Assembly (NCBI RefSeq): GCF_024502345.1
Contig: NZ_JALDNN010000001.1
Strand: one strand, 5' to 3'
DNA from: Escherichia coli
GTDB lineage: Bacteria; Pseudomonadota; Gammaproteobacteria; Enterobacterales; Enterobacteriaceae
DNA: 64,000 nucleotides
Part shown: piece after piece, positions 1 to 64,000 of the stretch
How positions within the stretch are numbered: the first letter of the stretch is position 1
How the letters are laid out: each line of letters begins with the position of its first letter
Translations under genes and position numbers: made by a program
The notes under the pieces: model-generated
What the model was told of the DNA's origin: nothing
The model's database searches: none
The model's input: only the letters and a program-made list of their open reading frames with translations

Positions 1-90
1 TGCAATGGCCTGTTCTGAGTGGAAAGTCCCCTGGCTACCAGTAAAGCCCTGGCAGATAACCTTGGTGTTTTTATCAATTAAAATGGACAT
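1..90 (-). CDS. sucD: succinyl-CoA synthetase alpha subunit, N-terminal fragment (gene continues beyond window start)
   Basis: Reverse complement of 1..90 translates [21 protein letters not shown]...; ATG at 88-90 overlaps the sucC stop (TAATG), typical of sucC-sucD coupling. Confidence 0.85.
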
Positions 91-1256
91 TATTTCCCCT
101 CCACTGCGGCAACAACCTGCTGAGCTGCATCCGTCAGACCTTTTGCTGCAATAATATTCAGGCCGCTGTCAGCCAGTTTCTTCGCGCCGAGTTCGGCGTT
201 GTTACCTTCCAGACGTACCACGACCGGTACGTTAACACCCACTTCTGCTACCGCGCCGATGATACCGTCAGCGATCAGGTCGCAACGAACGATACCGCCG
301 AAGATGTTAACCAGAACGGCTTTCACTTTGTCGTCAGAGAGGATGATTTTGAACGCTTCGGTTACACGTTCTTTGGTTGCGCCGCCGCCAACGTCAAGGA
401 AGTTAGCCGGTTCGCCGCCGTGCAGTTTAACGATGTCCATCGTACCCATCGCCAGACCTGCGCCGTTAACCATACAACCGATGTTACCGTCCAGCGCAAC
501 GTAGTTCAGTTCCCACTGTGCAGCCTGTGCTTCACGCGGATCTTCCTGCGACTGGTCACGCATTTCGCGCAGATCAGGCTGGCGGAACAGTGCGTTGCCA
601 TCAGCGCCCAGTTTGCCGTCGAGGCAAATCAGATCGCCCTGTTTGGTAATGACCAGCGGGTTGATTTCGATCAGCGCCAGGTCACGCTCCAGGAAAATGG
701 TCGCCAGGCCCATGAAGATTTTGGTGAACTGCTGAACCAGTTTACCTTCCAGACCCAGTTTGAACGCCAGCTCGCGTCCCTGATACGGCATCGGGCCAGT
801 CAGCGGATCAAGCGCAACTTTGTGGATCAGGTGCGGAGTTTCTTCCGCCACTTTTTCGATTTCCACGCCGCCTTCGGTAGAGGCCATAAAGACCACGCGA
901 CGTGAACTACGGTCTACAACGGCACCGAGATACAGCTCTTTAGCGATATCGGTCGCCGCTTCAACCAGAATCTGGTTAACCGGTTGGCCATTGGCATCTG
1001 TTTGATACGTTACCAGACGCTTGCCCAGCCAGTTTTCTGCAAAAGCACGGATGTCTTCTTTACTGTTTACAACTTTCACACCGCCCGCTTTACCGCGGCC
1101 ACCAGCGTGAACCTGACATTTCACTACCCACGGACCGGCACCGATTTTTGAAGCGGCTTCTTCTGCTTCGCGCGGAGTAGTACAGGCATAACCCACCGGT
1201 GCTGGTAAGCCATAGCGGGCAAAAAGTTGTTTTGCCTGATATTCATGTAAGTTCAT
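90..1256 (-). CDS. sucC: succinyl-CoA synthetase beta subunit
   Basis: 388-aa [23 protein letters not shown]..., ATP-grasp succinyl-CoA ligase beta; length and sequence as remembered for E. coli SucC. Confidence 0.97.
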
Positions 1257-1340
1257 GTGTTCTGTCCATCCTTCAGTAATCGTTATCTTTTAAACCGTAG
1301 ACCGAATATTTCGTATCGCTTCCGGGTATTGTCGGTCACC

Positions 1341-1510
1341 CGTAGGCCTGATAAGACGTGTAAGCGTCGCATCTGGCATCGCTTGTCGGATGCGGCGCGA
1401 GCGCCTTATCCGACCTACATCGGTGCTTCCCGTAGGCCTGATAAGACGCGTTAAGCGTCGCATCAGGCTTCAATTGCCGGAGAAGGCGATAATGTCTTAT
1501 CCGGTCTACA
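1341..1510. repeat. REP/BIME cluster (repetitive extragenic palindromes) in sucB-sucC intergenic region
   Basis: Repeated imperfect palindromes of type GCCTGATAAGACGCG...CGCATCAGGC / GCCGGATGCGGCG...CGCCTTATCCGGCCTAC seen directly. Confidence 0.75.
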
Positions 1511-1531
1511 GTGCAGGTGAAACTTAAACTA

Positions 1532-2749
1532 CTACACGTCCAGCAGCAGACGCGTCGGATCTTCCAGCAACTCTTTGATTGTTAACAGGAAGCCAACGGA
1601 TTCGCGACCATCGATCAGACGGTGATCGTAGGACAGCGCCAGGTACATCATCGGCAGGATCTCAACCTGACCATTCACAGCCATCGGACGATCTTTGATA
1701 GCGTGCATACCCAGAATTGCGCTCTGCGGCGGGTTGATGATAGGCGTAGACATCAGGGAACCGAACACACCACCGTTGGTGATGGTGAAGTTACCACCGG
1801 TCAGATCTTCAACCGTCAGCTTGCCGTCACGGCCTTTAACTGCCAGCTCTTTGATTTTCTTCTCGATGTCTGCCATGCCGAGGGTATCGACATCACGCAG
1901 TACCGGCGTCACCAGGCCGCGCGGCGTAGAAACCGCCATGCTGACGTCGAAATAGTTGTGGTAAACCACGTCATCGCCGTCGATAGAAGCATTCACTTCC
2001 GGGTAACGTTTCAGGGCTTCAACCACCGCTTTCACGTAGAAGGACATAAAGCCCAGACGGATGCCGTGGCGTTTTTCAAATGCTTCACCGTACTGCTTAC
2101 GCAGATCCATAATCGGCTTCATGTTGACTTCGTTGAACGTGGTCAGCATGGCGGTGGAGTTTTTCGCTTCCAGCAGACGCTCTGCCACACGCTTACGCAG
2201 GCGAGTCATCGGGACACGTTTTTCGCTACGTGCAGCCAGAGCCGGTTGCGCCGCCGGAGCAGCCGCTGCCGGAGCAGACTCTTTCGCCGGAGCTTTCGCC
2301 AGATGTTTTTCCACATCTTCACGGGTCAGACGACCACCCACACCGGTGCCTTTAATGGCGCTGGCGTCGAGGTTATGTTCAGCCAGCAGGCGACGGATCG
2401 CCGGGCTTAACGCATCGTTGTTTTGCTCTTCCAGAGACGCCTGCTGGCGTTGCGCCGGAGTGGACGCTTTCTCTTCAGATTTGGCGCTGGTTTCTTTACC
2501 GGCGCTGTTGCCTTCACGCAGGCGACCAAGGATCTGACGAGACGTTACCGTTGTACCTTCATCTTCCAGAACCGCATCCAGAATGCCATCTGCTGATGCC
2601 GGTACTTCCAGTACCACTTTGTCAGTTTCGATTTCTACCAGCACTTCATCACGTACGACTGCGTCGCCGGGTTTTTTATGCCAGGTTGCGACGGTGGCAT
2701 CGGCTACGGATTCAGGCAGGTCAGGGACCAGAATATCTACGCTACTCAT
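1532..2749 (-). CDS. sucB: 2-oxoglutarate dehydrogenase E2 (dihydrolipoyl succinyltransferase)
   Basis: 405-aa ORF with N-terminal lipoyl domain ([26 protein letters not shown]...) and C-terminal acyltransferase catalytic domain (DHRLIDG). Confidence 0.97.
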
Positions 2750-2763
2750 TGTGTATCCTTTAT

Positions 2764-5565
2764 TTATTCGACGTTCAGCGCGTCATTAACCAGATCTTGT
2801 TGCTGTTTCTGGTGAACGGACATATACCCTACCGCCGGAGAGGCGGAGGCCGGGCGGCCTGCATAACGCAGAGAAGCCCCAAACGGAATCACTTCACGGA
2901 AATGATGCTGGCTGCAGTACCATGCGCCCTGGTTGAGCGGCTCTTCCTGGCACCAGACAAAATCCTTGACGTGAGCAAACTGCTGCAACACTTCCTGCAT
3001 CGCTTTATGCGGGAACGGGTAGAGTTGCTCGATACGCACAATGGCGACATCATGTTGATTGTTCTTACGACGCTGTTCCAGCAGGTCGTAATAAACCTTA
3101 CCAGAACACATCACTACGCGCTTCACGCCCTTCGGATCAAGCTCGTCGATTTCACCGATGGCTGGCAGGAAGGTGCCGTTCGCCAGTTCTTCGAGGCTGG
3201 AAACCGCCAGCGGATGACGCAGCAGGGATTTCGGCGACATCACTACCAGCGGACGACGCATCCCGCGCAGCGCCTGACGACGCAGCATGTGGTAAACCTG
3301 TGCCGGGGTAGACGGAACGCAAACCTGCATGTTTTGCTCAGCACAAAGTTGCAGATAACGTTCCAGACGCGCGGAGGAGTGCTCCGGCCCCTGCCCTTCG
3401 TAACCGTGCGGCAGCAACATCACCAGACCACACATCCGGCCCCATTTCTGTTCGCCAGAAGAGATGAACTGGTCGATAACCACCTGCGCACCGTTGGCGA
3501 AGTCACCGAACTGCGCTTCCCAGATGGTCAGAGTGCGTGGTTCTGCGGTGGCATAACCGTATTCAAACGCCAGCACTGCTTCTTCAGACAGTACGGAGTC
3601 CCAGACGCGGAACGCGCCCTGCCCGTTATGGATGTGTTGCAACGGCGTGTAAGTGGAACCGTTAGACTGGTTGTGGATCACCGCGTGGCGGTGGAAGAAG
3701 GTACCGCGACCGGAGTCTTCACCCGACAGGCGAACCGGAATGCCTTCGTCAACCAGCGTGGCGTAAGCGAGGTTTTCCGCACCGCCCCAGTCGAACAGTT
3801 TTTCACCGGCAGCCATCGCCTGGCGATCGCCATAAATCTTGGCAACGCGAGACTGCATTTCAACTGCTTCCGGCACCGTGCTGATGCGTTTCGCCAGCTC
3901 CTGCAGGCGCTTCATCTCAACTTTGTTCGGGTACTCTTCGTCCCATTCGTGGTTGAGGTACGGCGACCAGGTGAAAGAGTGCATGTTCATCGGACGCCAC
4001 TCTGCCACTACGCAATCGCCAGCATCCAGCGCATCGCGGTACAGGTTAACCATCTCGGTGGCATCTTCCAGCGTCGCCACTTTTTCCTGCTCCAGCTTGT
4101 CAGCGTAGATTTTGCGCGGTGTCGGATGTTTTTTGATTTTCTGATACATCAGCGGCTGGGTTGCGCTCGGCTCGTCGGCTTCGTTGTGGCCGTGACGGCG
4201 GTAGCACACCAGGTCGATGAAGACATCACGTTTAAAGGTGTTACGGAAATCGAGCGCCAGACGGGTCACAAAGGCAACGGCTTCCGGATCATCCGCGTTA
4301 ACGTGGAAAATCGGTGCCTGAACCATCTTACCGATATCAGTACAGTACGGTGTAGAACGAGCATCCAGCGGATTAGAGGTGGTGAAACCAACCTGGTTGT
4401 TGATAACGATACGTACCGTACCGCCAACTTCATAACCACGCGCTTTCGACATGTTCAGAGTTTCCTGAACCACGCCCTGCCCGGTCACTGCGGCGTCACC
4501 GTGGATGGTGATTGGCAGCACTTTGTTGCTGCTCGGCTCATCAAGTCTGTCCAGACGGGCACGAACAGAACCGATAACTACCGGGCTTACAATCTCAAGG
4601 TGAGACGGGTTAAACGCCAGCGCCAGGTGCACCAGGCCGCCATCGGTCTGGAAGTCAGACGAGAAGCCCATGTGGTATTTCACGTCACCCGTGCCGAGGT
4701 GTTCTTTATGTTTACCGGCAAACTCGTCGAACAAGTCTTGCGGTTTTTTACCCAGCACGTTCACCAGCACGTTCAGACGACCACGGTGCGCCATCCCAAG
4801 AACCACTTCGCGGGTGCCGCTGTTGCCAGCGTGGCGGATCATCTCTTTAAGCATCGGGATTAACGCGTCACCGCCTTCCAGCGAGAAGCGTTTTGCGCCA
4901 GGGAATTTTGCGCCGAGGTAACGTTCAAGGCCTTCAGCGGCGGTCAGTTCGCTTAAGAAGCGTTTTTTCTCTTCGCTATTGAAAGTCGCGCGACCAGACT
5001 CGATACGCTGTTGGATCCAGCGTTTTTCTTCGGTGCTGGTAATGTGCATATACTCGGCACCAATCGGGCCACAGTAGGTTTGCTTGAGTGCTTCCAGCAG
5101 CTCGCCGAGTTTCATGGTTTCTTTGCCGCTGGCAAATGAACCGACGTTGAAGGTTTCCTGGAAGTCTGCTTCGGTCAGATCGTGGAAAGACGGATCCAGA
5201 TCGGCCACTTTATCTTGCTGCCACAGTCCCAGCGGATCGAGATTCGCATGCTGGTGACCACGGAAGCGGTATGCGTTAATGAGCTGCAGGACTTTAACCT
5301 GCTTCACATTGGTGTCAGGGTCGGAGATCGTTGAAGAGTAACGTGAAGCGTCTTTCGCCAGGCGGCGGAAATATTCACGCGTTTGAGAGTGGAATTGATC
5401 CGGTTTGACTCCCGTACCAGGTAACTGCTGGAACGTCGAACGCCAGTTAGCGTCAACCGAGTCAGGATCGGTTAAGAAGTCTTCATAGAGCTGTTCTATC
5501 CAGCTCTGGTTTGCGCCAGAGAGGTAAGAAGAGTCCAACCAGGCTTTCAAAGCGCTGTTCTGCAT
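2764..5565 (-). CDS. sucA: 2-oxoglutarate dehydrogenase E1 component
   Basis: 933-aa [34 protein letters not shown]...; thiamine-diphosphate E1 family, length matches E. coli SucA. Confidence 0.97.
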
Positions 5566-5741
5566 CGTGATCCCTTAAGCATCTTTTTTATGCTTACTTC
5601 GCCGTGGATACTACCACGCACAGTGATGTGCGTGCCGGGGTTCACTTGCGAGCTCTTGTCTACGTAGTGGCTCGCGAAGGAACCTTTAAAAACTGTCTTA
5701 GTGTCAGGGGCAGTTTTTAAAGATTTCCTGCATTTCTTTGT

Positions 5742-5865
5742 TACGCCTGATGCGCTGCGCTTATCAGGCCTACGGGTAATGACTTGTAGGCCGGATAAGG
5801 CGTTCACGCCGCATCCGGCACTGGTTGCCTGATGCGACGCTTGCGCGTCTTATCAGGCCTACGGT
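5742..5865. repeat. REP/BIME cluster in sucA-sdhB intergenic region
   Basis: Multiple REP palindromes (GCCTGATGCGCTGCGCTTATCAGGCCTAC, GCCGGATAAGGCGTTCACGCCGCATCCGGC) read directly. Confidence 0.75.
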
Positions 5866-6582
5866 TTACGCATTACGTTGCAACAACATCGACTTGATAT
5901 GGCCGATGGCGCGCGTCGGGTTCAGCCCCTTCGGACATACACTGACGCAGTTCATGATGCTGTGACAGCGGAATACGCTGAATGCATCGCTCAAACCGTC
6001 GAGGCGGCTGTCAGTCTCGGTATCACGGCTATCGATCAGGAAACGATATGCCGCTAACAAGCCTGCCGGGCCGATAAACTTATCGGGATTCCACCAGAAA
6101 GACGGACAAGAGGTTGAACAACATGCGCAGAGAATACATTCATACAGCCCGTCGAGTTTTTCGCGCTGCTCTGGCATCTGTAAATGCTCGCGAGCTGGCG
6201 GATTTTGTCCATTATTCAACAGGTAAGGCTTAATTTTCTCATATTGCGCATAGAATTGTCCCATGTCTACCACCAAATCGCGGATCACCGGTAAACCTGG
6301 CAGCGGGCGAATCACAATCTTCTTGCCCGGCTGGTTGAGTGCCGAAATCGGGGTAATACAGGCCAGACCATTCTTGCCGTTCATGTTCAGACCGTCGGAA
6401 CCGCACACACCTTCACGACAGGAGCGGCGGAACGACAGGCTGGGATCTTTCTCTTTCAGCTGGATAAGCGCATCCAGCAGCATCATGTCGCGACCTTCTT
6501 CCGCTTCCAGGGTGTAATCCTGCATACGCGGAGCATCATCAACATCCGGGTTATAGCGATAAATTGAAAACTCGAGTCTCAT
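5866..6582 (-). CDS. sdhB: succinate dehydrogenase iron-sulfur subunit
   Basis: 238-aa ORF MRLEFSIYRYNPDVDDAPRMQDYTLEA... with Cys clusters for 2Fe-2S/4Fe-4S/3Fe-4S centres. Confidence 0.97.
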   Translation of the reverse strand: MRLEFSIYRYNPDVDDAPRMQDYTLEAEEGRDMMLLDALIQLKEKDPSLSFRRSCREGVCGSDGLNMNGKNGLACITPISALNQPGKKIVIRPLPGLPVIRDLVVDMGQFYAQYEKIKPYLLNNGQNPPAREHLQMPEQREKLDGLYECILCACCSTSCPSFWWNPDKFIGPAGLLAAYRFLIDSRDTETDSRLDGLSDAFSVFRCHSIMNCVSVCPKGLNPTRAIGHIKSMLLQRNA

Positions 6583-6597
6583 TTTCCTGTCTCCGCA

Positions 6598-8364
6598 TTA
6601 GTAAGTACGAATCTTCGGCGGGAATGCCGGGCGCAGTTTCGGTTCCATGTTGACGCTTCGGCGCGTCATGGATTCCGACTCTGGCAGATACAGGGAGTGG
6701 CACAGCCAGTTTTCATCATCACGATCCGGGAAGTCGAAGCGGCTATGTGCGCCACGGCTTTCGGTACGGAAGTTGGCAGAAACAGCCGTTGCATACGCCG
6801 TTTCCATCAGGTTATCCAGTTCCAGGCACTCAACGCGCTGGGTGTTGAACTCGCTGGAAGTGTCATCCAGACGGGCATTTTTCAGACGCTCGCGGATAAC
6901 TTTCAACTGCTCAAGCCCTTTCGCCATCGCATCACCTTCACGGAAGACCGAGAAGTTATGCTGCATACATTCTTGCAGCGCTTTACGAATCGCCACCGGA
7001 TCTTCACCGTTACGATTATTGTTCCAGCGGTTCAGACGATCCAGAGATGCTTCAACATCAGACTCGCTGGCATCGCGCAATGCGCCCTGTTCGGCGATAG
7101 ACTCTTGCAGATGCAGACCTGCCGCACGACCAAAGACCACCAGGTCCAGCAGCGAGTTGCCGCCCAGACGGTTAGCGCCGTGTACCGATACACAAGCGAT
7201 TTCACCAACGGCAAACAGCCCCGGAACAACCACATCTTCGCCTTTCTCGTTCACCGTCAGCGCCTGACCGGTCACTTTGGTCGGAATACCGCCCATCATG
7301 TAGTGACAGGTTGGGATAACCGGAATCGGCTCTTTCACCGGATCGACGTGAGCGAAGGTACGGGAAAGCTCCAGGATACCCGGCAGACGGGATTCGAGAA
7401 CTTCTTTACCCAGGTGATCGAGTTTCAGTTTCGCGTGTGGCCCCCACGGACCATCACAGCCGCGACCTTCACGGATTTCAATCATGATGGAACGCGCCAC
7501 CACATCACGGCCCGCCAGGTCTTTGGCGTTCGGCGCATAACGCTCCATAAAGCGTTCGCCATGTTTGTTCAGCAGATAACCGCCTTCACCACGGCAACCT
7601 TCGGTGACCAGTACGCCCGCACCGGCAATGCCGGTCGGGTGGAATTGCCACATTTCCATATCCTGCACCGGTACGCCTGCGCGGATAGCCATGCCGACAC
7701 CGTCGCCAGTGTTAATGTGGGCGTTAGTGGTGGACTGATAAATACGCCCTGCCCCGCCAGTCGCCAGCACGGTAGCGCGGGCTTTGAAATAAACCACTTC
7801 ACCGGTTTCGATGCACAGTGCGGTACAACCCACCACCGCGCCATCCTGGTTTTTCACCAGATCCAGCGCATACCACTCGGAGAAAATGGTGGTGTGGTTT
7901 TTCAGGTTCTGCTGATAAAGCGTGTGCAACAGTGCGTGACCGGTACGGTCAGCCGCCGCCGCAGTGCGTGCCGCCTGCTCGCCGCCGAAGTTTTTCGACT
8001 GACCGCCAAACGGACGTTGATAGATACGACCATCATCAAGACGCGAGAACGGCAGGCCCATGTGTTCGAGTTCCAGAATCGCTTCCGGCCCGGTTTTACA
8101 CATATATTCAATCGCGTCCTGGTCACCGATATAGTCCGACCCTTTTACGGTGTCGTACATATGCCATTCCCAGTTATCTTCATGGGTATTACCCAGCGCA
8201 ACGGTAATGCCGCCTTGCGCAGAAACGGTATGGGAACGGGTCGGGAAGACTTTAGAGAGCAGCGCACAGGTCTGGCCGCTCTGGGAAATTTGCAGCGCCG
8301 CGCGCATACCTGCGCCACCGGCACCAATCACAACTGCATCAAATTCTCTGACTGGCAATTTCAT
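6598..8364 (-). CDS. sdhA: succinate dehydrogenase flavoprotein subunit
   Basis: ORF-track 592 aa trimmed to the [24 protein letters not shown] start (588 aa); FAD-binding GxGxxG motif; start overlaps sdhD stop. Confidence 0.95.
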
Positions 8365-8711
8365 CACACACCCCACACCACAACGAATCCATAAATCACG
8401 TAAACCACCAGTGCAACGACAATCACCAGTTGCAGCATCAGGCGCAAAGCCAGCGGTTTAACGTAGTCGGTCAACACCTGCCACATGCCGATCCAGGCAT
8501 GGATCAAGATAGAAAACAGCGCCAGCAGGGTGAACACTTTGGTGAACGCAGAGGCGAAGAAACCGATCCAGACTTCATATGTCAGCTCGCCACTGGTGGC
8601 GAAAAAACCGACCATATAAATGATGTAGAGCGTCAGGACGATAGCGGTAGCGCGAACGAGGATGAAATCATGTACGCCATTGCGTCCTAATGCGGAGGCG
8701 TTGCTTACCAT
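8364..8711 (-). CDS. sdhD: succinate dehydrogenase membrane anchor subunit
   Basis: 115-aa hydrophobic [34 protein letters not shown]...; position between sdhC and sdhA. Confidence 0.95.
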
Positions 8712-9094
8712 ACGAGGACTCCTGCGAGAAGTGAAAGCACGACAGTAATAACAAAGGAGATTTTGGCGGAGCGTTTACCCGCTTCGAATGTTTCTTCCAG
8801 ATAGCCAAAATCCATCATCATGTGGCGAATACCTACGACGACGTGATACGCCATAGCGGTAAGGATGCCCCACATGATAAATTTGACGAAAAAGCTGCCC
8901 ATAATCGCGGAAGCTTGCTCGAAACCTTCAGGGGAAGAGAGGCTGGTACCCAGAAGCCACAGCAGGATACCCACTGCAACAAAGGTGATCACACCGGAAA
9001 CGCGATGGAGAATGGACGCTATCGCCGTGATGGGGAACCGGATGGTCTGTAGGTCCAGATTAACAGGTCTTTGTTTTTTCACATTTCTTATCAT
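8705..9094 (-). CDS. sdhC: succinate dehydrogenase cytochrome b556 subunit
   Basis: ORF-track 134 aa; likely start at [28 protein letters not shown] (129 aa). Three predicted TM helices. Confidence 0.93.
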
Positions 9095-9802
9095 GAATAA
9101 CGCCCACATGCTGTTCTTATTATTCCCTGGGGACTACGGGCACAGAGGTTAACTTTCTGTTACCTGGAGACGTCGGGATTTCCTTCCTCCGGTCTGCTTG
9201 CGGGTCAGACAGCGTCCTTTCTATAACTGCGCGTCATGCAAAACACTGCTTCCAGATGCGAAAACGACACGTTACAACGCTGGGTGGCTCGGGATTGCAG
9301 GGTGTTCCGGAGACCTGGCGGCAGTATAGGCCGTTCACAAAATCATTACAATTAACCTACATATAGTTTGTCGGGTTTTATCCTGAACAGTGATCCAGGT
9401 CACGATAACAACATTTATTTAATTTTTAATCATCTAATTTGACAATCATTCAACAAAGTTGTTACAAACATTACCAGGAAAAGCATATAATGCGTAAAAG
9501 TTATGAAGTCGGTATTTCACCTAAGATTAACTTATGTAACAGTGTGGAAGTATTGACCAATTCATTCGGGACAGTTATTAGTGGTAGACAAGTTTAATAA
9601 TTCGGATTGCTAAGTACTTGATTCGCCATTTATTCGTCATCAATGGATCCTTTACCTGCAAGCGCCCAGAGCTCTGTACCCAGGTTTTCCCCTCTTTCAC
9701 AGAGCGGCGAGCCAAATAACAAACGGGTAAAGCCAGGTTGATGTGCGAAGGCAAATTTAAGTTCCGGCAGTCTTACGCAATAAGGCGCTAAGGAGACCTT
9801 AA
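9095..9802. promoter_or_regulatory. sdhC-gltA divergent promoter/control region
   Basis: About 700-bp AT-rich non-coding spacer between divergent sdhC and gltA; in E. coli this region carries both promoters and ArcA/CRP/Fnr sites (established knowledge; individual sites not mapped here). Confidence 0.6.
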
Positions 9803-11086
9803 ATGGCTGATACAAAAGCAAAACTCACCCTCAACGGGGACACAGCTGTTGAACTGGATGTGCTGAAAGGCACGCTGGGTCAAGATGTTATTGATATCCG
9901 TACTCTCGGTTCAAAAGGTGTGTTCACCTTTGACCCTGGCTTCACTTCAACCGCATCCTGCGAATCTAAAATTACTTTTATTGATGGTGATGAAGGTATT
10001 TTGCTGCACCGCGGTTTCCCGATCGATCAGCTGGCGACCGATTCTAACTACCTGGAAGTTTGTTACATCCTGCTGAATGGTGAAAAACCGACTCAGGAAC
10101 AGTATGACGAATTTAAAACTACGGTGACCCGTCATACCATGATCCACGAGCAGATTACCCGTCTGTTCCACGCTTTCCGTCGCGACTCACATCCAATGGC
10201 AGTCATGTGTGGTATTACCGGCGCGCTGGCGGCGTTCTATCACGACTCGCTGGATGTTAACAATCCTCGTCATCGTGAAATTGCCGCGTTCCGCCTGCTG
10301 TCGAAAATGCCGACCATGGCAGCGATGTGTTACAAGTATTCCATTGGTCAGCCATTTGTTTATCCGCGCAACGATCTCTCCTATGCCGGTAACTTCCTGA
10401 ATATGATGTTCTCCACGCCGTGCGAACCGTATGAAGTTAATCCGATTCTGGAACGTGCTATGGACCGTATTCTGATCCTGCACGCTGACCATGAACAGAA
10501 CGCCTCTACCTCCACCGTGCGTACCGCTGGCTCTTCGGGTGCGAACCCGTTTGCCTGTATCGCAGCAGGTATTGCTTCACTGTGGGGACCTGCGCACGGG
10601 GGTGCTAACGAAGCGGCGCTGAAAATGCTGGAAGAAATTAGCTCCGTTAAACACATTCCGGAATTTGTTCGTCGTGCGAAAGATAAAAATGATTCTTTCC
10701 GCCTGATGGGCTTCGGTCACCGCGTGTACAATAATTACGACCCGCGCGCCACCGTAATGCGTGAAACTTGCCATGAAGTTCTGAAAGAGCTGGGCACCAA
10801 AGATGACCTGCTGGAAGTGGCTATGGAGCTGGAAAACATCGCGCTGAACGACCCGTACTTTATCGAGAAGAAACTGTACCCGAACGTCGATTTCTACTCT
10901 GGTATCATCCTGAAAGCGATGGGTATTCCGTCTTCCATGTTCACTGTCATTTTCGCAATGGCACGTACCGTTGGCTGGATCGCCCACTGGAGCGAAATGC
11001 ACAGTGACGGTATGAAGATTGCCCGTCCGCGTCAGCTGTATACAGGATATGAAAAACGCGACTTTAAAAGCGATATCAAGCGTTAA
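9803..11086 (+). CDS. gltA: citrate synthase (type II)
   Basis: 427-aa [39 protein letters not shown]...; RBS AAGGAG upstream. Confidence 0.97.
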
Positions 11087-11114
11087 TGGTTGATTGCTAA
11101 GTTGTAAATATTTT

Positions 11115-11146
11115 AACCCGCCGTTCAAATGGCGGGTTAATTTTTA
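11115..11146 (+). terminator. rho-independent terminator after gltA
   Basis: Hairpin AACCCGCCGTTCAAATGGCGGGTT followed by AATTTTTAT. Confidence 0.8.
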
Positions 11147-11476
11147 TATGCCTAAACACAAAAAATTGTAAAAATAAAATCCACTATCGGACATTCATAT
11201 ATTCTAAAAAAAAATATATCGGTATAAATTATAAACAAATCGATGATTTTTAATCATGTATCTTCCTCTCAGTTACATGAATAAACCACCAAATATAGCG
11301 CCCCCCTATAATTTCCAATACTTTATTCATCAAACATTTAATTCATACCATCAATTAATTACTTTTACATTTAATAAAATTAATAATATTTTTAAGAAAA
11401 ACTAAAAACATTCGACAATCAAATAAGATATTCTTGCACCGATATACTTTTTTCTTTTCTGTTAAAGGACTCCGTT

Positions 11477-12043
11477 ATGTTTAAAGGACAAAAAACATTG
11501 GCCGCACTGGCCGTATCTCTGTTGTTCACTGCACCTGTTTATGCGGCTGATGAAGGATGCGGTGCAATTCATTTTAAAGGTGAGGTTATTGAAGCGCCTT
11601 GTGAAATACATCAGGATGATATTGATAAAGAAGTTGAACTTGGTCAGGTGACCACCAGCCACATTAATCAGTCACATCACAGCGATGCCGTTGCTGTCGA
11701 CCTGCGCTTAGTCAACTGTGATCTGGAAAACTCCAGCAACGGTTCCGGTGGCAAGATTTCTAAAGTTGCAGTCACCTTTGATAGCTCAGCGAAAACCACC
11801 GGCGCAGATCCGATTCTCAACAACACCAGCACGGGTGAAGCCACCGGCGTCGGCGTGCGTTTATTGAATAAAGATCAAACCAATATCGTTTTAGGCACTG
11901 CTGCTCCAGACATCGACCTGGCACCGACCTCCAGCGAACAAATGCTGAATTTCTTTGCCTGGATGGAACAAATTGATCAGGCTACACCTGTAACGCCAGG
12001 CGCAGTTACAGCGAATGCTACCTACGTGCTGGATTATAAATAA
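11477..12043 (+). CDS. ybgD: fimbrial major subunit-like protein (cryptic chaperone-usher fimbriae)
   Basis: 188-aa ORF with signal peptide MFKGQKTLAALAVSLLFTAPVYAA and fimbrial subunit-like C-terminus; preceded by a very AT-rich region. Confidence 0.9.
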   Translation: MFKGQKTLAALAVSLLFTAPVYAADEGCGAIHFKGEVIEAPCEIHQDDIDKEVELGQVTTSHINQSHHSDAVAVDLRLVNCDLENSSNGSGGKISKVAVTFDSSAKTTGADPILNNTSTGEATGVGVRLLNKDQTNIVLGTAAPDIDLAPTSSEQMLNFFAWMEQIDQATPVTPGAVTANATYVLDYK

Positions 12044-12051
12044 GTATTACT

Positions 12052-14553
12052 TTGGCGGCGCTATCGCCGCCTTTCTTCAAATATTTATCAGGTATGGACA
12101 CCGTGAATATTTATCGACTCTCTTTTGTATCCTGCCTGGTTATCGCGATGCCTTGCGCATTGGCGGTCGAATTCAACCTTAATGTTCTCGATAAATCAAT
12201 GCGCGACCGCATTGATATTTCATTATTAAAGGAAAAAGGAGTCATTGCTCCCGGTGAGTATTTTGTTAGCGTTGCGGTAAATAATAACCAAATCAGTAAC
12301 GGGCAAAAGATTAACTGGCACAAAAATGACGATAAAACCATTCCGTGCATCAATGATTTACTGGTCGATAAATTTGGCTTAAAACCTGAAGTCCGTCAGT
12401 CGTTACCATTGATAAATCAGTGCGTCGATTTTAGCTCCCGACCTGAAATGCTCTTCAATTTCGATCAAGCCAATCAGCAACTGAATATTAGTATTCCGCA
12501 AGCCTGGCTGGCGTGGCACTCAGAAAACTGGACCCCACCGTCCACATGGAAAGAAGGTGTCGCCGGTGTCCTGATGGATTACAACTTGTTTGCCAGCAGC
12601 TACCGCCCACAGGATGGCAGCAGCAGCACTAATCTTAACGCCTATGGAACAGCCGGAATCAACACGGGGGCATGGCGCTTACGCAGTGATTATCAGTTGA
12701 ATCAGACTGATAGCGATGATAACCATGAACAGTCAGGCGAAATATCACGTACCTATCTTTTTCGCCCGTTACCGCAATTAGGTTCAAAATTAACCCTCGG
12801 CGAAACGGATTTTAGTTCCAATATTTTCGACGGTTTTTCTTATACCGGCGCGGCACTGGCAAGTGACGATCGAATGTTGCCATGGGAACTACGCGGCTAC
12901 GCCCTACAAATTAGCGGTATTGCACAGACCAATGCCACGGTGACGATCAGTCAATCAGGCCGCGTCATTTACCAGAAAAAAGTCCCACCAGGCCCATTTA
13001 TCATTGACGACCTTAATCAGTCTGTTCAGGGCACACTGGATGTCAAAGTGACGGAAGAAGATGGTCGGGTGAACAATTTCCAGGTTTCGGCAGCATCGAC
13101 GTCCTTCCTGACTCGTCAGGGACAGGTTCGCTATAAACTGGCCGCGGGTCAGCCACGGCCCTCCATGTCACATCAAACTGAAAATGAAACCTTTTTTAGC
13201 AATGAAGTTTCCTGGGGGATGCTGTCAAACACCTCGCTGTACGGCGGCCTGCTGCTTTCTGGTGATGACTACCATTCTGCCGCAATGGGTATTGGGCAAA
13301 ATATGCTGTGGCTTGGTGCGCTGTCGTTTGATGTCGCGTGGGCCAGTAGCCATTTTGATACTCAGCAGGACGAGCGGGGCTTAAGCTACCGTTTTAATTA
13401 CAGCAAACAAGTGGATGCCACTAACAGCACGATTTCCCTCGCCGCTTATCGTTTCTCCGATCGTCATTTTCACAGCTACGCCAACTATCTGGATCACAAA
13501 TACAACGACAGCGATGCGCAGGACGAAAAACAGACGATCAGCTTATCCGTGGGCCAACCGATTACCCCACTAAACCTCAATCTTTACGCCAACCTGTTGC
13601 ATCAAACCTGGTGGAATGCAGACGCCTCCACGACCGCCAACATCACAGCAGGTTTTAATGTTGATATTGGTGACTGGAGAGATATCTCTATTTCGACGTC
13701 ATTCAATACAACCCATTACGAAGATAAAGATCGCGACAACCAGATTTACCTGTCGATTTCGCTCCCCTTCGGTAATGGTGGTCGGGTTGGTTATGACATG
13801 CAAAACAGTAGCCACAGCACCACACACCGCATGTCGTGGAACGATACACTGGATGAACGTAATAGCTGGGGCATGTCTGCCGGACTGCAATCCGACCGTC
13901 CTGACAATGGAGCCCAGGTGAGCGGTAACTATCAGCACCTGAGTTCAGCGGGTGAGTGGGATATTTCTGGTACCTATGCCGCCAATGATTACAGTTCCGT
14001 CAGCAGCAACTGGAGCGGTTCTTTCACCGCAACCCAATATGGTGCAGCGTTTCATCGCCGCAGCTCCACCAATGAACCACGCCTGATGGTCAGTACCGAT
14101 GGCGTGGCAGATATTCCGGTTCAGGGCAATCTCGACTACACCAACCATTTTGGCATTGCGGTGGTGCCGTTGATTTCCAGTTACCAGCCTTCCACCGTGG
14201 CGGTGAACATGAATGGCTTACCCGACGGCGTAACAGTTGCAGAAAACGTTATCAAAGAAACGTGGATTGAAGGCGCGATAGGTTACAAATCACTGGCTTC
14301 CCGTTCCGGTAAAGACGTTAACGTCATCATTCGCAACGCCAGCGGTCAGTTCCCTCCCCTCGGAGCGGATATCCGCCAGGATGACAGCGGCATTAGCGTG
14401 GGGATGGTTGGCGAGGAAGGACATGCCTGGTTAAGCGGAGTCGCTGAAAATCAAAAGTTTACCGTGGTCTGGGGTGATAGCCAGCATTGCTCGCTCCATC
14501 TTCCTGAACATATGGAAGACACCGAAAATCGCCTGATTTTACCTTGTCATTAA
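12052..14553 (+). CDS. ybgQ: fimbrial outer-membrane usher protein
   Basis: 833-aa ORF (true start may be the internal ATG near 12094, MDTVNIYRLSFVSCLVIAMPCALA signal peptide); PapC/FimD-like usher size and organisation. Confidence 0.9.
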   Translation: MAALSPPFFKYLSGMDTVNIYRLSFVSCLVIAMPCALAVEFNLNVLDKSMRDRIDISLLKEKGVIAPGEYFVSVAVNNNQISNGQKINWHKNDDKTIPCINDLLVDKFGLKPEVRQSLPLINQCVDFSSRPEMLFNFDQANQQLNISIPQAWLAWHSENWTPPSTWKEGVAGVLMDYNLFASSYRPQDGSSSTNLNAYGTAGINTGAWRLRSDYQLNQTDSDDNHEQSGEISRTYLFRPLPQLGSKLTLGETDFSSNIFDGFSYTGAALASDDRMLPWELRGYALQISGIAQTNATVTISQSGRVIYQKKVPPGPFIIDDLNQSVQGTLDVKVTEEDGRVNNFQVSAASTSFLTRQGQVRYKLAAGQPRPSMSHQTENETFFSNEVSWGMLSNTSLYGGLLLSGDDYHSAAMGIGQNMLWLGALSFDVAWASSHFDTQQDERGLSYRFNYSKQVDATNSTISLAAYRFSDRHFHSYANYLDHKYNDSDAQDEKQTISLSVGQPITPLNLNLYANLLHQTWWNADASTTANITAGFNVDIGDWRDISISTSFNTTHYEDKDRDNQIYLSISLPFGNGGRVGYDMQNSSHSTTHRMSWNDTLDERNSWGMSAGLQSDRPDNGAQVSGNYQHLSSAGEWDISGTYAANDYSSVSSNWSGSFTATQYGAAFHRRSSTNEPRLMVSTDGVADIPVQGNLDYTNHFGIAVVPLISSYQPSTVAVNMNGLPDGVTVAENVIKETWIEGAIGYKSLASRSGKDVNVIIRNASGQFPPLGADIRQDDSGISVGMVGEEGHAWLSGVAENQKFTVVWGDSQHCSLHLPEHMEDTENRLILPCH

Positions 14554-14567
14554 TTAAGGAAATGAAA

Positions 14568-15299
14568 ATGACATTTATGAAAGGACTACCCCTTTTGTTG
14601 TTGGTTGCCAGTCTGTGCAGCCACGCTGCACTACAACCCGATCGCACTCGTATTGTGTTTAACGCTAATGATAAAGCTACCAGTCTGCGCGTGGATAATC
14701 GTAGCGATAAACTCCCCTACCTCGCTTATTCCTGGCTCGAAAATGAAAAAGGGGAGAAAAGCGATGATCTTCTGGTCGCCCTGCCACCGATACAACGTCT
14801 GGAACCGAAAGCAACAACGCAGGTACGGATAGTAAAGCAAGCCTCGACCACAAAATTACCGGGCGATCGCGAAACGCTATTTTTCTACAATATGCGTGAA
14901 ATTCCTCCCGCCCCGGAAAAAAACAGCGACCATGCCGTTCTGCAAGTCGCCATTCAGAGTCGTATCAAGGTGTTCTGGCGACCGGCTGCATTACGCAAGA
15001 AAGCAGGAGAAAAGGTCGAACTGCAGTTACAGGTCAGCCAGCAGGGCAACCAACTGACACTGAAAAATCCTACCGCGTATTATCTGACCATTGCCTACCT
15101 GGGACGAAATGAAAAAGGCGTTCTCCCCGGCTTCAAAACCGTGATGGTTGCGCCTTTTAGTACGGTCAACACAAACACCGGAAATTATAGCGGCAGCCAG
15201 TTTTATCTCGGTTATATGGATGATTACGGCGCGTTACGCATGACGACACTCAACTGCAGCGGACAATGCCGTTTACAAGCCGTGGAGGCGAAGAAATGA
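14568..15299 (+). CDS. ybgP: fimbrial periplasmic chaperone (PapD-like)
   Basis: ORF-track 14544..15299; preferred start [20 protein letters not shown] with AGGA 8 nt upstream; PapD-like chaperone length. Confidence 0.88.
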
Positions 15300-16357
15300 G
15301 TGCTGGCAAGGGAGTGTTGCTCGTCATCTGTCTGTTATTTCTGCCGTTGAAGTCTGCGCTTGCCCTGAACTGCTACTTTGGTTCATCCGGTGGTTCGGTA
15401 GAAAAATCAGAAGTGATTCAACCTTTTGCTGTACCAGGCAATGCCAAACCCGGCGATAAGATTTGGGAATCTGACGATATTAAAATTCCCGTCTATTGTG
15501 ACAACAATACCAACGGCAATTTTGAAAGTGAGCATGTTTACGACTGGGTAAACCCCTACCCGGGGGTGCAAGATCGCTATTATCAACTCGGCGTAACTTA
15601 CAATGGCGTTGATTATGACGCCAACCAGGGAAAAAGCCGCATCGACACTAACCAGTGTATCGACAGTAAGAACATTGACATTTATACCCCTGAGCAGATT
15701 ATCGCGATGGGATGGCAGAACAAAATTTGCTCGGGTGATCCCGCTAATATTCACATGTCGCGTACCTTTCTCGCTCGCATGCGGTTATACGTCAAAATAC
15801 GAGAAATGCCGCCGCATGATTATCAAAGTACGCTTAGCGACTATATCGTCGTGCAATTTGACGGTGCCGGTAGCGTTAACGAAGATCCTACTGCCCAAAA
15901 CCTGAAATATCATATTACCGGTCTGGAAAACATTCGCGTGCTGGATTGCAGCGTCAATTTTTCCATTTCACCGGAAACACAGGTGATTGATTTTGGTAAA
16001 TTTAATTTGCTGGATATTCGTCGCCACACAATGTCGAAAACATTCAGTATTAAGACGACAAAATCACAAAATGACCAATGCACCGACGGATTTAAAGTCA
16101 GTTCCTCCTTTTATACCGAAGAAACGTTGGTTGAAGAAGATAAAGCATTGTTGATTGGTAATGGTCTGAAGCTACGTTTGCTGGATGAAAACGCCTCGCC
16201 TTATACATTCAATAAATATACTGAATACGCCGATTTCACCAGCGATATGCTGATCTACGAAAAAACCTATACGGCTGAACTTTCGTCCATTGCAGGCACC
16301 CCCATCGAGGCTGGCCCCTTCGATACAGTGGTGCTTTTTAAGATTAACTATAACTGA
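15296..16357 (+). CDS. ybgO: fimbrial adhesin-like protein
   Basis: ORF-track 15266..16357; start trimmed to [23 protein letters not shown] (353 aa) overlapping the ybgP stop; terminal gene of the fimbrial operon. Confidence 0.85.
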
Positions 16358-16508
16358 CTTGCCATGATGCCCTTTGCAGCCGGAAAGGGCATCTCTTTCA
16401 GAAAATTGCTGATTTTCCCCTTTTCCTTGATTGCTGTTATTTTTTCCTGGCCCGGCTTTCTTTATGCTGTATCGATACACCAAAGAGAAAATAATGAGGG
16501 AGCAAAGG

Positions 16509-17555
16509 ATGCCAGTTTTGCAGTGGGGAATGTTATGTGTGCTATCACTTCTCCTTTCTATTGGTTTCCTCGCGGTACATCTCCCGGCGGCATTATTACT
16601 TGGGCCGATGATCGCCGGGATCATCTTTAGTATGCGCGGGGTTACCCTGCAACTCCCCCGCTCCGCTTTTCTCGCCGCGCAGGCCATTCTTGGCTGCATG
16701 ATTGCGCAAAACTTGACCGGTTCGATCCTGACCACGCTGGCGGTTAACTGGCCGATTGTGTTAGCTATTTTACTGGTGACGTTGCTTTCCAGCGCTATCG
16801 TGGGATGGCTACTGGTGCGCTATAGCTCACTGCCCGGAAATACTGGTGCCTGGGGCTCCTCGCCTGGCGGGGCGGCGGCAATGGTCGCGATGGCGCAGGA
16901 TTACGGCGCAGATATCCGCCTGGTGGCGTTTATGCAGTATCTGCGAGTGCTGTTTGTCGCGGGGGCCGCAGTTCTGGTCACGCGAATGATGCTGGGCGAT
17001 AACGCTGAAGCGGTTAACCAGCATATCGTCTGGTTCCCGCCAGTGAGCATTAATCTCCTGCTTACTATTTTGCTCGCGGTCGTTGCCGGTACAGTGGGAT
17101 GCCTGCTGCGTCTTCCTTCCGGCACGATGCTCATCCCGATGCTGGCGGGCGCAGTGCTCCAGTCTGGTCAGCTCATCACCATCGAACTACCGGAATGGCT
17201 GCTGGCGATGGCGTATATGGCAATTGGCTGGCGGATTGGTCTTGGTTTCGATAAACAAATCTTACAGCGGGCACTACGCCCGCTACCACAAATCCTGCTG
17301 TCGATTTTTGCTCTGCTGGCTATTTGTGCGGGTATGGCGTGGGGACTGACCCGGTTTATGCACATTGATTTTATGACTGCCTACCTCGCCACCAGCCCCG
17401 GCGGGCTTGATACCGTGGCGGTCATCGCCGCAGGGAGCAATGCCGATATGGCGCTCATTATGGCGATGCAAACCCTGCGCCTGTTCAGTATTTTGCTGAC
17501 AGGGCCTGCCATTGCGCGGTTTATTTCAACCTATGCGCCGAAACGTACGGCCTAG
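16509..17555 (+). CDS. abrB: AbrB-family membrane protein (putative regulator of aidB expression)
   Basis: ORF-track 374 aa trimmed to [30 protein letters not shown] (348 aa); polytopic membrane protein. Confidence 0.88.
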
Positions 17556-18343
17556 TGCTGGCAGCCCGAACACCAGTAAAACGGGCGAGATGACAGCGTG
17601 GTTTTCTCAATGATGCCGCCACAGCGTTCGCACAGTTCGCCATCACGATGAAAAACCTTAAAGCGAAACAGCGCCCCATGATGCTTATTCTCATCCACCT
17701 GCCCCCGCGTAGCGTAAGAAAACCGAGGAATATCCAGTAACGCGTGTGCGAGTGCATCCAGTTGCGCCGCATTGAGGTCTTTCGCTTTATGATTTCCAGT
17801 CAACCCAACCTGCCAGAGGATCTCCACACGCAAATAATTGCCAAGCCCAGCCAGAAACGCCTGATCGAGCAGTAATCCAGCAAACTGACGGTTACGAAAG
17901 CGCGGCGACAATAACCGTTCTTTCACCACCTCCGGCGTCAGATTCGGATCCAGCACATCGGGACCAACGCGTTGTAAAAACGGATGCGTGGTCAGTTGTT
18001 CCGGGGTCAACATCTCAATATCCGAGGCGCTATAAAGCAGAATGGTTTTGTCAGCCGTTTGCAGTTTTACCCGCAATACTCGCGTGGTCTGCGGCTCTTC
18101 GCCGGTATCAACCACGCGCCAGACGCCATAAAGCTGATTATGGCTGTAGAGCGTTAAGTCGTTGGAAAAATGAGTTAACAACGCCTTACCACGCGTTTCC
18201 ACATGGGTAACGTGTTGACCGATAAGTTGTGATTGATAAGTTTTTAACTGCGGGAAGGCAAACCAGACATCAGTTAGTGGTTTGCCTTTGATCGCCGCCT
18301 CCAGGTTATCCGCTGCACGGCGGATCTCCGGGCCTTCAGGCAT
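17552..18343 (-). CDS. nei: endonuclease VIII (DNA glycosylase/AP lyase)
   Basis: 263-aa [29 protein letters not shown]... (Fpg/Nei N-terminal PEGPE motif) with C-terminal zinc finger CxxC...CxxC. Confidence 0.96.
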
Positions 18344-18378
18344 GGTGATATCCTTTTTTCATTCTTTATTAATCGGGG

Positions 18379-19113
18379 TTATGCTGCGACAACAATCCCC
18401 TTTTCGGCAAATGCAGAGCGTAGTCGGCGGGCGAACGCCAGTGCGTGCTCGCCGTCGCCATGCAGGCAGACCGTTTGCGCCGTGACCGTTGCCCATTCGC
18501 CGGTGATACTTTTGACTCTGCCGTGTTGCACCATCTCCAGCGTTTGCGCCAACGCCTGTTCTTCGTTTTCAATCAACGCGCCTGGCTGATTTCGCGGCAC
18601 CAGCGAGCCGTCAGCCTGATAACCGCGATCGGCAAACACTTCCTCGCGCGTTGTCAGGCCATATTGCTTGCCTGCACGAATCAGCTCGCTTCCTGCCAGC
18701 CCAACTAGAACCAATGCTGGATCGCAAGCGTATACCGCTCTGGCGATGGCGTCTGCCAGTTGTGCTTCTTTCGCCGCCTGGTTGTACAACATGCCGTGCG
18801 GTTTGACATGACACATTACGCCGCCTTGCGCACGGGCAATCGTTGCCAGCGCGCCAATTTGATACAGCGTCTGGGCGTAAACGGTTTCTGGCGGCAGCTG
18901 CATAGCGCTGCGACCAAAATTTTCCCTGTCGGGAAAACTCGGATGAGCGCCAATCGCGACACCATTTTTTATTGCTTCACGCACGCAAGCCTGCATGGTT
19001 TGCGCATCGCCTGCATGAAATCCACAGGCAATATTGGCAGAGGAAACCAGCGTTAATAGCTCTGCGTCGCTGGTGCAGCCTTCGCCCAGATCGGCGTTCA
19101 GGTCAATTTTCAT
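18379..19113 (-). CDS. pxpA: 5-oxoprolinase subunit A (LamB/YcsF family)
   Basis: 244-aa [39 protein letters not shown]...; formerly ybgL. Confidence 0.93.
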
Positions 19114-20035
19114 TGTGCAGCCGCCACGCTAATTGTTCGAAATAACGTTGCTGATCTTGCCGCGCTTTCAGTGCCTCTTCCAATGAACACTGGACAAAAT
19201 GAATCGGCTGACCGAGCGGAATTTGCGCCAGATGGTACATATCAGCCTCAATGATACAGGCAATACGCGGGTAACCACCGGTGGTCTGTGCGTCGTTCAT
19301 CAACACAATGGGCTGCCCGTTATGCGGCACCTGCACCACGCCCGGTAACAAACCGTGAGATAACAGTTCGCGATCGGTGGTGCGTTTTAAAATTTGCCCC
19401 TGTAAGCGATAGCCCATGCGGTTACTTTGCGAGCTAAGCTGCCAGGGCGAACGCCAGAATGCATCCTGCGAGGCGCGATCGAACTCATGATATTCCGGCC
19501 CCGGCAAGGCGCGAATGCGGTTGCCCCACAGCAGCTGTTTAACGCCCTGCGCTTCCATAAAATCACGCTTCGATTTGCCAATCGGGAGTCGGTCACCATC
19601 CTTCAGTAAACGGCCTTCCAGCCCGCCAATCCCCACTTTGAGATCGGTGCTGCATGACCCCATTACCGGCGGAACATCAATACCACCCGCGACCGCCAGA
19701 TAACTGCGCATCCCGTGCTGCGGGCGTTTAAGCGTTAAACGCTGGCCTGCTTTCATCGGCAATCGCCAGCCGGTCCAGACGGCATTATCATCCAGCCGCG
19801 CTTCGCAACCGGCACCCGTCAGAGCAAACCACCCATCAGTTTCGAACTCAACCGTTAACTGACCGAGCGTGATCTCCAGCGCGGGGGCATTGGCGTCATT
19901 ACCCACCAGTAGGTTAGCAATGCGTAACGCGGGCATATCCAGTGCGCCGCAGTGGCTGATACCCGACTGGCGAAAACCGTGACGACCGCCATCCTGCACA
20001 GTGGTATACATGCCCGCACGAATAATCTTCAGCAT
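19103..20035 (-). CDS. pxpC: 5-oxoprolinase subunit C (allophanate hydrolase subunit 2-like)
   Basis: 310-aa [29 protein letters not shown]...; formerly ybgK; overlaps pxpA and pxpB ends. Confidence 0.93.
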
Positions 20036-20685
20036 ACCCCCTCCTTTTGCGGTACAAAGCGCACGCTGTCTCCCGGACGTAATAAGATGGGTTTGTCACG
20101 CGCCGGATCAAACAGGCTGAGAGAGGTATGACCAATCAACTGCCAGCCACCCGGCGTTGCCAGCGGATAAACACCAGTCTGCGGCCCGCCGATCCCGACA
20201 GAACCTGCCGGAACGAGCAAGCGCGGTTCAGCGCGCCGTGGCGTGTGTAGTTGTTCCGGCAAACTCCCGAGATACGGGAAGCCCGGTTGAAAACCTAAAA
20301 ACCAGACCACGTATTCCACGGAGGAGTGCAATTCAACAACCTGTTTTTCGCTCAACCCGCAATGCGCCGCGACCACCGCCAAATCCGGTCCGCCTGCACC
20401 ACCGTAAACCACCGGAATTTCAATAAAGCGAGACTCAGGTTCCAGGGCCTCGCTCTCCTCCCACCAGCGTTGCAAACGCTCTATGGCATCCAGCGCCAGC
20501 GACTCAGGATTACGCAAAATCACCGTGATATTGTTCATGCCGGGAATGGCTTCAACCACATTCGGCATATCCACCAGACGCTGCGCCAGTCGCCAGATCC
20601 GTTTCTGGCTAGCCAGCGTCACCGGCGGTTCCAGTTCCAGCACTACCGCCGTTTCACCTATCAGATAACAACGCGCTCGTTGCAC
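20029..20685 (-). CDS. pxpB: 5-oxoprolinase subunit B (allophanate hydrolase subunit 1-like)
   Basis: 218-aa [24 protein letters not shown]...; formerly ybgJ. Confidence 0.93.
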
Positions 20686-20707
20686 TTTCGATCCCTCTGA
20701 TTATTCG

Positions 20708-21451
20708 TTATGCAGGATTAGGAATATCAATAAAGGTCACATCAAGATCGGTATTTTCATTCAGCCACTCGCTCAACGCGCGAATACCACCGCGTTCAGT
20801 GGCATGGTGACCCGCAGCATAAAAATGCAATCCCTGCTCGCGGGCTGAATGAATGGTCTGTTCAGAAACTTCGCCAGTAATAAAAGCATCCACGCCAAAA
20901 CGCGCGGCGCTATCGATAAAACTTTGCCCGCCGCCCGTGCACCAGGCAACACGCTGGACCACCTCAGGTCCGGTATCGCCACACCATAACGGCTTACGTC
21001 CCAGGCGCGCTTCAATCCAGGAAGCCAGCTCCAGTCCCGGCACAGGCATGGTCAGCTCACCCCACGGCACCAACGGCTCAATTTCGCCCATGACCGTGAT
21101 CCCCAGTAACGCCGCCAGCTGTGCGTTATTGCCCAGCTCAGGATGTGCGTCAAGCGGCAAATGCCAGCCATACAGGTTGATATCATTCGCCAGCAACGTT
21201 TTTAAACGGTTACGCTTCATTCCGCGAATGACCGGAGACTCTCCTTTCCAGAAGTAGCCATGATGCACAATGACCGCATCCGCGCCCAGACGCACTGCCT
21301 CATCGAGCAAAGCCTGGCTGGCGGTGACACCGGTAACAATTTTTTGCACCGTCTCTTTGCCTTCCACCTGCAAACCATTCGGCGCGTAATCACTAATCGC
21401 CGCGCTGTTCAGTTTTTCGTTAATCAGTTGTTCCAGTTCGGTGTTTTTCAT
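20708..21451 (-). CDS. ybgI: Nif3-family metal-binding protein (GTP cyclohydrolase 1 type 2 homologue)
   Basis: 247-aa ORF MKNTELEQLINEKLNSAAISDYAPNGLQVEG...; NIF3/YqfO family. Confidence 0.93.
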   Translation of the reverse strand: MKNTELEQLINEKLNSAAISDYAPNGLQVEGKETVQKIVTGVTASQALLDEAVRLGADAVIVHHGYFWKGESPVIRGMKRNRLKTLLANDINLYGWHLPLDAHPELGNNAQLAALLGITVMGEIEPLVPWGELTMPVPGLELASWIEARLGRKPLWCGDTGPEVVQRVAWCTGGGQSFIDSAARFGVDAFITGEVSEQTIHSAREQGLHFYAAGHHATERGGIRALSEWLNENTDLDVTFIDIPNPA

Positions 21452-21538
21452 CTTCGCGCCTTCCGTATTCTGATAGCTACACCGTTAACATAGCGTTACC
21501 TCGCCTGTTCGTCGATAGCCAATCTTTTGACATATTAA

Positions 21539-23203
<1,665 letters not shown>

Positions 23204-23214
23204 TAGGCCAGCAC

Positions 23215-23340
23215 CGATGCCTGATGCGACGCTTGACGCGTCTTATCAGGCCTACGCATTTCCTGCAATTTATTGAATTTGCACAAATTTGTAGGCTGGA
23301 TAAGGCGTTCACGCCGCATCCGGCATCTGGGCTCGATTGC
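23215..23340. repeat. REP/BIME cluster between dtpD and phr
   Basis: REP palindromes GCCTGATGCGACGCTTGACGCGTCTTATCAGGCCTAC and GCCGGATGCGGCGTGAACGCCTTATCC (inverted) read directly. Confidence 0.75.
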
Positions 23341-23352
23341 CTGACGCGTCTG

Positions 23353-24771
23353 TTATTTCCCCTTCCGCGCCGCCTCATACGCTGCCAACGTTTGTACTCT
23401 CGCCTCTTTGTGCTCGACTATCGGTTGCGGATAATCCAGCTTCACACCTGCTTTCTCAGCCCACTTCCACGGCTCATGCACCGATTTCCCCGGTACATTG
23501 CGTAGTTCCGGTAGCCACTGGCGGATAAACTCGCCTTCGCGGTCAAATTTCTCGCCCTGGGTTGTCGGGTTGAAAATACGAAAATACGGCGCTGCATCAG
23601 TACCCGTAGAAGCCGCCCACTGCCAGCCACCGTTATTGGCTGCCAAATCACCATCAATCAGCTGCGACATGAAATATCGCTCGCCTTCGCGCCAGTCGAT
23701 CAATAAATCTTTCACCAGAAAACTGGCTGTAATCATCCGTAGCCTGTTATGCATCCAGCCAGTGCTGTTAAGCTGACGCATGGCAGCATCGACAATCGGG
23801 TATCCCGTTTTGCCTTCCTGCCAGGCCTGTAAATGTGCGGGATTGCTCTGCCACTGTACACGATCCGTCCAGGCAATAAATGGACGATGTTTACACAACG
23901 AGGGGTGATACGTTATCAGGTGACGGTAAAACTCGCGCCAGATCAGCTCATTAAGCCAGACACTACCGGCCCCACCGTCCAGCGCCTGCGGCTGTTCAGC
24001 CAACAAGCGATGCAAGCACTGGCGAGGCGATAACCCGCCCGTTGCCAGGCTGGCCGACAAACGGCTGGTGCCTTCCACTGCCGGAAAATCTCGTTGTTGC
24101 TCATATTCTCCGGCACCGTTCTGGCAAAACTGGCGTAATTGCGCAATCGCCGCTTTTTCTTCCACCGGAAAATGCGCAGTATCGAAAGACTGACGAGGAT
24201 AATTCAGCGTAATGGATGGCGAGGGCTCTATCGATCCGCTACTACGAACTTTTGGCGCAGCGACGCACTCCGGCATCCCTTCCCGCAGCCGTTTCAGCCA
24301 GGCATTCTTAAAAGGCGTAAAGACTTTGTACATCTCGTGATTACCGGTCATCACCGCGCCAGGCGGCAGGATCACGCTGTCATCAAATCCTTCACACACC
24401 ACGTTACGCAGCGCTCTTTCAACTTCCACATCCCGCGCCCGCTCATTCACCTCATACTGATAGTTATAAAAAAGATGAGTAACGCTGTTTTCCGCGCACA
24501 CCTGTTTAATTATTTCGACGCTGGCGGCAAAGTCATCCACTTCACGGAACAATAAAGGAATACCTTTTTCCGCAAGCGCGATTTGTAGCCCATTCAGTTG
24601 AGCATTGATAAGTTCAGCCTGACGCGGCGACATGTTATGCGTCGCCCACTGGCGTGGTGTAGCGATATATAACGCCAGCACGCGTGCAGACGAATTGCGG
24701 CAGGCGGCAGCCAGTGCGAGATTATCGTGCAGACGTAAATCCTGGCGAAACCAGACCAGATGAGTAGTCAT
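23353..24771 (-). CDS. phrB: deoxyribodipyrimidine photolyase
   Basis: 472-aa ORF MTTHLVWFRQDLRLHDNLALAAAC...; photolyase/cryptochrome family; ATG overlaps ybgA stop (ATGA). Confidence 0.96.
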   Translation of the reverse strand: MTTHLVWFRQDLRLHDNLALAAACRNSSARVLALYIATPRQWATHNMSPRQAELINAQLNGLQIALAEKGIPLLFREVDDFAASVEIIKQVCAENSVTHLFYNYQYEVNERARDVEVERALRNVVCEGFDDSVILPPGAVMTGNHEMYKVFTPFKNAWLKRLREGMPECVAAPKVRSSGSIEPSPSITLNYPRQSFDTAHFPVEEKAAIAQLRQFCQNGAGEYEQQRDFPAVEGTSRLSASLATGGLSPRQCLHRLLAEQPQALDGGAGSVWLNELIWREFYRHLITYHPSLCKHRPFIAWTDRVQWQSNPAHLQAWQEGKTGYPIVDAAMRQLNSTGWMHNRLRMITASFLVKDLLIDWREGERYFMSQLIDGDLAANNGGWQWAASTGTDAAPYFRIFNPTTQGEKFDREGEFIRQWLPELRNVPGKSVHEPWKWAEKAGVKLDYPQPIVEHKEARVQTLAAYEAARKGK

Positions 24772-25277
24772 AAAACTCCTGAATGGCGCAAGTTAATCAC
24801 ACGCGGCCAAAGTTCGAAATAACGCTGCCCTGAAAGCCAGGCGTCAGGATAAAGCGCCATATAGTGTTTGATACGCATCAGCGGCGCAAGAAGTGGTTGC
24901 TCGCCACGGCGATAACTGTCGATAAGCGCCGCCAACTGCTGGCGTTCTGTGGAATCAATATGCGGGCGAAAATAACCCTGAACGTGCATCAAAACGTTGG
25001 TGTGATCGCGCGGGTTGGCGGGATGAGAAAGCAAAACAATTACGCGTTGGCGGTACTGGTTGTAATAGTCATCCAGATTTTGCCACTGGTGAATATCAGC
25101 CACAAACGGGCCAAGTTTGCGGTATTCCGGCTGGGAATGAGCCAGAAAGACGAGTTTATAGCGGCTGTGATAATCGAGAAGCGCCCCGCGCGTTAAGCCA
25201 TGTTCTTTCAGTCGATGTAACTCATGAAGGGCGAAGATACGGATTAGGGTGCTGTCATCAAATCGTTGCTGATTCAT
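24768..25277 (-). CDS. ybgA: DUF1722-family protein co-transcribed with photolyase
   Basis: ORF-track 192 aa trimmed to MNQQRFDDSTLIRIFALHELHRL (169 aa) with AGGAG 6 nt upstream of the ATG. Confidence 0.88.
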   Translation of the reverse strand: MNQQRFDDSTLIRIFALHELHRLKEHGLTRGALLDYHSRYKLVFLAHSQPEYRKLGPFVADIHQWQNLDDYYNQYRQRVIVLLSHPANPRDHTNVLMHVQGYFRPHIDSTERQQLAALIDSYRRGEQPLLAPLMRIKHYMALYPDAWLSGQRYFELWPRVINLRHSGVL

Positions 25278-25319
25278 TACTGCTCCTGAACGGTTTACAG
25301 GAGTAAGTGTAGACGGCGA

Positions 25320-37430: not shown

Positions 37431-37569
37431 ATTTCCACTTTCATGTAGCACAGTGTGCAGTCCTGCTCGTTTGCTGATTCCGCAAGACTGCCTGTTCTGC
37501 TATGATTGCCTTTATCCGTGGGCAATTTTCCACCCCCATTTCAATAAGTTTCAAGAGGTTATTTCACTC

Positions 37570-38100
37570 ATGGCTATCACTGGCATCTTTTTCGGCAGCG
37601 ACACCGGTAATACCGAAAATATCGCAAAAATGATTCAAAAACAGCTTGGTAAAGACGTTGCCGATGTCCATGACATTGCAAAAAGCAGCAAAGAAGATCT
37701 GGAAGCTTATGACATTCTGCTGCTGGGCATCCCAACCTGGTATTACGGCGAAGCGCAGTGTGACTGGGATGACTTCTTCCCGACTCTCGAAGAGATTGAT
37801 TTCAATGGCAAACTGGTTGCGCTGTTTGGTTGTGGTGACCAGGAAGATTACGCCGAATATTTCTGCGACGCATTGGGCACCATCCGCGACATCATTGAAC
37901 CGCGCGGTGCAACCATCGTTGGTCACTGGCCAACTGCGGGCTATCATTTCGAAGCATCAAAAGGTCTGGCAGATGACGACCACTTTGTCGGTCTGGCTAT
38001 CGACGAAGACCGTCAGCCGGAACTGACCGCTGAACGTGTAGAAAAATGGGTTAAACAGATTTCTGAAGAGTTGCATCTCGACGAAATTCTTAATGCCTGA
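37570..38100 (+). CDS. fldA: flavodoxin 1
   Basis: ORF-track 215 aa trimmed to [27 protein letters not shown] (176 aa); long-chain flavodoxin FMN-binding loop. Confidence 0.96.
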
Positions 38101-38305
38101 TGTGATGCGGCGTAGACTCATGTCTACGCCGCATTAATAGATAATGCCAATCAAAATAATTGCTACAAATTTGTAACTTTTGCTGTTGTACCTGTACAAT
38201 GTCCCGGTGTTCAAGTGGCCTTGCCGTTGTAAATGTAAGCTGTGCCACGTTTTTATTAACAATATTTGCCAGGGACTTGTGGTTTTCATTTAGGCGTGGC
38301 AATTC

Positions 38306-38324
38306 TATAATGATACGCATTATC
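38306..38324. promoter_or_regulatory. Fur-box-like palindrome in the uof-fur leader
   Basis: TATAATGATACGCATTATC matches the 19-bp Fur box consensus GATAATGATAATCATTATC at 16/19 positions; it overlaps the uof start codon. Confidence 0.6.
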
Positions 38325-38396
38325 TCAAGAGCAAATTCTGTCACTTCTTCTAATGAAGTGAACCGCTTAGTAACAGGACAGATTCCGCATGACTGA
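38310..38396 (+). CDS. uof: fur leader peptide (upstream ORF coupled to fur translation)
   Basis: 28-codon ORF MIRIISRANSVTSSNEVNRLVTGQIPHD ending 8 nt into fur; matches the known uof arrangement. Confidence 0.75.
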   Translation: MIRIISRANSVTSSNEVNRLVTGQIPHD

Positions 38397-38835
38397 TAAC
38401 AATACCGCCCTAAAGAAAGCTGGCCTGAAAGTAACGCTTCCACGTTTAAAAATCCTGGAAGTTCTTCAGGAGCCGGACAACCATCACGTCAGTGCGGAAG
38501 ATTTATACAAACGTCTGATCGATATGGGTGAAGAAATTGGTCTGGCTACGGTATATCGCGTACTGAACCAGTTTGACGACGCTGGTATCGTCACCCGCCA
38601 CAATTTTGAAGGCGGTAAATCCGTATTTGAACTGACACAGCAACATCACCACGATCACCTGATCTGCCTCGACTGCGGCAAGGTTATCGAATTTAGTGAT
38701 GATTCCATCGAAGCGCGTCAGCGTGAAATTGCCGCAAAACATGGCATTCGCCTAACTAACCACAGTCTCTATCTTTACGGTCACTGTGCCGAAGGCGATT
38801 GCCGCGAAGATGAACATGCGCACGAAGGCAAATAA
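38389..38835 (+). CDS. fur: ferric uptake regulator
   Basis: 148-aa ORF MTDNNTALKKAGLKVTLPRLKILEVLQEPDNHHVSAEDLYKRLIDMGEEIGLATVYRVLNQF... Confidence 0.98.
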   Translation: MTDNNTALKKAGLKVTLPRLKILEVLQEPDNHHVSAEDLYKRLIDMGEEIGLATVYRVLNQFDDAGIVTRHNFEGGKSVFELTQQHHHDHLICLDCGKVIEFSDDSIEARQREIAAKHGIRLTNHSLYLYGHCAEGDCREDEHAHEGK

Positions 38836-38851
38836 GCCAGCCTGAATGAGA

Positions 38852-38880
38852 AAAAGCCAACCTGCGGGTTGGCTTTTTTA
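38852..38880 (+). terminator. rho-independent terminator after fur
   Basis: AAAAAGCCAACC-TGCGG-GTTGGCTTTTTTA: perfect stem with flanking A and T runs (potentially bidirectional, facing ybfN). Confidence 0.85.
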
Positions 38881-38919
38881 TGCAAGGGAAATAAGAAAAG
38901 CGAGAGTTACAGCTCTCAC

Positions 38920-39246
38920 TTATTTGTTATTACTGCGAATTTCCTGCCAAACTTTATCACAATCGGCTTTCACCGCCTGATCATTTCCGGTTTGCGTTGC
39001 ACGCAGACACTGCTGATAATCCAGTACGCGGACACTTTCCTGGTCGGCAAAATGCTGATGTTGTTTCTCTTTCTTCAGCACGTTTAACACGCTCTGGCAG
39101 GCTTCAATTTTTTCTGGCGAACCTTGTGCGGTGTTGATACAGGCGCTGTATGCCTCTTTCAGACGACTGTCTTCCTGTGGCGCGGTTGATTGCGCACAAG
39201 CTACCAGCCCCGATGCCATTATGGCGATGAGAATCAGTTTTTTCAT
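38920..39246 (-). CDS. ybfN: lipoprotein YbfN
   Basis: 108-aa ORF with lipoprotein signal MKKLILIAIMASGLVAC (lipobox LVAC). Confidence 0.9.
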   Translation of the reverse strand: MKKLILIAIMASGLVACAQSTAPQEDSRLKEAYSACINTAQGSPEKIEACQSVLNVLKKEKQHQHFADQESVRVLDYQQCLRATQTGNDQAVKADCDKVWQEIRSNNK

Positions 39247-39295
39247 TGAAAATTCCTCAAACGTGCGGCAGGCACAAAACCTGCCGCGTCGTGCA

Positions 39296-40702
39296 TCAGA
39301 AGATGGTGAATGGTGCGATTACCATAAATTTCACGTCACGCTCATCCTGGAAGATGTTACCGTAACCGCCGCCCCAGCTTGGGATGTCGGAGTGGTTGTC
39401 GTATTCGGTGAAGTGCAGTTTGAACATCGTGCCTTTGGCGCGACCGTCCTGAATGGTGTAGACCGCATCCAGGCTGTAGGCAGACTCTTCAATAGTCCGG
39501 TTTTTGTCGTAGTACGCATCCGGATTGCTCTGCCAGGTCGCAGGTTTAGCATCCCATGCGTAAACGTAGGAAGCGCCGATGGCGAAGCCTGGAAGATTCC
39601 AGTTTTTCAGGTCATACATCGCACCGAAGAAGACCGCTTTTTCGCCGTTAGCGTTGAAGTCGGAACGGTTATCCCACCAGATATCCAGGCGGCCGTTGGA
39701 GGAAGCGTAGGTTGGAGTCATACGTTGCAGGAAGTATCCCTGCTGACCGTCAGCCTTAACCCAGGTGCCTTCGAGGCGCAAATCCACTACGTCAGCCGCC
39801 CGGTAACCAAAGGTCAACGCTTGCAGCCAGGCGGTGCCGTCATAAAGGTCGTTGACGCTGCGATCGTCAACTTTATCGCGCGTACCATAGAACTGGTAGC
39901 TGGTGGTTAACGGGCTACCGGCGATATCAAATTTGTAGCTGGCTTTGGCAAAATATTGATCGATATACCCTTCCGCCTGACCAAATGCCGCTTCCAGTAC
40001 GAAGTTATTTTTGAAGTCGTATTTCGCCCCAAGGGAGTGCAGATAATCAACTTTGGTGGTTTTATCGTTCTGATAAAACTCATCCATTTCCAGATGCCAC
40101 GGCGCTTTGTATTCGTTGGTCCACATGTAGGAGAAACTCAACGCACCAGCATCGCCGTAATCAAAATTCGCCCCGGCTTCCGCCCCCTGATAAGTACCTG
40201 GCATAAAGCTCCAGTGCGGCGCTAACAGCGTTTGACCAGTTGGCTGAATGTAACCTGCCCTCGCCCAAACCGGACCGTATTTAAATTTGGCCGCAGCTTT
40301 ATACAGGCTTATACCGCTTTTGTCGCCGGACCAGTCTTCGTCATAGGCTTTATTACTTTTTGAAAACGCGATTTCGTTCGGGTGGGAGCTGTCGCCGTTT
40401 TCCGCCATTTCAATCGCCGTAAACGCAGCAATATCAAGGCCGAACATATCAGCAGCATAACCGGACTGAAAATCGAGGTTGGCATTCCAGGTGGAGTGAG
40501 AAAGGTTGGTTTTGTATTTGTCGCCGTCGGTAACATCTTTACGGTCGCGTTCACGCTGCCAGTAATATATACCGCCGGTTAAGGTTGAATCGTCGATGAA
40601 TCCTTCGGCGCGAGCCTCCGGCATTGCCATAAAGCCCGACATTGCTGTAACACCGGCGATAGCCAGCGCCAGCGTACTACGTTTGCCACTAAACGTACGC
40701 AT
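39296..40702 (-). CDS. chiP: chitooligosaccharide-specific outer-membrane porin (chitoporin)
   Basis: 468-aa [38 protein letters not shown]...; OprD-like beta-barrel with C-terminal aromatic residue; formerly ybfM. Confidence 0.95.
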
Positions 40703-41094
40703 GGGTTAATCCTCTTTGACGTATAAATTGCTGCACCAAAGGTGAACAGCGAAAAAATAAAAATTAAAAAAGTAGCGTTGAGAAAAGTCTCGCTGACTAC
40801 AGGAACAGACTATTTTTCGCGGCGCGAATTATCAATCTCTTTCTGTAACCAGAATGTAAGAACATGAGCAACCGCACATATTTTGATGATTTTTGTTACA
40901 AGGCTTAAGTTTGCGGTTGAAAGGCTTGCAGAAGAATAAAAGCGTGAATTTCCAGCAAGATGAAAGCGGTTACATTTTATTTAATTATGTTTTGTTATTT
41001 TAAATTTATTTTATGGATAAATTGCGAAGCGGAATTAATTCGTGAAGAAAAGCAGAAAAAAACGCCGCAGACCGCGGCGTTTAGGATTGTTTGC

Positions 41095-41275
41095 ATGTTT
41101 CTTGCCGGATGCGGCGTGAACGCCTTATCCGGCCTACAAAAGCACGCAAACTCAATATATTGCAGAGATCATGTAGGCCTGATAAGCGTAGCGCATCAGG
41201 CAATTTAGCGTTTGAAACTGTTTGTCTGTTCCTTGCCGGATGCGACGTAAACGCCCCATCCGGCATAGCGAAACG
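41095..41275. repeat. REP/BIME cluster between chiP upstream region and glnS 3' end
   Basis: Three or more REP palindromes (GCCGGATGCGGCGTGAACGCCTTATCCGGCCTAC, GCCTGATAAGCGTAGCGCATCAGGC, GCCGGATGCGACGTAAACGCCCCATCCGGC). Confidence 0.75.
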
Positions 41276-41280
41276 TAAAA

Positions 41281-42945
41281 TTACTCGCCAACTTTCGCCC
41301 AGGTATCACGCAGCCCAACGGTGCGGTTAAATACCGGTTTTTCGGCAGTGGAATGGCGGCTGTCGAGGCAGAAGTAACCTTCACGCTCAAACTGGAATGC
41401 TTTACCCGCTACCGCATCTTTCAGCGACGGTTCAGCAAAGCCCTGTTTGATCACCAGCGATTCCGGGTTAATCACCGACAGGAAATCATCCGCAGCACCT
41501 GGGTTCGGCACGCTGAACAGACGGTCATACAAACGGATTTCAACCGGCAGCGCATGTGCCGCGCTCACCCAGTGAATAACACCTTTGACTTTACGACCAT
41601 CTGCCGGATCTTTGCTTAAGGTATCGGCGTCATAAGTACAGAAGATGGTGGTGATATTACCTTCGACATCTTTCTCGACGCGTTCTGCCTTAATCACATA
41701 AGCATTACGCAGACGCACTTCTTTACCGAGCACCAGACGTTTGTACTGCTTGTTAGCTTCTTCGCGGAAATCGGCGCGATCGATCCAAATCTCACCGCTA
41801 AACGGCACCTGACGGCTGCCCATTTCCGGTTTGTTCGGATGGTTCGGCATGGTAACCATTTCGCCTTCGCCCTGATAGTTTTCGATAACCAGTTTCACCG
41901 GATCGATAACCGCCATTGCGCGCGGCGCATTTTCGTTGAGATCTTCACGGATGCAGGATTCCAGCGACGCCATCTCAATGGTGTTGTCCTGCTTGGTCAC
42001 GCCGATGCGTTTGCAGAACTCACGAATAGAAGCCGCAGTGTAACCACGACGACGCAGACCGGAAATGGTCGGCATACGCGGGTCATCCCAGCCTTCAACG
42101 TGCTTATCGGTCACCAGCAGGTTCAGCTTACGCTTGGACATCACAGTGTATTCCAGATTCAGGCGCGAGAATTCGTACTGGCGCGGGTGAACAGGAATGG
42201 TGATGTTGTCCAGTACCCAGTCGTACAGACGACGGTTATCCTGGAACTCAAGCGTACACAGAGAGTGCGTAATACCTTCCAGAGCATCGCTGATGCAGTG
42301 GGTGAAGTCGTACATCGGGTAGATGCACCACTTGTTGCCAGTCTGGTGGTGTTCAGCAAATTTAATGCGGTACAGCACCGGATCGCGCATCACGATAAAC
42401 GGTGAAGCCATGTCGATTTTCGCACGCAGGCAGGCTTTACCTTCTTCAAAACCGCCGGTACGCATTTTCTCGAACAGCGCCAGGTTCTCTTCAACGCTAC
42501 GGTCGCGGTACGGGCTGTTTTTACCAGGCTGCGTCAGGGTGCCGCGGTATTCGCGGATCTGTTCCGGCGTCAGTTCATCAACGTACGCCAGGCCTTTATT
42601 GATCAGTTCGATCGCATAGGCGTGGAGCTGATCAAAATAATCGGAGGAGTAACGGACGTTACCAGACCAGTGAAAACCTAACCACTCTACGTCGTTTTTG
42701 ATCGACTCAACATACTCGATATCTTCTTTTACCGGGTTAGTGTCGTCGAAACGCAGGTTGCACTGGCCTTTATAGTCCTGGGCGATCCCGAAGTTCAGGC
42801 AGATAGATTTCGCATGGCCAATATGCAGATAGCCATTCGGCTCCGGCGGAAAACGGGTGTGTACTGTGGTGTGCTTACCACTGGCCAGATCTTCATCGAT
42901 GATCTGACGGATAAAGTTAGTCGGGCGGGCTTTTGCCTCACTCAT
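41281..42945 (-). CDS. glnS: glutaminyl-tRNA synthetase
   Basis: 554-aa [50 protein letters not shown]... (class I HIGH motif) and VMSKR (KMSKS-type). Confidence 0.98.
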
Positions 42946-43094
42946 CGTGGATTCCTCAAAGCGTAAACAACGTATAACGGCGTATGATCTTATAAGCGGG
43001 ACAGGCTGACAACTGTTAGTTTTTTAAAATTGATAATCTAACAAGGATTATGGGGATGATTGATGAAAAAAAAAGCGGCAGAGAAGATCTCCAC

Positions 43095-43142
43095 CGCTTG
43101 TCATTGTTGGATGCGACGCTCAAGCGTCGCATCAGGCATAAA
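43095..43142. repeat. REP element between glnS and nagE
   Basis: TGGATGCGACGCTCAAGCGTCGCATCAGGC palindrome read directly. Confidence 0.65.
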
Positions 43143-43147
43143 GCAGA

Positions 43148-45094
43148 TTACTTTTTGATTTCATACAGCGGTGTTTGACCCGCCACAACATGGCCCTGAG
43201 CTTTAATGATCAAGCCACTGAAATCGTCGATATTGCTGCAAACCACCGGGCTAATCATCGAGCGGGCGTTAGCGTTCAGGTAATCCAGATCCATTTCCAG
43301 AATCGGTTGCCCTGCGCTTACCTGCGCACCCTCTTCCACCAGACGTTTAAAGCCTTTACCTTCCAGCGCTACGGTGTCGATACCCATATGGACGACGATC
43401 TCCGCGCCTTTTTCGGTTTCCAGGCAGAACGCGTGGTTGGTGTTGAAGATTTTCACGATTGTCCCTGCGGCTGGTGATACGACGATTTTATCTGTCGGTT
43501 TCACCGCCACACCGTCACCCACCGCTTTGCTGGCGAATGCTTCGTCAGGAACCTGATCCAGTGCCACGACATCACCGGTAATCGGCGATACCAGCTCCGC
43601 GATAGATACCGCGTTTGGTACAGCCTGCGGTTTTGCTACAGGCGCGGCAGTTGCCGGAGTTGCTTCAGCTGACGCAGCGGCTACCGGACCACGGGCAACG
43701 ACTTTCTTCATCGCATCGCCGATGGATTCTGCTTTCGCGCCAACAATCACCTGAATAGTCTGTTTGTTCAGTTTCACTACACCAGAAGCACCCAGACGTT
43801 TACACATCGTATCGTTGACGCGGGCAGAGTCAGCCACGGTCAGGCGCAGACGGGTGATACAGGCGTCAATTGCTTTCAGGTTGTCAGTGCCGCCAACCGC
43901 AGCAATATAGTTGGTCGCCAGTTGATTGAGGCCTTCTTCAGTGTTGCTGTTGGCTTCTTCAGTAACGATCTCGTCTTCTTTATCTTCACGACCCGGCGTT
44001 TTCAGGTTGAACATGCGGATAACCAAACTGAACACCACGAAGTAGATAGCGAAGAAGACAACACCCATAACCAGCAGCATCCAGACGTTCTGGCTGGCGG
44101 CCGGCAGGTTATACATCAACGCGTAGTCGATAGCCCCCGCAGAGAAAGAGAAGCCAGCATGGATACCCAGCAGTGTTGCCACAAACAGGCTGATACCGGT
44201 CAGCAGTGCGTGCAGGAGGTACAGCAGCGGTGCAAGGAACATGAACAGGAATTCCAGCGGCTCAGTCACACCGGTCAGGAACGCAGTAACAGCAACAGAA
44301 AGCAGCATCCCGCCAACCATCGGACGACGCTCTTTCGGTGCTGCGAAGTACATCGCCAGCGCCGCACCCGGCAGACCGAACATCATAATCGGGAAGAAGC
44401 CGGACATGAACATCCCCGCGGTGCCGTCACCGGCATAGAAGCGGTTGATATCACCGTGGAAAACCGTACCCGCCGCGTTGGTGAATTCACCAATCTGGAA
44501 CCAGGCGATGGTGTTCAGCACCTGATGCAGACCGGTTGGGATCAGCAGACGGTTGATGAAACCAAAGATACCGGAACCCAGCGCGCCCGCAGAAACGATC
44601 CACTCGCCTCCTGCATGGATAGCGTGCTGTACCGGCGGCCAGACGTAACCAAAAATGGCCGCCAGCACCAGGCAGAAGAAGCCGGTGGCAATCGGCACAA
44701 AGCGTTTGCCGCCGAAGAAACTCAGGAAGTCCGGCAGTTTAATATCGGACCAACGGTTATAGGCTGCGCCACCAACCAGACCGGTAATGATACCCGCCAG
44801 TACACCCATGTTAATTTCTGGGTTGATGGTCACCATCGCTTTGGTTAACACAAAGTAACCTACCGCACCCGCCAGCGCCGCCGCACCTGCGCTGTCTTTC
44901 GACCAGCTGGATGCCACACCGATGGCGAAGATTAATGCGAGGTTATCAAAAATCGCACCGCCCGCCTGGGCAATAAACGCAACGTTAAGTAAATCTGGCT
45001 GACCGAATCGCAGCAACAGTGCCGCCACCGGCAGCACCGCGATAGGGAGCTGTAACGCCCTACCGAGTCGCTGGAAAAAACCTAAAATATTCAT
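43148..45094 (-). CDS. nagE: PTS N-acetylglucosamine-specific EIICBA component
   Basis: 648-aa ORF MNILGFFQRLGRALQLPIAVLPVAALLLRFGQPD...; EIIC membrane domain plus EIIB (Cys) and EIIA domains. Confidence 0.97.
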   Translation of the reverse strand: MNILGFFQRLGRALQLPIAVLPVAALLLRFGQPDLLNVAFIAQAGGAIFDNLALIFAIGVASSWSKDSAGAAALAGAVGYFVLTKAMVTINPEINMGVLAGIITGLVGGAAYNRWSDIKLPDFLSFFGGKRFVPIATGFFCLVLAAIFGYVWPPVQHAIHAGGEWIVSAGALGSGIFGFINRLLIPTGLHQVLNTIAWFQIGEFTNAAGTVFHGDINRFYAGDGTAGMFMSGFFPIMMFGLPGAALAMYFAAPKERRPMVGGMLLSVAVTAFLTGVTEPLEFLFMFLAPLLYLLHALLTGISLFVATLLGIHAGFSFSAGAIDYALMYNLPAASQNVWMLLVMGVVFFAIYFVVFSLVIRMFNLKTPGREDKEDEIVTEEANSNTEEGLNQLATNYIAAVGGTDNLKAIDACITRLRLTVADSARVNDTMCKRLGASGVVKLNKQTIQVIVGAKAESIGDAMKKVVARGPVAAASAEATPATAAPVAKPQAVPNAVSIAELVSPITGDVVALDQVPDEAFASKAVGDGVAVKPTDKIVVSPAAGTIVKIFNTNHAFCLETEKGAEIVVHMGIDTVALEGKGFKRLVEEGAQVSAGQPILEMDLDYLNANARSMISPVVCSNIDDFSGLIIKAQGHVVAGQTPLYEIKK

Positions 45095-45426
45095 CTTATT
45101 CCCCCTACGAGAACCCTATTTGGCTCGTTTAAAGCCGTATTTTTATTTTGCTGCAAATTGTACTGCCGATGTTCTGTAATCAGATTGTTAGATCATCTGC
45201 TACAGAGTGTGTGAAAATTTAATTCGTATCGCAAATTAAACGCGTGTCTTTTGTGAGTTTTGTCACCAAATATCGTTATCATCACTCCCTTTTACTGGCT
45301 AAAGCAGAAAACTTATTTTATCATTCAAAAAATCAGGTCGGATTGACGCCTGTCTGCGCAAATCCAGGTTACGCTTAAAGATGCCTAATCCGCCAACGGC
45401 TTACATTTTACTTATTGAGGTGAATA
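45095..45426. promoter_or_regulatory. nagE-nagB divergent promoter region (NagC operators and CRP site expected)
   Basis: 332-bp spacer between divergent nagE and nagBACD; its role as the NagC/CRP-controlled divergent promoter is established for E. coli; individual sites not mapped here. Confidence 0.6.
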
Positions 45427-47435
<2,009 letters not shown>

Positions 47436-47443
47436 GAGAAAGT

Positions 47444-48664
47444 ATGACACCAGGCGGACAAGCTCAGATAGGTAATGTTGATCTCGTAAAACAGCTTAAC
47501 AGCGCGGCGGTTTATCGCCTGATTGACCAGTACGGGCCAATCTCGCGGATTCAGATTGCCGAGCAAAGCCAGCTTGCCCCCGCCAGCGTAACCAAAATTA
47601 CGCGTCAGCTTATCGAACGCGGGCTGATCAAAGAAGTTGATCAGCAGGCCTCCACCGGGGGCCGCCGCGCTATCTCCATCGTCACCGAAACCCGCAATTT
47701 CCACGCAATCGGCGTACGGCTTGGTCGTCACGACGCCACCATCACCCTGTTTGATCTCAGCAGCAAAGTGCTGGCAGAAGAACATTACCCGCTGCCGGAA
47801 CGTACCCAGCAAACGCTGGAACATGCCCTGTTGAATGCCATTGCTCAGTTTATTGATAGCTACCAGCGCAAACTGCGCGAGCTGATCGCGATTTCGGTGA
47901 TCCTGCCAGGGCTTGTTGACCCGGACAGCGGCAAAATTCATTACATGCCGCATATTCAGGTAGAAAACTGGGGGCTGGTAGAAGCTCTGGAAGAACGTTT
48001 TAAAGTGACCTGTTTCGTTGGTCACGATATCCGTAGTCTGGCGCTGGCGGAGCACTACTTCGGTGCAAGTCAGGATTGCGAAGACTCCATTTTAGTGCGT
48101 GTCCATCGCGGAACCGGGGCCGGAATCATCTCTAACGGGCGCATTTTTATTGGCCGCAACGGCAACGTCGGTGAAATTGGCCATATTCAGGTCGAACCGC
48201 TGGGTGAACGCTGCCACTGCGGCAACTTTGGCTGCCTGGAAACTATCGCCGCCAACGCTGCCATTGAACAACGGGTGTTGAATCTGTTAAAGCAGGGCTA
48301 CCAGAGCCGCGTGCCGCTGGACGACTGCACCATCAAAACTATCTGCAAAGCCGCGAACAAAGGCGATAGTCTGGCGTCGGAAGTAATTGAGTATGTCGGT
48401 CGTCATCTGGGTAAAACCATCGCCATTGCTATCAACTTATTTAATCCGCAAAAAATTGTTATTGCCGGTGAAATCACCGAAGCCGATAAAGTGCTGCTCC
48501 CTGCTATTGAAAGCTGCATTAATACCCAGGCGCTGAAGGCGTTTCGCACTAATCTGCCGGTGGTACGTTCTGAGCTGGATCACCGCTCGGCAATCGGCGC
48601 TTTTGCGCTGGTAAAACGCGCCATGCTCAACGGTATTTTGCTCCAGCATTTGCTGGAAAATTAA
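47444..48664 (+). CDS. nagC: N-acetylglucosamine repressor (ROK family)
   Basis: 406-aa ORF MTPGGQAQIGNVDLVKQLNSAAVYRLIDQYGPISRIQIAEQSQL...; HTH plus ROK domain with zinc-binding Cys/His. Confidence 0.98.
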   Translation: MTPGGQAQIGNVDLVKQLNSAAVYRLIDQYGPISRIQIAEQSQLAPASVTKITRQLIERGLIKEVDQQASTGGRRAISIVTETRNFHAIGVRLGRHDATITLFDLSSKVLAEEHYPLPERTQQTLEHALLNAIAQFIDSYQRKLRELIAISVILPGLVDPDSGKIHYMPHIQVENWGLVEALEERFKVTCFVGHDIRSLALAEHYFGASQDCEDSILVRVHRGTGAGIISNGRIFIGRNGNVGEIGHIQVEPLGERCHCGNFGCLETIAANAAIEQRVLNLLKQGYQSRVPLDDCTIKTICKAANKGDSLASEVIEYVGRHLGKTIAIAINLFNPQKIVIAGEITEADKVLLPAIESCINTQALKAFRTNLPVVRSELDHRSAIGAFALVKRAMLNGILLQHLLEN

Positions 48665-48711
48665 TGTGCTTTTATAGTGGCGCTTATTGTTGTCAATATT
48701 CTGGGTAGTCC

Positions 48712-49464
48712 ATGACCATTAAAAATGTAATTTGCGATATCGACGGCGTGCTGATGCACGATAACGTCGCCGTACCGGGTGCAGCGGAATTTTTGCACGG
48801 GATTATGGATAAAGGCCTGCCGCTGGTGTTGCTGACCAACTATCCTTCGCAGACTGGGCAAGATCTGGCGAACCGCTTTGCCACCGCAGGTGTCGATGTA
48901 CCTGACAGCGTGTTTTATACCTCTGCGATGGCGACTGCCGATTTCCTGCGTCGCCAGGAAGGCAAGAAAGCATATGTGGTGGGCGAAGGCGCACTGATTC
49001 ATGAACTGTACAAAGCCGGTTTCACTATTACCGATGTGAACCCTGATTTTGTGATTGTTGGCGAAACGCGTTCCTACAACTGGGACATGATGCATAAAGC
49101 GGCCTATTTCGTCGCTAACGGTGCACGCTTTATCGCCACCAACCCGGATACTCACGGGCGCGGTTTTTATCCGGCCTGTGGCGCGTTGTGTGCAGGGATT
49201 GAGAAAATCTCCGGGCGCAAACCGTTCTATGTTGGTAAGCCGAGTCCGTGGATTATCCGCGCGGCATTAAACAAAATGCAGGCACATTCGGAAGAAACGG
49301 TGATTGTCGGCGATAACCTGCGTACCGATATTCTGGCCGGCTTCCAGGCAGGTCTGGAGACGATTCTGGTGCTTTCTGGTGTTTCATCGCTCGACGATAT
49401 CGACAGTATGCCGTTCCGCCCAAGCTGGATTTACCCGTCAGTCGCTGAAATCGACGTTATCTGA
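48712..49464 (+). CDS. nagD: ribonucleotide monophosphatase (HAD superfamily)
   Basis: 250-aa ORF MTIKNVICDIDGVLMHDNVAVPGAAEFL...; HAD motif DIDGV. Confidence 0.97.
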   Translation: MTIKNVICDIDGVLMHDNVAVPGAAEFLHGIMDKGLPLVLLTNYPSQTGQDLANRFATAGVDVPDSVFYTSAMATADFLRRQEGKKAYVVGEGALIHELYKAGFTITDVNPDFVIVGETRSYNWDMMHKAAYFVANGARFIATNPDTHGRGFYPACGALCAGIEKISGRKPFYVGKPSPWIIRAALNKMQAHSEETVIVGDNLRTDILAGFQAGLETILVLSGVSSLDDIDSMPFRPSWIYPSVAEIDVI

Positions 49465-49489
49465 ATACCACCCACGTCTGCGGACGTGG

Positions 49490-49615
49490 TTGGCTCTGAT
49501 GACAAACGCCAAACTGCCTGATGCGCTACGCTTATCAGGCCTACGCAGCTCCTGCAATATATTGAATTTTCATGCTTTTGTAGGCCGGATAAGGCGTTCA
49601 CGCCGCATCCGGCAT
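49490..49615. repeat. REP/BIME cluster between nagD and asnB
   Basis: GCCTGATGCGCTACGCTTATCAGGCCTAC and GCCGGATAAGGCGTTCACGCCGCATCCGGC palindromes. Confidence 0.75.
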
Positions 49616-49860
49616 GAACAAATCGCACTTTATCAGCAATTTGGCCCCCGTAAAATATAACCATTCAATAAAACCCGCTAAAAATTATCGATTCATCAAT
49701 AAATACATCCTCACACCAGACCCTTTTTCACCAATCGACAATCACCATTACGTTTTTTATTTTTTCACCGCCAAATCGCTTGCGCACAGTGCTGCTTTGC
49801 GGCATTTTTTTAAACAAGCAAACACAACAAGCAACAAATACCAGGTTAACGGAGAAGGTT

Positions 49861-51525
49861 ATGTGTTCAATTTTTGGCGTATTCGATATCAAAACAGACG
49901 CAGTTGAGCTGCGTAAGAAAGCACTCGAGCTGTCACGCCTGATGCGTCATCGTGGCCCGGACTGGTCCGGTATTTATGCCAGCGATAACGCCATTCTCGC
50001 TCACGAACGTCTGTCAATTGTTGACGTTAACGCGGGGGCGCAACCTCTCTACAACCAACAAAAAACCCACGTACTGGCGGTAAACGGTGAAATCTACAAC
50101 CACCAGGCATTGCGCGCTGAATATGGCGATCGTTATCAGTTCCAGACAGGGTCTGACTGTGAAGTGATCCTCGCGCTGTATCAGGAAAAAGGGCCGGAAT
50201 TTCTCGACGACTTGCAGGGCATGTTTGCCTTTGCCCTGTACGACAGCGAAAAAGATGCCTACCTGATTGGTCGCGACCATCTGGGGATCATCCCACTGTA
50301 TATGGGCTATGACGAACACGGTCAGCTGTATGTGGCCTCAGAAATGAAAGCCCTGGTGCCAGTTTGCCGCACGATTAAAGAGTTCCCGGCGGGGAGCTAT
50401 TTGTGGAGTCAGGACGGCGAAATCCGTTCTTATTATCATCGCGACTGGTTCGACTACGATGCGGTGAAAGATAACGTGACCGACAAAAACGAGCTGCGTC
50501 AGGCACTGGAAGATTCCGTTAAAAGCCATCTGATGTCTGATGTGCCTTACGGTGTGCTGCTCTCGGGTGGTCTGGATTCCTCAATTATTTCCGCGATCAC
50601 CAAGAAATACGCCGCCCGTCGCGTGGAAGATCAGGAACGCTCTGAAGCCTGGTGGCCGCAATTACACTCCTTTGCTGTAGGTCTGCCGGGTTCACCGGAT
50701 CTGAAAGCAGCCCAGGAAGTGGCAAACCATCTGGGCACGGTGCATCACGAAATTCACTTCACTGTACAGGAAGGTCTGGATGCCATCCGCGACGTGATTT
50801 ACCACATCGAAACTTATGATGTGACCACAATTCGCGCTTCAACACCGATGTATTTAATGTCGCGTAAGATCAAGGCGATGGGCATTAAAATGGTGCTGTC
50901 CGGTGAAGGTTCTGATGAAGTGTTTGGCGGTTATCTTTACTTCCATAAAGCGCCCAACGCTAAAGAACTGCATGAAGAGACGGTGCGTAAACTGCTGGCC
51001 CTGCATATGTATGACTGCGCGCGCGCCAACAAAGCGATGTCCGCCTGGGGCGTGGAAGCGCGCGTTCCGTTCCTCGACAAAAAATTCCTTGATGTGGCGA
51101 TGCGTATTAACCCACAGGATAAAATGTGCGGCAACGGCAAAATGGAAAAACACATCCTGCGTGAATGTTTTGAAGCGTATCTGCCTGCAAGCGTGGCCTG
51201 GCGGCAGAAAGAGCAGTTCTCCGATGGCGTCGGTTACAGTTGGATCGACACTCTGAAAGAAGTGGCGGCGCAGCAGGTTTCTGATCAACAGCTGGAAACT
51301 GCCCGCTTCCGCTTCCCGTACAACACGCCGACGTCCAAAGAAGCGTATCTGTACCGGGAGATCTTTGAAGAACTGTTCCCACTTCCGAGCGCCGCTGAGT
51401 GCGTACCGGGCGGTCCTTCCGTCGCGTGTTCTTCAGCTAAAGCGATCGAATGGGATGAAGCGTTCAAAAAAATGGACGATCCATCTGGTCGTGCGGTTGG
51501 TGTTCACCAGTCGGCATATAAGTAA
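49861..51525 (+). CDS. asnB: asparagine synthetase B (glutamine-hydrolysing)
   Basis: ORF-track 581 aa trimmed to MCSIFGVFDIKTDAVELRKKALE (554 aa; N-terminal Cys nucleophile after Met); RBS GGAGAAGG upstream. Confidence 0.97.
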   Translation: MCSIFGVFDIKTDAVELRKKALELSRLMRHRGPDWSGIYASDNAILAHERLSIVDVNAGAQPLYNQQKTHVLAVNGEIYNHQALRAEYGDRYQFQTGSDCEVILALYQEKGPEFLDDLQGMFAFALYDSEKDAYLIGRDHLGIIPLYMGYDEHGQLYVASEMKALVPVCRTIKEFPAGSYLWSQDGEIRSYYHRDWFDYDAVKDNVTDKNELRQALEDSVKSHLMSDVPYGVLLSGGLDSSIISAITKKYAARRVEDQERSEAWWPQLHSFAVGLPGSPDLKAAQEVANHLGTVHHEIHFTVQEGLDAIRDVIYHIETYDVTTIRASTPMYLMSRKIKAMGIKMVLSGEGSDEVFGGYLYFHKAPNAKELHEETVRKLLALHMYDCARANKAMSAWGVEARVPFLDKKFLDVAMRINPQDKMCGNGKMEKHILRECFEAYLPASVAWRQKEQFSDGVGYSWIDTLKEVAAQQVSDQQLETARFRFPYNTPTSKEAYLYREIFEELFPLPSAAECVPGGPSVACSSAKAIEWDEAFKKMDDPSGRAVGVHQSAYK

Positions 51526-51532
51526 GAAATGC

Positions 51533-51565
51533 GAAACAGCCCCGGTGAAATCCGGGGCTGTTTCA
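51533..51565 (+). terminator. rho-independent terminator after asnB
   Basis: AAACAGCCCCGG-TGAAAT-CCGGGGCTGTTTCAATT: perfect 12-bp stem followed by a T-containing tail. Confidence 0.8.
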
Positions 51566-51836
51566 ATTATTGAGGTGCCTGTTGATTCTGATATGCAGTA
51601 AGGAAATGTTCCGGGTTTGCCACATCACTGTTTGACAACTCATCACTGTAGGCCAGTATTTCATAGATTAATTTCCCACCACTATTGTTGAATTCCGAAT
51701 TTCATCCTGTATGACAAAAGAATGGCTGTAGGGTGGGGAAAAAACACAAAGTAAACAATAATTGACGAATATAGCGCCACGCTGTTCGCAACCTAACCAA
51801 ACAGTCACTTTCGAGCAATTTTCCTTGAAAAAGAGG

Positions 51837-51866
51837 TTGACGCTGCAAGGCTCTATACGCATAATG
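51837..51866 (+). promoter_or_regulatory. sigma70 promoter of the tRNA operon (stringent-type)
   Basis: TTGACG (-35), 17-bp spacer, CATAAT (-10) followed by GC-rich discriminator GCGCCCC, about 40 nt upstream of the first tRNA. Confidence 0.6.
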
Positions 51867-51905
51867 CGCCCCGCAACGCCGATAAGGTATCGCGAAAAAA
51901 AAGAT

Positions 51906-51982
51906 GGCTACGTAGCTCAGTTGGTTAGAGCACATCACTCATAATGATGGGGTCACAGGTTCGAATCCCGTCGTAGCCACCA
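51906..51982 (+). tRNA. metT: tRNA-Met (elongator, anticodon CAU)
   Basis: GGCTACGTAGCTCAGTTGGTTAGAGC...CTCATAA...GGTTCGAATCC...GTAGCCACCA; cloverleaf elements and encoded CCA. Confidence 0.95.
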
Positions 51983-51991
51983 TCTTTTTTT

Positions 51992-52076
51992 GCGGGAGTG
52001 GCGAAATTGGTAGACGCACCAGATTTAGGTTCTGGCGCCGCAAGGTGTGCGAGTTCAAGTCTCGCCTCCCGCACCA
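51992..52076 (+). tRNA. leuW: tRNA-Leu (anticodon UAG)
   Basis: GCGGGAGTGGCGAAATTGGTAGACGC...TTTAGG...long variable arm...GAGTTCAAGTCTCGCCTCCCGCACCA. Confidence 0.95.
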
Positions 52077-52099
52077 TTCACCAGAAAGCGTTGTACGGA

Positions 52100-52174
52100 T
52101 GGGGTATCGCCAAGCGGTAAGGCACCGGTTTTTGATACCGGCATTCCCTGGTTCGAATCCAGGTACCCCAGCCA
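52100..52174 (+). tRNA. glnU: tRNA-Gln (anticodon UUG)
   Basis: TGGGGTATCGCCAAGCGGTAAGGCACCGGTTTTTGATACCGG...GGTTCGAATCCAGGTACCCCAGCCA. Confidence 0.93.
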
Positions 52175-52208
52175 TCTTCTTCGAGTAAGCGGTTCACCGC
52201 CCGGTTAT

Positions 52209-52283
52209 TGGGGTATCGCCAAGCGGTAAGGCACCGGTTTTTGATACCGGCATTCCCTGGTTCGAATCCAGGTACCCCAGCCA
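52209..52283 (+). tRNA. glnW: tRNA-Gln (anticodon UUG)
   Basis: Identical copy of the 52100..52174 tRNA-Gln(UUG) sequence. Confidence 0.93.
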
Positions 52284-52298
52284 TCGAAGAAACAATCT

Positions 52299-52375
52299 GG
52301 CTACGTAGCTCAGTTGGTTAGAGCACATCACTCATAATGATGGGGTCACAGGTTCGAATCCCGTCGTAGCCACCA
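52299..52375 (+). tRNA. metU: tRNA-Met (elongator, anticodon CAU)
   Basis: Identical copy of the 51906..51982 tRNA-Met sequence. Confidence 0.95.
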
Positions 52376-52423
52376 AATTCTGAATGTGTCGAATACGTTC
52401 GGCAAATTCAAAAACCAATTTGT

Positions 52424-52498
52424 TGGGGTATCGCCAAGCGGTAAGGCACCGGATTCTGATTCCGGCATTCCGAGGTTCGAATCCTCGTACCCCAGCCA
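52424..52498 (+). tRNA. glnV: tRNA-Gln (anticodon CUG)
   Basis: TGGGGTATCGCCAAGCGGTAAGGCACCGGATTCTGATTCCGG...GGTTCGAATCCTCGTACCCCAGCCA. Confidence 0.93.
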
Positions 52499-52535
52499 AT
52501 TTATTCAAGACGCTTACATCGTAAGTGCACCCAGT

Positions 52536-52610
52536 TGGGGTATCGCCAAGCGGTAAGGCACCGGATTCTGATTCCGGCATTCCGAGGTTCGAATCCTCGT
52601 ACCCCAGCCA
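52536..52610 (+). tRNA. glnX: tRNA-Gln (anticodon CUG)
   Basis: Identical copy of the 52424..52498 tRNA-Gln(CUG) sequence. Confidence 0.93.
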
Positions 52611-52614
52611 CATT

Positions 52615-52650
52615 AAAAAAGCTCGCTTCGGCGAGCTTTTTGCTTTTCTG
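52615..52650 (+). terminator. rho-independent terminator of the tRNA operon
   Basis: AAAAAAGCTCGC-TTCG-GCGAGCTTTTTGCTTTT: GNRA-like tetraloop hairpin plus T-run. Confidence 0.85.
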
Positions 52651-52654
52651 CGTT

Positions 52655-52755
52655 CATTCAATGTCGAATGCGATGTTGACACGTCTTATCCTTCAATGTC
52701 GGATGCGACGCTGCCGCGTCTTATCCGACCTACGGTTGGCACGCATCCGGCAATG
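52655..52755. repeat. REP-like palindromes between tRNA operon and ubiF
   Basis: TGTCGAATGCGATGTTGACACGTCTTATCC and TGTCGGATGCGACGCTGCCGCGTCTTATCCGACCTAC repeated units. Confidence 0.6.
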
Positions 52756-52763
52756 TTGTAAGG

Positions 52764-53939
52764 CTACAACCCTAACGCATATTTCAGCGCCTGACGTTTC
52801 AACACGCCAGCACGCTCTGCCGCCATTAACCCGAGATTACGCACAAAACGCAGCGGCGGCAGATTATTACTGAATCCGGCATAAAACAGATCCATACCAC
52901 TTTGCATAATGAAGTTATCCGCCATGCGCCGCATCTGGTAACGCTTGAGGACAGGATAACTGGCCCACGCTTCACCGTAGCTGCGGGCATTCACCAGAAC
53001 ATCAATCAGGGCATCGACATCACGATAACCAAGATTCACCCCCTGCCCCGCCAGCGGATGGATGGTATGCGCGGCATCGCCCACCAGCGCAAGCCCCGGC
53101 TGCACATACTGCAACGCATGTCGGCGCGTCAGCGGAAACGCACCAGCGGCAAGCGGTGTAACGTAACCCAGACGCGACGGGAAATGCTTCGCGATTTCCG
53201 CCTGGAGTTGCGCCATATTCATATTCTGCAACTGGCGAATACGCACCGGAGAGTCATACCACACCAGCGATGCCCAGTTATCAAACAACGGCAGAAACGC
53301 ACGCGGTCCGTCCGGGGTAAATTGCTGCCAGGTGCTGTCGCCGGGATCGTTCTCACACTGTACGCTAATCAACATACACGACTGCGCATACTGCCAGGCA
53401 TGAACGCCAATTCCCGCCATCTGCCGCACCTGCGAATTTGCTCCGTCAGCACCAATCACCAGCTTCGCGCGAATCACTTCACCGCCCTTCAGTTCCAGCT
53501 CCTGAAGATCATTATCTCGATGTAATGCAATCAGCGAGCCTAGCACACGTAACGTTACTTTCGGATGAGCTTCCAGCGCCTGCCACAATGCCTGTTGCAG
53601 GACGGTGTTTTCCACCATATAGCCAAGCAGCGGCAGCTTAAGTTCAGCGGCGTCAAACATCACATGCGCCGTTTCCCACTCCCACGTTTCCAGTCTGCGG
53701 TAAGGATGGCAACGCATAGCCTGTACTGCATCCCAGACCCCTAACCCTTTAAGCAATGATACCGATGCGGCGCTGATCGCCGAGATCCGCACGTCCGGTT
53801 GGCTATCAGCGACAAACGGTGCAGGTTCTGCGTGCTCGATCACCGTTACCGAAAATCCGTGCTGTGCCAGCCCCAGCGCCAGTGCGCCGCCGACCATTCC
53901 TCCGCCGACAATGGCAATTTCCGTTGGTTGATTTGTCAT
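52764..53939 (-). CDS. ubiF: 3-demethoxyubiquinol 3-hydroxylase (FAD-dependent monooxygenase)
   Basis: ORF-track 393 aa; likely start MTNQPTEIAIVGGGMVGGALALGLAQHGF (391 aa); FAD GxGxxG and DAAH motif. Confidence 0.93.
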   Translation of the reverse strand: MTNQPTEIAIVGGGMVGGALALGLAQHGFSVTVIEHAEPAPFVADSQPDVRISAISAASVSLLKGLGVWDAVQAMRCHPYRRLETWEWETAHVMFDAAELKLPLLGYMVENTVLQQALWQALEAHPKVTLRVLGSLIALHRDNDLQELELKGGEVIRAKLVIGADGANSQVRQMAGIGVHAWQYAQSCMLISVQCENDPGDSTWQQFTPDGPRAFLPLFDNWASLVWYDSPVRIRQLQNMNMAQLQAEIAKHFPSRLGYVTPLAAGAFPLTRRHALQYVQPGLALVGDAAHTIHPLAGQGVNLGYRDVDALIDVLVNARSYGEAWASYPVLKRYQMRRMADNFIMQSGMDLFYAGFSNNLPPLRFVRNLGLMAAERAGVLKRQALKYALGL

Positions 53940-54084
53940 GGTCAATCATCCTGTTAGCAATATGCTTTAAGTTTACAGGATTTTTACCCCCAAGGGCTGA
54001 TAACGCTCATACTGGTCACAACGGCAGCAAAGCATTACACTATGCGCCCTGCATTCCTGGCTACTATTTCGCAAGAGCAAGTCG

Positions 54085-55509
54085 ATGACCAAAAAACTCC
54101 ATATTAAAACCTGGGGCTGTCAGATGAACGAGTACGATTCATCGAAGATGGCCGATCTGCTGGATGCCACCCACGGCTATCAACTGACCGACGTGGCGGA
54201 AGAAGCGGATGTGCTGCTGCTGAACACCTGCTCAATCCGCGAGAAGGCTCAGGAAAAAGTCTTCCATCAGTTGGGTCGCTGGAAACTGTTAAAAGAGAAG
54301 AATCCAGACCTGATTATCGGCGTCGGTGGCTGCGTGGCATCGCAAGAAGGCGAGCACATTCGCCAGCGCGCCCACTATGTCGATATTATTTTTGGGCCGC
54401 AAACGCTGCACCGTCTGCCGGAGATGATCAACTCCGTGCGCGGCGACCGCAGCCCGGTTGTAGATATCAGCTTCCCGGAAATCGAGAAGTTTGACCGTCT
54501 GCCGGAACCGCGCGCCGAAGGGCCGACCGCGTTTGTCTCCATCATGGAAGGCTGCAATAAATATTGCACCTACTGCGTGGTGCCTTACACCCGTGGTGAA
54601 GAGGTAAGCCGTCCGTCCGACGATATTCTGTTTGAGATCGCCCAGCTTGCGGCTCAGGGCGTGCGTGAAGTCAACCTGCTCGGTCAGAATGTGAATGCCT
54701 GGCGTGGTGAGAACTACGACGGCACCACCGGATCGTTTGCCGATCTGTTGCGTCTGGTTGCTGCGATCGACGGGATCGATCGTATTCGCTTTACCACCAG
54801 CCATCCGATCGAATTCACCGACGATATCATCGAAGTGTATCGCGACACGCCGGAGCTGGTGAGCTTCCTGCATCTGCCGGTACAGAGCGGTTCCGATCGC
54901 ATTCTGAACCTGATGGGACGTACCCATACGGCGCTGGAGTACAAAGCGATCATCCGTAAACTGCGTGCGGCGCGTCCGGATATTCAGATCAGTTCTGACT
55001 TCATTGTTGGCTTCCCTGGCGAAACCACCGAAGACTTCGAGAAAACGATGAAGCTGATTGCCGACGTCAATTTCGACATGAGCTACAGCTTTATCTTCTC
55101 TGCACGTCCGGGTACACCAGCCGCCGATATGGTTGATGATGTTCCGGAAGAAGAGAAGAAGCAGCGTCTGTATATTCTGCAAGAGCGCATTAATCAGCAA
55201 GCGATGGCATGGAGCCGCCGGATGCTCGGCACCACCCAGCGTATTCTGGTAGAAGGGACTTCGCGTAAGAGCATCATGGAGCTTTCCGGGCGTACCGAAA
55301 ATAACCGCGTGGTCAACTTCGAGGGCACACCGGATATGATCGGTAAATTCGTCGATGTAGAAATTACCGACGTCTACCCGAACTCTCTGCGCGGTAAAGT
55401 GGTGCGTACTGAAGATGAAATGGGTCTGCGCGTGGCAGAAACACCGGAATCGGTGATTGCCCGTACCCGCAAAGAAAACGACCTTGGCGTGGGTTATTAT
55501 CAGCCGTAA
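54085..55509 (+). CDS. miaB: tRNA-i6A37 methylthiotransferase (radical SAM)
   Basis: 474-aa [29 protein letters not shown]...; radical-SAM CxxxCxxC (CNKYCTYC) and TRAM domain. Confidence 0.97.
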
Positions 55510-55513
55510 TTCT

Positions 55514-55548
55514 CAGGCCCGCCGTTCCGGTGGGCCTTGTTTTTTCTC
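55514..55548 (+). terminator. putative rho-independent terminator after miaB
   Basis: AGGCCC-GCCGTTCCGGT-GGGCCT followed by TGTTTTTTCTC. Confidence 0.55.
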
Positions 55549-55622
55549 TCTTTATCCCCATCTTTATCGCAATGCTTGCGCCTTTTTCCTGTGGCGTGAA
55601 TAATTTCCTTATAGGCCGGTGA

Positions 55623-56702
55623 ATGTTCAGCTTCCGGCGGCATACAGATAAGAGGAACGGTTTGAACATAGACACTCGCGAAATCACCCTGGAGCCAGCA
55701 GACAACGCGCGTCTGTTGAGCCTGTGCGGCCCGTTTGATGACAACATCAAGCAGCTCGAACGCCGTCTCGGCATCGAGATCAATCGCCGCGACAACCACT
55801 TTAAACTGACCGGCCGTCCGATTTGCGTCACCGCTGCGGCAGACATTCTGCGTAGCCTGTATGTCGATACAGCCCCGATGCGCGGTCAGATTCAGGATAT
55901 CGAACCGGAACAGATCCACCTTGCGATTAAAGAAGCGCGAGTACTGGAGCAAAGTGCGGAGAGCGTGCCGGAGTACGGCAAAGCGGTCAATATCAAAACC
56001 AAACGCGGCGTAATTAAGCCGCGCACGCCAAACCAGGCGCAGTACATCGCCAATATTCTCGACCATGACATTACCTTCGGCGTTGGCCCGGCGGGTACGG
56101 GTAAAACCTACCTGGCAGTGGCTGCGGCAGTTGATGCCCTGGAGCGTCAGGAGATTCGCCGTATTCTGCTGACTCGTCCGGCGGTCGAAGCCGGTGAGAA
56201 ACTGGGCTTCCTGCCTGGCGATTTAAGCCAGAAAGTAGACCCGTATCTGCGCCCGCTGTACGACGCGCTGTTTGAAATGCTGGGCTTTGAGAAAGTTGAG
56301 AAACTGATTGAGCGCAACGTTATTGAAGTCGCGCCGCTGGCCTATATGCGTGGTCGTACGCTGAACGACGCGTTTATCATTCTCGATGAGAGCCAGAACA
56401 CCACCATCGAACAGATGAAGATGTTCCTGACCCGTATCGGTTTTAACTCAAAAGCGGTTATCACCGGCGACGTCACACAGATCGACCTGCCGCGTAATAC
56501 TAAATCAGGCTTACGTCACGCCATCGAAGTGCTGGCCGATGTCGAAGAGATCAGCTTTAACTTCTTCCACAGCGAAGACGTGGTTCGTCACCCTGTGGTG
56601 GCGCGTATCGTTAACGCCTATGAAGCCTGGGAAGAAGCAGAACAAAAACGTAAAGCGGCGCTGGCAGCAGAACGAAAGCGCGAAGAACAGGAACAAAAAT
56701 GA
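55623..56702 (+). CDS. ybeZ: PhoH-like ATPase
   Basis: 359-aa ATG ORF; the accepted start may be the internal TTG at about 55662 ([15 protein letters not shown], 346 aa); Walker A GPAGTGKT. Confidence 0.93.
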
Positions 56703-57166
56703 GTCAGGTGATCCTCGATTTACAACTGGCATGTGAAGATAATTCCGGGTTACCGGAAGAGAGCCAGTTTCAGACATGGCTGAATGCGGTGATCCCGCAG
56801 TTTCAGGAAGAGTCGGAAGTGACGATTCGCGTGGTCGATACCGCCGAAAGCCACAGTCTGAATCTGACCTATCGCGGTAAGGATAAGCCGACCAACGTGC
56901 TCTCCTTCCCGTTTGAAGTGCCGCCTGGCATGGAAATGTCGCTACTGGGCGATCTGGTTATCTGCCGTCAGGTGGTTGAGAAGGAAGCTCAGGAGCAAGG
57001 CAAACCACTGGAGGCGCACTGGGCGCATATGGTGGTGCACGGCAGTCTGCATTTGTTAGGTTACGATCACATCGAAGATGACGAAGCAGAAGAAATGGAA
57101 GCCCTCGAAACAGAGATTATGCTTGCTCTGGGCTATGAGGATCCGTACATTGCCGAGAAAGAATAA
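56699..57166 (+). CDS. ybeY: endoribonuclease YbeY (16S rRNA 3'-end maturation)
   Basis: 155-aa [25 protein letters not shown]... with [11 protein letters not shown] zinc-binding motif; ATG overlaps ybeZ stop. Confidence 0.97.
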
Positions 57167-57255
57167 TTTGCCAGGCATTTGACTGGCAGACGTCCCCGCC
57201 GTTGGTGATTAACGACGGCGTTTTGATTAACTAACATGAGAACCCATACGACGCC

Positions 57256-58134
57256 ATGAGCGACGACAATTCACACAGTAGTGACACGATAAGCAACAAG
57301 AAGGGATTTTTCTCCCTGTTACTCAGCCAACTTTTCCACGGTGAACCGAAAAACCGTGACGAACTGCTGGCGCTGATCCGTGATTCCGGGCAGAACGACC
57401 TTATCGACGAAGATACGCGCGATATGCTCGAAGGGGTGATGGACATCGCAGACCAACGCGTTCGCGACATCATGATCCCCCGCTCCCAGATGATTACCCT
57501 GAAACGCAACCAGACGCTGGACGAATGCCTTGATGTCATCATCGAGTCCGCCCACTCACGTTTCCCGGTGATTAGCGAAGACAAAGATCACATTGAAGGG
57601 ATTCTGATGGCGAAAGACTTGCTGCCGTTTATGCGCAGCGATGCTGAAGCCTTCAGCATGGACAAAGTGTTACGTCAGGCGGTTGTCGTTCCTGAAAGTA
57701 AGCGCGTAGACCGGATGCTGAAAGAGTTTCGCTCTCAGCGTTACCACATGGCGATCGTCATTGACGAATTCGGTGGGGTTTCCGGTCTGGTGACCATTGA
57801 AGACATCCTGGAACTGATTGTTGGTGAGATTGAAGACGAATATGACGAAGAAGATGATATCGACTTCCGTCAGCTGAGTCGTCATACCTGGACCGTGCGC
57901 GCGCTGGCTTCCATTGAAGACTTCAACGAAGCGTTCGGCACCCACTTTAGCGATGAAGAGGTCGACACTATCGGTGGTCTGGTGATGCAGGCGTTTGGGC
58001 ATCTTCCAGCGCGTGGTGAAACCATCGACATCGACGGTTACCAGTTCAAAGTGGCGATGGCCGACAGTCGGCGTATTATTCAGGTTCATGTCAAAATCCC
58101 GGATGACTCACCCCAGCCAAAGCTGGATGAATAA
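57256..58134 (+). CDS. corC: Mg2+/Co2+ efflux-associated protein (CBS-pair plus CorC_HlyC domain)
   Basis: 292-aa [41 protein letters not shown]...; formerly ybeX. Confidence 0.96.
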
Positions 58135-58158
58135 AACCGAAACTGGATAGATAACTAC

Positions 58159-59697
58159 ATGGCTTTTGCCTCATTAATTGAACGCCAGCGCATTCGCCTG
58201 CTGCTGGCGTTATTATTCGGTGCCTGCGGAACGCTGGCCTTCTCTCCTTACGACGTCTGGCCTGCGGCGATTATTTCGCTGATGGGGCTTCAGGCGTTGA
58301 CCTTTAACCGTCGCCCACTCCAGTCTGCCGCTATTGGCTTTTGCTGGGGATTTGGCCTCTTTGGCAGCGGTATTAACTGGGTCTATGTCAGCATCGCGAC
58401 CTTTGGCGGGATGCCTGGCCCGGTTAACATCTTCCTGGTGGTGCTGCTGGCGGCGTATTTGTCGCTGTATACCGGACTGTTTGCTGGCGTGCTGTCGCGT
58501 CTGTGGCCGAAAACCACCTGGCTGCGCGTGGCGATTGCCGCCCCTTCTCTCTGGCAAGTGACCGAGTTTCTGCGCGGTTGGGTACTGACAGGCTTCCCGT
58601 GGTTACAGTTCGGCTATAGCCAGATTGATGGCCCGTTAAAAGGGCTGGCACCGATAATGGGCGTGGAAGCCATTAACTTCCTGCTGATGATGGTTAGTGG
58701 CCTGCTGGCACTGGCGTTGGTTAAACGCAACTGGCGTCCGCTGGTGGTGGCCGTCGTGCTGTTTGCCCTACCCTTCCCGCTGCGTTACATCCAATGGTTT
58801 ACCCCGCAACCGGAGAAAACCATTCAGGTTTCGATGGTTCAGGGCGATATTCCGCAATCACTGAAATGGGATGGAGATCAGCTTCTTAATACGCTGAAGA
58901 TTTACTACAACGCAACGGCTCCGCTGATGGGCAAATCATCGTTGATTATCTGGCCGGAGTCGGCGATAACCGATCTGGAAATTAATCAGCAACCGTTCCT
59001 CAAAGCACTGGACGGTGAGTTGCGCGATAAAGGTAGCTCGCTGGTAACCGGGATTGTCGACGCGCGTCTCAATAAGCAGAACCGCTACGATACCTACAAC
59101 ACCATCATCACACTGGGTAAAGGTGCACCGTACAGCTACGAATCAGCCGATCGCTATAACAAAAACCATCTGGTGCCGTTTGGCGAGTTTGTCCCGCTGG
59201 AGTCGATTCTGCGTCCGTTAGCACCGTTCTTTGATCTGCCGATGTCGTCGTTCAGCCGTGGGCCATATATCCAGCCGCCGCTGTCAGTAAATGGTATTGA
59301 GCTTACTGCGGCTATTTGCTACGAGATCATTCTCGGCGAGCAAGTGCGCGATAACTTCCGCCCGGATACCGACTATCTGCTGACTATCTCCAACGATGCG
59401 TGGTTTGGTAAATCTATTGGTCCATGGCAACACTTCCAGATGGCGCGAATGCGTGCGCTGGAGCTGGCGCGCCCACTGTTGCGCAGCACCAACAACGGCA
59501 TTACGGCGGTGATTGGCCCGCAGGGTGAGATTCAGGCGATGATCCCGCAGTTCACCCGCGAGGTGTTAACCACTAATGTGACACCGACCACCGGACTCAC
59601 ACCGTATGCACGTACCGGCAACTGGCCACTGTGGGTGCTGACGGCACTGTTTGGTTTTGCCGCTGTGTTGATGAGTCTGCGTCAGCGACGTAAATAA
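58159..59697 (+). CDS. lnt: apolipoprotein N-acyltransferase
   Basis: 512-aa [40 protein letters not shown]...; N-terminal TM region plus nitrilase-like CN-hydrolase domain. Confidence 0.97.
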
Positions 59698-60093
59698 TCC
59701 CTTCTTAGCGTGCCGGAATACATCCCATATTTCGGCACGCTCACCGGATGCGGCATCAGTGCGTTATCCGGATAACAATATTCTCCTATCCAACTTTGGC
59801 ACATCTATTGCTTTGTTATACAAGGCAAAGCTTGAACCAGCATCAGTACAACCCGGTTGCACCACAGCAATCCACCGGTAGCACCAAAAGAGTGCATTTT
59901 AAGAATTTTGCTTCGGAATGGTGCGGCGCACCTCCCAAATATAAACAATAAAACAGCAATATCTTTACATTTAGCCAAACTAAATGTTACCTAACAGGTA
60001 CAACACTGCACAATAAAGTTGCAGATGATAACAACACAAACACTCACAACGGGTATCCATGCGTTCTTAACGCAGAAGATAAAGGAGTTGGAT

Positions 60094-61002
60094 ATGCAAT
60101 TACGTAAACCTGCCACAGCAATCCTGGCCCTGGCGCTTTCCGCAGGACTGGCACAGGCAGATGACGCAGCCCCGGCAGCGGGCAGTACGCTGGACAAAAT
60201 CGCCAAAAACGGTGTGATTGTCGTCGGTCACCGTGAATCTTCAGTACCTTTCTCTTATTACGACAATCAGCAAAAAGTGGTGGGTTACTCGCAGGATTAC
60301 TCCAACGCCATTGTTAAAGCAGTGAAAAAGAAACTCAACAAACCGGATTTGCAGGTAAAACTGATTCCGATTACCTCACAAAACCGTATTCCGCTGCTGC
60401 AAAACGGCACTTTTGATTTTGAATGTGGTTCTACCACCAACAACGTCGAACGCCAAAAACAGGCGGCTTTCTCTGACACTATTTTCGTGGTCGGTACGCG
60501 CCTGTTGACCAAAAAGGGTGGCGATATCAAAGACTTCGCCGATCTGAAAGGCAAAGCCGTAGTCGTCACTTCCGGCACTACCTCTGAAGTTTTGCTCAAC
60601 AAACTGAATGAAGAGCAAAAAATGAATATGCGAATTATCAGCGCCAAAGATCACGGTGACTCTTTCCGTACCCTGGAAAGCGGTCGTGCCGTTGCCTTTA
60701 TGATGGATGATGCTCTGCTGGCCGGTGAACGTGCGAAAGCGAAGAAACCAGACAACTGGGATATCGTCGGCAAGCCGCAGTCTCAGGAAGCCTATGGTTG
60801 CATGTTGCGTAAAGACGATCCGCAGTTCAAAAAGCTGATGGATGACACTATCGCTCAGGTGCAGACCTCCGGTGAAGCGGAAAAATGGTTTGATAAATGG
60901 TTCAAAAATCCCATTCCGCCGAAAAACCTGAACATGAATTTCGAACTGTCAGACGAAATGAAAGCACTGTTCAAAGAACCGAATGACAAAGCACTGAACT
61001 AA
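60094..61002 (+). CDS. gltI: glutamate/aspartate ABC transporter periplasmic binding protein
   Basis: ORF-track 327 aa trimmed to MQLRKPATAILALALSAGLAQA (302 aa) with AAGGAG RBS 6 nt upstream. Confidence 0.96.
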   Translation: MQLRKPATAILALALSAGLAQADDAAPAAGSTLDKIAKNGVIVVGHRESSVPFSYYDNQQKVVGYSQDYSNAIVKAVKKKLNKPDLQVKLIPITSQNRIPLLQNGTFDFECGSTTNNVERQKQAAFSDTIFVVGTRLLTKKGGDIKDFADLKGKAVVVTSGTTSEVLLNKLNEEQKMNMRIISAKDHGDSFRTLESGRAVAFMMDDALLAGERAKAKKPDNWDIVGKPQSQEAYGCMLRKDDPQFKKLMDDTIAQVQTSGEAEKWFDKWFKNPIPPKNLNMNFELSDEMKALFKEPNDKALN

Positions 61003-61004
61003 TT

Positions 61005-61155
61005 ACAAGAACCAGGGGCGGAAATTCTAGCCCTCTCGATTGTTACGTAGCACGGACAGACTATACGCCTGATGGTCGTTCCCCATCGGGCCTGAAAACC
61101 GCAATACGCTGGGTAACAATCTTCGAGGGTAGCAGTTAACGCTGCTACCCTCTTT
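61005..61155 (+). ncRNA. sroC: SroC sRNA region (gltI 3' UTR / gltI-gltJ spacer derived)
   Basis: Non-coding 169-nt spacer ending in a strong terminator hairpin; in E. coli and Salmonella the GcvB-sponge sRNA SroC is processed from this position of the gltIJKL transcript. Boundaries approximate. Confidence 0.5.
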
Positions 61156-61159
61156 TTTC
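61124..61159 (+). terminator. rho-independent terminator (SroC 3' end / attenuator before gltJ)
   Basis: GAGGGTAGCAG-TTAAC-GCTGCTACCCTC followed by TTTTTTCT; sits 12 nt upstream of the gltJ start. Confidence 0.8.
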
Positions 61160-61171
61160 TGGAGTAGATTT

Positions 61172-61912
61172 ATGTCTATAGACTGGAACTGGGGTATTTT
61201 TTTACAACAAGCCCCGTTCGGCAACACCACCTATCTTGGTTGGATCTGGAGTGGTTTTCAGGTGACGATCGCTTTGTCGATCTGCGCCTGGATTATCGCT
61301 TTCCTCGTCGGTTCATTTTTCGGCATTTTACGTACCGTTCCAAACCGTTTTCTCTCCGGTCTGGGTACGTTGTATGTCGAACTGTTCCGCAACGTGCCGT
61401 TGATTGTGCAATTCTTTACCTGGTATCTGGTGATCCCGGAGCTGTTGCCGGAGAAAATCGGCATGTGGTTTAAGGCCGAGCTGGATCCCAATATTCAGTT
61501 TTTCCTTTCATCCATGCTCTGCCTTGGGCTGTTTACCGCCGCCCGTGTTTGCGAACAGGTACGCGCCGCTATTCAGTCGCTGCCGCGTGGGCAGAAGAAT
61601 GCCGCGCTGGCGATGGGTCTGACGCTACCGCAGGCTTACCGCTACGTACTGCTGCCTAATGCTTATCGCGTTATCGTCCCGCCGATGACCTCAGAGATGA
61701 TGAACCTGGTGAAAAACTCCGCCATCGCCTCGACCATCGGTCTGGTAGATATGGCAGCGCAGGCGGGTAAATTGCTCGACTACTCGGCTCACGCCTGGGA
61801 GTCGTTTACCGCCATTACGCTGGCGTATGTATTGATTAACGCTTTTATCATGCTGGTGATGACGCTGGTTGAACGTAAAGTTCGCCTGCCCGGCAACATG
61901 GGGGGCAAATAA
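61172..61912 (+). CDS. gltJ: glutamate/aspartate ABC transporter permease
   Basis: 246-aa [38 protein letters not shown]...; HisM/HisQ-type permease. Confidence 0.96.
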
Positions 61913-62586
61913 TGTACGAGTTTGACTGGAGTTCCATTGTTCCTTCCCTGCCATATCTGCTCGACGGGCTGGTGATCACCCTGAAAATCACCGTCACGGC
62001 AGTCGTGATTGGTATTTTGTGGGGCACCATGCTGGCGGTGATGCGCTTGTCCAGCTTTGCGCCCGTAGCGTGGTTTGCCAAAGCCTACGTTAACGTATTC
62101 CGCTCGATTCCTTTAGTTATGGTTTTGCTGTGGTTTTACCTGATCGTGCCGGGTTTTCTGCAAAACGTGCTGGGATTATCGCCAAAAAATGATATCCGTT
62201 TAATTTCGGCGATGGTGGCGTTTTCGATGTTTGAAGCGGCCTACTATTCAGAGATTATCCGTGCCGGTATTCAAAGTATTTCTCGTGGTCAGTCGAGCGC
62301 CGCTCTGGCGTTGGGAATGACTCACTGGCAGTCGATGAAACTGATTATTCTGCCGCAGGCGTTCCGCGCGATGGTGCCGCTGCTGCTCACTCAGGGCATC
62401 GTACTGTTCCAGGATACCTCACTGGTGTATGTGTTATCTCTGGCCGATTTCTTCCGTACCGCCTCAACTATTGGTGAGCGTGATGGTACGCAGGTTGAGA
62501 TGATCCTGTTTGCCGGATTTGTTTATTTCGTTATTAGCCTTAGCGCGTCGTTGTTGGTCAGCTACTTGAAAAGAAGGACAGCATAA
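61912..62586 (+). CDS. gltK: glutamate/aspartate ABC transporter permease
   Basis: 224-aa [31 protein letters not shown]...; start overlaps gltJ stop. Confidence 0.96.
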
Positions 62587-63311
62587 TGATTACCCTGAAA
62601 AATGTTTCAAAATGGTATGGTCACTTTCAGGTGCTGACCGACTGCTCAACCGAAGTGAAAAAAGGCGAAGTGGTGGTGGTTTGCGGCCCGTCTGGTTCCG
62701 GCAAATCAACGCTGATTAAAACCGTCAACGGCCTCGAACCAGTGCAGCAAGGTGAAATCACCGTCGATGGTATCGTGGTTAACGACAAGAAAACCGATCT
62801 GGCAAAGCTGCGTTCCCGCGTCGGGATGGTATTCCAGCATTTTGAGCTGTTCCCTCATCTGTCGATTATCGAAAACCTGACCCTGGCGCAGGTGAAAGTG
62901 CTTAAACGCGATAAAGCGCCGGCTCGTGAAAAAGCATTGAAATTGCTGGAGCGCGTGGGACTTTCCGCACATGCCAATAAATTTCCGGCGCAGCTTTCCG
63001 GCGGTCAGCAGCAGCGTGTGGCGATCGCTCGCGCATTGTGTATGGATCCTATTGCCATGCTGTTTGACGAACCGACATCGGCGCTGGATCCGGAGATGAT
63101 CAACGAAGTGCTGGACGTAATGGTCGAACTGGCGAACGAAGGAATGACCATGATGGTGGTGACCCACGAAATGGGCTTTGCCCGCAAAGTGGCGAATCGG
63201 GTGATCTTTATGGATGAGGGTAAAATTGTTGAAGACTCGCCGAAAGATGCGTTCTTCGATGATCCGAAATCGGACCGCGCAAAAGACTTCCTCGCGAAAA
63301 TCCTGCATTAA
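62586..63311 (+). CDS. gltL: glutamate/aspartate ABC transporter ATP-binding protein
   Basis: 241-aa ORF with Walker [13 protein letters not shown] signature LSGGQQQR and Walker [12 protein letters not shown]. Confidence 0.97.
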
Positions 63312-63428
63312 TCACTCTGGCGCGCATACCCAATTGCGCGCCATCTCACGCTTTATCGTTTCGCCCCTCGTATCTGTTACATCCTGGCGTTACCCTTGTC
63401 GCAAAGAAGCACACAACAAGGAGCAACA

Positions 63429-64000
63429 ATGGCACTGCCAATTCTGTTAGATTGCGACCCAGGTCATGACGACGCTATCGCAATAGTTCTCGCCCTCGCC
63501 TCACCAGAGCTTGATGTCAAAGCAATTACGTCTTCCGCCGGAAACCAGACACCAGAAAAAACCTTACGCAATGTTCTGCGTATGCTGACCTTGCTTAATC
63601 GCACCGATATTCCGGTGGCAGGCGGCGCGGTAAAACCGTTAATGCGTGAGTTAATTATCGCGGACAATGTGCACGGCGAAAGCGGTCTCGACGGCCCGGC
63701 ATTACCGGAACCGGCGTTCGCACCGCAAAACTGTACGGCGGTAGAGCTAATGGCGAAAACGCTGCGTGAAAGTGCGGAACCTGTCACGATTGTGTCTACC
63801 GGACCGCAAACTAACGTTGCCTTGCTGCTCAATAGCCATCCGGAACTGCATAGCAAAATTGCCCGTATCGTGATTATGGGTGGCGCTATGGGGCTGGGTA
63901 ACTGGACGCCTGCGGCTGAATTTAATATTTACGTTGACCCGGAAGCGGCAGAAATTGTCTTCCAGTCAGGGATCCCGGTGGTGATGGCCGGTCTGGATGT
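63429..64000 (+). CDS. rihA: pyrimidine-specific ribonucleoside hydrolase, 5' portion (continues beyond window end)
   Basis: ATG at 63429 with [64 protein letters not shown]... with the nucleoside hydrolase DxDxxxDD motif. Confidence 0.93.

Follow-up and report, generated by a model that had tools for sequence, protein, structure and literature searches.

The ybgDQPO locus of Escherichia coli: a pi-clade chaperone-usher fimbrial operon behind an AT-rich spacer beside gltA

Results

Genes and features of the locus

The analysed DNA, here called the window, is a stretch of 64,000 nucleotides from Escherichia coli, and all positions refer to it. Positions 11147-16357 hold the E. coli operon ybgDQPO, an ordinary and already catalogued chaperone-usher fimbrial operon of four genes. 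The genes lie at 11477-16357 on the plus strand and are all intact in the list of open reading frames. Their starts follow the RefSeq style and were transferred via a genome with 98.7% identity. The original prediction had named the locus as this operon, and gene content, domains and homologues bear out the identity. The following features were assigned:

11113..11146, plus strand: intrinsic terminator of gltA, a 12-bp stem followed by a T-run (terminator scan; stem at 11113-11140)
11147..11476, plus strand: AT-rich putative regulatory region upstream of ybgD, ~24-26% GC (composition, A/T tracts, K-12 counterpart)
11364..11392, plus strand: candidate sigma-70 promoter, TTTACA, 17 nt, TATTTT (promoter scan, consensus match only)
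11477..12043, plus strand: ybgD, major pilin subunit, 188 aa (Pfam Fimbrial, 1.2e-29; PDB matches FimA and PapA)
12054..12071, plus strand: GC hairpin with the arms GGCGGCG and CGCCGCC around the loop CTAT, then TTTCTTC (top-ranked terminator-like site in the scan)
12094..14553, plus strand: ybgQ, outer-membrane usher of the pi clade, 819 aa (Pfam PapC_N, Usher and PapC_C; PapC 515 bits)
14568..15299, plus strand: ybgP, PapD-like periplasmic chaperone, 243 aa (Pfam PapD_N and PapD_C; PapD 173 bits)
15296..16357, plus strand: ybgO, two-domain tip adhesin, 353 aa (C-terminal Fimbrial match below the Pfam cut-off)
16366..16393, plus strand: hairpin 3' of the ybgO stop, 10-bp stem and weak U-tract (fold -20.6 kcal/mol, z -2.8)

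The last hairpin is probably the 3' end of the operon transcript. It was not called by the consensus terminator scan and is kept in the deletion allele, too. The gltA terminator (fold -20.8 kcal/mol, z -4.4) has a stem that is maintained by compensatory changes in other alleles. The start given in the original prediction, 11147, is located just past this terminator, which delimits the ybg regulatory spacer on its 5' side.

Domains and assembly residues of the gene products

YbgD begins with a Sec signal peptide and an N-terminal donor strand; a Cys42-Cys81 pair and a C-terminal strand with YVLDYK follow. Judged by its incomplete Ig fold, the donor strand and the conserved C-terminal strand, it is a pilin subunit. 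The N-terminal GSGEIHFKGEVIEAPC and the C-terminal TYVLDYK, for which roles as donor strand and in the pilin are predicted, are invariant across alleles; in the same comparison, the assembly surfaces were invariant and the loops variable. YbgD of the window carries an extra Cys (S28C) within the donor-strand region. YbgQ aligns to PapC over its full length and has the domains of an usher, namely, PapC_N (4e-34), Usher (1.7e-184) and PapC_C (6e-13). In YbgP, the conserved residues R28 and K134 align to Arg8 and Lys112 of the chaperone PapD, and the C-terminal Cys pair is retained.

YbgO consists of a signal peptide (1-23), a receptor-binding domain (24-217) and a pilin domain (218-353), the layout of a two-domain adhesin. 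A pilin-fold C-terminal domain, whose absence would have spoken against the original prediction, is thus present together with an N-terminal receptor-binding domain. Experimental structures of the latter with ~98% identity are deposited in the PDB (9RX0/9RWW), and the receptor domain of an E. coli YbgO paralogue (P0107, 37% identity) was solved separately (9RWU). A literature search for a publication on 9RX0, 9RWW, 9RWU or 9RWE found none, and these four entries were also missing from the Foldseek results against a PDB copy (to April 2026). Publications have already described the operon and its membership of the pi clade, its cryptic state and its occupancy by H-NS in K-12, and the adhesin fold is in the PDB.

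Clade and gene order

The Pfam domain architectures of the four open reading frames give the order subunit, usher, chaperone, adhesin. This is the order described in the original prediction; its further claim that the order is atypical in comparison with pap does not hold since the usher gene papC precedes the chaperone gene papD. The pap cluster is arranged as papIBAHCDJKEFG, with the usher PapC before the chaperone PapD (PMC11316696), and ybgDQPO has been entered as a pi-type operon (PMC3032704 Table 5). The gene order of ybgDQPO is the norm of the pi clade and is shared with pap. The pi-clade arrangement of major subunit, usher and chaperone is found in ybgDQPO and likewise in the homologous loci L010 (Enterobacter), L012 (Salmonella), L014 and L015.

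The usher scored 515 bits with PapC and 265 with FimD, the chaperone 173 bits with PapD and 103 with FimC. The best NCBIfam usher models for YbgQ were StdB, PRK15284 and PRK15273, and YbgQ was assigned to the pi-clade ushers by these scores and the published listing. Over all models, those of the Salmonella Std/Ste/Stf ushers and chaperones were best (StdB with 634 bits, SteC with 188 bits, and StfD), which relates YbgQ and YbgP to these systems. As the scores are far under the equivalog cut-offs, ybg is a fimbrial type distinct from Std/Ste/Stf/Yqi, at another chromosomal site.

P pili resemble the system in their pi-clade membership, in the position of the usher before the chaperone, in the conserved chaperone residues Arg8/Lys112 and C-terminal disulfide and in the two-domain tip adhesin; PapC and PapD are the best PDB matches of the ybg usher and chaperone. 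Type 1 fimbriae (fimAICDFGH) share the assembly pathway and the pilin fold, and FimA gives the best PDB sequence matches of YbgD. They differ, however, in belonging to the gamma-1 clade with the order subunit-chaperone-usher, in having the invertible switch fimS with FimB/E as well as the adaptors FimF/G, and in that the ybg usher and chaperone reach half the score with FimD and FimC that they reach with PapC and PapD.

The K-12 operon (b0719-b0716) is alike in its gltA-to-abrB location, its four genes, their order and domain content, the AT-rich spacer, the stem of the post-ybgD hairpin and the conserved C-terminus of ybgO. The window nevertheless carries another allele. Identity to K-12 is 74% for ybgD (78% on amino acid level), 89% for ybgP, 94% for ybgQ and ybgO and 72.5% for the spacer, whereas the flanks of the locus are 98-99.7% identical.

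The AT-rich spacer and H-NS

The spacer between gltA and ybgD (390 bp) has a GC content of 26%. The marked AT-richness upstream of ybgD claimed in the original prediction was confirmed and is extreme within the window, by GC as well as by A/T tract counts: positions 11150-11470 have 24.3% GC compared to 52.1% over 64 kb and are the lowest-GC stretch there. Only 45 of 63,680 sliding 321-bp segments were equally low, every one of them at the ybg locus, and the next lowest region, the sdhC-gltA spacer, has 31.8%. A/T tracts of at least four bases occur 14 times per 390 bp in the spacer (window mean 3.6). The spacer also contains three near-matches to the H-NS motif TCGATAAATT. It thus has the AT-rich, A-tract-rich regulatory DNA well below genome GC that is typical of H-NS-silenced loci. 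Its AT-richness is kept in all alleles (26-33% GC) though identity drops to 57-76%.

The K-12 counterpart is listed as a 413-bp promoter island to which H-NS bound in each of three ChIP-chip studies (PMC3661553 Table 1), and chaperone-usher operons of K-12 have been described as cryptic and repressed by H-NS (PMC3559732). Region 11147..11476 is therefore probably an H-NS nucleation and silencing site that contains the ybgD promoter or promoters, as far as its composition can tell. Silencing by H-NS is documented for the K-12 allele; for the allele of the window, whose spacer is 72.5% identical, it is plausible from composition.

The candidate promoter at 11364..11392 overlaps a TAATATT block that is conserved in six of six aligned alleles. 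In a simple and crude scan over 10900-16700, six promoter-like sites were counted and 9 ± 3.5 in shuffled sequences, hence no excess. An excess of promoter-like sites as in a promoter island was thus unsupported for the window allele. The idea that the spacer hides a regulator gene or a small ORF was rejected as well, as only spurious AT-rich ORFs of at most 49 aa were present. A search for known RNA families gave nothing except one sub-threshold P9 match over the gltA terminator.

A hairpin behind ybgD

The hairpin at 12054..12071 lies directly 3' of the ybgD stop (fold z -3.2). It is found in all E. coli alleles with an invariant stem and a variable loop, and a GC hairpin of other sequence occupies the same position in the four homologous loci named above. 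Its U-tract (TTTCTTC) is weak. By analogy, the hairpin is probably a partial terminator or an mRNA-stabilising stem that raises the ratio of pilin to usher and sets subunit stoichiometry. If it ends or stabilises most transcripts at this point, the cell would produce more pilin than usher, chaperone and adhesin.

Phase variation

Phase variation is common among fimbrial operons. Expression of ybg could be phase-variable, instead of simply silenced by H-NS, by means of a switch in the spacer DNA that works by Pap-like methylation or by fim-like inversion. A 16-nt inverted repeat (11208-11223 / 11438-11453, 94% complementary) brackets 214 bp upstream of ybgD and would suit such a switch, but it is absent from the K-12, ATCC 8739, LB19b and O157 alleles, and inverted repeats of this kind are expected by chance in DNA of 25% GC. 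Each genome listed had one matching place on one strand, and no genome in the whole search had more than 2, in a megablast comparison that may miss a short AT-rich inverted piece. GATC does not occur anywhere in 10982-11719 and therefore a Dam/Lrp switch is absent; the operon has no papI/papB-like gene and no recombinase gene. We consider a switch in the spacer highly improbable.

Both particular forms were rejected. For a Pap-type methylation switch, the whole spacer lacks GATC and the operon lacks a PapI/PapB-like regulator. For a fimS-like invertible element, the repeat occurs in the window allele only and not in the four others compared, no recombinase gene is nearby, and the repeat is probably a chance match. 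Simple silencing by H-NS remains the preferred reading.

Origin of the locus

Horizontal acquisition, as proposed in the original prediction, can at most be ancient. A recent event agrees poorly with the fixed position at gltA, the modest codon shift and the borders: neither an integrase, a transposase nor a tRNA/att site was found between gltA and abrB, and no flanking direct repeats. The proposed check of GC and codon usage had a mixed outcome, with an extreme spacer and mildly low coding GC, but a codon-usage distance that is no outlier. The coding GC of the operon is 47.9% compared to 52.1% for the window. GC3 is 0.44 for ybgD, 0.53 for ybgQ, 0.52 for ybgP and 0.485 for ybgO (window median 0.586, sd 0.06). 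Strong codon-usage foreignness was rejected, as Karlin B is 0.28-0.41 and inside the range of neighbouring genes.

The operon might still be a recently acquired genomic island or xenogeneic DNA, with the AT-rich edge and the supposedly unusual order as marks of foreign origin. In K-12, the locus is marked as foreign or as an island by GIST, Nakamura and Lawrence (PMC3661553 Table 1), coding GC is lowered with ybgD having the lowest GC3 among real genes, and allelic divergence is far above that of the flanks. Furthermore, the closest homologues outside Escherichia (~60% identity; Enterobacter and Salmonella) share the four-gene layout of subunit, usher, chaperone and adhesin and are located elsewhere, between zupT or dsbB and ribB. 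In K-12 gene order, ribB presumably lies near the yqi locus (ygiL-yqiGHI). Against an island stand the features of the borders and codon usage given above and a gene order that is usual for the pi clade. In addition, ybg lies beside gltA in 4191 of 5426 complete E. coli genomes (77%) as well as in Escherichia sp. E2593 and an enterobacterial MAG, and Ybg was described as core-associated (Wurpel 2013). With an insertion position that is fixed across Escherichia, the locus does not behave as a mobile genomic island. An island origin is unlikely and recent acquisition of ybgDQPO weakly supported; the locus is better read as an old resident.

Alleles, selection and loss

The alleles of the locus are deeply diverged with dS of 1.3-2.0, compared to 0.02-0.07 in gltA and flanking genes. 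Such values are at or beyond the divergence between E. coli and Salmonella. The extreme divergence stays within the stretch from the gltA terminator to the ybgO-abrB spacer. In every allele comparison, dN/dS was 0.05-0.15 even with saturated dS, as under purifying selection, and replacements are concentrated in exposed loops of the pilin YbgD. The allele class of the window (at least 95% identity) comprises about 1,950 complete genomes. Tentatively, we put forward the possibility of a balanced polymorphism of long standing, with at least three allelic lineages coexisting at one chromosomal site of E. coli.

Loss is frequent. The gene ybgQ is absent from 1235 of 5426 genomes (23%), and only a 3' stump of ybgO is left in about 600. 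In the nearest genome, IS1 sits within the spacer and ybgQ contains a stop; another strain has ybgQ interrupted by IS4, and S. flexneri 2457T carries ybgO as a pseudogene (PMC6854044). The absences, the IS1/IS4 insertions and the internal stop argue that many lineages can do without the system. Together with the silence of the operon in laboratory conditions, they would also fit a decaying relic, for which cryptic means non-functional and which is kept only by inertia. Yet all four open reading frames of the window are intact, dN/dS stays low between alleles even at saturated dS, and the assembly-critical residues and strands are invariant. Moreover, STEC isolates of the HUS group had raised levels of ybg transcripts (log2 fold change 1.6-2.3; PMC6033998), and forced expression of ybg led to adherence to bladder cells according to Korea 2010, as cited in PMC6033998. 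A relic is therefore quite improbable, and ybgDQPO is regarded as a system under purifying selection.

Discussion

Proposed working of the system

Transcription would begin within the 390-bp spacer downstream of the gltA terminator. In laboratory conditions, H-NS would coat and silence this spacer, as was shown for the K-12 allele and is suggested here by composition. The hairpin behind ybgD would probably terminate or stabilise most transcripts and lead to a pilin excess, by analogy with papA. Control would operate without a Pap-type Dam/Lrp switch and without a conserved fim-type invertible switch.

Following the Pap and Fim paradigm, all four Ybg products would be exported by Sec, and the chaperone YbgP would cap each subunit via donor-strand complementation. 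The usher YbgQ would recruit the two-domain adhesin YbgO first and then polymerise YbgD by donor-strand exchange, so that a YbgD fibre with YbgO at its tip would result. The locus would be an old resident beside gltA that E. coli either keeps under purifying selection, as several very divergent alleles, or loses by deletion or IS insertion. The account as a whole, namely, a pi-clade ybgDQPO operon with Pap/Fim-type assembly, an H-NS-silenced spacer, a hairpin behind ybgD and long residence at gltA, is held with high confidence.

Significance

The analysis presents ybgDQPO as an old, core-associated resident and not as a fresh island, and corrects the claim of an atypical gene order. Should the balanced polymorphism be true, Ybg fimbriae would be expressed and 'seen' in nature, by way of immunity, phage or receptor diversity, and selection would act on H-NS silencing at the level of composition rather than on specific operator sites. 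The allele structure and the hairpin behind the pilin gene bear on whether bacteria in the wild use 'cryptic' fimbriae, and also on how silenced operons keep their regulation despite sequence turnover.

Organisation of the ybg operon

ybgDQPO is an annotated and already known system. Its four ORFs are intact in the window, with RefSeq-style gene limits transferred from a 98.7% identical genome. ORFs and Pfam matches agree with the coordinates and gene order of the original prediction; overall, its observation was confirmed and its interpretation is partly supported.

Features of the ybg region
9803-11086, gltA
11113-11140, strong intrinsic terminator of gltA, directly followed by the AT-rich spacer
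11477-12043, + strand, ybgD, pilin (Pfam Fimbrial)
12054-12071, GC hairpin followed by TTTCTTC, after the ybgD stop
12094-14553, + strand, ybgQ, usher (Pfam PapC_N, Usher and PapC_C)
14568-15299, + strand, ybgP, chaperone (Pfam PapD_N and PapD_C)
15296-16357, + strand, ybgO, tip adhesin (weak C-terminal match to Pfam Fimbrial)
16366-16393, second hairpin, putative operon end
16509-17555, abrB

The window covers the E. coli chromosome from sucD through asnB and further on, and runs opposite to the K-12 orientation. It is collinear with strain Br_190 (~98-99% identity); E. coli O18ac:H14 873.10 and FDAARGOS_943/944 are its nearest genomes. The rhsC-ybfB-ybfC-IS1-ybfD block of Br_190, located between ybgA and ybfA, is missing at ~25315-25325. 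Many E. coli carry an Rhs element at this site; its absence here leaves ybg as the main accessory-like cluster of the window. The window also lacks speFL-speF-potE at 33658-33791, a 4.2-kb segment for an inducible ornithine decarboxylase and a putrescine antiporter. There, kdpE is directly followed by REP-like sequence and pgm, a junction that only 353 of the 5426 complete genomes of E. coli share. The short indels relative to Br_190 are all palindromic elements of the REP/BIME type within intergenic spacers.

REP/BIME indels relative to Br_190
1305-1502, sucB-sucC spacer
5730-5866, sucA-sdhB spacer
23251-23360, dtpD-phrB spacer
41135-41208, chiP-glnS spacer
49491-49651, nagD-asnB spacer

AT-rich spacer and regulation

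The AT-rich tract upstream of ybgD is real. With 24.3% GC, 11150-11470 is the minimum among all 321-bp stretches of the 64-kb window; the entire gltA-ybgD spacer (11087-11476) has 26.2%, followed by the sdhC-gltA spacer as second-lowest region with 31.8%. The gltA-ybgD spacer contains 14 A/T tracts of at least 4 nt (mean 3.6 per 390 bp) and three near-matches (≤2 mismatches) to the high-affinity H-NS motif. The compositional anomaly expected for the operon extended only mildly into coding DNA, with 47.9% GC against 52.1% for the window and GC3 values of 0.44 (ybgD), 0.53 (ybgQ), 0.52 (ybgP) and 0.485 (ybgO) against a window median of 0.586 (sd 0.06), and the codon-usage distance was unremarkable.

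The K-12 counterpart of this spacer belongs to a set of 78 'promoter islands'; H-NS occupied it in all three ChIP-chip data sets, and several methods based on composition flag it as foreign DNA (PMC3661553, Table 1). The chaperone-usher operons of K-12 have been described as cryptic and under H-NS repression (PMC3559732). The spacer of the window is only 72.5% identical to that of K-12, and its GC content stays at 26-33% in every allele and orthologue examined. This retained AT-richness fits composition-driven H-NS silencing. Phase switches of the Pap or fim type are not supported, since 10982-11719 contains no GATC, the sole notable inverted repeat near ybgD is not conserved among alleles and no regulator or recombinase gene lies within the operon.

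Family, gene order and assembly

YbgQ resembled PapC (515 bits) more than FimD (265 bits), and YbgP resembled PapD (173 bits) more than FimC (103 bits). Matches to the top NCBIfam models, the StdB, SteC and StfD types of Salmonella, all stayed far under the equivalog cut-offs. Archer et al. place ybgDQPO among the pi-type clusters (PMC3032704). The gene order had been called atypical, which holds only in comparison with fim. Given the pap cluster papIBAHCDJKEFG with PapC as usher and PapD as chaperone (PMC11316696), subunit-usher-chaperone is the order of pap and the pi clade; it recurs in all the homologous loci, also of four genes, from Enterobacter, Salmonella, a different Escherichia clade and a MAG.

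YbgP retains the equivalents of PapD Arg8 and Lys112 and the C-terminal Cys pair. Across alleles, YbgD varies in its loops and conserves the donor-strand segment at its N-terminus, the Cys42-Cys81 pair and the strand at its C-terminus. The AF2 model of YbgO has two domains (pLDDT 88). Its top Foldseek matches were the full-length tip adhesins CupB6, FimH, LpfD, CsuE, PapG and CfaE, and the C-domain resembles pilins, so that the predicted C-terminal pilin fold is present. By inference from Pap and Fim pili, donor-strand complementation and exchange would assemble the subunits in the standard manner and yield a YbgD fibre with a YbgO tip and no adaptor or terminator subunits.

PDB 9RX0 and 9RWW are the YbgO receptor-binding domain itself (residues 24-217/222; three substitutions), and 9RWU/9RWV that of P0107, an E. 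coli paralogue sharing 37% identity with YbgO. Together with 9RWE they form a recent deposition series of receptor-binding domains that includes a third relative; our literature search found no paper on these entries, and the Foldseek PDB copy (April 2026) lacks them. Compared with FDAARGOS_943, YbgD of the window has the private substitutions S28C (11558-11560) and T157M. S28C creates a third Cys inside the N-terminal donor-strand region, where all seven other sequences compared read GSGE/GSGA; this may reflect an error in sequencing or a genuine variant with an effect on polymerisation.

Alleles, loss and divergence

Of 5426 complete E. coli genomes, 4191 carry ybgQ, which falls into discrete identity classes.

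Identity of ybgQ to the window
≥95%, 1950 genomes, the window's own class
90-95%, 1829 genomes, including K-12 (94.2%)
~78%, 412 genomes, including O157:H7

About 600 genomes carry a deletion allele with only a 3' ybgO stump. In ECO20 (L007, 7873-8545), positions corresponding to ~11215 and ~15955 of the window are joined, so that the spacer meets the start of the pilin domain. ybgD, ybgQ, ybgP and the YbgO receptor domain are lost; the last 396 bp of ybgO (pilin domain) and the abrB upstream region are kept. In K-12, genomic SELEX placed a peak for sigma-28, sigma-24 and sigma-32 in the ybgO 3' end, directed toward abrB (PMC5493296), so the stump may be kept for the abrB promoters it carries. 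In FDAARGOS_943 (L002), the closest relative, IS1 is inserted in the AT-rich gltA-ybgD spacer (3325-4022) and ybgQ (4784-7243) has an internal stop; in strain ST865 (H34), ybgQ is interrupted by IS4. These are examples of ongoing inactivation at the locus.

Divergence is sharply bounded by near-identical flanks. Compared with O157, the flanks are 98-100% identical, and the stretch from the gltA stop to the ybgO-abrB spacer only 57-83%. Compared with K-12, there are two hot spots, namely the spacer with ybgD (66-84%) and the ybgQ 3' end with the 5' half of ybgP (78-88%). A recombination patch in abrB (16600-16900) is 89-92% identical to K-12 and Br_190 and 98-100% to O157, the opposite of the neighbouring ybg genes. 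Between alleles, dS reaches 1.3-2.0 in ybg compared to 0.02-0.07 in gltA. dN/dS nevertheless stays at 0.05-0.15, so wherever they are present the genes are being maintained and are not in decay.

In the window (within 11087-11150) and alleles L006, L008 and L009, the stem of the gltA terminator varies by allele through compensatory changes, with the pairs TTAACCCGCC/GGCGGGTTAA, GGACCCGCC/GAGCGGGTTC and AGCCCGCC/GGCGGGCT. As the stem differs between alleles, the replacement tract begins at or just past the gltA stop codon. The hairpin after ybgD has an invariant stem and a variable loop in all E. coli alleles, and distant homologues have a hairpin of other sequence at the equivalent post-pilin position. 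Its proposed role, by analogy to papA, is partial termination or stabilisation, which would set an excess of pilin. The hairpin at 16366-16393 probably ends the operon.

Origin of the locus

A recent acquisition seems unlikely. Orthologues adjoin gltA in Escherichia sp. E2593 and one enterobacterial MAG. The homologues of Enterobacter and Salmonella (~60% identity) lie near ribB, and Wurpel et al. classified Ybg as 'core-associated' yet often disrupted. Taken together, these points speak for long residence, with alleles replaced and the locus lost repeatedly, and against a recent island. Only two points, the structure of the alleles and the conserved post-ybgD hairpin, might be worth following up.

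Follow-up and report, generated by a model that had tools for sequence, protein, structure and literature searches.

The convergent genes abrB and nei of Escherichia coli share a CTAG stop-to-stop overlap that is most likely a plain one

Introduction

How does a pair of convergent genes end its transcripts when no DNA is left between the two coding sequences, and does such an arrangement serve the genes that share it? The question is raised by abrB and nei, which lie tail to tail on opposite strands, with no intergenic space, in a stretch of Escherichia coli DNA of 64,000 nucleotides (assembly GCF_024502345.1, contig NZ_JALDNN010000001.1), hereafter called the window. An earlier note, made from the sequence of this DNA, proposed that both genes end in a single palindromic CTAG with no terminator between them, and that convergent transcription could cause interference or antisense effects between a membrane regulator and a DNA repair glycosylase. 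The overlap as such is already known: it is present in the reference annotation, its class has long been described and the gene pair appears in a published list. It matters little in itself, and only a demonstrated regulatory coupling of nei and abrB would lift its significance. A small point that may be worth keeping is what a comparison across species tells of how such a pair manages with no terminator between its genes.

Results

The abrB/nei junction in E. coli

Read directly, the junction consists of C17552, T17553, A17554 and G17555 in the context ...ACG GCC TAG TGC.... The TAG at 17553-17555 closes abrB on the plus strand and the complement of 17552-17554 closes nei on the minus strand; the two coding sequences have exactly 4 nt in common, and the central TA is part of both stop codons (Table 1). 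Sequence and open reading frame ends thus bear out the shared palindromic CTAG of the earlier note. With convergent coding sequences, a single tetramer and two stops that are real protein ends, the pair is a 4-nt convergent stop/stop overlap of the YTAR type. The abrB frame encodes 348 amino acids from the ATG at 16509 and 374 from an upstream TTG at 16431, a choice that is irrelevant to the overlap because the genes meet tail to tail and only the stops count. Back-up stops stand seven codons beyond the abrB stop and six codons beyond the nei stop.

Table 1. Coordinates in the window of the features discussed in the text
Feature	Position	Strand	Basis
CTAG tetramer, both stops	17552..17555	.	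direct reading, ORF ends, RefSeq annotation, six E. coli records
abrB CDS, 348 aa	16509..17555	+	ORF list, Pfam/NCBIfam, RefSeq start in the 99.7%-identical L001 (E. coli FDAARGOS_943)
nei CDS, endonuclease VIII, 263 aa	17552..18343	-	ORF list, Pfam/NCBIfam, PDB 1K3W, neighbouring genes
GC-rich hairpin (GUAGCGGGCGUAGUGCCCGCUGU), then a U-rich tail with interruptions	17264..17286	-	pattern scan, centroid fold
Untranslated nei RNA past the stop, antisense to the final ~100 abrB codons	17242..17551	-	PMC7815308, mapped from K-12
C-rich, G-poor stretch (C/G 1.8-2.0) of abrB-sense RNA, antisense to nei	17615..17735	+	composition
CTAG sites	17552, 18705, 20609, 25346, 53540, 61027		
Rfam matches away from the junction (sroC sRNA, seven-tRNA-gene cluster, two naRNA4, two ES036)	60998-61160, 51906-52607, 1345-1415, 5789-5859, 23248-23290, 49537-49579		Rfam scan

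Both the abrB and the nei stop are genuine. The AbrB protein of the window matches Pfam PF05145 (E 2e-97) and contains the NCBIfam 'membrane protein AbrB duplication' domain (TIGR03082) twice, and its tail, ...FISTYAPK(R/Q)xx followed by the stop, has equal length in species with and without the overlap. Nei carries the Pfam domains Fapy_DNA_glyco and H2TH and is covered by the NCBIfam endonuclease VIII equivalog over positions 1-263 of 263. Its residues 2-263 align to residues 1-262 of the crystallised E. coli enzyme (PDB 1K3W), the end ...GCQH and the last residue included. The gene closes a row of four neighbours in one orientation, pxpB-pxpC-pxpA-nei. That one stop or frame might be wrong and the overlap an unreal product of annotation is hardly conceivable: Nei agrees with a solved structure and with an equivalog model up to its last residue, the AbrB tail is kept in sequence and length across genera, and a tail-to-tail overlap is unaffected by the choice of start. 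Different stop or start assignments, which the earlier note had named as what would remove the overlap, were checked for as well; the stops hold and nothing was found in favour of such a change. Compared with the K-12/PDB enzyme, the Nei of the window shows five differences (R113T, E203D, P237L, S243G and P259S), the last of which changes the final zinc-finger CxxC from CPGC to CSGC.

The same 4-nt overlap is annotated in the RefSeq record of K-12 MG1655, with nei at 745935..746726 and abrB at 746723..747769, and in four further E. coli records with complete genes, the most divergent sampled having ~94% identity. A truncated abrB fragment overlaps nei alike in a fifth record. CTAG stands at the junction in 6 of the 6 E. 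coli records read, and a 601-bp segment spanning the junction was found in 5423 of 5426 complete E. coli genomes, a count of locus presence, the tetramer itself having been read in the six records.

Some of these genomes differ around the locus. E. coli OkiPb01694 (NZ_AP042564.1, L084 1-2599) carries a prophage-like block integrated in the 3' end of abrB, ~95-105 nt before the stop, with a site-specific integrase, a cox-family regulator and an HTH protein; the block is probably P2-like. Its breakpoint corresponds to about position 17457 of the window, and the residual 108-nt abrB fragment still overlaps nei by 4 nt. This insertion suggests a phage attachment site inside abrB. In E. coli FDAARGOS_943, the genome closest to the window (L001, 7490-8601 and 1-1304), an IS1A stands at the position of K-12 ybgI with dtpD truncated alongside, and the fimbrial usher gene ybgQ, interrupted by an internal stop, has the annotation of a pseudogene.

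Of the 435 YTAR tetramers in the window, only the CTAG of abrB and nei closes two real genes. A second candidate, TTAA at 48661-48664, was rejected: it combines the stop of nagC (+, 47444..48664) with that of a spurious 164-aa minus-strand frame that merely mirrors nagD (+, 48712..49464) on the other strand. No tetramer of the window falls further below expectation than CTAG: trinucleotide content predicts ~39 sites, and 6 are present (observed/expected 0.15). Scarcity of CTAG is a recognised feature of E. coli. Since 4-nt stop/stop sharing is the commonest form of convergent overlap (PMC2174442), the arrangement of abrB and nei is not statistically surprising. If anything is slightly unusual, it is that the pair uses CTAG, a form that takes two amber stops. 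The sequence CTAG itself has no evident function, because relatives carry the other three tetramers at the same place.

The junction across species

A scan for Nei with one genome per species yielded 80 loci, a set from which S. enterica proper is absent, and both stops were located in each locus by script. The nei stop position is identical in all 80. In 13 loci abrB abuts nei with a 4-nt overlap. These belong to Escherichia (E. coli, E. whittamii and E. albertii, besides further isolates), to several Citrobacter and to one metagenome-assembled genome labelled Raoultella. All four YTAR forms (CTAG, CTAA, TTAG and TTAA) are used at these orthologous junctions; the geometry is kept and the letters vary. 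In seven loci abrB is convergent but separated from nei, by gaps of 6-946 nt: 6 nt in S. arizonae, 25 nt in C. sedlakii, 54 nt in S. diarizonae, 75 nt in a C. amalonaticus strain and 923-946 nt in three Citrobacter. No abrB was found within ~3 kb of nei in 59 loci (Klebsiella, Enterobacter, Kluyvera, Buttiauxella and others), and one locus (L034) is too short downstream of nei for reading. The conservation check proposed in the earlier note hence gave a divided answer: the overlap is kept in Escherichia and some Citrobacter but is absent from two Salmonella species and from other Citrobacter.

Two kinds of spacer deserve mention. In Citrobacter sp. R56 (L017 3846-4706), the interval between the two genes holds a 286-aa open reading frame on the strand of nei, with 9 nt separating its stop from that of abrB; the product of this frame has a hydrophobic N-terminus resembling a signal peptide. 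The nei-abrB spacers of L030 and L032, at ~930 nt, are similar to that of L017. In S. enterica subsp. diarizonae (L009 3793-3846), the 54-nt spacer (...TGCCTGGTGGCGCTACGCTTATCGGGC) appears REP-like by eye; if it is of REP type, it would represent an insertion that split an earlier overlap.

The protein ends bear on how the overlap arose. AbrB ends in ...APKRTA in E. coli and in ...APRQPA in Citrobacter, with the overlap, and in ...APKQSA in S. arizonae (6-nt gap) and ...APKQPL in S. diarizonae (54-nt gap), without it. Since the tails are equally long in both states, the overlap reflects the absence of a spacer and not a reading frame running on after loss of its stop, and extension by stop-codon mutation is ruled out as its origin. 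Overlapping and non-overlapping junctions each occur within both types of AbrB tail, STYAPK and SAHAP, which implies that the junction changed state more than once. In the overlap loci, the last codon of nei is CAY (His), or CGC (Arg) in E. albertii, and that of abrB is GCC, GTC, CAT or ACC. The last nei codon in loci without the overlap is AAA or CGG, both incompatible with it.

Termination and transcription past the stops

A pattern scan of the window found no terminator-like site at or near the junction, and RNA folds of the junction on the two strands were no better than those of shuffled sequences (z = +1.06 and -1.05), in agreement with the earlier note, which had seen no intergenic terminator. 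The GC-rich hairpin with A- and U-tracts that marks a bidirectional intrinsic terminator was not found between abrB and nei, and an Rfam scan of the whole window returned no RNA family near the junction. Across the species set, the first 80 nt past the nei stop contain a hairpin with a T-run in 0 of the 13 overlap loci and in 26 of the 59 loci without an adjacent abrB; the site often begins a few bases past the stop, and an example from Klebsiella is TAAAAAAACGCGCCTTCAGGCGCGTTTT.

The pattern scan detected one hairpin further along the nei strand, at 17286..17264 (-), ~20 nt upstream of the coordinate of the Rho region described below. An alignment of 20 orthologous segments shows other sequence in place of the hairpin's 3' arm in Citrobacter and Salmonella, and a weakened arm in E. 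whittamii. Being found only in Escherichia, this hairpin was rejected as a conserved terminator; within the genus it may act as a 3'-end stabiliser or as a weak intrinsic terminator.

Published data bear on the end of the nei transcript. Adams et al. (2021) place Rho termination at MG1655 747036 (+), in a region that they class as antisense to abrB (PMC7815308, supplementary file 2). Coverage upstream and downstream is 68/30 without bicyclomycin and 75/95 with it (score 2.87, p 7.6e-5; PMC7815308), values that come from few reads in K-12 under one condition, with a modest score and an approximate position, set by 800-nt coverage windows. By coordinate mapping, 747036 lies 310 nt past the nei stop and corresponds to position 17242 of the window. 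The RNA of the nei strand past the stop is untranslated, and its C/G ratio is 1.2-1.5 at 160-260 nt and 2.15 at 280-360 nt. On the other strand, a C-rich stretch 60-180 nt past the abrB stop (Table 1) is, from its composition, a predicted Rho-loading region. Supplementary file 2 of the same study has no entry for a 3' end or Rho region antisense to nei, no precise 3' end is given for MG1655 7464xx-7469xx in its supplementary file 1 (PMC7815308), and the TERMITe Term-seq supplements hold no abrB or nei entries. Both nei and abrB are weakly expressed; the read counts at the Rho region, 68 upstream and 30 downstream per 800-nt window of coverage, are low (PMC7815308).

ExcludonFinder (2025) places nei-abrB among 165 convergent excludons, detected in half or more of 58 RNA-seq samples from MG1655 (PMC12288877), a listing that is near-automatic when coding sequences overlap. 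The convergent read-through proposed in the earlier note is consequently upheld on the nei strand, into abrB, by the Rho region (PMC7815308) and the excludon list (PMC12288877). The interference or antisense effect that the note attached to it stays a proposal: read counts are low, and close relatives have lost the overlap with no evident effect. Overlap of the transcripts is real in at least one direction; regulatory interference is unproven.

Discussion

We consider that abrB and nei form a plain 4-nt YTAR tail-to-tail overlap of two unrelated genes, with no special regulatory role evident, and give this reading a probability of about 0.8. In each gene a pyrimidine closes the last sense codon and TAR comes next, and the opposite strand reads there the TAR stop of the partner. 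Neither protein is made longer or shorter by the arrangement, which amounts to the absence of a spacer. After its formation, purifying selection of the ordinary kind, acting on the two stops, would maintain the overlap: outer transitions from Y to Y and from R to R would be neutral, and such changes are seen among species, while any mutation of the shared TA would cost both genes their stop. Such selection is enough to account for the conservation observed. On the other hand, the geometry is kept genus-wide in Escherichia and the locus is present in 5423 of 5426 genomes, so that selection could act on the overlap itself. Other points against the plain reading are the presence of nei-abrB in the excludon list and, for the Rho termination on which it draws, a modest nei-strand score obtained from few reads.

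The genes abrB and nei leave no DNA between them in which either transcript could end. The ribosome would leave at the stop and the RNA polymerase would run on into the partner gene, making untranslated RNA, until Rho halts it within a few hundred nucleotides, as shown for the nei strand in K-12 (~310 nt) and as we infer for the abrB strand. The nei and abrB mRNAs would then carry complementary 3' tails which, at low expression, are most likely tolerated rather than used. A nei gene without a following abrB often has a classic hairpin terminator (26/59); in Escherichia no such terminator follows nei, and Rho, acting within the partner gene, seems to take its place.

The complementary tails could be more than tolerated if the locus worked as a functional excludon, in which transcription of one gene would repress the other through polymerase collision or through double-stranded RNA cut by RNase III, coupling the oxidised-base glycosylase Nei inversely to AbrB. 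We regard this as unlikely. The pair does figure among the 165 convergent excludons (PMC12288877), the nei transcript does reach ~310 nt antisense into abrB (PMC7815308) and the overlap is kept throughout Escherichia. Yet overlapping transcript boundaries, on which the listing is based, follow almost by construction from overlapping coding sequences, and at low expression collisions should be rare. Moreover, two Salmonella species and several Citrobacter have the genes 6-946 nt apart, in L017 with a gene between them, and the antisense-strand hairpin is not conserved beyond Escherichia. A more elaborate version would see the stop-to-stop junction as kept in Escherichia for use as a switch, pxpBCA-nei and abrB being antagonistic via ~300 nt of complementary 3' RNA. 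Should this be true, the switch would link oxidative-damage repair to the adaptive response to alkylation, abrB being described as a regulator of the alkylation-response gene aidB; we hold it to be a distinctly improbable extension.

Very doubtful, too, is termination in both directions driven by collision at a stem-loop on the boundary, which would give defined 3' ends near the CTAG. A model of this kind exists for convergent E. coli pairs (bioRxiv 10.1101/2022.10.23.513370), and by eye the last abrB codons of K-12, beside the CTAG, could form a palindromic hairpin of 5 bp, GCCGA-AGCGG-TCGGC. However, the model needs a stable hairpin and suits highly expressed pairs best (10.1101/2022.10.23.513370), whereas the fold here is at the level of shuffled sequence and expression is low. 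In the window this small hairpin is weaker, its stem having 4 bp and its loop 7 nt, and inspection by eye of one Citrobacter sequence showed no counterpart. Furthermore, coverage on the nei strand drops ~310 nt past the junction, in a bicyclomycin-sensitive manner (PMC7815308). The useful outcome of the analysis is a negative one, a junction with neither a hidden element nor a misannotation, and the plain overlap is the reading that we compare below with systems already described.

Comparison with known systems

Bidirectional or collision terminators (Ju et al. 2019), as far as they are described in 10.1101/2022.10.23.513370, resemble the present case in that a convergent pair needs termination in two directions. 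Unlike them, abrB and nei have no intergenic region, and no stable hairpin or U- and A-tracts at their boundary. With the convergent excludons of MG1655 the pair shares its orientation and overlapping transcription, and is listed with them (PMC12288877). Typical excludons, however, owe their overlap to long 3' untranslated regions that span intergenic DNA (mean 95 nt in E. coli), whereas in nei-abrB the coding sequences themselves overlap. Validated excludons show mutually exclusive expression (PMC12288877), while nei-abrB is listed from transcript overlap. A likeness is also found in Rho termination past a stop codon and antisense to a convergent gene, given the bicyclomycin-sensitive loss of coverage antisense to abrB; the nei-abrB region is one of many 'antisense' regions in the table of Adams et al., with a modest score of 2.87 (PMC7815308).

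The best match is the class described by Lillo and Krakauer (2007), who named four tetramers (CTAA, TTAA, CTAG, TTAG), found a modal overlap of 4 bp and counted 58 convergent overlaps in E. coli (PMC2174442). As in that class, abrB and nei are convergent coding sequences with one YTAR tetramer for both stops and no intergenic terminator, and the terminators of such 4-nt pairs must sit inside coding sequence (PMC2174442). The route favoured by Lillo and Krakauer, mutation of a stop codon, differs from that indicated here by the length of the AbrB tail, which points to loss or gain of a spacer. Huvet and Stumpf (2014) described overlaps as readily gained and lost, by-products of sequence evolution (PMC4161906). 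In nothing essential does the pair depart from the class of Lillo and Krakauer; its one particularity is that abrB and nei use CTAG, the rarest tetramer of the window.

Follow-up and report, generated by a model that had tools for sequence, protein, structure and literature searches.

The window, a 64,000-nucleotide stretch of an Escherichia coli contig (NZ_JALDNN010000001.1), carries on its minus strand the densely packed genes ybgI, pxpB, pxpC, pxpA and nei (Table 1). The original prediction had described the first four of these as a tightly packed operon, and its coordinates for the four open reading frames are exact to the base. RefSeq draws the same boundaries in MG1655 and in an identical E. 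coli chromosome. The dense packing is real, but the count of four is one short: the left boundary of the proposed operon truncates the unit, because the same-strand gene nei lies only 35 nt after pxpA. This overlooked gene is the terminal gene of the unit. Its product exceeds the cut-off of the Nei model NF007763 (502 bits against 252) and contains the PF01149 and PF06831 domains, and a RegulonDB-derived table lists the operon as nei, ybgI, ybgJ, ybgK and ybgL (PMC4448311).

Table 1. Features of the ybgI–nei locus and its upstream region, in window positions.
Feature	Position	Strand	Description
nei	17552-18343	minus	263 aa, endonuclease VIII
pxpA (ybgL)	18379-19113	minus	244 aa, 5-oxoprolinase subunit A (LamB/YcsF)
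pxpC (ybgK)	19103-20035	minus	310 aa, 5-oxoprolinase subunit C
pxpB (ybgJ)	20029-20685	minus	GTG start, 218 aa, 5-oxoprolinase subunit B
ybgI-pxpB spacer	20686-20707	minus	22 nt, Shine-Dalgarno GAGGGA, too short for terminator plus promoter
ybgI	20708-21451	minus	247 aa, NIF3/DUF34 dinuclear-metal protein, YbgI type
Divergent control region dtpD(+)/ybgI(-)	21452-21721		270 nt, holds the operon promoter(s)
Candidate proximal ybgI promoter	21487-21515	minus	-35-like TCGACG (21515-21510), 17-nt spacer, -10-like TATGTT (21492-21487)
Perfect 12-bp inverted repeat	21599-21632		TATTTATGCAAT-N10-ATTGCATAAATA, arms 100% complementary

The junctions were read directly in the sequence. The start of pxpC overlaps the stop of pxpB by 7 nt (ATGCTGA, preceded by AGGAGG) and the start of pxpA overlaps the stop of pxpC by 11 nt (ATGAAAATTGA), both lengths being as predicted. 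The 7-nt overlap recurs in most of the relatives' pxpB/pxpC junctions that crude ORF calls could resolve. The gene for Nei has its own Shine-Dalgarno sequence (AAGGA), and its stop codon overlaps that of abrB by 4 nt, tail to tail. The E. coli K-12 operon ybgI-pxpB-pxpC-pxpA-nei (b0710-b0714) is identical in gene order, in protein lengths (247, 218, 310, 244 and 263 aa), in its junctions (22-nt gap, 7- and 11-nt overlaps, 35-nt gap) and in the 270-nt intergenic region facing dtpD. The window differs from the K-12 locus in alleles only. Of 5,426 complete E. coli genomes, 5,422 contain the block; most are 95-99% identical over 4.4 kb, and strain 873.10 matches the window at 100%.

Curated Pfam and NCBIfam equivalog models agree with the earlier assignment of one Nif3-family protein and three oxoprolinase subunits. 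YbgI matches PF01784 over residues 1-246 of 247 (E 1.6e-66) and exceeds the cut-offs of TIGR00486 and NF008064, scoring 532 bits against 414. Solved structures exist for all proteins of the locus, and those matched here are 1NMO/1NMP for YbgI (full length, residues 1-247, E 9.9e-169), 5DUD for PxpC (YbgK; residues 1-310, E 4.2e-215) and 1XW8 for PxpA. Ladner et al. reportedly described the dinuclear metal site of YbgI in 2003, with H63, H64, H97, D101, H215 and E219 as its ligands. Among 47 diverse homologues of 35-58% identity, drawn from a search of a representative library, H64, H215 and E219 are invariant and H63, H97 and D101 are at least 90% conserved. The legend to Figure 1 of a survey of the DUF34 family is a further source for this ligand assignment (PMC8469502). 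The PII-like/COG3323 insert is absent from YbgI; the insert-bearing SA1388 (370 aa) aligns only over residues 26-119. The protein thus resembles the YbgI subgroup represented by 1NMO/1NMP along its full length, with the di-metal residues kept and no difference noted, and by sequence it is assigned as a di-metal NIF3/DUF34 protein of an uncharacterised family. NF008064 carries the name 'type 2 GTP cyclohydrolase I', which is not to be read as a function of YbgI, since ybgI fails to rescue a folE mutant in a published complementation (PMC8469502). Two literature mentions of 'ybgI' were set aside, one being a typographical error for ygbI and the other coming from an unrelated localisation screen.

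The three genes that follow belong to the families of PxpABC, here as separate proteins, each above a curated equivalog cut-off: PxpB matches PF02682 (CT_C_D; E 4e-73) and TIGR00370 (355 bits, cut-off 145.55), PxpC matches PF02626 (CT_A_B; E 1.1e-94) and NF045499 (594 bits, cut-off 500), and PxpA matches PF03746 (LamB/YcsF; E 2.7e-94) and NF003812 (513 bits, cut-off 378). The genes are contiguous and overlapping, and their sole neighbours are ybgI and nei. YbgJ and YbgK are reported to form a complex (PMC3790201). In the portions of PMC13274462 and PMC11932112 that relate the work of Niehaus et al. (2017), PxpABC converts 5-oxoproline to glutamate in an ATP-dependent reaction, and loss of pxp genes leads to a build-up of 5-oxoproline. 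By homology, pxpBCA are assigned as the genes for this ATP-dependent 5-oxoprolinase.

The 5-oxoprolinase loci of other bacteria, Bacillus subtilis pxpA/B/C, Corynebacterium glutamicum pxpTABC with pxpR, and Haemophilus influenzae pxpABC, contain the same three families in a cluster. Their order is pxpA-B-C rather than the pxpB-C-A of E. coli; they lack a NIF3 gene and carry a transporter, a dedicated regulator or both. Genes for DUF969, DUF979 and pyroglutamyl peptidase (pcp), which accompany pxpBCA in many other Enterobacterales, are gone from the E. coli cluster. Homologues of CT_C_D, CT_A_B and LamB/YcsF also stand in a row on Rhizobium pRL10, a Ralstonia megaplasmid, a Lactiplantibacillus plantarum plasmid and a Natrinema plasmid. 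In these biotin-dependent carboxyltransferase or urea amidolyase-type clusters, identity to PxpC is 35-43%, and genes for biotin carboxylase and biotin carboxyl carrier protein (BCCP) are included. The window has neither, and the lack of such partners beside the E. coli pxp genes sets them apart from the urea-amidolyase-type paralogues. None of the four has a Nif3 neighbour.

The original prediction held that co-transcription of ybgI with the oxoprolinase genes is conserved. We surveyed the surroundings of ybgI by a genome scan with a 14-sequence YbgI alignment, which reached gammaproteobacterial orthologues down to 52% identity, and added a few spot checks. Neighbours were counted by tblastn, because ORF maps sometimes chose antisense shadow ORFs in GC-rich loci. 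A YbgI orthologue was present in 80 species, and in 28 of them pxpB lay downstream of ybgI; all 28 belong to four families of Enterobacterales (Enterobacteriaceae, Erwiniaceae, Pectobacteriaceae and Yersiniaceae). No pxp gene lies within 10 kb of ybgI in any of 47 informative gammaproteobacterial loci outside these families, and the linkage is missing from the sampled loci of Morganellaceae, Pasteurellaceae, Vibrionaceae, Alteromonadales, Aeromonas and Pseudomonadales. Spot checks of distant YbgI homologues gave no pxp neighbour either, two of the four contigs being too short to inform, and the pxp COG numbers do not appear in the text or tables, the top-20 list included, of the DUF34 neighbourhood survey (PMC8469502). 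In this sample the linkage is thus conserved only narrowly, with 0/47 loci outside the four families and 0/4 pxp clusters of other phyla showing it.

Even within the four families the arrangement varies. The ybgI-pxpB spacer measures 11-43 nt in Enterobacteriaceae only (15 of 15 loci with pxp, with YbgI 81-97% identical) and 103-418 nt elsewhere, and in Rahnella an opposite-strand gene separates ybgI from pxp. The loci of five species (L008, L014, L016, L031 and L033) are without pxpA. Each of the six Yersiniaceae loci has the promoter-like motif TTGACA-N15/16-CGCATAA once, upstream of pxpB, and it occurs nowhere else in 89 loci; terminator-like hairpins with U-tracts follow ybgI in some loci of this family (Serratia and Yersinia). 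The original prediction had named, as evidence that would count against it, a promoter of their own for pxpBCA and a terminator after ybgI: in silico, candidate elements of this kind are present in Yersiniaceae, and the E. coli junction gave no terminator-like hit and is too short for both. What stands of the earlier claim is that co-transcription is likely in E. coli and that tight spacing is family-wide in Enterobacteriaceae. Selection for co-expression would agree with the retention of this spacing throughout the family.

The neighbourhoods of ybgI in relatives suggest how the E. coli arrangement arose. In Vibrionaceae, ybgI abuts gltA(-)-sdhCDAB in 11 of 12 loci; Photorhabdus and Providencia have gltA within about 1-2 kb after ybgI and no pxp. 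Genes for DUF969, DUF979 and pyroglutamyl peptidase occur in 11 loci, where they follow pxpA and precede either nei or gltA. The pxp module thus has the look of an insertion, specific to this lineage, that came to separate ybgI from gltA, and from the outgroups we infer by parsimony that the direction was insertion rather than loss elsewhere. The inserted 5-oxoproline module, found between ybgI and gltA in the four families, would ancestrally have been pxpB-pxpC-pxpA-DUF969-DUF979-pcp, usually followed by nei. In Enterobacteriaceae the spacer would then have contracted to 11-43 nt, which would have left pxp expression reliant on read-through from ybgI, and E. coli would later have lost DUF969-DUF979-pcp and gained dtpD upstream.

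The same neighbourhoods bear on a different partnership, in which ybgI would belong functionally with the flanking DNA-damage genes (ybgA-phrB upstream and nei downstream) and pxp would be an inserted passenger. The RefSeq and MG1655 product name is 'radiation resistance protein YbgI', PhrB and MutY are among the operon partners of DUF34 proteins (Reed et al. 2021, PMC8469502), and in Enterobacterales without dtpD, phrB shares the strand of ybgI and ends at most about 20 nt ahead of it. Two Alteromonadaceae (L063 and L068) likewise have phrB close to ybgI, and one locus without pxp (L015) has nei directly after ybgI. We nevertheless regard this reading as doubtful: neither phrB nor nei is near ybgI in most loci outside Enterobacterales, nei is missing from the loci of Yersinia, Erwinia, Acerihabitans and Rosenbergiella, the phenotype on radiation reportedly stems from a screen, and local synteny alone would be expected to give the same pattern.

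Transcription of the unit would begin in the 270-nt region held in common with the divergent dtpD. Two blocks of this region are invariant across 11 sequences from six genera. The elements T.TCGACG and GCTAT.TTA, which correspond to the candidate proximal promoter, are invariant in Escherichia, Citrobacter, Kluyvera, Superficieibacter, RIT691 and Pseudocitrobacter, with variable flanks; the candidate scores under the 9/12 threshold of our sigma-70 consensus scan. For comparison with published positions in U00096.2 we applied a conversion offset that we take to be +777. Sigma-70 ChIP-seq and primer extension locate two sites ahead of ybgI, at 742,030 and 741,874 in U00096.2 (PMC3798280). With this offset they fall about 20 and 176 nt before the ybgI ATG, near window positions 21471 and 21627. 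By this mapping the published start is about 9 nt further downstream than the candidate TATGTT element predicts. The perfect inverted repeat is unique in the window, where 0.02 would be expected by chance, and its right arm with the adjacent bases is invariant in six genera. It is a candidate operator of the divergent region. An Rfam scan of positions 17000-22000 matched nothing.

Within the E. coli block, co-transcription of ybgI with pxpBCA is likely, because no junction fits a terminator and there is no internal sigma-70 consensus match. Specifically, no terminator-like site was detected at any of the four junctions (22-nt gap, 7- and 11-nt overlaps, 35-nt gap), and the consensus scan returned no minus-strand match in 17300-21900, a scan that likewise failed to pick up the ybgI promoters for which there is experimental support. 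The primary transcript-mapping study of the operon is said to be that of Gifford and Wallace in 2000 (NAR 28:762). We also considered that the block is not one unit and that pxpBCA and/or nei are transcribed also, or mainly, from promoters within ybgI or pxpA. Relatives with a promoter-like motif at pxpB make independent expression the state in some families, and the consensus scan is insensitive, such that weak promoters inside ybgI or pxpA could escape it. This is unlikely, however, given the empty scan of the minus strand, the listing of the operon as a single unit (PMC4448311), and the failure of the Yersiniaceae motif to find a counterpart near E. coli pxpB beyond chance; its sole match, with two mismatches, lies 440 nt upstream.

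Taken together, the data favor, at a probability of about 0.9, the reading that the locus is the characterised five-gene unit b0710-b0714, in which ybgI and pxp are juxtaposed by history and not by shared biochemistry. From the spacing, and from a literature report available second-hand, the five genes would be expressed from one polycistronic mRNA. The 7- and 11-nt ATG/stop overlaps would couple translation of pxpC and pxpA to the preceding gene, an arrangement that would fit a stoichiometric PxpB-PxpC complex plus PxpA, and PxpABC would return spontaneously formed 5-oxoproline to glutamate.

The functional link at which the original prediction hinted persists as a weak hint only, since the adjacency is confined to four families and is broken in Yersiniaceae and Rahnella. 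That YbgI is tied to the 5-oxoprolinase, for instance as an accessory, maturation or metal-loading factor for PxpA or PxpBC whose co-transcription reflects the tie, finds some encouragement in the 11-43 nt spacing retained in all 15 Enterobacteriaceae loci with pxp and in the proposal that members of the DUF34 family act as metal chaperones or insertases, their operon partners often being metal-dependent (Reed et al. 2021, PMC8469502), but it is very improbable given that the linkage is missing from the 47 informative loci outside the four families, that promoter and terminator-like elements interrupt it in Yersiniaceae and an opposite-strand gene does so in Rahnella, that ybgI is kept without pxp in L015, Photorhabdus and Providencia, that Nif3 is absent from the pxp clusters examined in other phyla and from those reported for C. 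glutamicum (pxpTABC, PMC13274462) and H. influenzae (pxpABC, PMC11932112), and that the DUF34 survey text and tables do not contain the pxp COG numbers (PMC8469502). A highly speculative extension would have Enterobacteriaceae lose, on spacer collapse, the pxpB promoter still present in Yersiniaceae, so that the ybgI promoter would come to drive 5-oxoprolinase and Nei; this change might have been kept because YbgI, the proposed metal insertase, serves the enzymes of the operon (possibly PxpA and Nei, should they require metal loading), which would make the operon one damage-control unit.

The operon is already known at textbook level, and the significance of the present analysis lies mainly in its correct annotation. 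For YbgI, the NCBIfam label is not reliable at face value. Because the ybgI-pxp pairing is limited to the close relatives of E. coli, it is a weak clue to function, and the E. coli adjacency makes poor guilt-by-association evidence for the role of NIF3/DUF34 proteins. The locus may also offer an example of operon assembly, in which a complete metabolic module would have been inserted and the module's own promoter then lost.

The genes ybgI, pxpB, pxpC and pxpA (the last three also named ybgJ, ybgK and ybgL) follow one another closely: a 22-nt spacer containing GAGGGA separates the ybgI stop from the pxpB GTG, the pxpB stop overlaps the pxpC ATG by 7 nt (ATGCTGA, with AGGAGG just before it), and the pxpC stop overlaps the pxpA ATG by 11 nt (ATGAAAATTGA). 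These junctions were read directly from the sequence, so the coordinates and overlaps of the original prediction are exact. Its gene identities also hold: all four proteins match Pfam and NCBIfam models well over the curated cut-offs, RefSeq gene boundaries agree in strain 873.10 and MG1655, and full-length matches were found between YbgI and PDB 1NMO/1NMP, YbgL/PxpA and PDB 1XW8, and YbgK/PxpC and PDB 5DUD. The four genes are as predicted, but the unit was incomplete, since nei, on the same strand with its own Shine-Dalgarno sequence, lies 35 nt after pxpA and had been left out. The window is E. coli DNA: strain 873.10 matches the 4.4 kb around the genes at 100% identity, and among 5,426 complete genomes of the species 5,422 carry 80% or more of this segment. 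At the far end, the stop codons of nei and the convergent abrB overlap by 4 nt (17552-17555), with no terminator-like site between the two coding regions; each transcript would thus enter the other gene antisense. Separately, PF01784 and PF02682 occur together in a singleton protein of 425 aa (P0002, from a single NCBI record); a frameshift or an assembly error spanning the 22-nt spacer probably accounts for this apparent YbgI-PxpB fusion.

Features of the locus (window coordinates) and of the Yersiniaceae loci (each in its own coordinates, prefixed L)
Feature	Coordinates	Strand	Basis
nei, endonuclease VIII	17552-18343	minus	Pfam/NCBIfam; fifth gene
pxpA	18379-19113	minus	ORF, 244 aa
pxpC	19103-20035	minus	ORF, 310 aa
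pxpB	20029-20685	minus	ORF, 218 aa, GTG start
ybgI	20708-21451	minus	ORF, 247 aa
TCGACG-17 nt-TATGTT, invariant block upstream of ybgI	21515-21487	minus	11-sequence alignment
Perfect 12-bp inverted repeat, dtpD/ybgI region	21599-21632		alignment block around repeat
TTGACA-N15/16-CGCATAA	L017 10815-10842		motif site
TTGACA-N15/16-CGCATAA	L021 10831-10858		motif site
TTGACA-N15/16-CGCATAA	L024 11069-11096		motif site
TTGACA-N15/16-CGCATAA	L025 11071-11098		motif site
TTGACA-N15/16-CGCATAA	L028 12425-12453		motif site
TTGACA-N15/16-CGCATAA	L029 12429-12457		motif site

The ybgI-pxpBCA-nei locus is already known and ordinary, and a RegulonDB-derived table lists nei, ybgI, ybgJ, ybgK and ybgL as an operon (PMC4448311). 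PxpABC is cited as an ATP-dependent 5-oxoprolinase (in PMC13274462 and PMC11932112), and PxpB and PxpC are described as forming a complex (PMC3790201; PDB 5DUD). A single mRNA would run from the dtpD-ybgI region through nei, with pxpC and pxpA translationally coupled via the overlaps; of the pxpB/pxpC junctions that ORF calls resolved, most show the same 7-nt overlap. No terminator-like site was found in any junction of the block, and the minus-strand matches within coding sequence (11, vs 6.0 ± 2.8 in shuffled sequence) are at chance level. A sigma-70 consensus scan of the minus strand over 17300-21900 returned no site, and no Rfam family matched between 17000 and 22000. Promoters upstream of ybgI have been located by sigma-70 ChIP-seq and primer extension, at 742,030 and 741,874 in U00096.2 (PMC3798280).

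When aligned, 11 dtpD-ybgI intergenic sequences representing six genera share two invariant blocks. One, TCGACG-17-TATGTT, is a plausible proximal ybgI promoter. The other surrounds the inverted repeat TATTTATGCAAT-N10-ATTGCATAAATA, a candidate operator for a regulator, which occurs once in the window and whose right arm is invariant over the six genera. With a presumed offset of +777, the sites at 742,030 and 741,874 lie ~20 and ~176 nt ahead of the ybgI ATG; on this conversion, the published start at 742,030 falls ~9 nt downstream of the position predicted from TATGTT. Between the distal start and ybgI lies a weak terminator-like hairpin, GCGTCTTTTGGCGT with a T-rich tail (21551-21564, minus strand), within the chance expectation of the terminator scan.

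To see how far the ybgI-pxp linkage is conserved, diverse YbgI homologues were gathered and a subset was aligned. The E. coli proteins, together with neighbouring proteins from relatives, then served as queries against 80 species loci (±10 kb, from a species-representative genome set). The linkage, predicted to be conserved, is so within four Enterobacterales families: 28 of the 80 loci have pxpB downstream of ybgI and in the same orientation, and all of these are from Enterobacteriaceae (15), Yersiniaceae (6), Pectobacteriaceae (4) or Erwiniaceae (3). A taxonomy look-up confirmed the families of three genera that are less familiar. Another 51 loci, 47 of them informative because their downstream flank extends to 3 kb or more, lack any pxp gene; they come from Photorhabdus, Providencia, Pasteurellaceae, Vibrionaceae, Aeromonas, Alteromonadales, Shewanella, Orbaceae, Alcanivorax, Stutzerimonas and some MAGs. 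The ybgI-pxpB spacer measures 11-43 nt in Enterobacteriaceae; among the other three families, 11 loci have 103-418 nt, and in two Rahnella species it is ~1.79 kb and holds an opposite-strand MFS transporter gene. In the Enterobacteriaceae locus of Klebsiella sp. BIGb0407, ybgI is followed after 87 nt by nei, with no pxp genes. The subunit gene pxpA is cleanly absent from two Enterobacteriaceae loci, with nei 10-20 nt after pxpC, and, as a locus-level observation, from a Mangrovibacter locus and two Rosenbergiella loci (together L008, at 12339-12353, L014, L016, L031 and L033).

Separate transcription of ybgI and pxpBCA is indicated in silico in Yersiniaceae but not in E. coli. Each of the six Yersiniaceae loci has a single copy of TTGACA-N15/16-CGCATAA, in every case ahead of pxpB, and the motif is absent elsewhere in the 89 loci; it has no counterpart in E. 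coli. It combines a perfect -35 with CATAAC or CATAAA at a distance of 17-18 nt. Hairpins lie just past the ybgI stop: that of Serratia plymuthica is ~15 bp long (-23 kcal/mol) and followed by U5, and those of Serratia silvae and Yersinia have U-tracts that are weaker or displaced. In that family, motif and hairpins thus supply, in silico, the promoter and terminator between ybgI and pxpBCA that the original prediction named as evidence against itself.

The loci also suggest a history. In Vibrionaceae gltA(-)-sdhCDAB adjoins ybgI directly (11 of 12 loci), and in Photorhabdus and Providencia gltA lies ~1-2 kb beyond ybgI without pxp; gltA is the landmark found beyond nei in Enterobacterales. 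In 11 loci (L002, 13120-15488, and 10 others) pxpA is separated from nei or gltA by genes for DUF969, DUF979 and pyroglutamyl peptidase (pcp), recognized by Pfam, and five further loci retain pcp as the only one of these three. The pxp genes, two membrane proteins and a pyroglutamate-releasing peptidase form a coherent 5-oxoproline module; E. coli and E. albertii, where DUF969, DUF979 and pcp are missing, have lost them. Parsimony, with the outgroups as reference, suggests that an Enterobacterales ancestor gained the module (usually together with nei) by insertion between ybgI and gltA, and that the ybgI-pxpB spacer later collapsed in Enterobacteriaceae.

On its other side, ybgI faces dtpD in the window (21722-23203), here compared with loci L005, L010, L012, L013, L015, L016 and others. 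In Enterobacterales loci without dtpD, phrB (with ybgA) has the same orientation as ybgI and ends at most ~20 nt ahead of it, so dtpD is a later insertion between them in the Escherichia-Citrobacter-Kluyvera group; without it, ybgA-phrB-ybgI-pxp may form one long same-strand array. This proximity, seen also in two Alteromonadaceae, and the RefSeq name 'radiation resistance protein YbgI' make a repair-related role for YbgI a reasonable rival reading, although the case is mostly local synteny. The NCBIfam name, 'type 2 GTP cyclohydrolase I', is contradicted by failed folE complementation (PMC8469502).

PxpC homologues on Rhizobium, Ralstonia, Lactiplantibacillus and Natrinema replicons are clustered with PxpB- and PxpA-like genes, often with biotin carboxylase and BCCP, and none of these clusters holds a NIF3 gene; the pxpTABC/pxpR cluster of C. 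glutamicum and the pxpABC cluster of H. influenzae likewise differ from E. coli in lacking NIF3, and distant YbgI representatives have unrelated neighbours. The observation behind the original prediction is confirmed and its interpretation partly supported. The one modestly new point is comparative: the adjacency of ybgI and pxp is a historical trait at the family level and gives little evidence on YbgI function.

Follow-up and report, generated by a model that had tools for sequence, protein, structure and literature searches.

The window analysed here is a stretch of 64,000 nucleotides, and the part around positions 38300-38400 is the fldA-uof-fur region of Escherichia coli. A 401-nucleotide query spanning 38100-38500 found matches in 5424 of 5426 complete E. 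coli genomes, where the annotation beneath the matches reads fldA, 'uof: fur leader peptide' and fur. Between 38095 and 38400 the window differs from K-12 MG1655 by a single SNP at 38132; all else, including the Fur-box element discussed below, is identical, so that published K-12 data are directly applicable. Window positions convert to K-12 coordinates as MG1655 v3 = 749035 - window and NC_000913.2 = 748258 - window. Within E. coli, the 48 nucleotides from the -35 hexamer of the proximal fur promoter to just beyond the Fur box are 100% identical in 5272 of the 5424 genomes. The Fur protein passes the NCBIfam equivalog model NF006999 with 309 bits, and the uof peptide, encoded by 28 codons at 38310-38396 (translation MIRIISRANSVTSSNEVNRLVTGQIPHD), passes the 'fur leader peptide' model NF011344, where it scores 85.2 bits and the cutoff is 71. 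The features of the region, with the basis on which each was placed, are as follows.

37570-38100, plus strand: fldA (ORF list, sequence).
38171-38176 and 38195-38200, plus strand: -35 hexamer TTGTAA and -10 hexamer TACAAT of the upstream promoter uofp, with start G38207 (promoter scan, Kim 2012).
38283-38288, plus strand: -35 hexamer TTTTCA of the proximal fur promoter Pfur (promoter scan, conservation).
38289-38398, no strand assigned: 110-bp 'fur promoter' fragment used in EMSA, whose printed sequence in PMC10318462 equals the window sequence.
38291-38306, plus strand: candidate RyhB pairing site at the uof initiation region (duplex prediction, -11.0 kcal/mol).
38306-38311, plus strand: -10 hexamer TATAAT of Pfur, identical with Fur-box positions 1-6; its last two letters are the A and T of the uof ATG.
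38306-38324, found on the plus strand: Fur box (operator) TATAATGATACGCATTATC, 16/19 to consensus, with inverted arms ATAATG and CATTAT.
38310-38396, plus strand: uof, the 28-codon fur leader peptide ORF, whose stop overlaps fur (sequence, RefSeq annotation, NCBIfam NF011344).
38319, plus strand: Pfur transcription start A (46 reads, Kim et al. 2012 supplement).
38375-38378, plus strand: probable fur Shine-Dalgarno AGGA, inside uof and 10 nt before the fur ATG (sequence, conserved block).
38389-38835, plus strand: fur, the ferric uptake regulator (RefSeq annotation, NCBIfam NF006999).

Several further elements flank these features. A 13-bp perfect hairpin (38105-38134) lies directly after the fldA stop codon and has no T-run behind it; the polymorphic position 38132 falls within this hairpin, where C in the window, in place of T in MG1655, exchanges the K-12 G-U pair for a G-C pair. 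Between the hairpin and the -35 hexamer of the upstream uof promoter there is a second, weak Fur-like box, GATAATGCCAATCAAAATA (38140-38158), which agrees with the consensus at 14 of 19 positions and is partially conserved across Enterobacterales; about 1.2 such matches per window are expected by chance. Beyond fur, the convergent fur/chiQ terminator at 38844-38900 gives sub-threshold Rfam matches on the minus strand, to STnc370 (30.6 bits, gathering score 54) and also to isrD and STnc50.

The Fur box TATAATGATACGCATTATC agrees with the 19-bp consensus GATAATGATAATCATTATC at 16 of 19 positions. Taken as hexamers in the arrangement forward, forward, one base, reverse, it reads TATAAT (5/6), GATACG (4/6), C and ATTATC (6/6), and the dyad symmetry is present, the arm ATAATG being the exact reverse complement of CATTAT. 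No other site on either strand of the 64 kb comes within three mismatches of the consensus, and 100 dinucleotide shuffles put the chance expectation at 0.01. In a second scan no further site reached 15/19; the expectation from local shuffles was 0.03 at this threshold, and none of them reached 16/19. An earlier note on this DNA, made from the letters alone, had placed a near-consensus Fur box (a term that 16/19 justifies) at exactly this position, overlapping the ATG of the 28-codon uof, and had described the uof stop as overlapping fur, and this layout is borne out throughout. The uof ATG at 38310-38312 occupies Fur-box positions 5-7, and the uof TGA at 38394-38396 lies across fur codons 2-3, fur itself starting with the ATG at 38389.

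The coincidence of operator and start codon has a simple explanation in the consensus. Written as GATA-ATG-ATA-ATC-ATT-ATC, it contains an ATG at positions 5-7, and any near-consensus Fur box will therefore place an ATG where the uof start codon is found. Here the -10 hexamer TATAAT and the G that follows it yield the same triplet (TATA-ATG), and the N-terminus of uof, MIRII, is the Fur box read as codons.

What the earlier note had missed is that the box is also the core of the proximal promoter, with TATAAT as its -10 hexamer and the transcription start inside the box. The promoter scan recovered TTTTCA, a 17-bp spacer and TATAAT, scoring 10/12 with sigma-70 geometry. The genome-wide map of Kim et al. 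2012, obtained by exonuclease-enriched 5'RACE-seq of triphosphate-enriched 5' ends (PMC3415461), lists in its supplementary file 2 a fur start at NC_000913.2 709939 with 46 reads and a 70-nt leader, and the upstream sequence given for this start ends in ...TATAATGATACGCA / ...TCTATAATGATACGCA. In the window this is A38319, the fourteenth position of the Fur box, at which uof codon 4 begins; it is separated from the -10 hexamer by 7 nt and lies 9 nt after the uof ATG.

A38319 is the strongest mapped start of the intergenic region, with 46 reads against 8 and 5 for the weaker starts that the same study assigns to uof, at 710051 (G38207, 8 reads) and 710082 (38176, 5 reads) (PMC3415461). G38207 agrees with the second promoter-like site of our scan, TTGTAA-18-TACAAT at 38171-38200, which Shimada et al. 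2014 give as the uof-fur promoter (PMC3946193), and both of its hexamers are conserved in the set of 80 sequences described below. The literature on K-12 describes the same arrangement: the Fur box overlaps the -10 of Pfur-a, with fur starts within uof and the uof start upstream (PMC7867234); Pfur is 'located within the uof ORF' and Puof lies upstream of it (PMC6191717); and RNA-seq indicates read-through into uof-fur from ybfE and fldA (PMC4161252). The earlier note had also considered the case in which all fur promoters lie downstream of the element and Fur gives no protection of it; this does not hold, as the starts at 38207 and 38176 are upstream of the element and Fur binding is documented. 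A further start in the data of Kim 2012, at 38382 with 28 reads (PMC3415461), lies 7 nt upstream of the fur ATG and would give either a nearly leaderless fur mRNA without the Shine-Dalgarno sequence or may be a processing or exonuclease artefact.

From these features the element is, with little room for doubt, the Fur operator already known from the proximal sigma-70 promoter of E. coli fur. Fur was reportedly first footprinted on the fur promoter by de Lorenzo in 1988, and the promoter is said to have been mapped by Zheng in 1999. In the EMSA of Fontenot and Ding (PMC10318462) the 110-bp fragment listed above was shifted by [2Fe-2S]-Fur and not by apo-Fur, and the exact 19-mer TATAATGATACGCATTATC is marked there as the Fur box of the fur promoter; binding of [2Fe-2S]-Fur to a fur promoter fragment is likewise reported in PMC12683245. 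Autoregulation of fur has been described as moderate and iron-dependent (PMC7867234); a CRISPRi screen of promoters, run in glucose minimal medium, found it weak, with a change of less than 30% (PMC10505187). When active, Fur bound at the box would cover both the -10 hexamer and the start site of Pfur. Judging from this geometry, and by analogy with other Fur operators, RNA polymerase would be excluded, and such occlusion would be expected to produce a modest negative autoregulation of fur.

Consideration of where the transcripts begin gives insight into how this control relates to the leader peptide. Since A38319 lies after the uof ATG, transcripts of the promoter controlled by the Fur box do not carry the uof start codon, and the transcripts that do carry uof come solely from upstream, from 38207, from 38176 or by read-through from fldA and ybfE. 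The mRNAs that begin at 38319 would be under operator control, would not contain the uof AUG and would probably also lack the RyhB site just upstream. In the mRNAs from the upstream promoters the box, as RNA, would form the uof initiation region, and it is on these that RyhB and uof-fur coupling would act. Control at the DNA level and control at the RNA level may thus apply largely to different classes of fur mRNA.

Translation of uof, its coupling to fur, and the repression of uof and thereby of fur by RyhB go back to Vecerek 2007 as summarised in PMC7534054 and PMC12683245; as to where RyhB acts, PMC7534054 says just that it blocks uof initiation. The small RNA has since been seen to lower the short 'Pfur' mRNA, with the longer uof-fur mRNA unaffected (Sinha 2018, PMC6191717). 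This result fits poorly with a RyhB site located solely upstream of 38319, and either an internal candidate site or a misassignment of bands could account for it.

Duplex predictions between RyhB and the leader give more than one candidate site. With full-length RyhB the predicted duplexes are long and loopy, the best (38267-38306) engaging the terminator stem of RyhB. When the prediction is restricted to the seed (nt 37-48), the target at 38291-38306 reaches -11.0 kcal/mol, with a predicted core in which GUGGCAAU (38296-38303) pairs with RyhB AUUGCUCAC, G44 and C45 included, and the target at 38329-38343 reaches -12.1 kcal/mol. The predicted duplexes are no better than those of shuffled targets (mean best of shuffles -16.8), so that the site is not assignable by computation; PMC3018821 expresses the same reservation about the published RyhB pairing model. 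The second of these candidates, GAGCAAATTCTGTCA (38329-38343, -12.1 kcal/mol and likewise at shuffle level), lies inside uof and would be shared by the long and the short fur mRNAs; the candidate at 38291-38306 is missing from the 38319 transcript. This difference is relevant to the reported effect of RyhB on the short mRNA alone (PMC6191717).

We compared 80 Enterobacterales loci, fetched with Fur as the probe, which together with the window make 81 sequences. The best-conserved blocks upstream of fur are the uofp hexamers, the Pfur -35 TTTTCA, TATAATGA, ACGCATT, and the ribosome-binding region and start of fur. In the alignment of the 80 Enterobacterales loci TTTTCA, TATAATGA and ACGCATT are conserved at 80-95% or more, and for TTTTCA conservation is at least 95% among 72 distinct Enterobacterales sequences. 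The block AACAGGACAG...CCGCATGACTGA at the fur Shine-Dalgarno is nearly invariant among species, and the middle of uof is poorly conserved in the same upstream alignments. Conservation alone is no proof of operator function, because the left half of the box is inseparable from the -10 hexamer and the right half overlaps the start site.

TATAATGA is found within 140 nt of fur in 73 of the 81 sequences (80 loci and the window), and the reading frame that opens at the box ATG takes the following forms.

Uof-like ORF of 28-30 codons whose stop overlaps fur, versions with frame-preserving 3- or 6-nt indels included: 37 sequences.
ORF in another frame, ending at the fur ATGA: 7 sequences.
ORF in frame with fur and free of stops: 4 sequences.
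ORF with a stop 15-73 nt before fur: about 24 sequences.
ORF reading well beyond the fur start: 1 sequence.

A uof-like ORF is thus present in 37 of the 73 box-bearing sequences. The stop comes early, for instance, in Salmonella enterica subsp. arizonae (16 codons), in Klebsiella oxytoca (14 codons) and in Pantoea, where the peptide is MRRK. Across 22 distinct 28-codon versions of uof, variability at the three codon positions is 10.6/8.2/11.2 and hence only weakly periodic. As a component of the promoter and operator, the box ATG thus persists in a range of species considerably wider than that of uof.

Other details of the reading frame vary within this set. The serine codon UCA of uof has been tied in the literature to iron-responsive decoding. 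Codon 6 of uof, TCA in the window (38325-38327), is CCA (proline) in 11 of the 22 distinct 28-codon versions, and the UCN serine codons 10 and 13 are better kept than codon 6. In Buttiauxella, Dryocola and one Enterobacter sp. (loci L057, L058, L060 and L063) the box ATG is in frame with fur and the frame is stop-free; it lies 66-69 nt upstream of the fur ATG (1201) and, if used, would add 22-23 N-terminal residues to Fur. A spacing of 78 nt, one nucleotide shorter than in E. coli, occurs in the lineages of Citrobacter sedlakii, Enterobacter sp. Bisph1, Citrobacter sp. Awk 4 and Salmonella enterica subsp. arizonae (L006, L015, L018 and L028). The shorter spacing turns uof into a 16-codon ORF that ends 27 nt before fur, which indicates that the layout with an overlapping stop is not fixed even among close relatives.

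The earlier note had viewed the element as operator DNA embedded in a translational leader, with autoregulation layered by Fur at the DNA level and by RyhB and uof at the RNA level. The two layers stand, as Fur repression and RyhB/uof control are both published (PMC10318462, PMC7867234, PMC7534054, PMC12683245), and transcripts from 38207, 38176 and fldA/ybfE do contain the box as RNA. The account becomes a stricter one if both layers are placed in one leader on the same mRNA, with the RNA palindrome structuring the uof initiation region. This same-leader picture is incomplete, in that the strongest start, A38319, lies inside the box and past the uof ATG, and the transcripts under operator control bypass uof. 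Nor do we find support for a selected RNA structure at the uof initiation region. The palindrome is able to form a 6-bp hairpin enclosing the AUG, but its energy is only -2.1 kcal/mol (z = -0.65), 46 of 200 shuffles are as good, and it is absent from the minimum-energy fold in a 51-nt context. Against shuffled sequences, the 214-nt leader from 38207 folds with z = -0.43 and the 103-nt Pfur leader with z = -0.66, and in an Rfam search the leader was covered by no family. The further proposal of the earlier note, that the box as RNA contributes structure near the uof start, accordingly falls at shuffle level, and we regard a single leader carrying both controls as possible but on the unlikely side.

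Fur bound at the box might also act as a roadblock for polymerase arriving from uofp, fldAp and ybfEp, by which DNA-level control would reach the uof transcripts as well. The geometry taken alone would allow this, with the box 100-130 bp downstream of the upstream starts, and read-through along ybfE-fldA-uof-fur is documented (PMC4161252); the weakness of Fur autoregulation overall (PMC10505187) speaks against it, and we consider such a roadblock rather unlikely. It could finally be argued that the sequence is simply a strong -10 region whose likeness to a Fur box is coincidental and which binds no Fur in any functional sense. The best-conserved part, TATAATGA, is indeed accounted for by the -10 hexamer, and autoregulation was weak in one genome-wide assay (PMC10505187). 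However, a 16/19 match is expected only about 0.01 times per window, and both the right hexamer ATTATC, a perfect match, and the conserved ACGCATT fall outside the -10. Coincidence is moreover contradicted by the EMSA, in which active Fur, but not apo-Fur, binds the fragment (PMC10318462), and by the reported iron-dependent autoregulation (PMC7867234); we give this explanation almost no credence.

A more far-reaching scheme, a serious possibility that still falls short of likely, would have the promoter and operator ancestral in Enterobacterales and uof a younger ORF born from the ATG of the box, with the operator supplying its first five codons. Under this scheme E. coli would make two kinds of fur mRNA: one controlled by the Fur box and starting at A38319, which bypasses uof and the upstream RyhB site, and longer, operator-independent ones under the control of RyhB, uof and MiaB-dependent decoding.

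The operator, the promoter, uof and the RyhB loop of fur are all already published and annotated, and none of them is a discovery of this analysis. Two points are mildly new: the comparison of loci, in which conservation of the operator and promoter extends far wider than that of uof as a reading frame, and the consequence, made explicit here, that uof is bypassed by the transcripts under operator control. Enteric bacteria have Fur as their master iron regulator, and its own level matters for iron homeostasis and virulence. The present analysis adds a clarification, namely that the Fur box forms the promoter core and that the start lies inside the box and past the uof ATG.

The Fur box known from the fur promoter of E. 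coli K-12 is the identical element, the same 19-mer, with no difference. The uof described by Vecerek, Moll and Blasi 2007 is also the same ORF, with 28 codons, the overlap with fur and UCA as codon 6, and again we see no difference within E. coli. The relatives among the Enterobacterales do differ from E. coli, as the full-length ORF is found in just 37 of the 73 box-bearing sequences, and half of the distinct 28-codon versions have CCA as codon 6. With the classic Fur operators of iucA/aerobactin, fepA-fes and ryhB the fur box shares the 19-bp dyad, or three-hexamer GATAAT array, placed over the -10 and the start site; those operators repress by occlusion, and by analogy the fur box would do the same. 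It differs from them in that the regulated gene is fur itself and the repression is merely moderate, and in that transcription from upstream promoters runs through the box, which serves as a start-codon region as well.

Follow-up and report, generated by a model that had tools for sequence, protein, structure and literature searches.

The seven-gene tRNA array of a 64-kb Escherichia coli sequence as the metT operon, with proposed processing and history

Gene content and identity of the array

Within the 64 000 nt of E. coli DNA analysed here (the window), ARAGORN run on positions 51000-53500 finds exactly seven tRNA genes, all on the plus strand and together spanning 51906-52610 (Table 1); over the whole 64-kb window it finds no tRNA genes beyond this array. 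The seven calls are far above chance level: with the Rfam model RF00005, 7/7 genes score 57.6-71.1 bits (gathering score 29; E-values from 6e-15 to 3e-11), the matches span the full model (positions 1-71) and their 5' ends agree with those of ARAGORN, which adds the encoded CCA. The inter-tRNA spacers computed from the ARAGORN coordinates measure 9, 23, 34, 15, 48 and 37 nt from 5' to 3', and pairwise identity is 100% over the full length for metT and metU, for glnU and glnW, and for glnV and glnX. Gene boundaries, anticodons, identical pairs and spacer lengths are all exactly as listed in the original prediction, and ARAGORN and Rfam agree on them.

Table 1. Features of the tRNA array and its flanking signals, in window coordinates
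Feature	Position	Strand	Basis
Promoter region of the metT operon	51828..51881	+	consensus scan, 10/12 matches; cross-genus conservation
Invariant A-tract (AAAAA)	51828-51832	+	
-35 element TTGACG, followed by a 17-nt spacer	51837-51842	+	
-10 element CATAAT	51860-51865	+	
GC-rich discriminator and start of the leader, GCGCCCCGCAACGCCG	51866-51881	+	
5' leader arm of the predicted helix, AAAAAAAAGAU	51896..51905	+	inverted repeat, MFE fold, covariation in 22 genomes
metT, elongator tRNA-Met (CAU)	51906..51982	+	ARAGORN; Rfam, 71.1 bits; identical to K-12 b0673
3' arm of the predicted helix, A76 of metT plus the 9-nt metT-leuW spacer UCUUUUUUU	51982..51991	+	inverted repeat, MFE fold, covariation
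leuW, tRNA-Leu (UAG), 85 nt, long variable arm	51992..52076	+	ARAGORN, Rfam, K-12 b0672
glnU, tRNA-Gln (UUG)	52100..52174	+	ARAGORN, Rfam, K-12 annotation
glnW, tRNA-Gln (UUG), same sequence as glnU	52209..52283	+	ARAGORN, Rfam, K-12 annotation
metU, elongator tRNA-Met (CAU), same sequence as metT	52299..52375	+	ARAGORN, Rfam, K-12 annotation
glnV, tRNA-Gln (CUG)	52424..52498	+	ARAGORN, Rfam, K-12 annotation
glnX, tRNA-Gln (CUG), same sequence as glnV, wild type here	52536..52610	+	ARAGORN, Rfam, K-12 annotation
Rho-independent terminator	52616..52649	+	11-bp hairpin AAAAAGCUCGC-UUCG-GCGAGCUUUUU, then GCUUUUCU

Comparing the two Gln species, glnU and glnV differ at 7 positions, namely the wobble base and both sides of three stem pairs, each fully compensated, one in the anticodon stem (gene positions 30/38) and two in the T stem (49/63 and 50/62). 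All 7 changes relative to glnU are common to both CUG copies (glnV and glnX). Initiator tRNAs are recognized by an unpaired 1:72 position and by an anticodon stem with a run of three G:C pairs at its lower end. Both CAU genes of the array are elongator tRNA-Met genes without these signatures, and encode neither tRNA-fMet nor lysidine-modified tRNA-Ile2, since G1 and C72 are paired in their acceptor stem (GGCUACG/CGUAGCC) their anticodon stem (CAUCA/UGAUG) lacks the initiator G:C run, and both have the same sequence as the annotated metT and metU of K-12. In the literature, too, metT and metU are two identical elongator tRNA-Met genes (PMC6265465).

We have very little doubt that the array is the metT operon of E. 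coli, an essential stable-RNA unit between asnB and ubiF, for which we propose a processing pathway and a history, the latter weak in detail. The gene order Met(CAU)-Leu(UAG)-Gln(UUG)x2-Met(CAU)-Gln(CUG)x2 on a single strand agrees gene for gene, and anticodon for anticodon, with K-12 b0673-b0664. An alignment of 921 nt against K-12 contains 5 differences, all confined to the two distal spacers (2 substitutions and a 1-nt indel between metU and glnV, where the window has 48 nt and K-12 has 47 nt; 2 substitutions between glnV and glnX); the tRNAs, the promoter and the terminator are free of changes. Several E. coli chromosomes, e.g. those of strains S56 and A41, match a 1.1-kb query from around the array at 100% identity. 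In S56 the flanks read nagC-nagD-asnB-(7 tRNAs)-ubiF-miaB-ybeZ, with ubiF on the opposite strand, and the K-12 array also lies between asnB and ubiF. Evidence contradicting the identification was found neither in the tRNA prediction nor in the asnB/ubiF flanks, both of which were checked and agree. The unit is essential because all genes for elongator Met(CAU), Leu(UAG), Gln(UUG) and Gln(CUG) reside in it (PMC11480407, PMC6265465); it supplies every elongator tRNA-Met, every tRNA-Gln and the sole tRNA-Leu(UAG) of E. coli.

Transcription signals and proposed processing

The only promoter-like site found by a consensus scan is a sigma-70-like TTGACG-17-CATAAT at 51837-51865. By itself the scan is not significant (1 site found, 2.2 expected by chance), and it was therefore dropped as stand-alone evidence and replaced by cross-genus conservation. 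When the 110-nt stretches preceding the first Met gene are aligned for 11 Enterobacterales genera (from Escherichia to Budvicia), the columns AAAAA, GTTGACG and GCATAATGCGCCCCGCAACGCCG are invariant, and the promoter call is supported because these blocks fall exactly on the scanned elements. A GC-rich discriminator after the -10 element is typical of stable-RNA promoters. The precursor used in vitro begins at CGCAACGCCGATAAGGTA / CGCAACGCCG, i.e. at position 51872 (PMC3985628), and the transcript would probably start at about this position, some 7 nt past the -10 element. A separate internal promoter would have no room outside the tRNA bodies, as the inter-tRNA gaps are only 9-48 nt long.

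At the other end of the array, the scan detects a hairpin (52616-52641) followed by a T run. Its MFE is -16.3 kcal/mol (z = -4.4), and 0/200 shuffles are as good. A hairpin with T run occurs at the same position in 12/14 Enterobacterales sampled, the stems differing between them with compensating changes. The terminator of the metT operon has been termed Rho-independent, and northern blots show a full-length transcript with all seven tRNAs (PMC2241853). A single promoter and a single terminator, as predicted for the array, are supported by the scan, the terminator fold and the cross-genus conservation of both signals; the seven genes would be co-transcribed between them, as the published blots show for the metT operon.

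As to maturation, RNase E takes off the terminator and cuts the distal genes apart, RNase P frees the first five tRNAs from one another, and the 3' ends are completed by exonucleases (PMC2241853); in vivo, RNase E sites lie solely downstream of metU (PMC3985628). We propose that in the window a single sigma-70 promoter with a GC-rich discriminator would give rise to a transcript of ~770 nt ending at the Rho-independent terminator. RNase E would remove the terminator and cut in the spacers downstream of metU, RNase P would separate the upstream tRNAs and make all 5' ends, and 3' exonucleases would trim back to the encoded CCA. This would yield all elongator tRNA-Met of the cell, the only two tRNA-Gln species it has (UUG and CUG) and its sole tRNA-Leu(UAG).

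We also observed an 18-nt inverted repeat on either side of metT. In a fold of 51872-52000 the leader pairs with A76 and the adjoining spacer (z = -2.5), and the predicted helix of ~10 bp prolongs the metT acceptor stem. The same register, with different sequences, is seen in Hafnia, Edwardsiella, Tatumella, Budvicia and Vibrio albus. Across 22 genomes 75.5% of cells pair (64.7% in shuffles, 0/500 of which reach this value) and the covariation score is 0.326 (0.142 in shuffles, again 0/500), every slid register scoring lower; both sets of figures are inflated by sequence relatedness and A/T richness. The mean contiguous pairing run is 2.6 for first Met genes and 0.8 for internal Met genes, from which the pairing is absent. 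These observations are no more than suggestive of a helix conserved through compensating changes in other Enterobacterales and some Vibrionaceae. That it might be a conserved processing determinant, e.g. by timing RNase P cleavage at the first tRNA or by protecting the 5' end, is a possibility about which we are rather doubtful. RNase P is inhibited when the leader pairs with the 3' RCCA, as shown with tRNA-Met (metT) and its genomic leader as substrate; a longer helix with the trailer is not discussed in that study (PMC9433436). A literature search found no description of a leader-trailer helix for the metT operon.

Comparative genomics and history of the array

Orthologous loci were collected by a scan with the first 44 nt of metT, requiring an exact tRNA-Met match and taking one genome per species, which yielded at least 120 loci; the sample held no Salmonella, Klebsiella, Yersinia or Pasteurellaceae. 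Architectures were determined with ARAGORN and synteny with tblastn for asnB, ubiF and miaB. According to tblastn, the array beside ubiF-miaB is orthologous from Escherichia to the Vibrionaceae, Alteromonadaceae and Idiomarinaceae. The arrays of Serratia, Hafnia, Budvicia and these three families resemble that of E. coli in a leading elongator Met followed by Leu(UAG) and Gln(UUG) and in the ubiF-miaB neighbourhood, and those of the Enterobacterales have the same promoter block, whereas copy numbers and module content differ among the Gammaproteobacteria. Among the loci listed, outgroups have Met-Leu(UAG)-Gln(UUG), frequently with one further Gln and in no case with Gln(CUG), and the Vibrionaceae carry up to 4-5 tandem Met-Leu-Gln units, as in Photobacterium. 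The E. coli layout with 2+2 Gln genes is found, again among the loci listed, in most Enterobacteriaceae, Hafnia and Edwardsiella; others have one Gln(CUG) (Serratia, Rouxiella, Tatumella), three Gln(CUG) (Superficieibacter, strain RIT691, one Pluralibacter) or four Gln(UUG) (Serratia silvae), and Budvicia has Met-Leu-Gln-Gln and after it another promoter-Met-Leu-Gln, the spacers of the two being near-identical. Across these listed loci the number of Gln copies per block ranges from 1 to 4, and no Gln(CUG) gene occurs in Budvicia, Vibrionaceae or Alteromonadaceae.

The two UUG copies are identical inside a genome and different between genera (types U1, U2, U3 and U6). Identical CUG pairs are found as C1/C1 in Escherichia, Phytobacter and Hafnia and as C2/C2 in Citrobacter and Kluyvera, whereas in Enterobacter, Lelliottia and Pseudocitrobacter the two members of the pair diverge by 5-10 nt, and some CUG genes there look mosaic, with mixed acceptor, anticodon-stem and T-stem blocks. 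Also within E. coli the array is still changing in natural isolates, through unit loss and chimera formation: in strain 4621 one CUG unit has been cleanly deleted (and an additional 585-nt ORF lies ahead of ubiF), while STK77-E contains a Gln/Met chimera joined at the common T-arm GGTTCGAATCC, after which the metU-glnV spacer appears a second time. In the assembly of CEA224S the array is missing from the asnB-ubiF interval, and the array query matches nowhere else; as the metT unit is essential, this absence is probably an assembly artefact.

We favour a scenario, weak in its detail, that begins with an ancestral Met-Leu-Gln(UUG)(-Gln) core, from which the array expanded at its present site. 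To this core a second Met-Gln module would have been added, its Gln moving to CUG with compensating stem changes, and Gln copies would then have been repeatedly gained, lost and homogenised through recombination between tandem copies. From the sequence comparisons, Leu seems to be ancestral and not added, since outgroups have Met-Leu-Gln(-Gln) at the orthologous locus; the first module appears to be older than the second, and Gln copy number to have changed often. That glnV and glnX are identical in E. coli is best read as a homogenised, derived state and not as a frozen duplicate, because CUG pairs elsewhere are divergent and mosaic. The single Gln(CUG) of Serratia, Rouxiella and Tatumella could equally possibly be the ancestral state or a secondary loss, the latter in view of the two diverged CUG lineages and the mosaic genes of the Enterobacteriaceae. 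The second module of Budvicia was considered as a picture of the ancestral second module and rejected, its near-identical spacers and promoter copy indicating a recent private duplication.

The original prediction had proposed that a Met-Gln-Gln unit was anciently duplicated in tandem and that the Gln anticodon diverged afterwards; in its strict form, the ancestral block would have been duplicated whole, only the anticodon of the second pair would then have diverged, and Leu would be an unrelated addition. The array does read Met-(Leu)-Gln-Gln/Met-Gln-Gln, with identical Met copies and identical copies in each pair, and among the loci listed the 2+2 layout is shared by most Enterobacteriaceae, Hafnia and Edwardsiella. 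As a history, however, we regard it as unlikely. Between UUG and CUG genes there are 7 differences, and since both CUG copies share all of them, either a duplication of Gln after the divergence or gene conversion/homogenisation is needed, a step that the model is missing. The outgroup state includes Leu, some lineages have 1, 3 or 4 Gln genes per block, and CUG pairs elsewhere are non-identical and mosaic. The modules also lack spacer homology: when all six spacers, the leader and the trailer were aligned locally with each other and compared with shuffled controls, no pair was significant (best p = 0.088 over 28 comparisons), and the pairs expected to be homologous under the Met-Gln-Gln model gave p = 0.16-0.40. 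As no pair beats the shuffled controls, the spacers support no duplication order, and their unequal lengths, which had been taken to fit an ancient duplication, carry no information on it. Somewhat less probable still is that the copies are identical solely by purifying selection on each of them, with neither gene conversion nor re-duplication. Indeed, tRNA bodies are strongly constrained, and 5/5 differences from K-12 lie in spacers; but species-specific substitutions are present in both copies of a pair (U1, U2, U3 and U6; C1/C1 and C2/C2), block mosaics occur among the CUG genes, and recombination does occur, as seen from the unit loss and the Gln/Met chimera of E. coli isolates.

We see next to no chance that the array is a horizontally acquired tRNA island (of a phage or an integrative element) and not core chromosome, although tRNA arrays with repeated genes are known in phages and islands and a dispersed repeat lies just downstream of the array. 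The query is matched in 5424/5426 complete E. coli genomes, 5349 of these 5424 having 80% or more of the array together at a single site; in every record listed or inspected the match is chromosomal and, wherever the query reached that far, beside ubiF. The asnB-array-ubiF-miaB synteny extends across the Enterobacterales and beyond, and four essential tRNA species have their sole genes in the array. The flanks consist of housekeeping genes, and their annotation shows no integrase or att-like features. A mobile or phage-borne array was thus rejected on its near-universal presence and on synteny conserved across orders.

The supE locus and comparison with known operons

The metT operon is the origin of the classical supE and supB suppressors, which are used throughout molecular genetics, and the original prediction was right in naming the CUG pair as the supE-type locus. 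In the window both CUG genes have the wild-type CTG anticodon and not the CUA of supE-type alleles; it does not come from a suppressor strain. The laboratory strain TUM22763, on the other hand, has as its sole difference from K-12 between the 3' end of metU and the terminator a change from CTG to CTA in the seventh gene, which ARAGORN reads as a CUA tRNA and PGAP leaves unannotated. The supE44 allele of laboratory K-12 strains is likewise a single anticodon change from CUG to CUA at this locus, in one of the two identical genes: it is a G to A change in the seventh gene, glnX (glnX44), and not in glnV, to which it was earlier assigned and as the old name glnV44 suggests (PMC4444293, PMC11148124). 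Because each Gln isoacceptor is duplicated, one CUG copy would be free to turn into CUA (supE) while the cell survives.

The metT operon is long known and a textbook case, and its recognition in the window is correct but ordinary. It resembles the argX-hisR-leuT-proM, glyW-cysT-leuZ and valV-valW operons in having one promoter and one terminator and in maturing by endonuclease and then exonuclease action. It differs from them in its mixed RNase E/RNase P pathway, whereas for argX and glyW RNase E is the sole enzyme required at this step and for valV-valW it is RNase P (PMC2241853).

Leader and spacer structures within the metT operon

The 5' leader of the operon (51896-51905) can pair with positions 51982-51991, which comprise A76 of metT and the 9-nt metT-leuW spacer; this leader-trailer pairing is predicted to lengthen the metT acceptor stem by ~10 bp. 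Comparing 22 related genomes, we obtained a covariation value of 0.326 for the helix against 0.142 in shuffled controls (reached in 0 of 500 shuffles), figures that are inflated by the relatedness of the genomes and the A/T-rich sequence and are hence suggestive only. The pattern suggests that compensating changes preserve the helix across other Enterobacterales and some Vibrionaceae. When internal Met genes were compared with first Met genes, no leader-trailer pairing was found at the internal ones.

Further downstream, small hairpins are predicted in both distal spacers (metU-glnV and glnV-glnX), the region of reported RNase E cleavage (PMC3985628). All differences between K-12 and the window (5 of 5) are confined to these two spacers.

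Hairpins and repeats in and beyond the distal part of the operon
Feature	Coordinates	Predicted fold (kcal/mol)	z	Location
Small hairpin	52381-52410	-11.4	-3.3	one distal spacer
Small hairpin	52511-52527	-6.1	-2.2	other distal spacer
Dispersed repeat	52645-52765			directly 3' of the terminator; overlaps the 3' end of ubiF (opposite strand)
Direct repeat	52654-52688 / 52689-52723			inside the dispersed repeat

The dispersed repeat contains REP/BIME-like motifs, e.g. CGTCTTATCCGACCTAC; individual E. coli genomes carry it at 7-35 places, with a median of 22.

Aberrant arrays in E. coli assemblies

A natural six-gene variant of the array is present in strain 4621 (L123; NZ_CP103479.1, locus positions 1526-2824), where one Gln(CUG) gene is cleanly gone together with its spacer, and a 585-nt hypothetical ORF lies between the terminator and ubiF. 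In STK77-E (L125; NZ_CP162190.1, locus positions 796-966) the array has a Gln/Met chimera as its sixth gene, the metU 3' end being fused to the 5' part of glnV at the shared T-arm GGTTCGAATCC; after it the metU-glnV spacer occurs for a second time. The chimera arose either by recombination or through faulty assembly. In the assembly of strain CEA224S (L124; NZ_CP166080.1, locus positions 2622-3155) the interval from asnB to ubiF is devoid of tRNA genes, and the array query matches only one short place in the entire record, corresponding to the terminator end of the array. Because the operon is essential, this absence is probably an assembly artefact.

Duplicated modules and Gln(CUG) genes in other genera

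We compared window positions 52424-52610 with loci of Enterobacter, Lelliottia and Pseudocitrobacter (L035, L071, L108, L016, L064 and L011). The two Gln(CUG) genes of these genera are non-identical, differing at 5-10 of 75 nt, and some of them appear to be mosaics derived from two old lineages. In E. coli, Hafnia, Citrobacter and Kluyvera the pair is homogenised to one or the other type.

Duplication of larger units is seen in Budvicia (L018, positions 1739-2629, and L076), where the -10 and discriminator region of the promoter is repeated ahead of the second module, Met-Leu-Gln(UUG). The spacers of this module hardly differ from those of the first, which, together with the promoter copy, indicates that the whole promoter-plus-three-gene unit was duplicated recently. 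The array of Orbaceae/Gilliamella (L003 and L078) reads Met-Leu(UAG)-Gln(UUG)-Leu(CAG)-Gln(CUG); here the Leu-Gln unit is duplicated and both wobble bases of the second copy are C. Its Gln(CUG) resembles E. coli glnV in that both share an anticodon stem of the A31:U39 type.

Follow-up and report, generated by a model that had tools for sequence, protein, structure and literature searches.

The gltI–gltJ spacer of an Escherichia coli genome corresponds to the SroC small RNA and its leaky intrinsic terminator

The small RNAs MalH and OppZ, which we take from their names to be operon-terminal 3′-end products of malEFG and oppABCDF, are among the closest described relatives in kind of the RNA considered here. 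A second related arrangement is found after the binding-protein genes of other transport operons, where REP or hairpin stabilisers lie between malE and malF and between hisJ and hisQ. Such stabilisers lead to the same outcome as in gltIJKL, namely that a single operon yields the binding protein in excess of the membrane components. They do so by blocking 3′-to-5′ exonucleases after processing, whereas at gltIJKL the polymerase partly terminates, a contrast that was drawn in PMC4474525. MalH, OppZ and the operon-internal DicF share with SroC that they are stable RNAs which are released by RNase E, bind Hfq and end at the intrinsic terminator of the parental transcript (PMC9438474). SroC is unlike MalH and OppZ in that it uses a leaky intra-operon terminator behind the first cistron, and in that it mainly targets another sRNA (GcvB, and also MgrR) and not an mRNA.

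The published model for SroC was established by Miyakoshi 2015 (PMC4474525). One promoter of gltIJKL gives rise to the full operon mRNA and, via a leaky Rho-independent terminator, to a short gltI mRNA, and the GltI protein is produced in larger amounts than the permease and ATPase. SroC arises as an intermediate in the decay of the gltIJKL mRNA, carries a 5′ monophosphate and lacks a transcription start site of its own; for the absence of this start the authors cite Kroger et al., and for the single promoter Kroger 2013. Its 5′ end is cut by RNase E, with Hfq and 5′-end sensing, a processing step published for Salmonella and, from 5′ RACE, for E. coli. SroC then sponges GcvB, in that pairing triggers decay of GcvB by RNase E, and the E. 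coli homologues act likewise. Pairing was located by structure probing to two SroC sites, each 7 or 8 nt long and separated by 14 nt (PMC4474525). The same model is presented again in a 2022 review, where MgrR, fliE and flhBAE join the list of SroC partners (PMC9438474). According to RIL-seq counts cited by Miyakoshi 2021, GcvB-SroC hybrids account for up to ~70% of GcvB in stationary phase.

The window analysed here is a stretch of 64,000 nt from E. coli (RefSeq assembly GCF_024502345.1, contig NZ_JALDNN010000001.1). Its open reading frames and the sequence of 59900-62000 place gltI, gltJ, gltK and gltL consecutively on the + strand (Table 1). Gene names were taken from the RefSeq annotation of K-12 and of DNA identical over the 401-nt query given below, and the start of gltI is the annotated ATG. 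The spacer between gltI and gltJ measures 169 nt. A 401-nt query covering 60900-61300 matched numerous E. coli chromosomes at 100% identity, and the spacer region was found at an identity of at least 95% in 5421 of 5426 complete E. coli genomes.

Table 1. Features of the gltIJKL locus and of SroC in the window.
Feature	Position	Strand	Description
C/A-rich stretch AACAACACAAACACTCACAAC	60030-60050	+	gltI 5′ UTR
gltI	60094-61002	+	ATG 60094, TAA 61000-61002; periplasmic glutamate/aspartate-binding protein; first cistron, parental mRNA of SroC
SroC sRNA	60998-61160	+	163 nt; Rfam RF00369 match and homology to K-12 sroC
SroC stem-loop 1	61015-61034	+	Minimum-energy fold
SroC central domain	61038-61121	+	Long closing helix and stem-loop 2; minimum-energy fold
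GcvB-binding site BS2 GGACAGAC	61054-61061	+	SroC 57-64; internal bulge; 8-nt exact complement
GcvB-binding site BS1 TCGTTCC	61076-61082	+	SroC 79-85; loop of stem-loop 2; 7-nt exact complement
Terminator hairpin	61125-61152	+	11 Watson-Crick pairs and one U·G; UAAC loop
U-tract TTTTTT	61153-61158	+	Directly abuts the stem; followed by C61159 and T
gltJ Shine-Dalgarno GGAG	61161-61164	+	7 nt before the ATG at 61172
gltJ	61172-61912	+	Permease; ORF and RefSeq annotation
gltK	61912-62586	+	Permease; ORF and RefSeq annotation
gltL	62586-63311	+	ATPase; ORF and RefSeq annotation

In K-12 MG1655 an IS5D element is inserted at the CTAA equivalent to 59991-59994, ~100 nt ahead of the gltI start codon; the window does not carry it, and its lnt-gltI spacer of 396 nt represents the uninterrupted form. 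A REP-like element directly 3′ of lnt (59707-59773, - strand) scored 24 bits with the naRNA4 model, which is below the threshold, and naRNA4/REP matches above the threshold were located at 5789-5859 (+) and 1345-1415 (-). Seven tRNA genes are clustered at 51906-52607 (+). The REP/naRNA4 elements and the tRNA cluster are ordinary E. coli features. In the 5′ UTR of gltI, the C/A-rich stretch is a putative GcvB target site and translation enhancer, as described for gltI by Miyakoshi 2015 (PMC4474525), citing Sharma 2007.

The Rfam family sroC (RF00369) matched 60998-61160 over model positions 1-163 of 163 with 170.8 bits (E = 8.8e-37; gathering score 45 bits), and the match was reproduced when the whole window was searched. 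The 5′ end, placed by homology, lies 5 nt inside gltI, within its last two codons, and the 3′ end is at the terminator. The annotation of K-12 MG1655 shows the identical same-strand arrangement of gltI, SroC and gltJ over the gltI stop codon, with the ncRNA sroC (b4763) at 686681-686843 overlapping gltI by 5 nt and ending 11 nt before gltJ. An earlier sequence-only reading had assigned the spacer to the SroC region, which this full-length match and the homologous position of b4763 bear out. It had also expected an RNA of roughly 150 nt from 61003; the SroC sequence has a length of 163 nt and a start five bases earlier. Besides sroC, the Rfam search of 56000-64000 returned only chance-level matches to sbrA (to its terminator part) and naRNA4.

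The copy in the window is very similar to that of K-12: 199 of 201 aligned bases are identical, with differences at 60990 in gltI and 61028 in SroC. Within SroC, 162 of 163 nt agree, the sequences do not differ from 61029 onward, and the single substitution at SroC position 31 (C in K-12, U in the window) replaces a G-C pair of stem-loop 1 with G·U. In the predicted fold, this exchange weakens stem-loop 1. It was also seen that the RF00369 consensus structure contains no terminator hairpin, positions ~135-163 being unpaired except for a 3-pair outer helix. As a consequence, the apex insertion of Escherichia is aligned poorly and without gaps in this part, which had no effect on the total score.

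Between gltI and gltJ, GAGGGTAGCAG (61125-61135) is fully complementary to CTGCTACCCTC (61142-61152), giving 11 Watson-Crick pairs, and a twelfth pair, T61136·G61141, closes the TAAC loop. The perfect 11-bp hairpin and T-run that had been noted from the letters can thus be read directly, and the 12 nt claimed between a terminator end at 61159 and gltJ are exactly the bases 61160-61171. Counted from the end of the U-tract, the distance to the gltJ ATG is 13 nt, and the ribosome-binding site begins 3 nt past the tract. A terminator scan of 59600-64000 ranked the hairpin first of 12 sites (12 pairs, 7 of them GC, 4-nt loop). The 43-nt terminator stretch folds at -22.7 kcal/mol compared with -6.0 +/- 2.2 kcal/mol for shuffled sequences (z = -7.57), and none of 200 shuffles folded as well. 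Structurally, the element is that of an intrinsic terminator, with a G+C-rich stem-loop followed by a U-tract.

Published K-12 Term-seq data could be transferred to the window, with K-12 686681 corresponding to 61160 and the sequences being identical from 61029 on. The supplements of Adams 2021 (PMC7815308) list a 3′ end at 686683(-) in LB at OD 0.4 with 42,928 reads, equivalent to 61158, and another at 686689(-) in LB at OD 2.0 with 84,415 reads, equivalent to 61152; the main text of that study does not mention sroC. The first of these falls on the final U of the tract, the second on the final base of the stem, the latter representing an RNA with a trimmed tail. Site 686683 has a Rho score of 1.10, which is not significant, and an intrinsic score of 3.71 (threshold 3.0), and RNA coverage over 800 nt was 102 upstream and 82 downstream in K-12 in exponential LB (PMC7815308). 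The 3′ ends across the hairpin that the sequence-only reading had called for thus exist in K-12, together with substantial coverage downstream. Its description of the terminator as strong held for the hairpin energy and failed for termination, which is leaky, with an intrinsic score only just above the threshold and a coverage ratio of 82/102. For M63 glucose, Adams 2021 (PMC7815308) lists no sense-strand sroC 3′ end. An antisense 3′ end at K-12 686719(+) in M63 glucose (Adams 2021) corresponds to ~61122 on the - strand of the window, at the base of this palindromic hairpin.

In K-12, the hairpin is a genuine 3′-end-forming site that is Rho-independent and clearly leaky. Release of the polymerase at the U-tract without Rho is indicated indirectly, by the Term-seq end and the Rho and intrinsic scores. 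Term-seq maps RNA ends and not termination events, and alone it cannot separate termination from processing with trimming back to the hairpin. The hairpin could act mainly as a barrier to 3′ exonucleases, as REP elements do after malE or hisJ, with ends arising from downstream cleavage and trimming instead of polymerase release. The main end at OD 2.0, which coincides with the last stem base, shows that trimming occurs, and a steady-state coverage downstream of ~80% of that upstream would also fit such a barrier. Against this, a conserved U-tract of 7-9 T directly abuts the stem in nearly all genera, the intrinsic score exceeds the threshold, and bicyclomycin was without effect. Moreover, the element ends SroC transcripts on plasmids, with a minor read-through band extending to the rrnB terminator (PMC4474525), and Miyakoshi 2015 explicitly contrasts the gltIJKL locus with the barrier mechanism (PMC4474525). 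We therefore consider a hairpin acting mainly as an exonuclease barrier very improbable and favor a leaky intrinsic terminator.

A terminator at this position had led the sequence-only reading to propose that gltJKL requires either read-through or a promoter of its own, and the single promoter and leaky terminator of Miyakoshi 2015 decide for read-through. If gltJKL had a promoter within SroC or directly behind it, read-through would be unnecessary; neither our promoter scan nor Miyakoshi 2015 provided evidence in favor of such a promoter. No sigma-70-like site was found on the + strand of 59600-64000, an argument that is weak, as the scan also missed the gltI promoter. Between the U-tract and the ATG there are only 13 nt, and in Miyakoshi 2015 gltIJKL has one promoter and SroC is without a transcription start (PMC4474525). 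Separate transcription of gltJKL is thus extremely improbable, and read-through of the leaky terminator remains our explanation for the expression of these genes.

The 163-nt SroC has a minimum-energy fold of -64.1 kcal/mol (z = -5.86), consisting of stem-loop 1, a long central domain topped by stem-loop 2, and the terminator. BS1 (UCGUUCC in the RNA) complements nt 13-19 of GcvB, in SL1, and BS2 complements nt 156-163, in region R3/SL4; the spacing of 14 nt between the sites and the position of BS2 in an internal bulge are the same as in Miyakoshi 2015 (PMC4474525). The GcvB sequence used was that of K-12, gcvB being located outside the window. Complementarity alone was ruled out as statistical support for pairing, with 77% of shuffled SroC sequences containing a GcvB complement of at least 7 nt and 24% containing an 8-mer plus a 7-mer. 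As short words of this kind are frequent by chance, the pairing rests on the published probing and mutants. At the level of sequence, both pairing sites are intact in the window, and complementarity as such does not imply function.

A further resemblance between the two RNAs was noticed in the internal hairpin of GcvB, GGTAGCAAAGCTACC followed by T6 (K-12 gcvB nt 114-128; L003:1310-1324), the stem of which nearly equals the core of the SroC terminator. The likeness to GGGTAGC/GCTACCC (window 61127-61150) creates extra complementary words of 6-7 nt between GcvB and SroC and is probably a coincidence.

Orthologues were collected from contigs representing one genome per species, using a 34-nt pattern of the SroC core with 25 specified bases that spans BS1 and BS2. 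The search returned 63 loci from ~15 genera, including Escherichia, Salmonella, Citrobacter, Klebsiella, Raoultella, Kluyvera, Enterobacter, Kosakonia, Lelliottia, Phytobacter, Pluralibacter, Yokenella, Trabulsiella, Huaxiibacter and others, and 56 distinct full-length orthologues were aligned. Since the pattern covers BS1 and BS2, their conservation in this set is circular; it is seen independently in the Rfam consensus. RNAalifold identified 12 pairs with compensatory changes in the central domain among the 56 orthologues, for example at columns 80/98 (GC:23, UA:14, AU:10, UG:8). The helix of stem-loop 1 is absent from the RNAalifold consensus, and in the alignment inspected by eye its arms change jointly between genera, e.g. 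GGGGCGG/CTGCCC versus GGGAGG/CCTCCC.

The region of the terminator behaves differently. Its core GGGTAGC/GCTACCC is invariant in all 56 orthologues, the preceding AATCTTCGAG and the T-run are (nearly) invariant, GGAG is present in 56/56, and the gltJ ATG follows 10-13 nt past the T-run. The six core pairs never vary, so that covariation neither supports nor refutes the stem; only the lineage-specific apex extensions differ in sequence and yet stay complementary. The U-tract is 7-9 T long, most often eight, in nearly all genera examined, and a few interrupted variants occur. In most genera a 3-nt loop sits directly on the core, giving -13.7 kcal/mol and usually eight U, whereas in Escherichia and Kluyvera differing apex insertions of 6-10 nt lengthen the helix to about -20 to -24 kcal/mol (L008, L021, L026, L027, L034, L050 and L059 compared with L004, L017, L041 and others). 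The apex of the window is at 61136-61141, and where other genera usually have eight U, most Escherichia, including the window, carry UCUUUUUU. In E. albertii (L006) the apex extension contains a C·A mismatch, and the hairpin is at -16.0 kcal/mol.

Four species carried insertions of 60-170 nt inside SroC, between stem-loop 2 and an intact terminator (L012:6761-7052(+), L030:1149-1442(+), L037:7716-7947(+), and L047 on the - strand, with a SroC-to-ATG stretch of 344 nt). Three of the four resemble ERIC-type repeats (GTGAATCCCCGGGAGC...GTGAC.GGGGTGA). Record L030 is titled Chryseobacterium yet contains an enterobacterial gltI-sroC-gltJ arrangement, and is probably mislabelled or contaminated.

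Taken against described systems, the locus agrees with SroC of E. coli K-12 and Salmonella (Vogel 2003, Miyakoshi 2015) in genomic position, the length of 163 nt, fold, terminator, GcvB sites and distance to gltJ. SroC of Salmonella, Citrobacter, Klebsiella, Raoultella, Enterobacter and Kosakonia has the same central domain, BS1/BS2, terminator core, GGAG and ATG spacing; for Salmonella this is the comparison that the sequence-only reading had suggested as a check. In these six genera the hairpin is short and closed by a GCT-type triloop (~-13.7 kcal/mol, usually eight U), as opposed to the extended apex of Escherichia and Kluyvera. We regard it as very nearly certain that the feature in the gltI-gltJ spacer is SroC with the leaky intrinsic terminator of gltIJKL, which is already known at textbook level, and found no observations that contradict this model.

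The invariance of the terminator region can be read in another way, namely that termination is conditional, with an alternative structure in cis or a factor in trans shifting the ratio of SroC to gltJKL with growth conditions. Miyakoshi 2015 left regulated termination open as a possibility, pointing to conserved nucleotides outside the GcvB sites (PMC4474525). In our alignment, hardly any change between genera was seen in AATCTTCGAGGGTAGC and GCTACCC, whereas the neighbouring helices covary freely, and the AATCTTCGAGGG flank of the terminator is invariant. In addition, when the window transcript was truncated before the 3′ arm, at SroC nt 133-143, GCCCUC (61030-61035) was predicted to pair with the 5′ arm of the terminator. 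A conserved antiterminator was nevertheless rejected: among 55 orthologues, no more than 13 were predicted to form the competitor helix, which loses to the terminator by 8 kcal/mol at full length. It was not predicted in the three other sequences examined from the genus Escherichia that have the C in stem-loop 1, as in K-12, and T61028 is probably what allows it in truncated folds of the window allele. No riboswitch or leader family of Rfam except sroC matches the region, and the invariance may as well reflect binding of Hfq, other partners of SroC or the translation-initiation region of gltJ. We judge conditional termination improbable, and a leaky terminator within SroC is the reading we retain.

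An invariant core combined with lineage-specific apex and U-tract is only a mildly new point relative to the literature. Going further, the apex extension of Escherichia and Kluyvera and the change from U8 to U6 in Escherichia could represent a lineage-specific retuning of SroC relative to gltJKL, or the invariance of stem and flank could mark a factor or partner that regulates termination. Such a reading is rather unlikely.

Applied to the window, the model would have transcription begin at a single promoter upstream of gltI and the polymerase then meet the intrinsic terminator formed by hairpin and U-tract. Some polymerases would terminate, yielding a monocistronic gltI mRNA, and others would read through to give the gltJKL mRNA, such that gltJ would be expressed only from read-through transcripts. 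Decay of the terminated gltI mRNA by RNase E, dependent on the 5′ end and Hfq, would halt at 60998 and leave the stable 163-nt SroC. Pairing via BS1 and BS2 would then cause RNase E to destroy GcvB, and its loss would relieve the repression of amino-acid and peptide transporter mRNAs, gltI included. The sequence-only reading had likewise proposed that the arrangement sets the stoichiometry of binding protein to permease/ATPase and generates a regulatory RNA from the same transcript, as was published in Miyakoshi 2015. Published experiments in K-12 and Salmonella are the source for the 3′ ends, for independence from Rho and leakiness, for processing by RNase E, and for the sponging of GcvB and the excess of GltI; the strain of the window, one nucleotide apart from K-12 in SroC, would be expected to behave like K-12.

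SroC is a textbook case of one transcription unit whose products include both a protein and a regulatory RNA, and equally of an RNA sponge connecting transporter mRNAs via GcvB. The window holds an intact, ordinary copy, for which sequence anatomy, family membership, fold, conservation and intact GcvB complementarity are shown here. The differences in apex and U-tract between Escherichia/Kluyvera and the other genera are usable for studying how the leakiness of a terminator is tuned.
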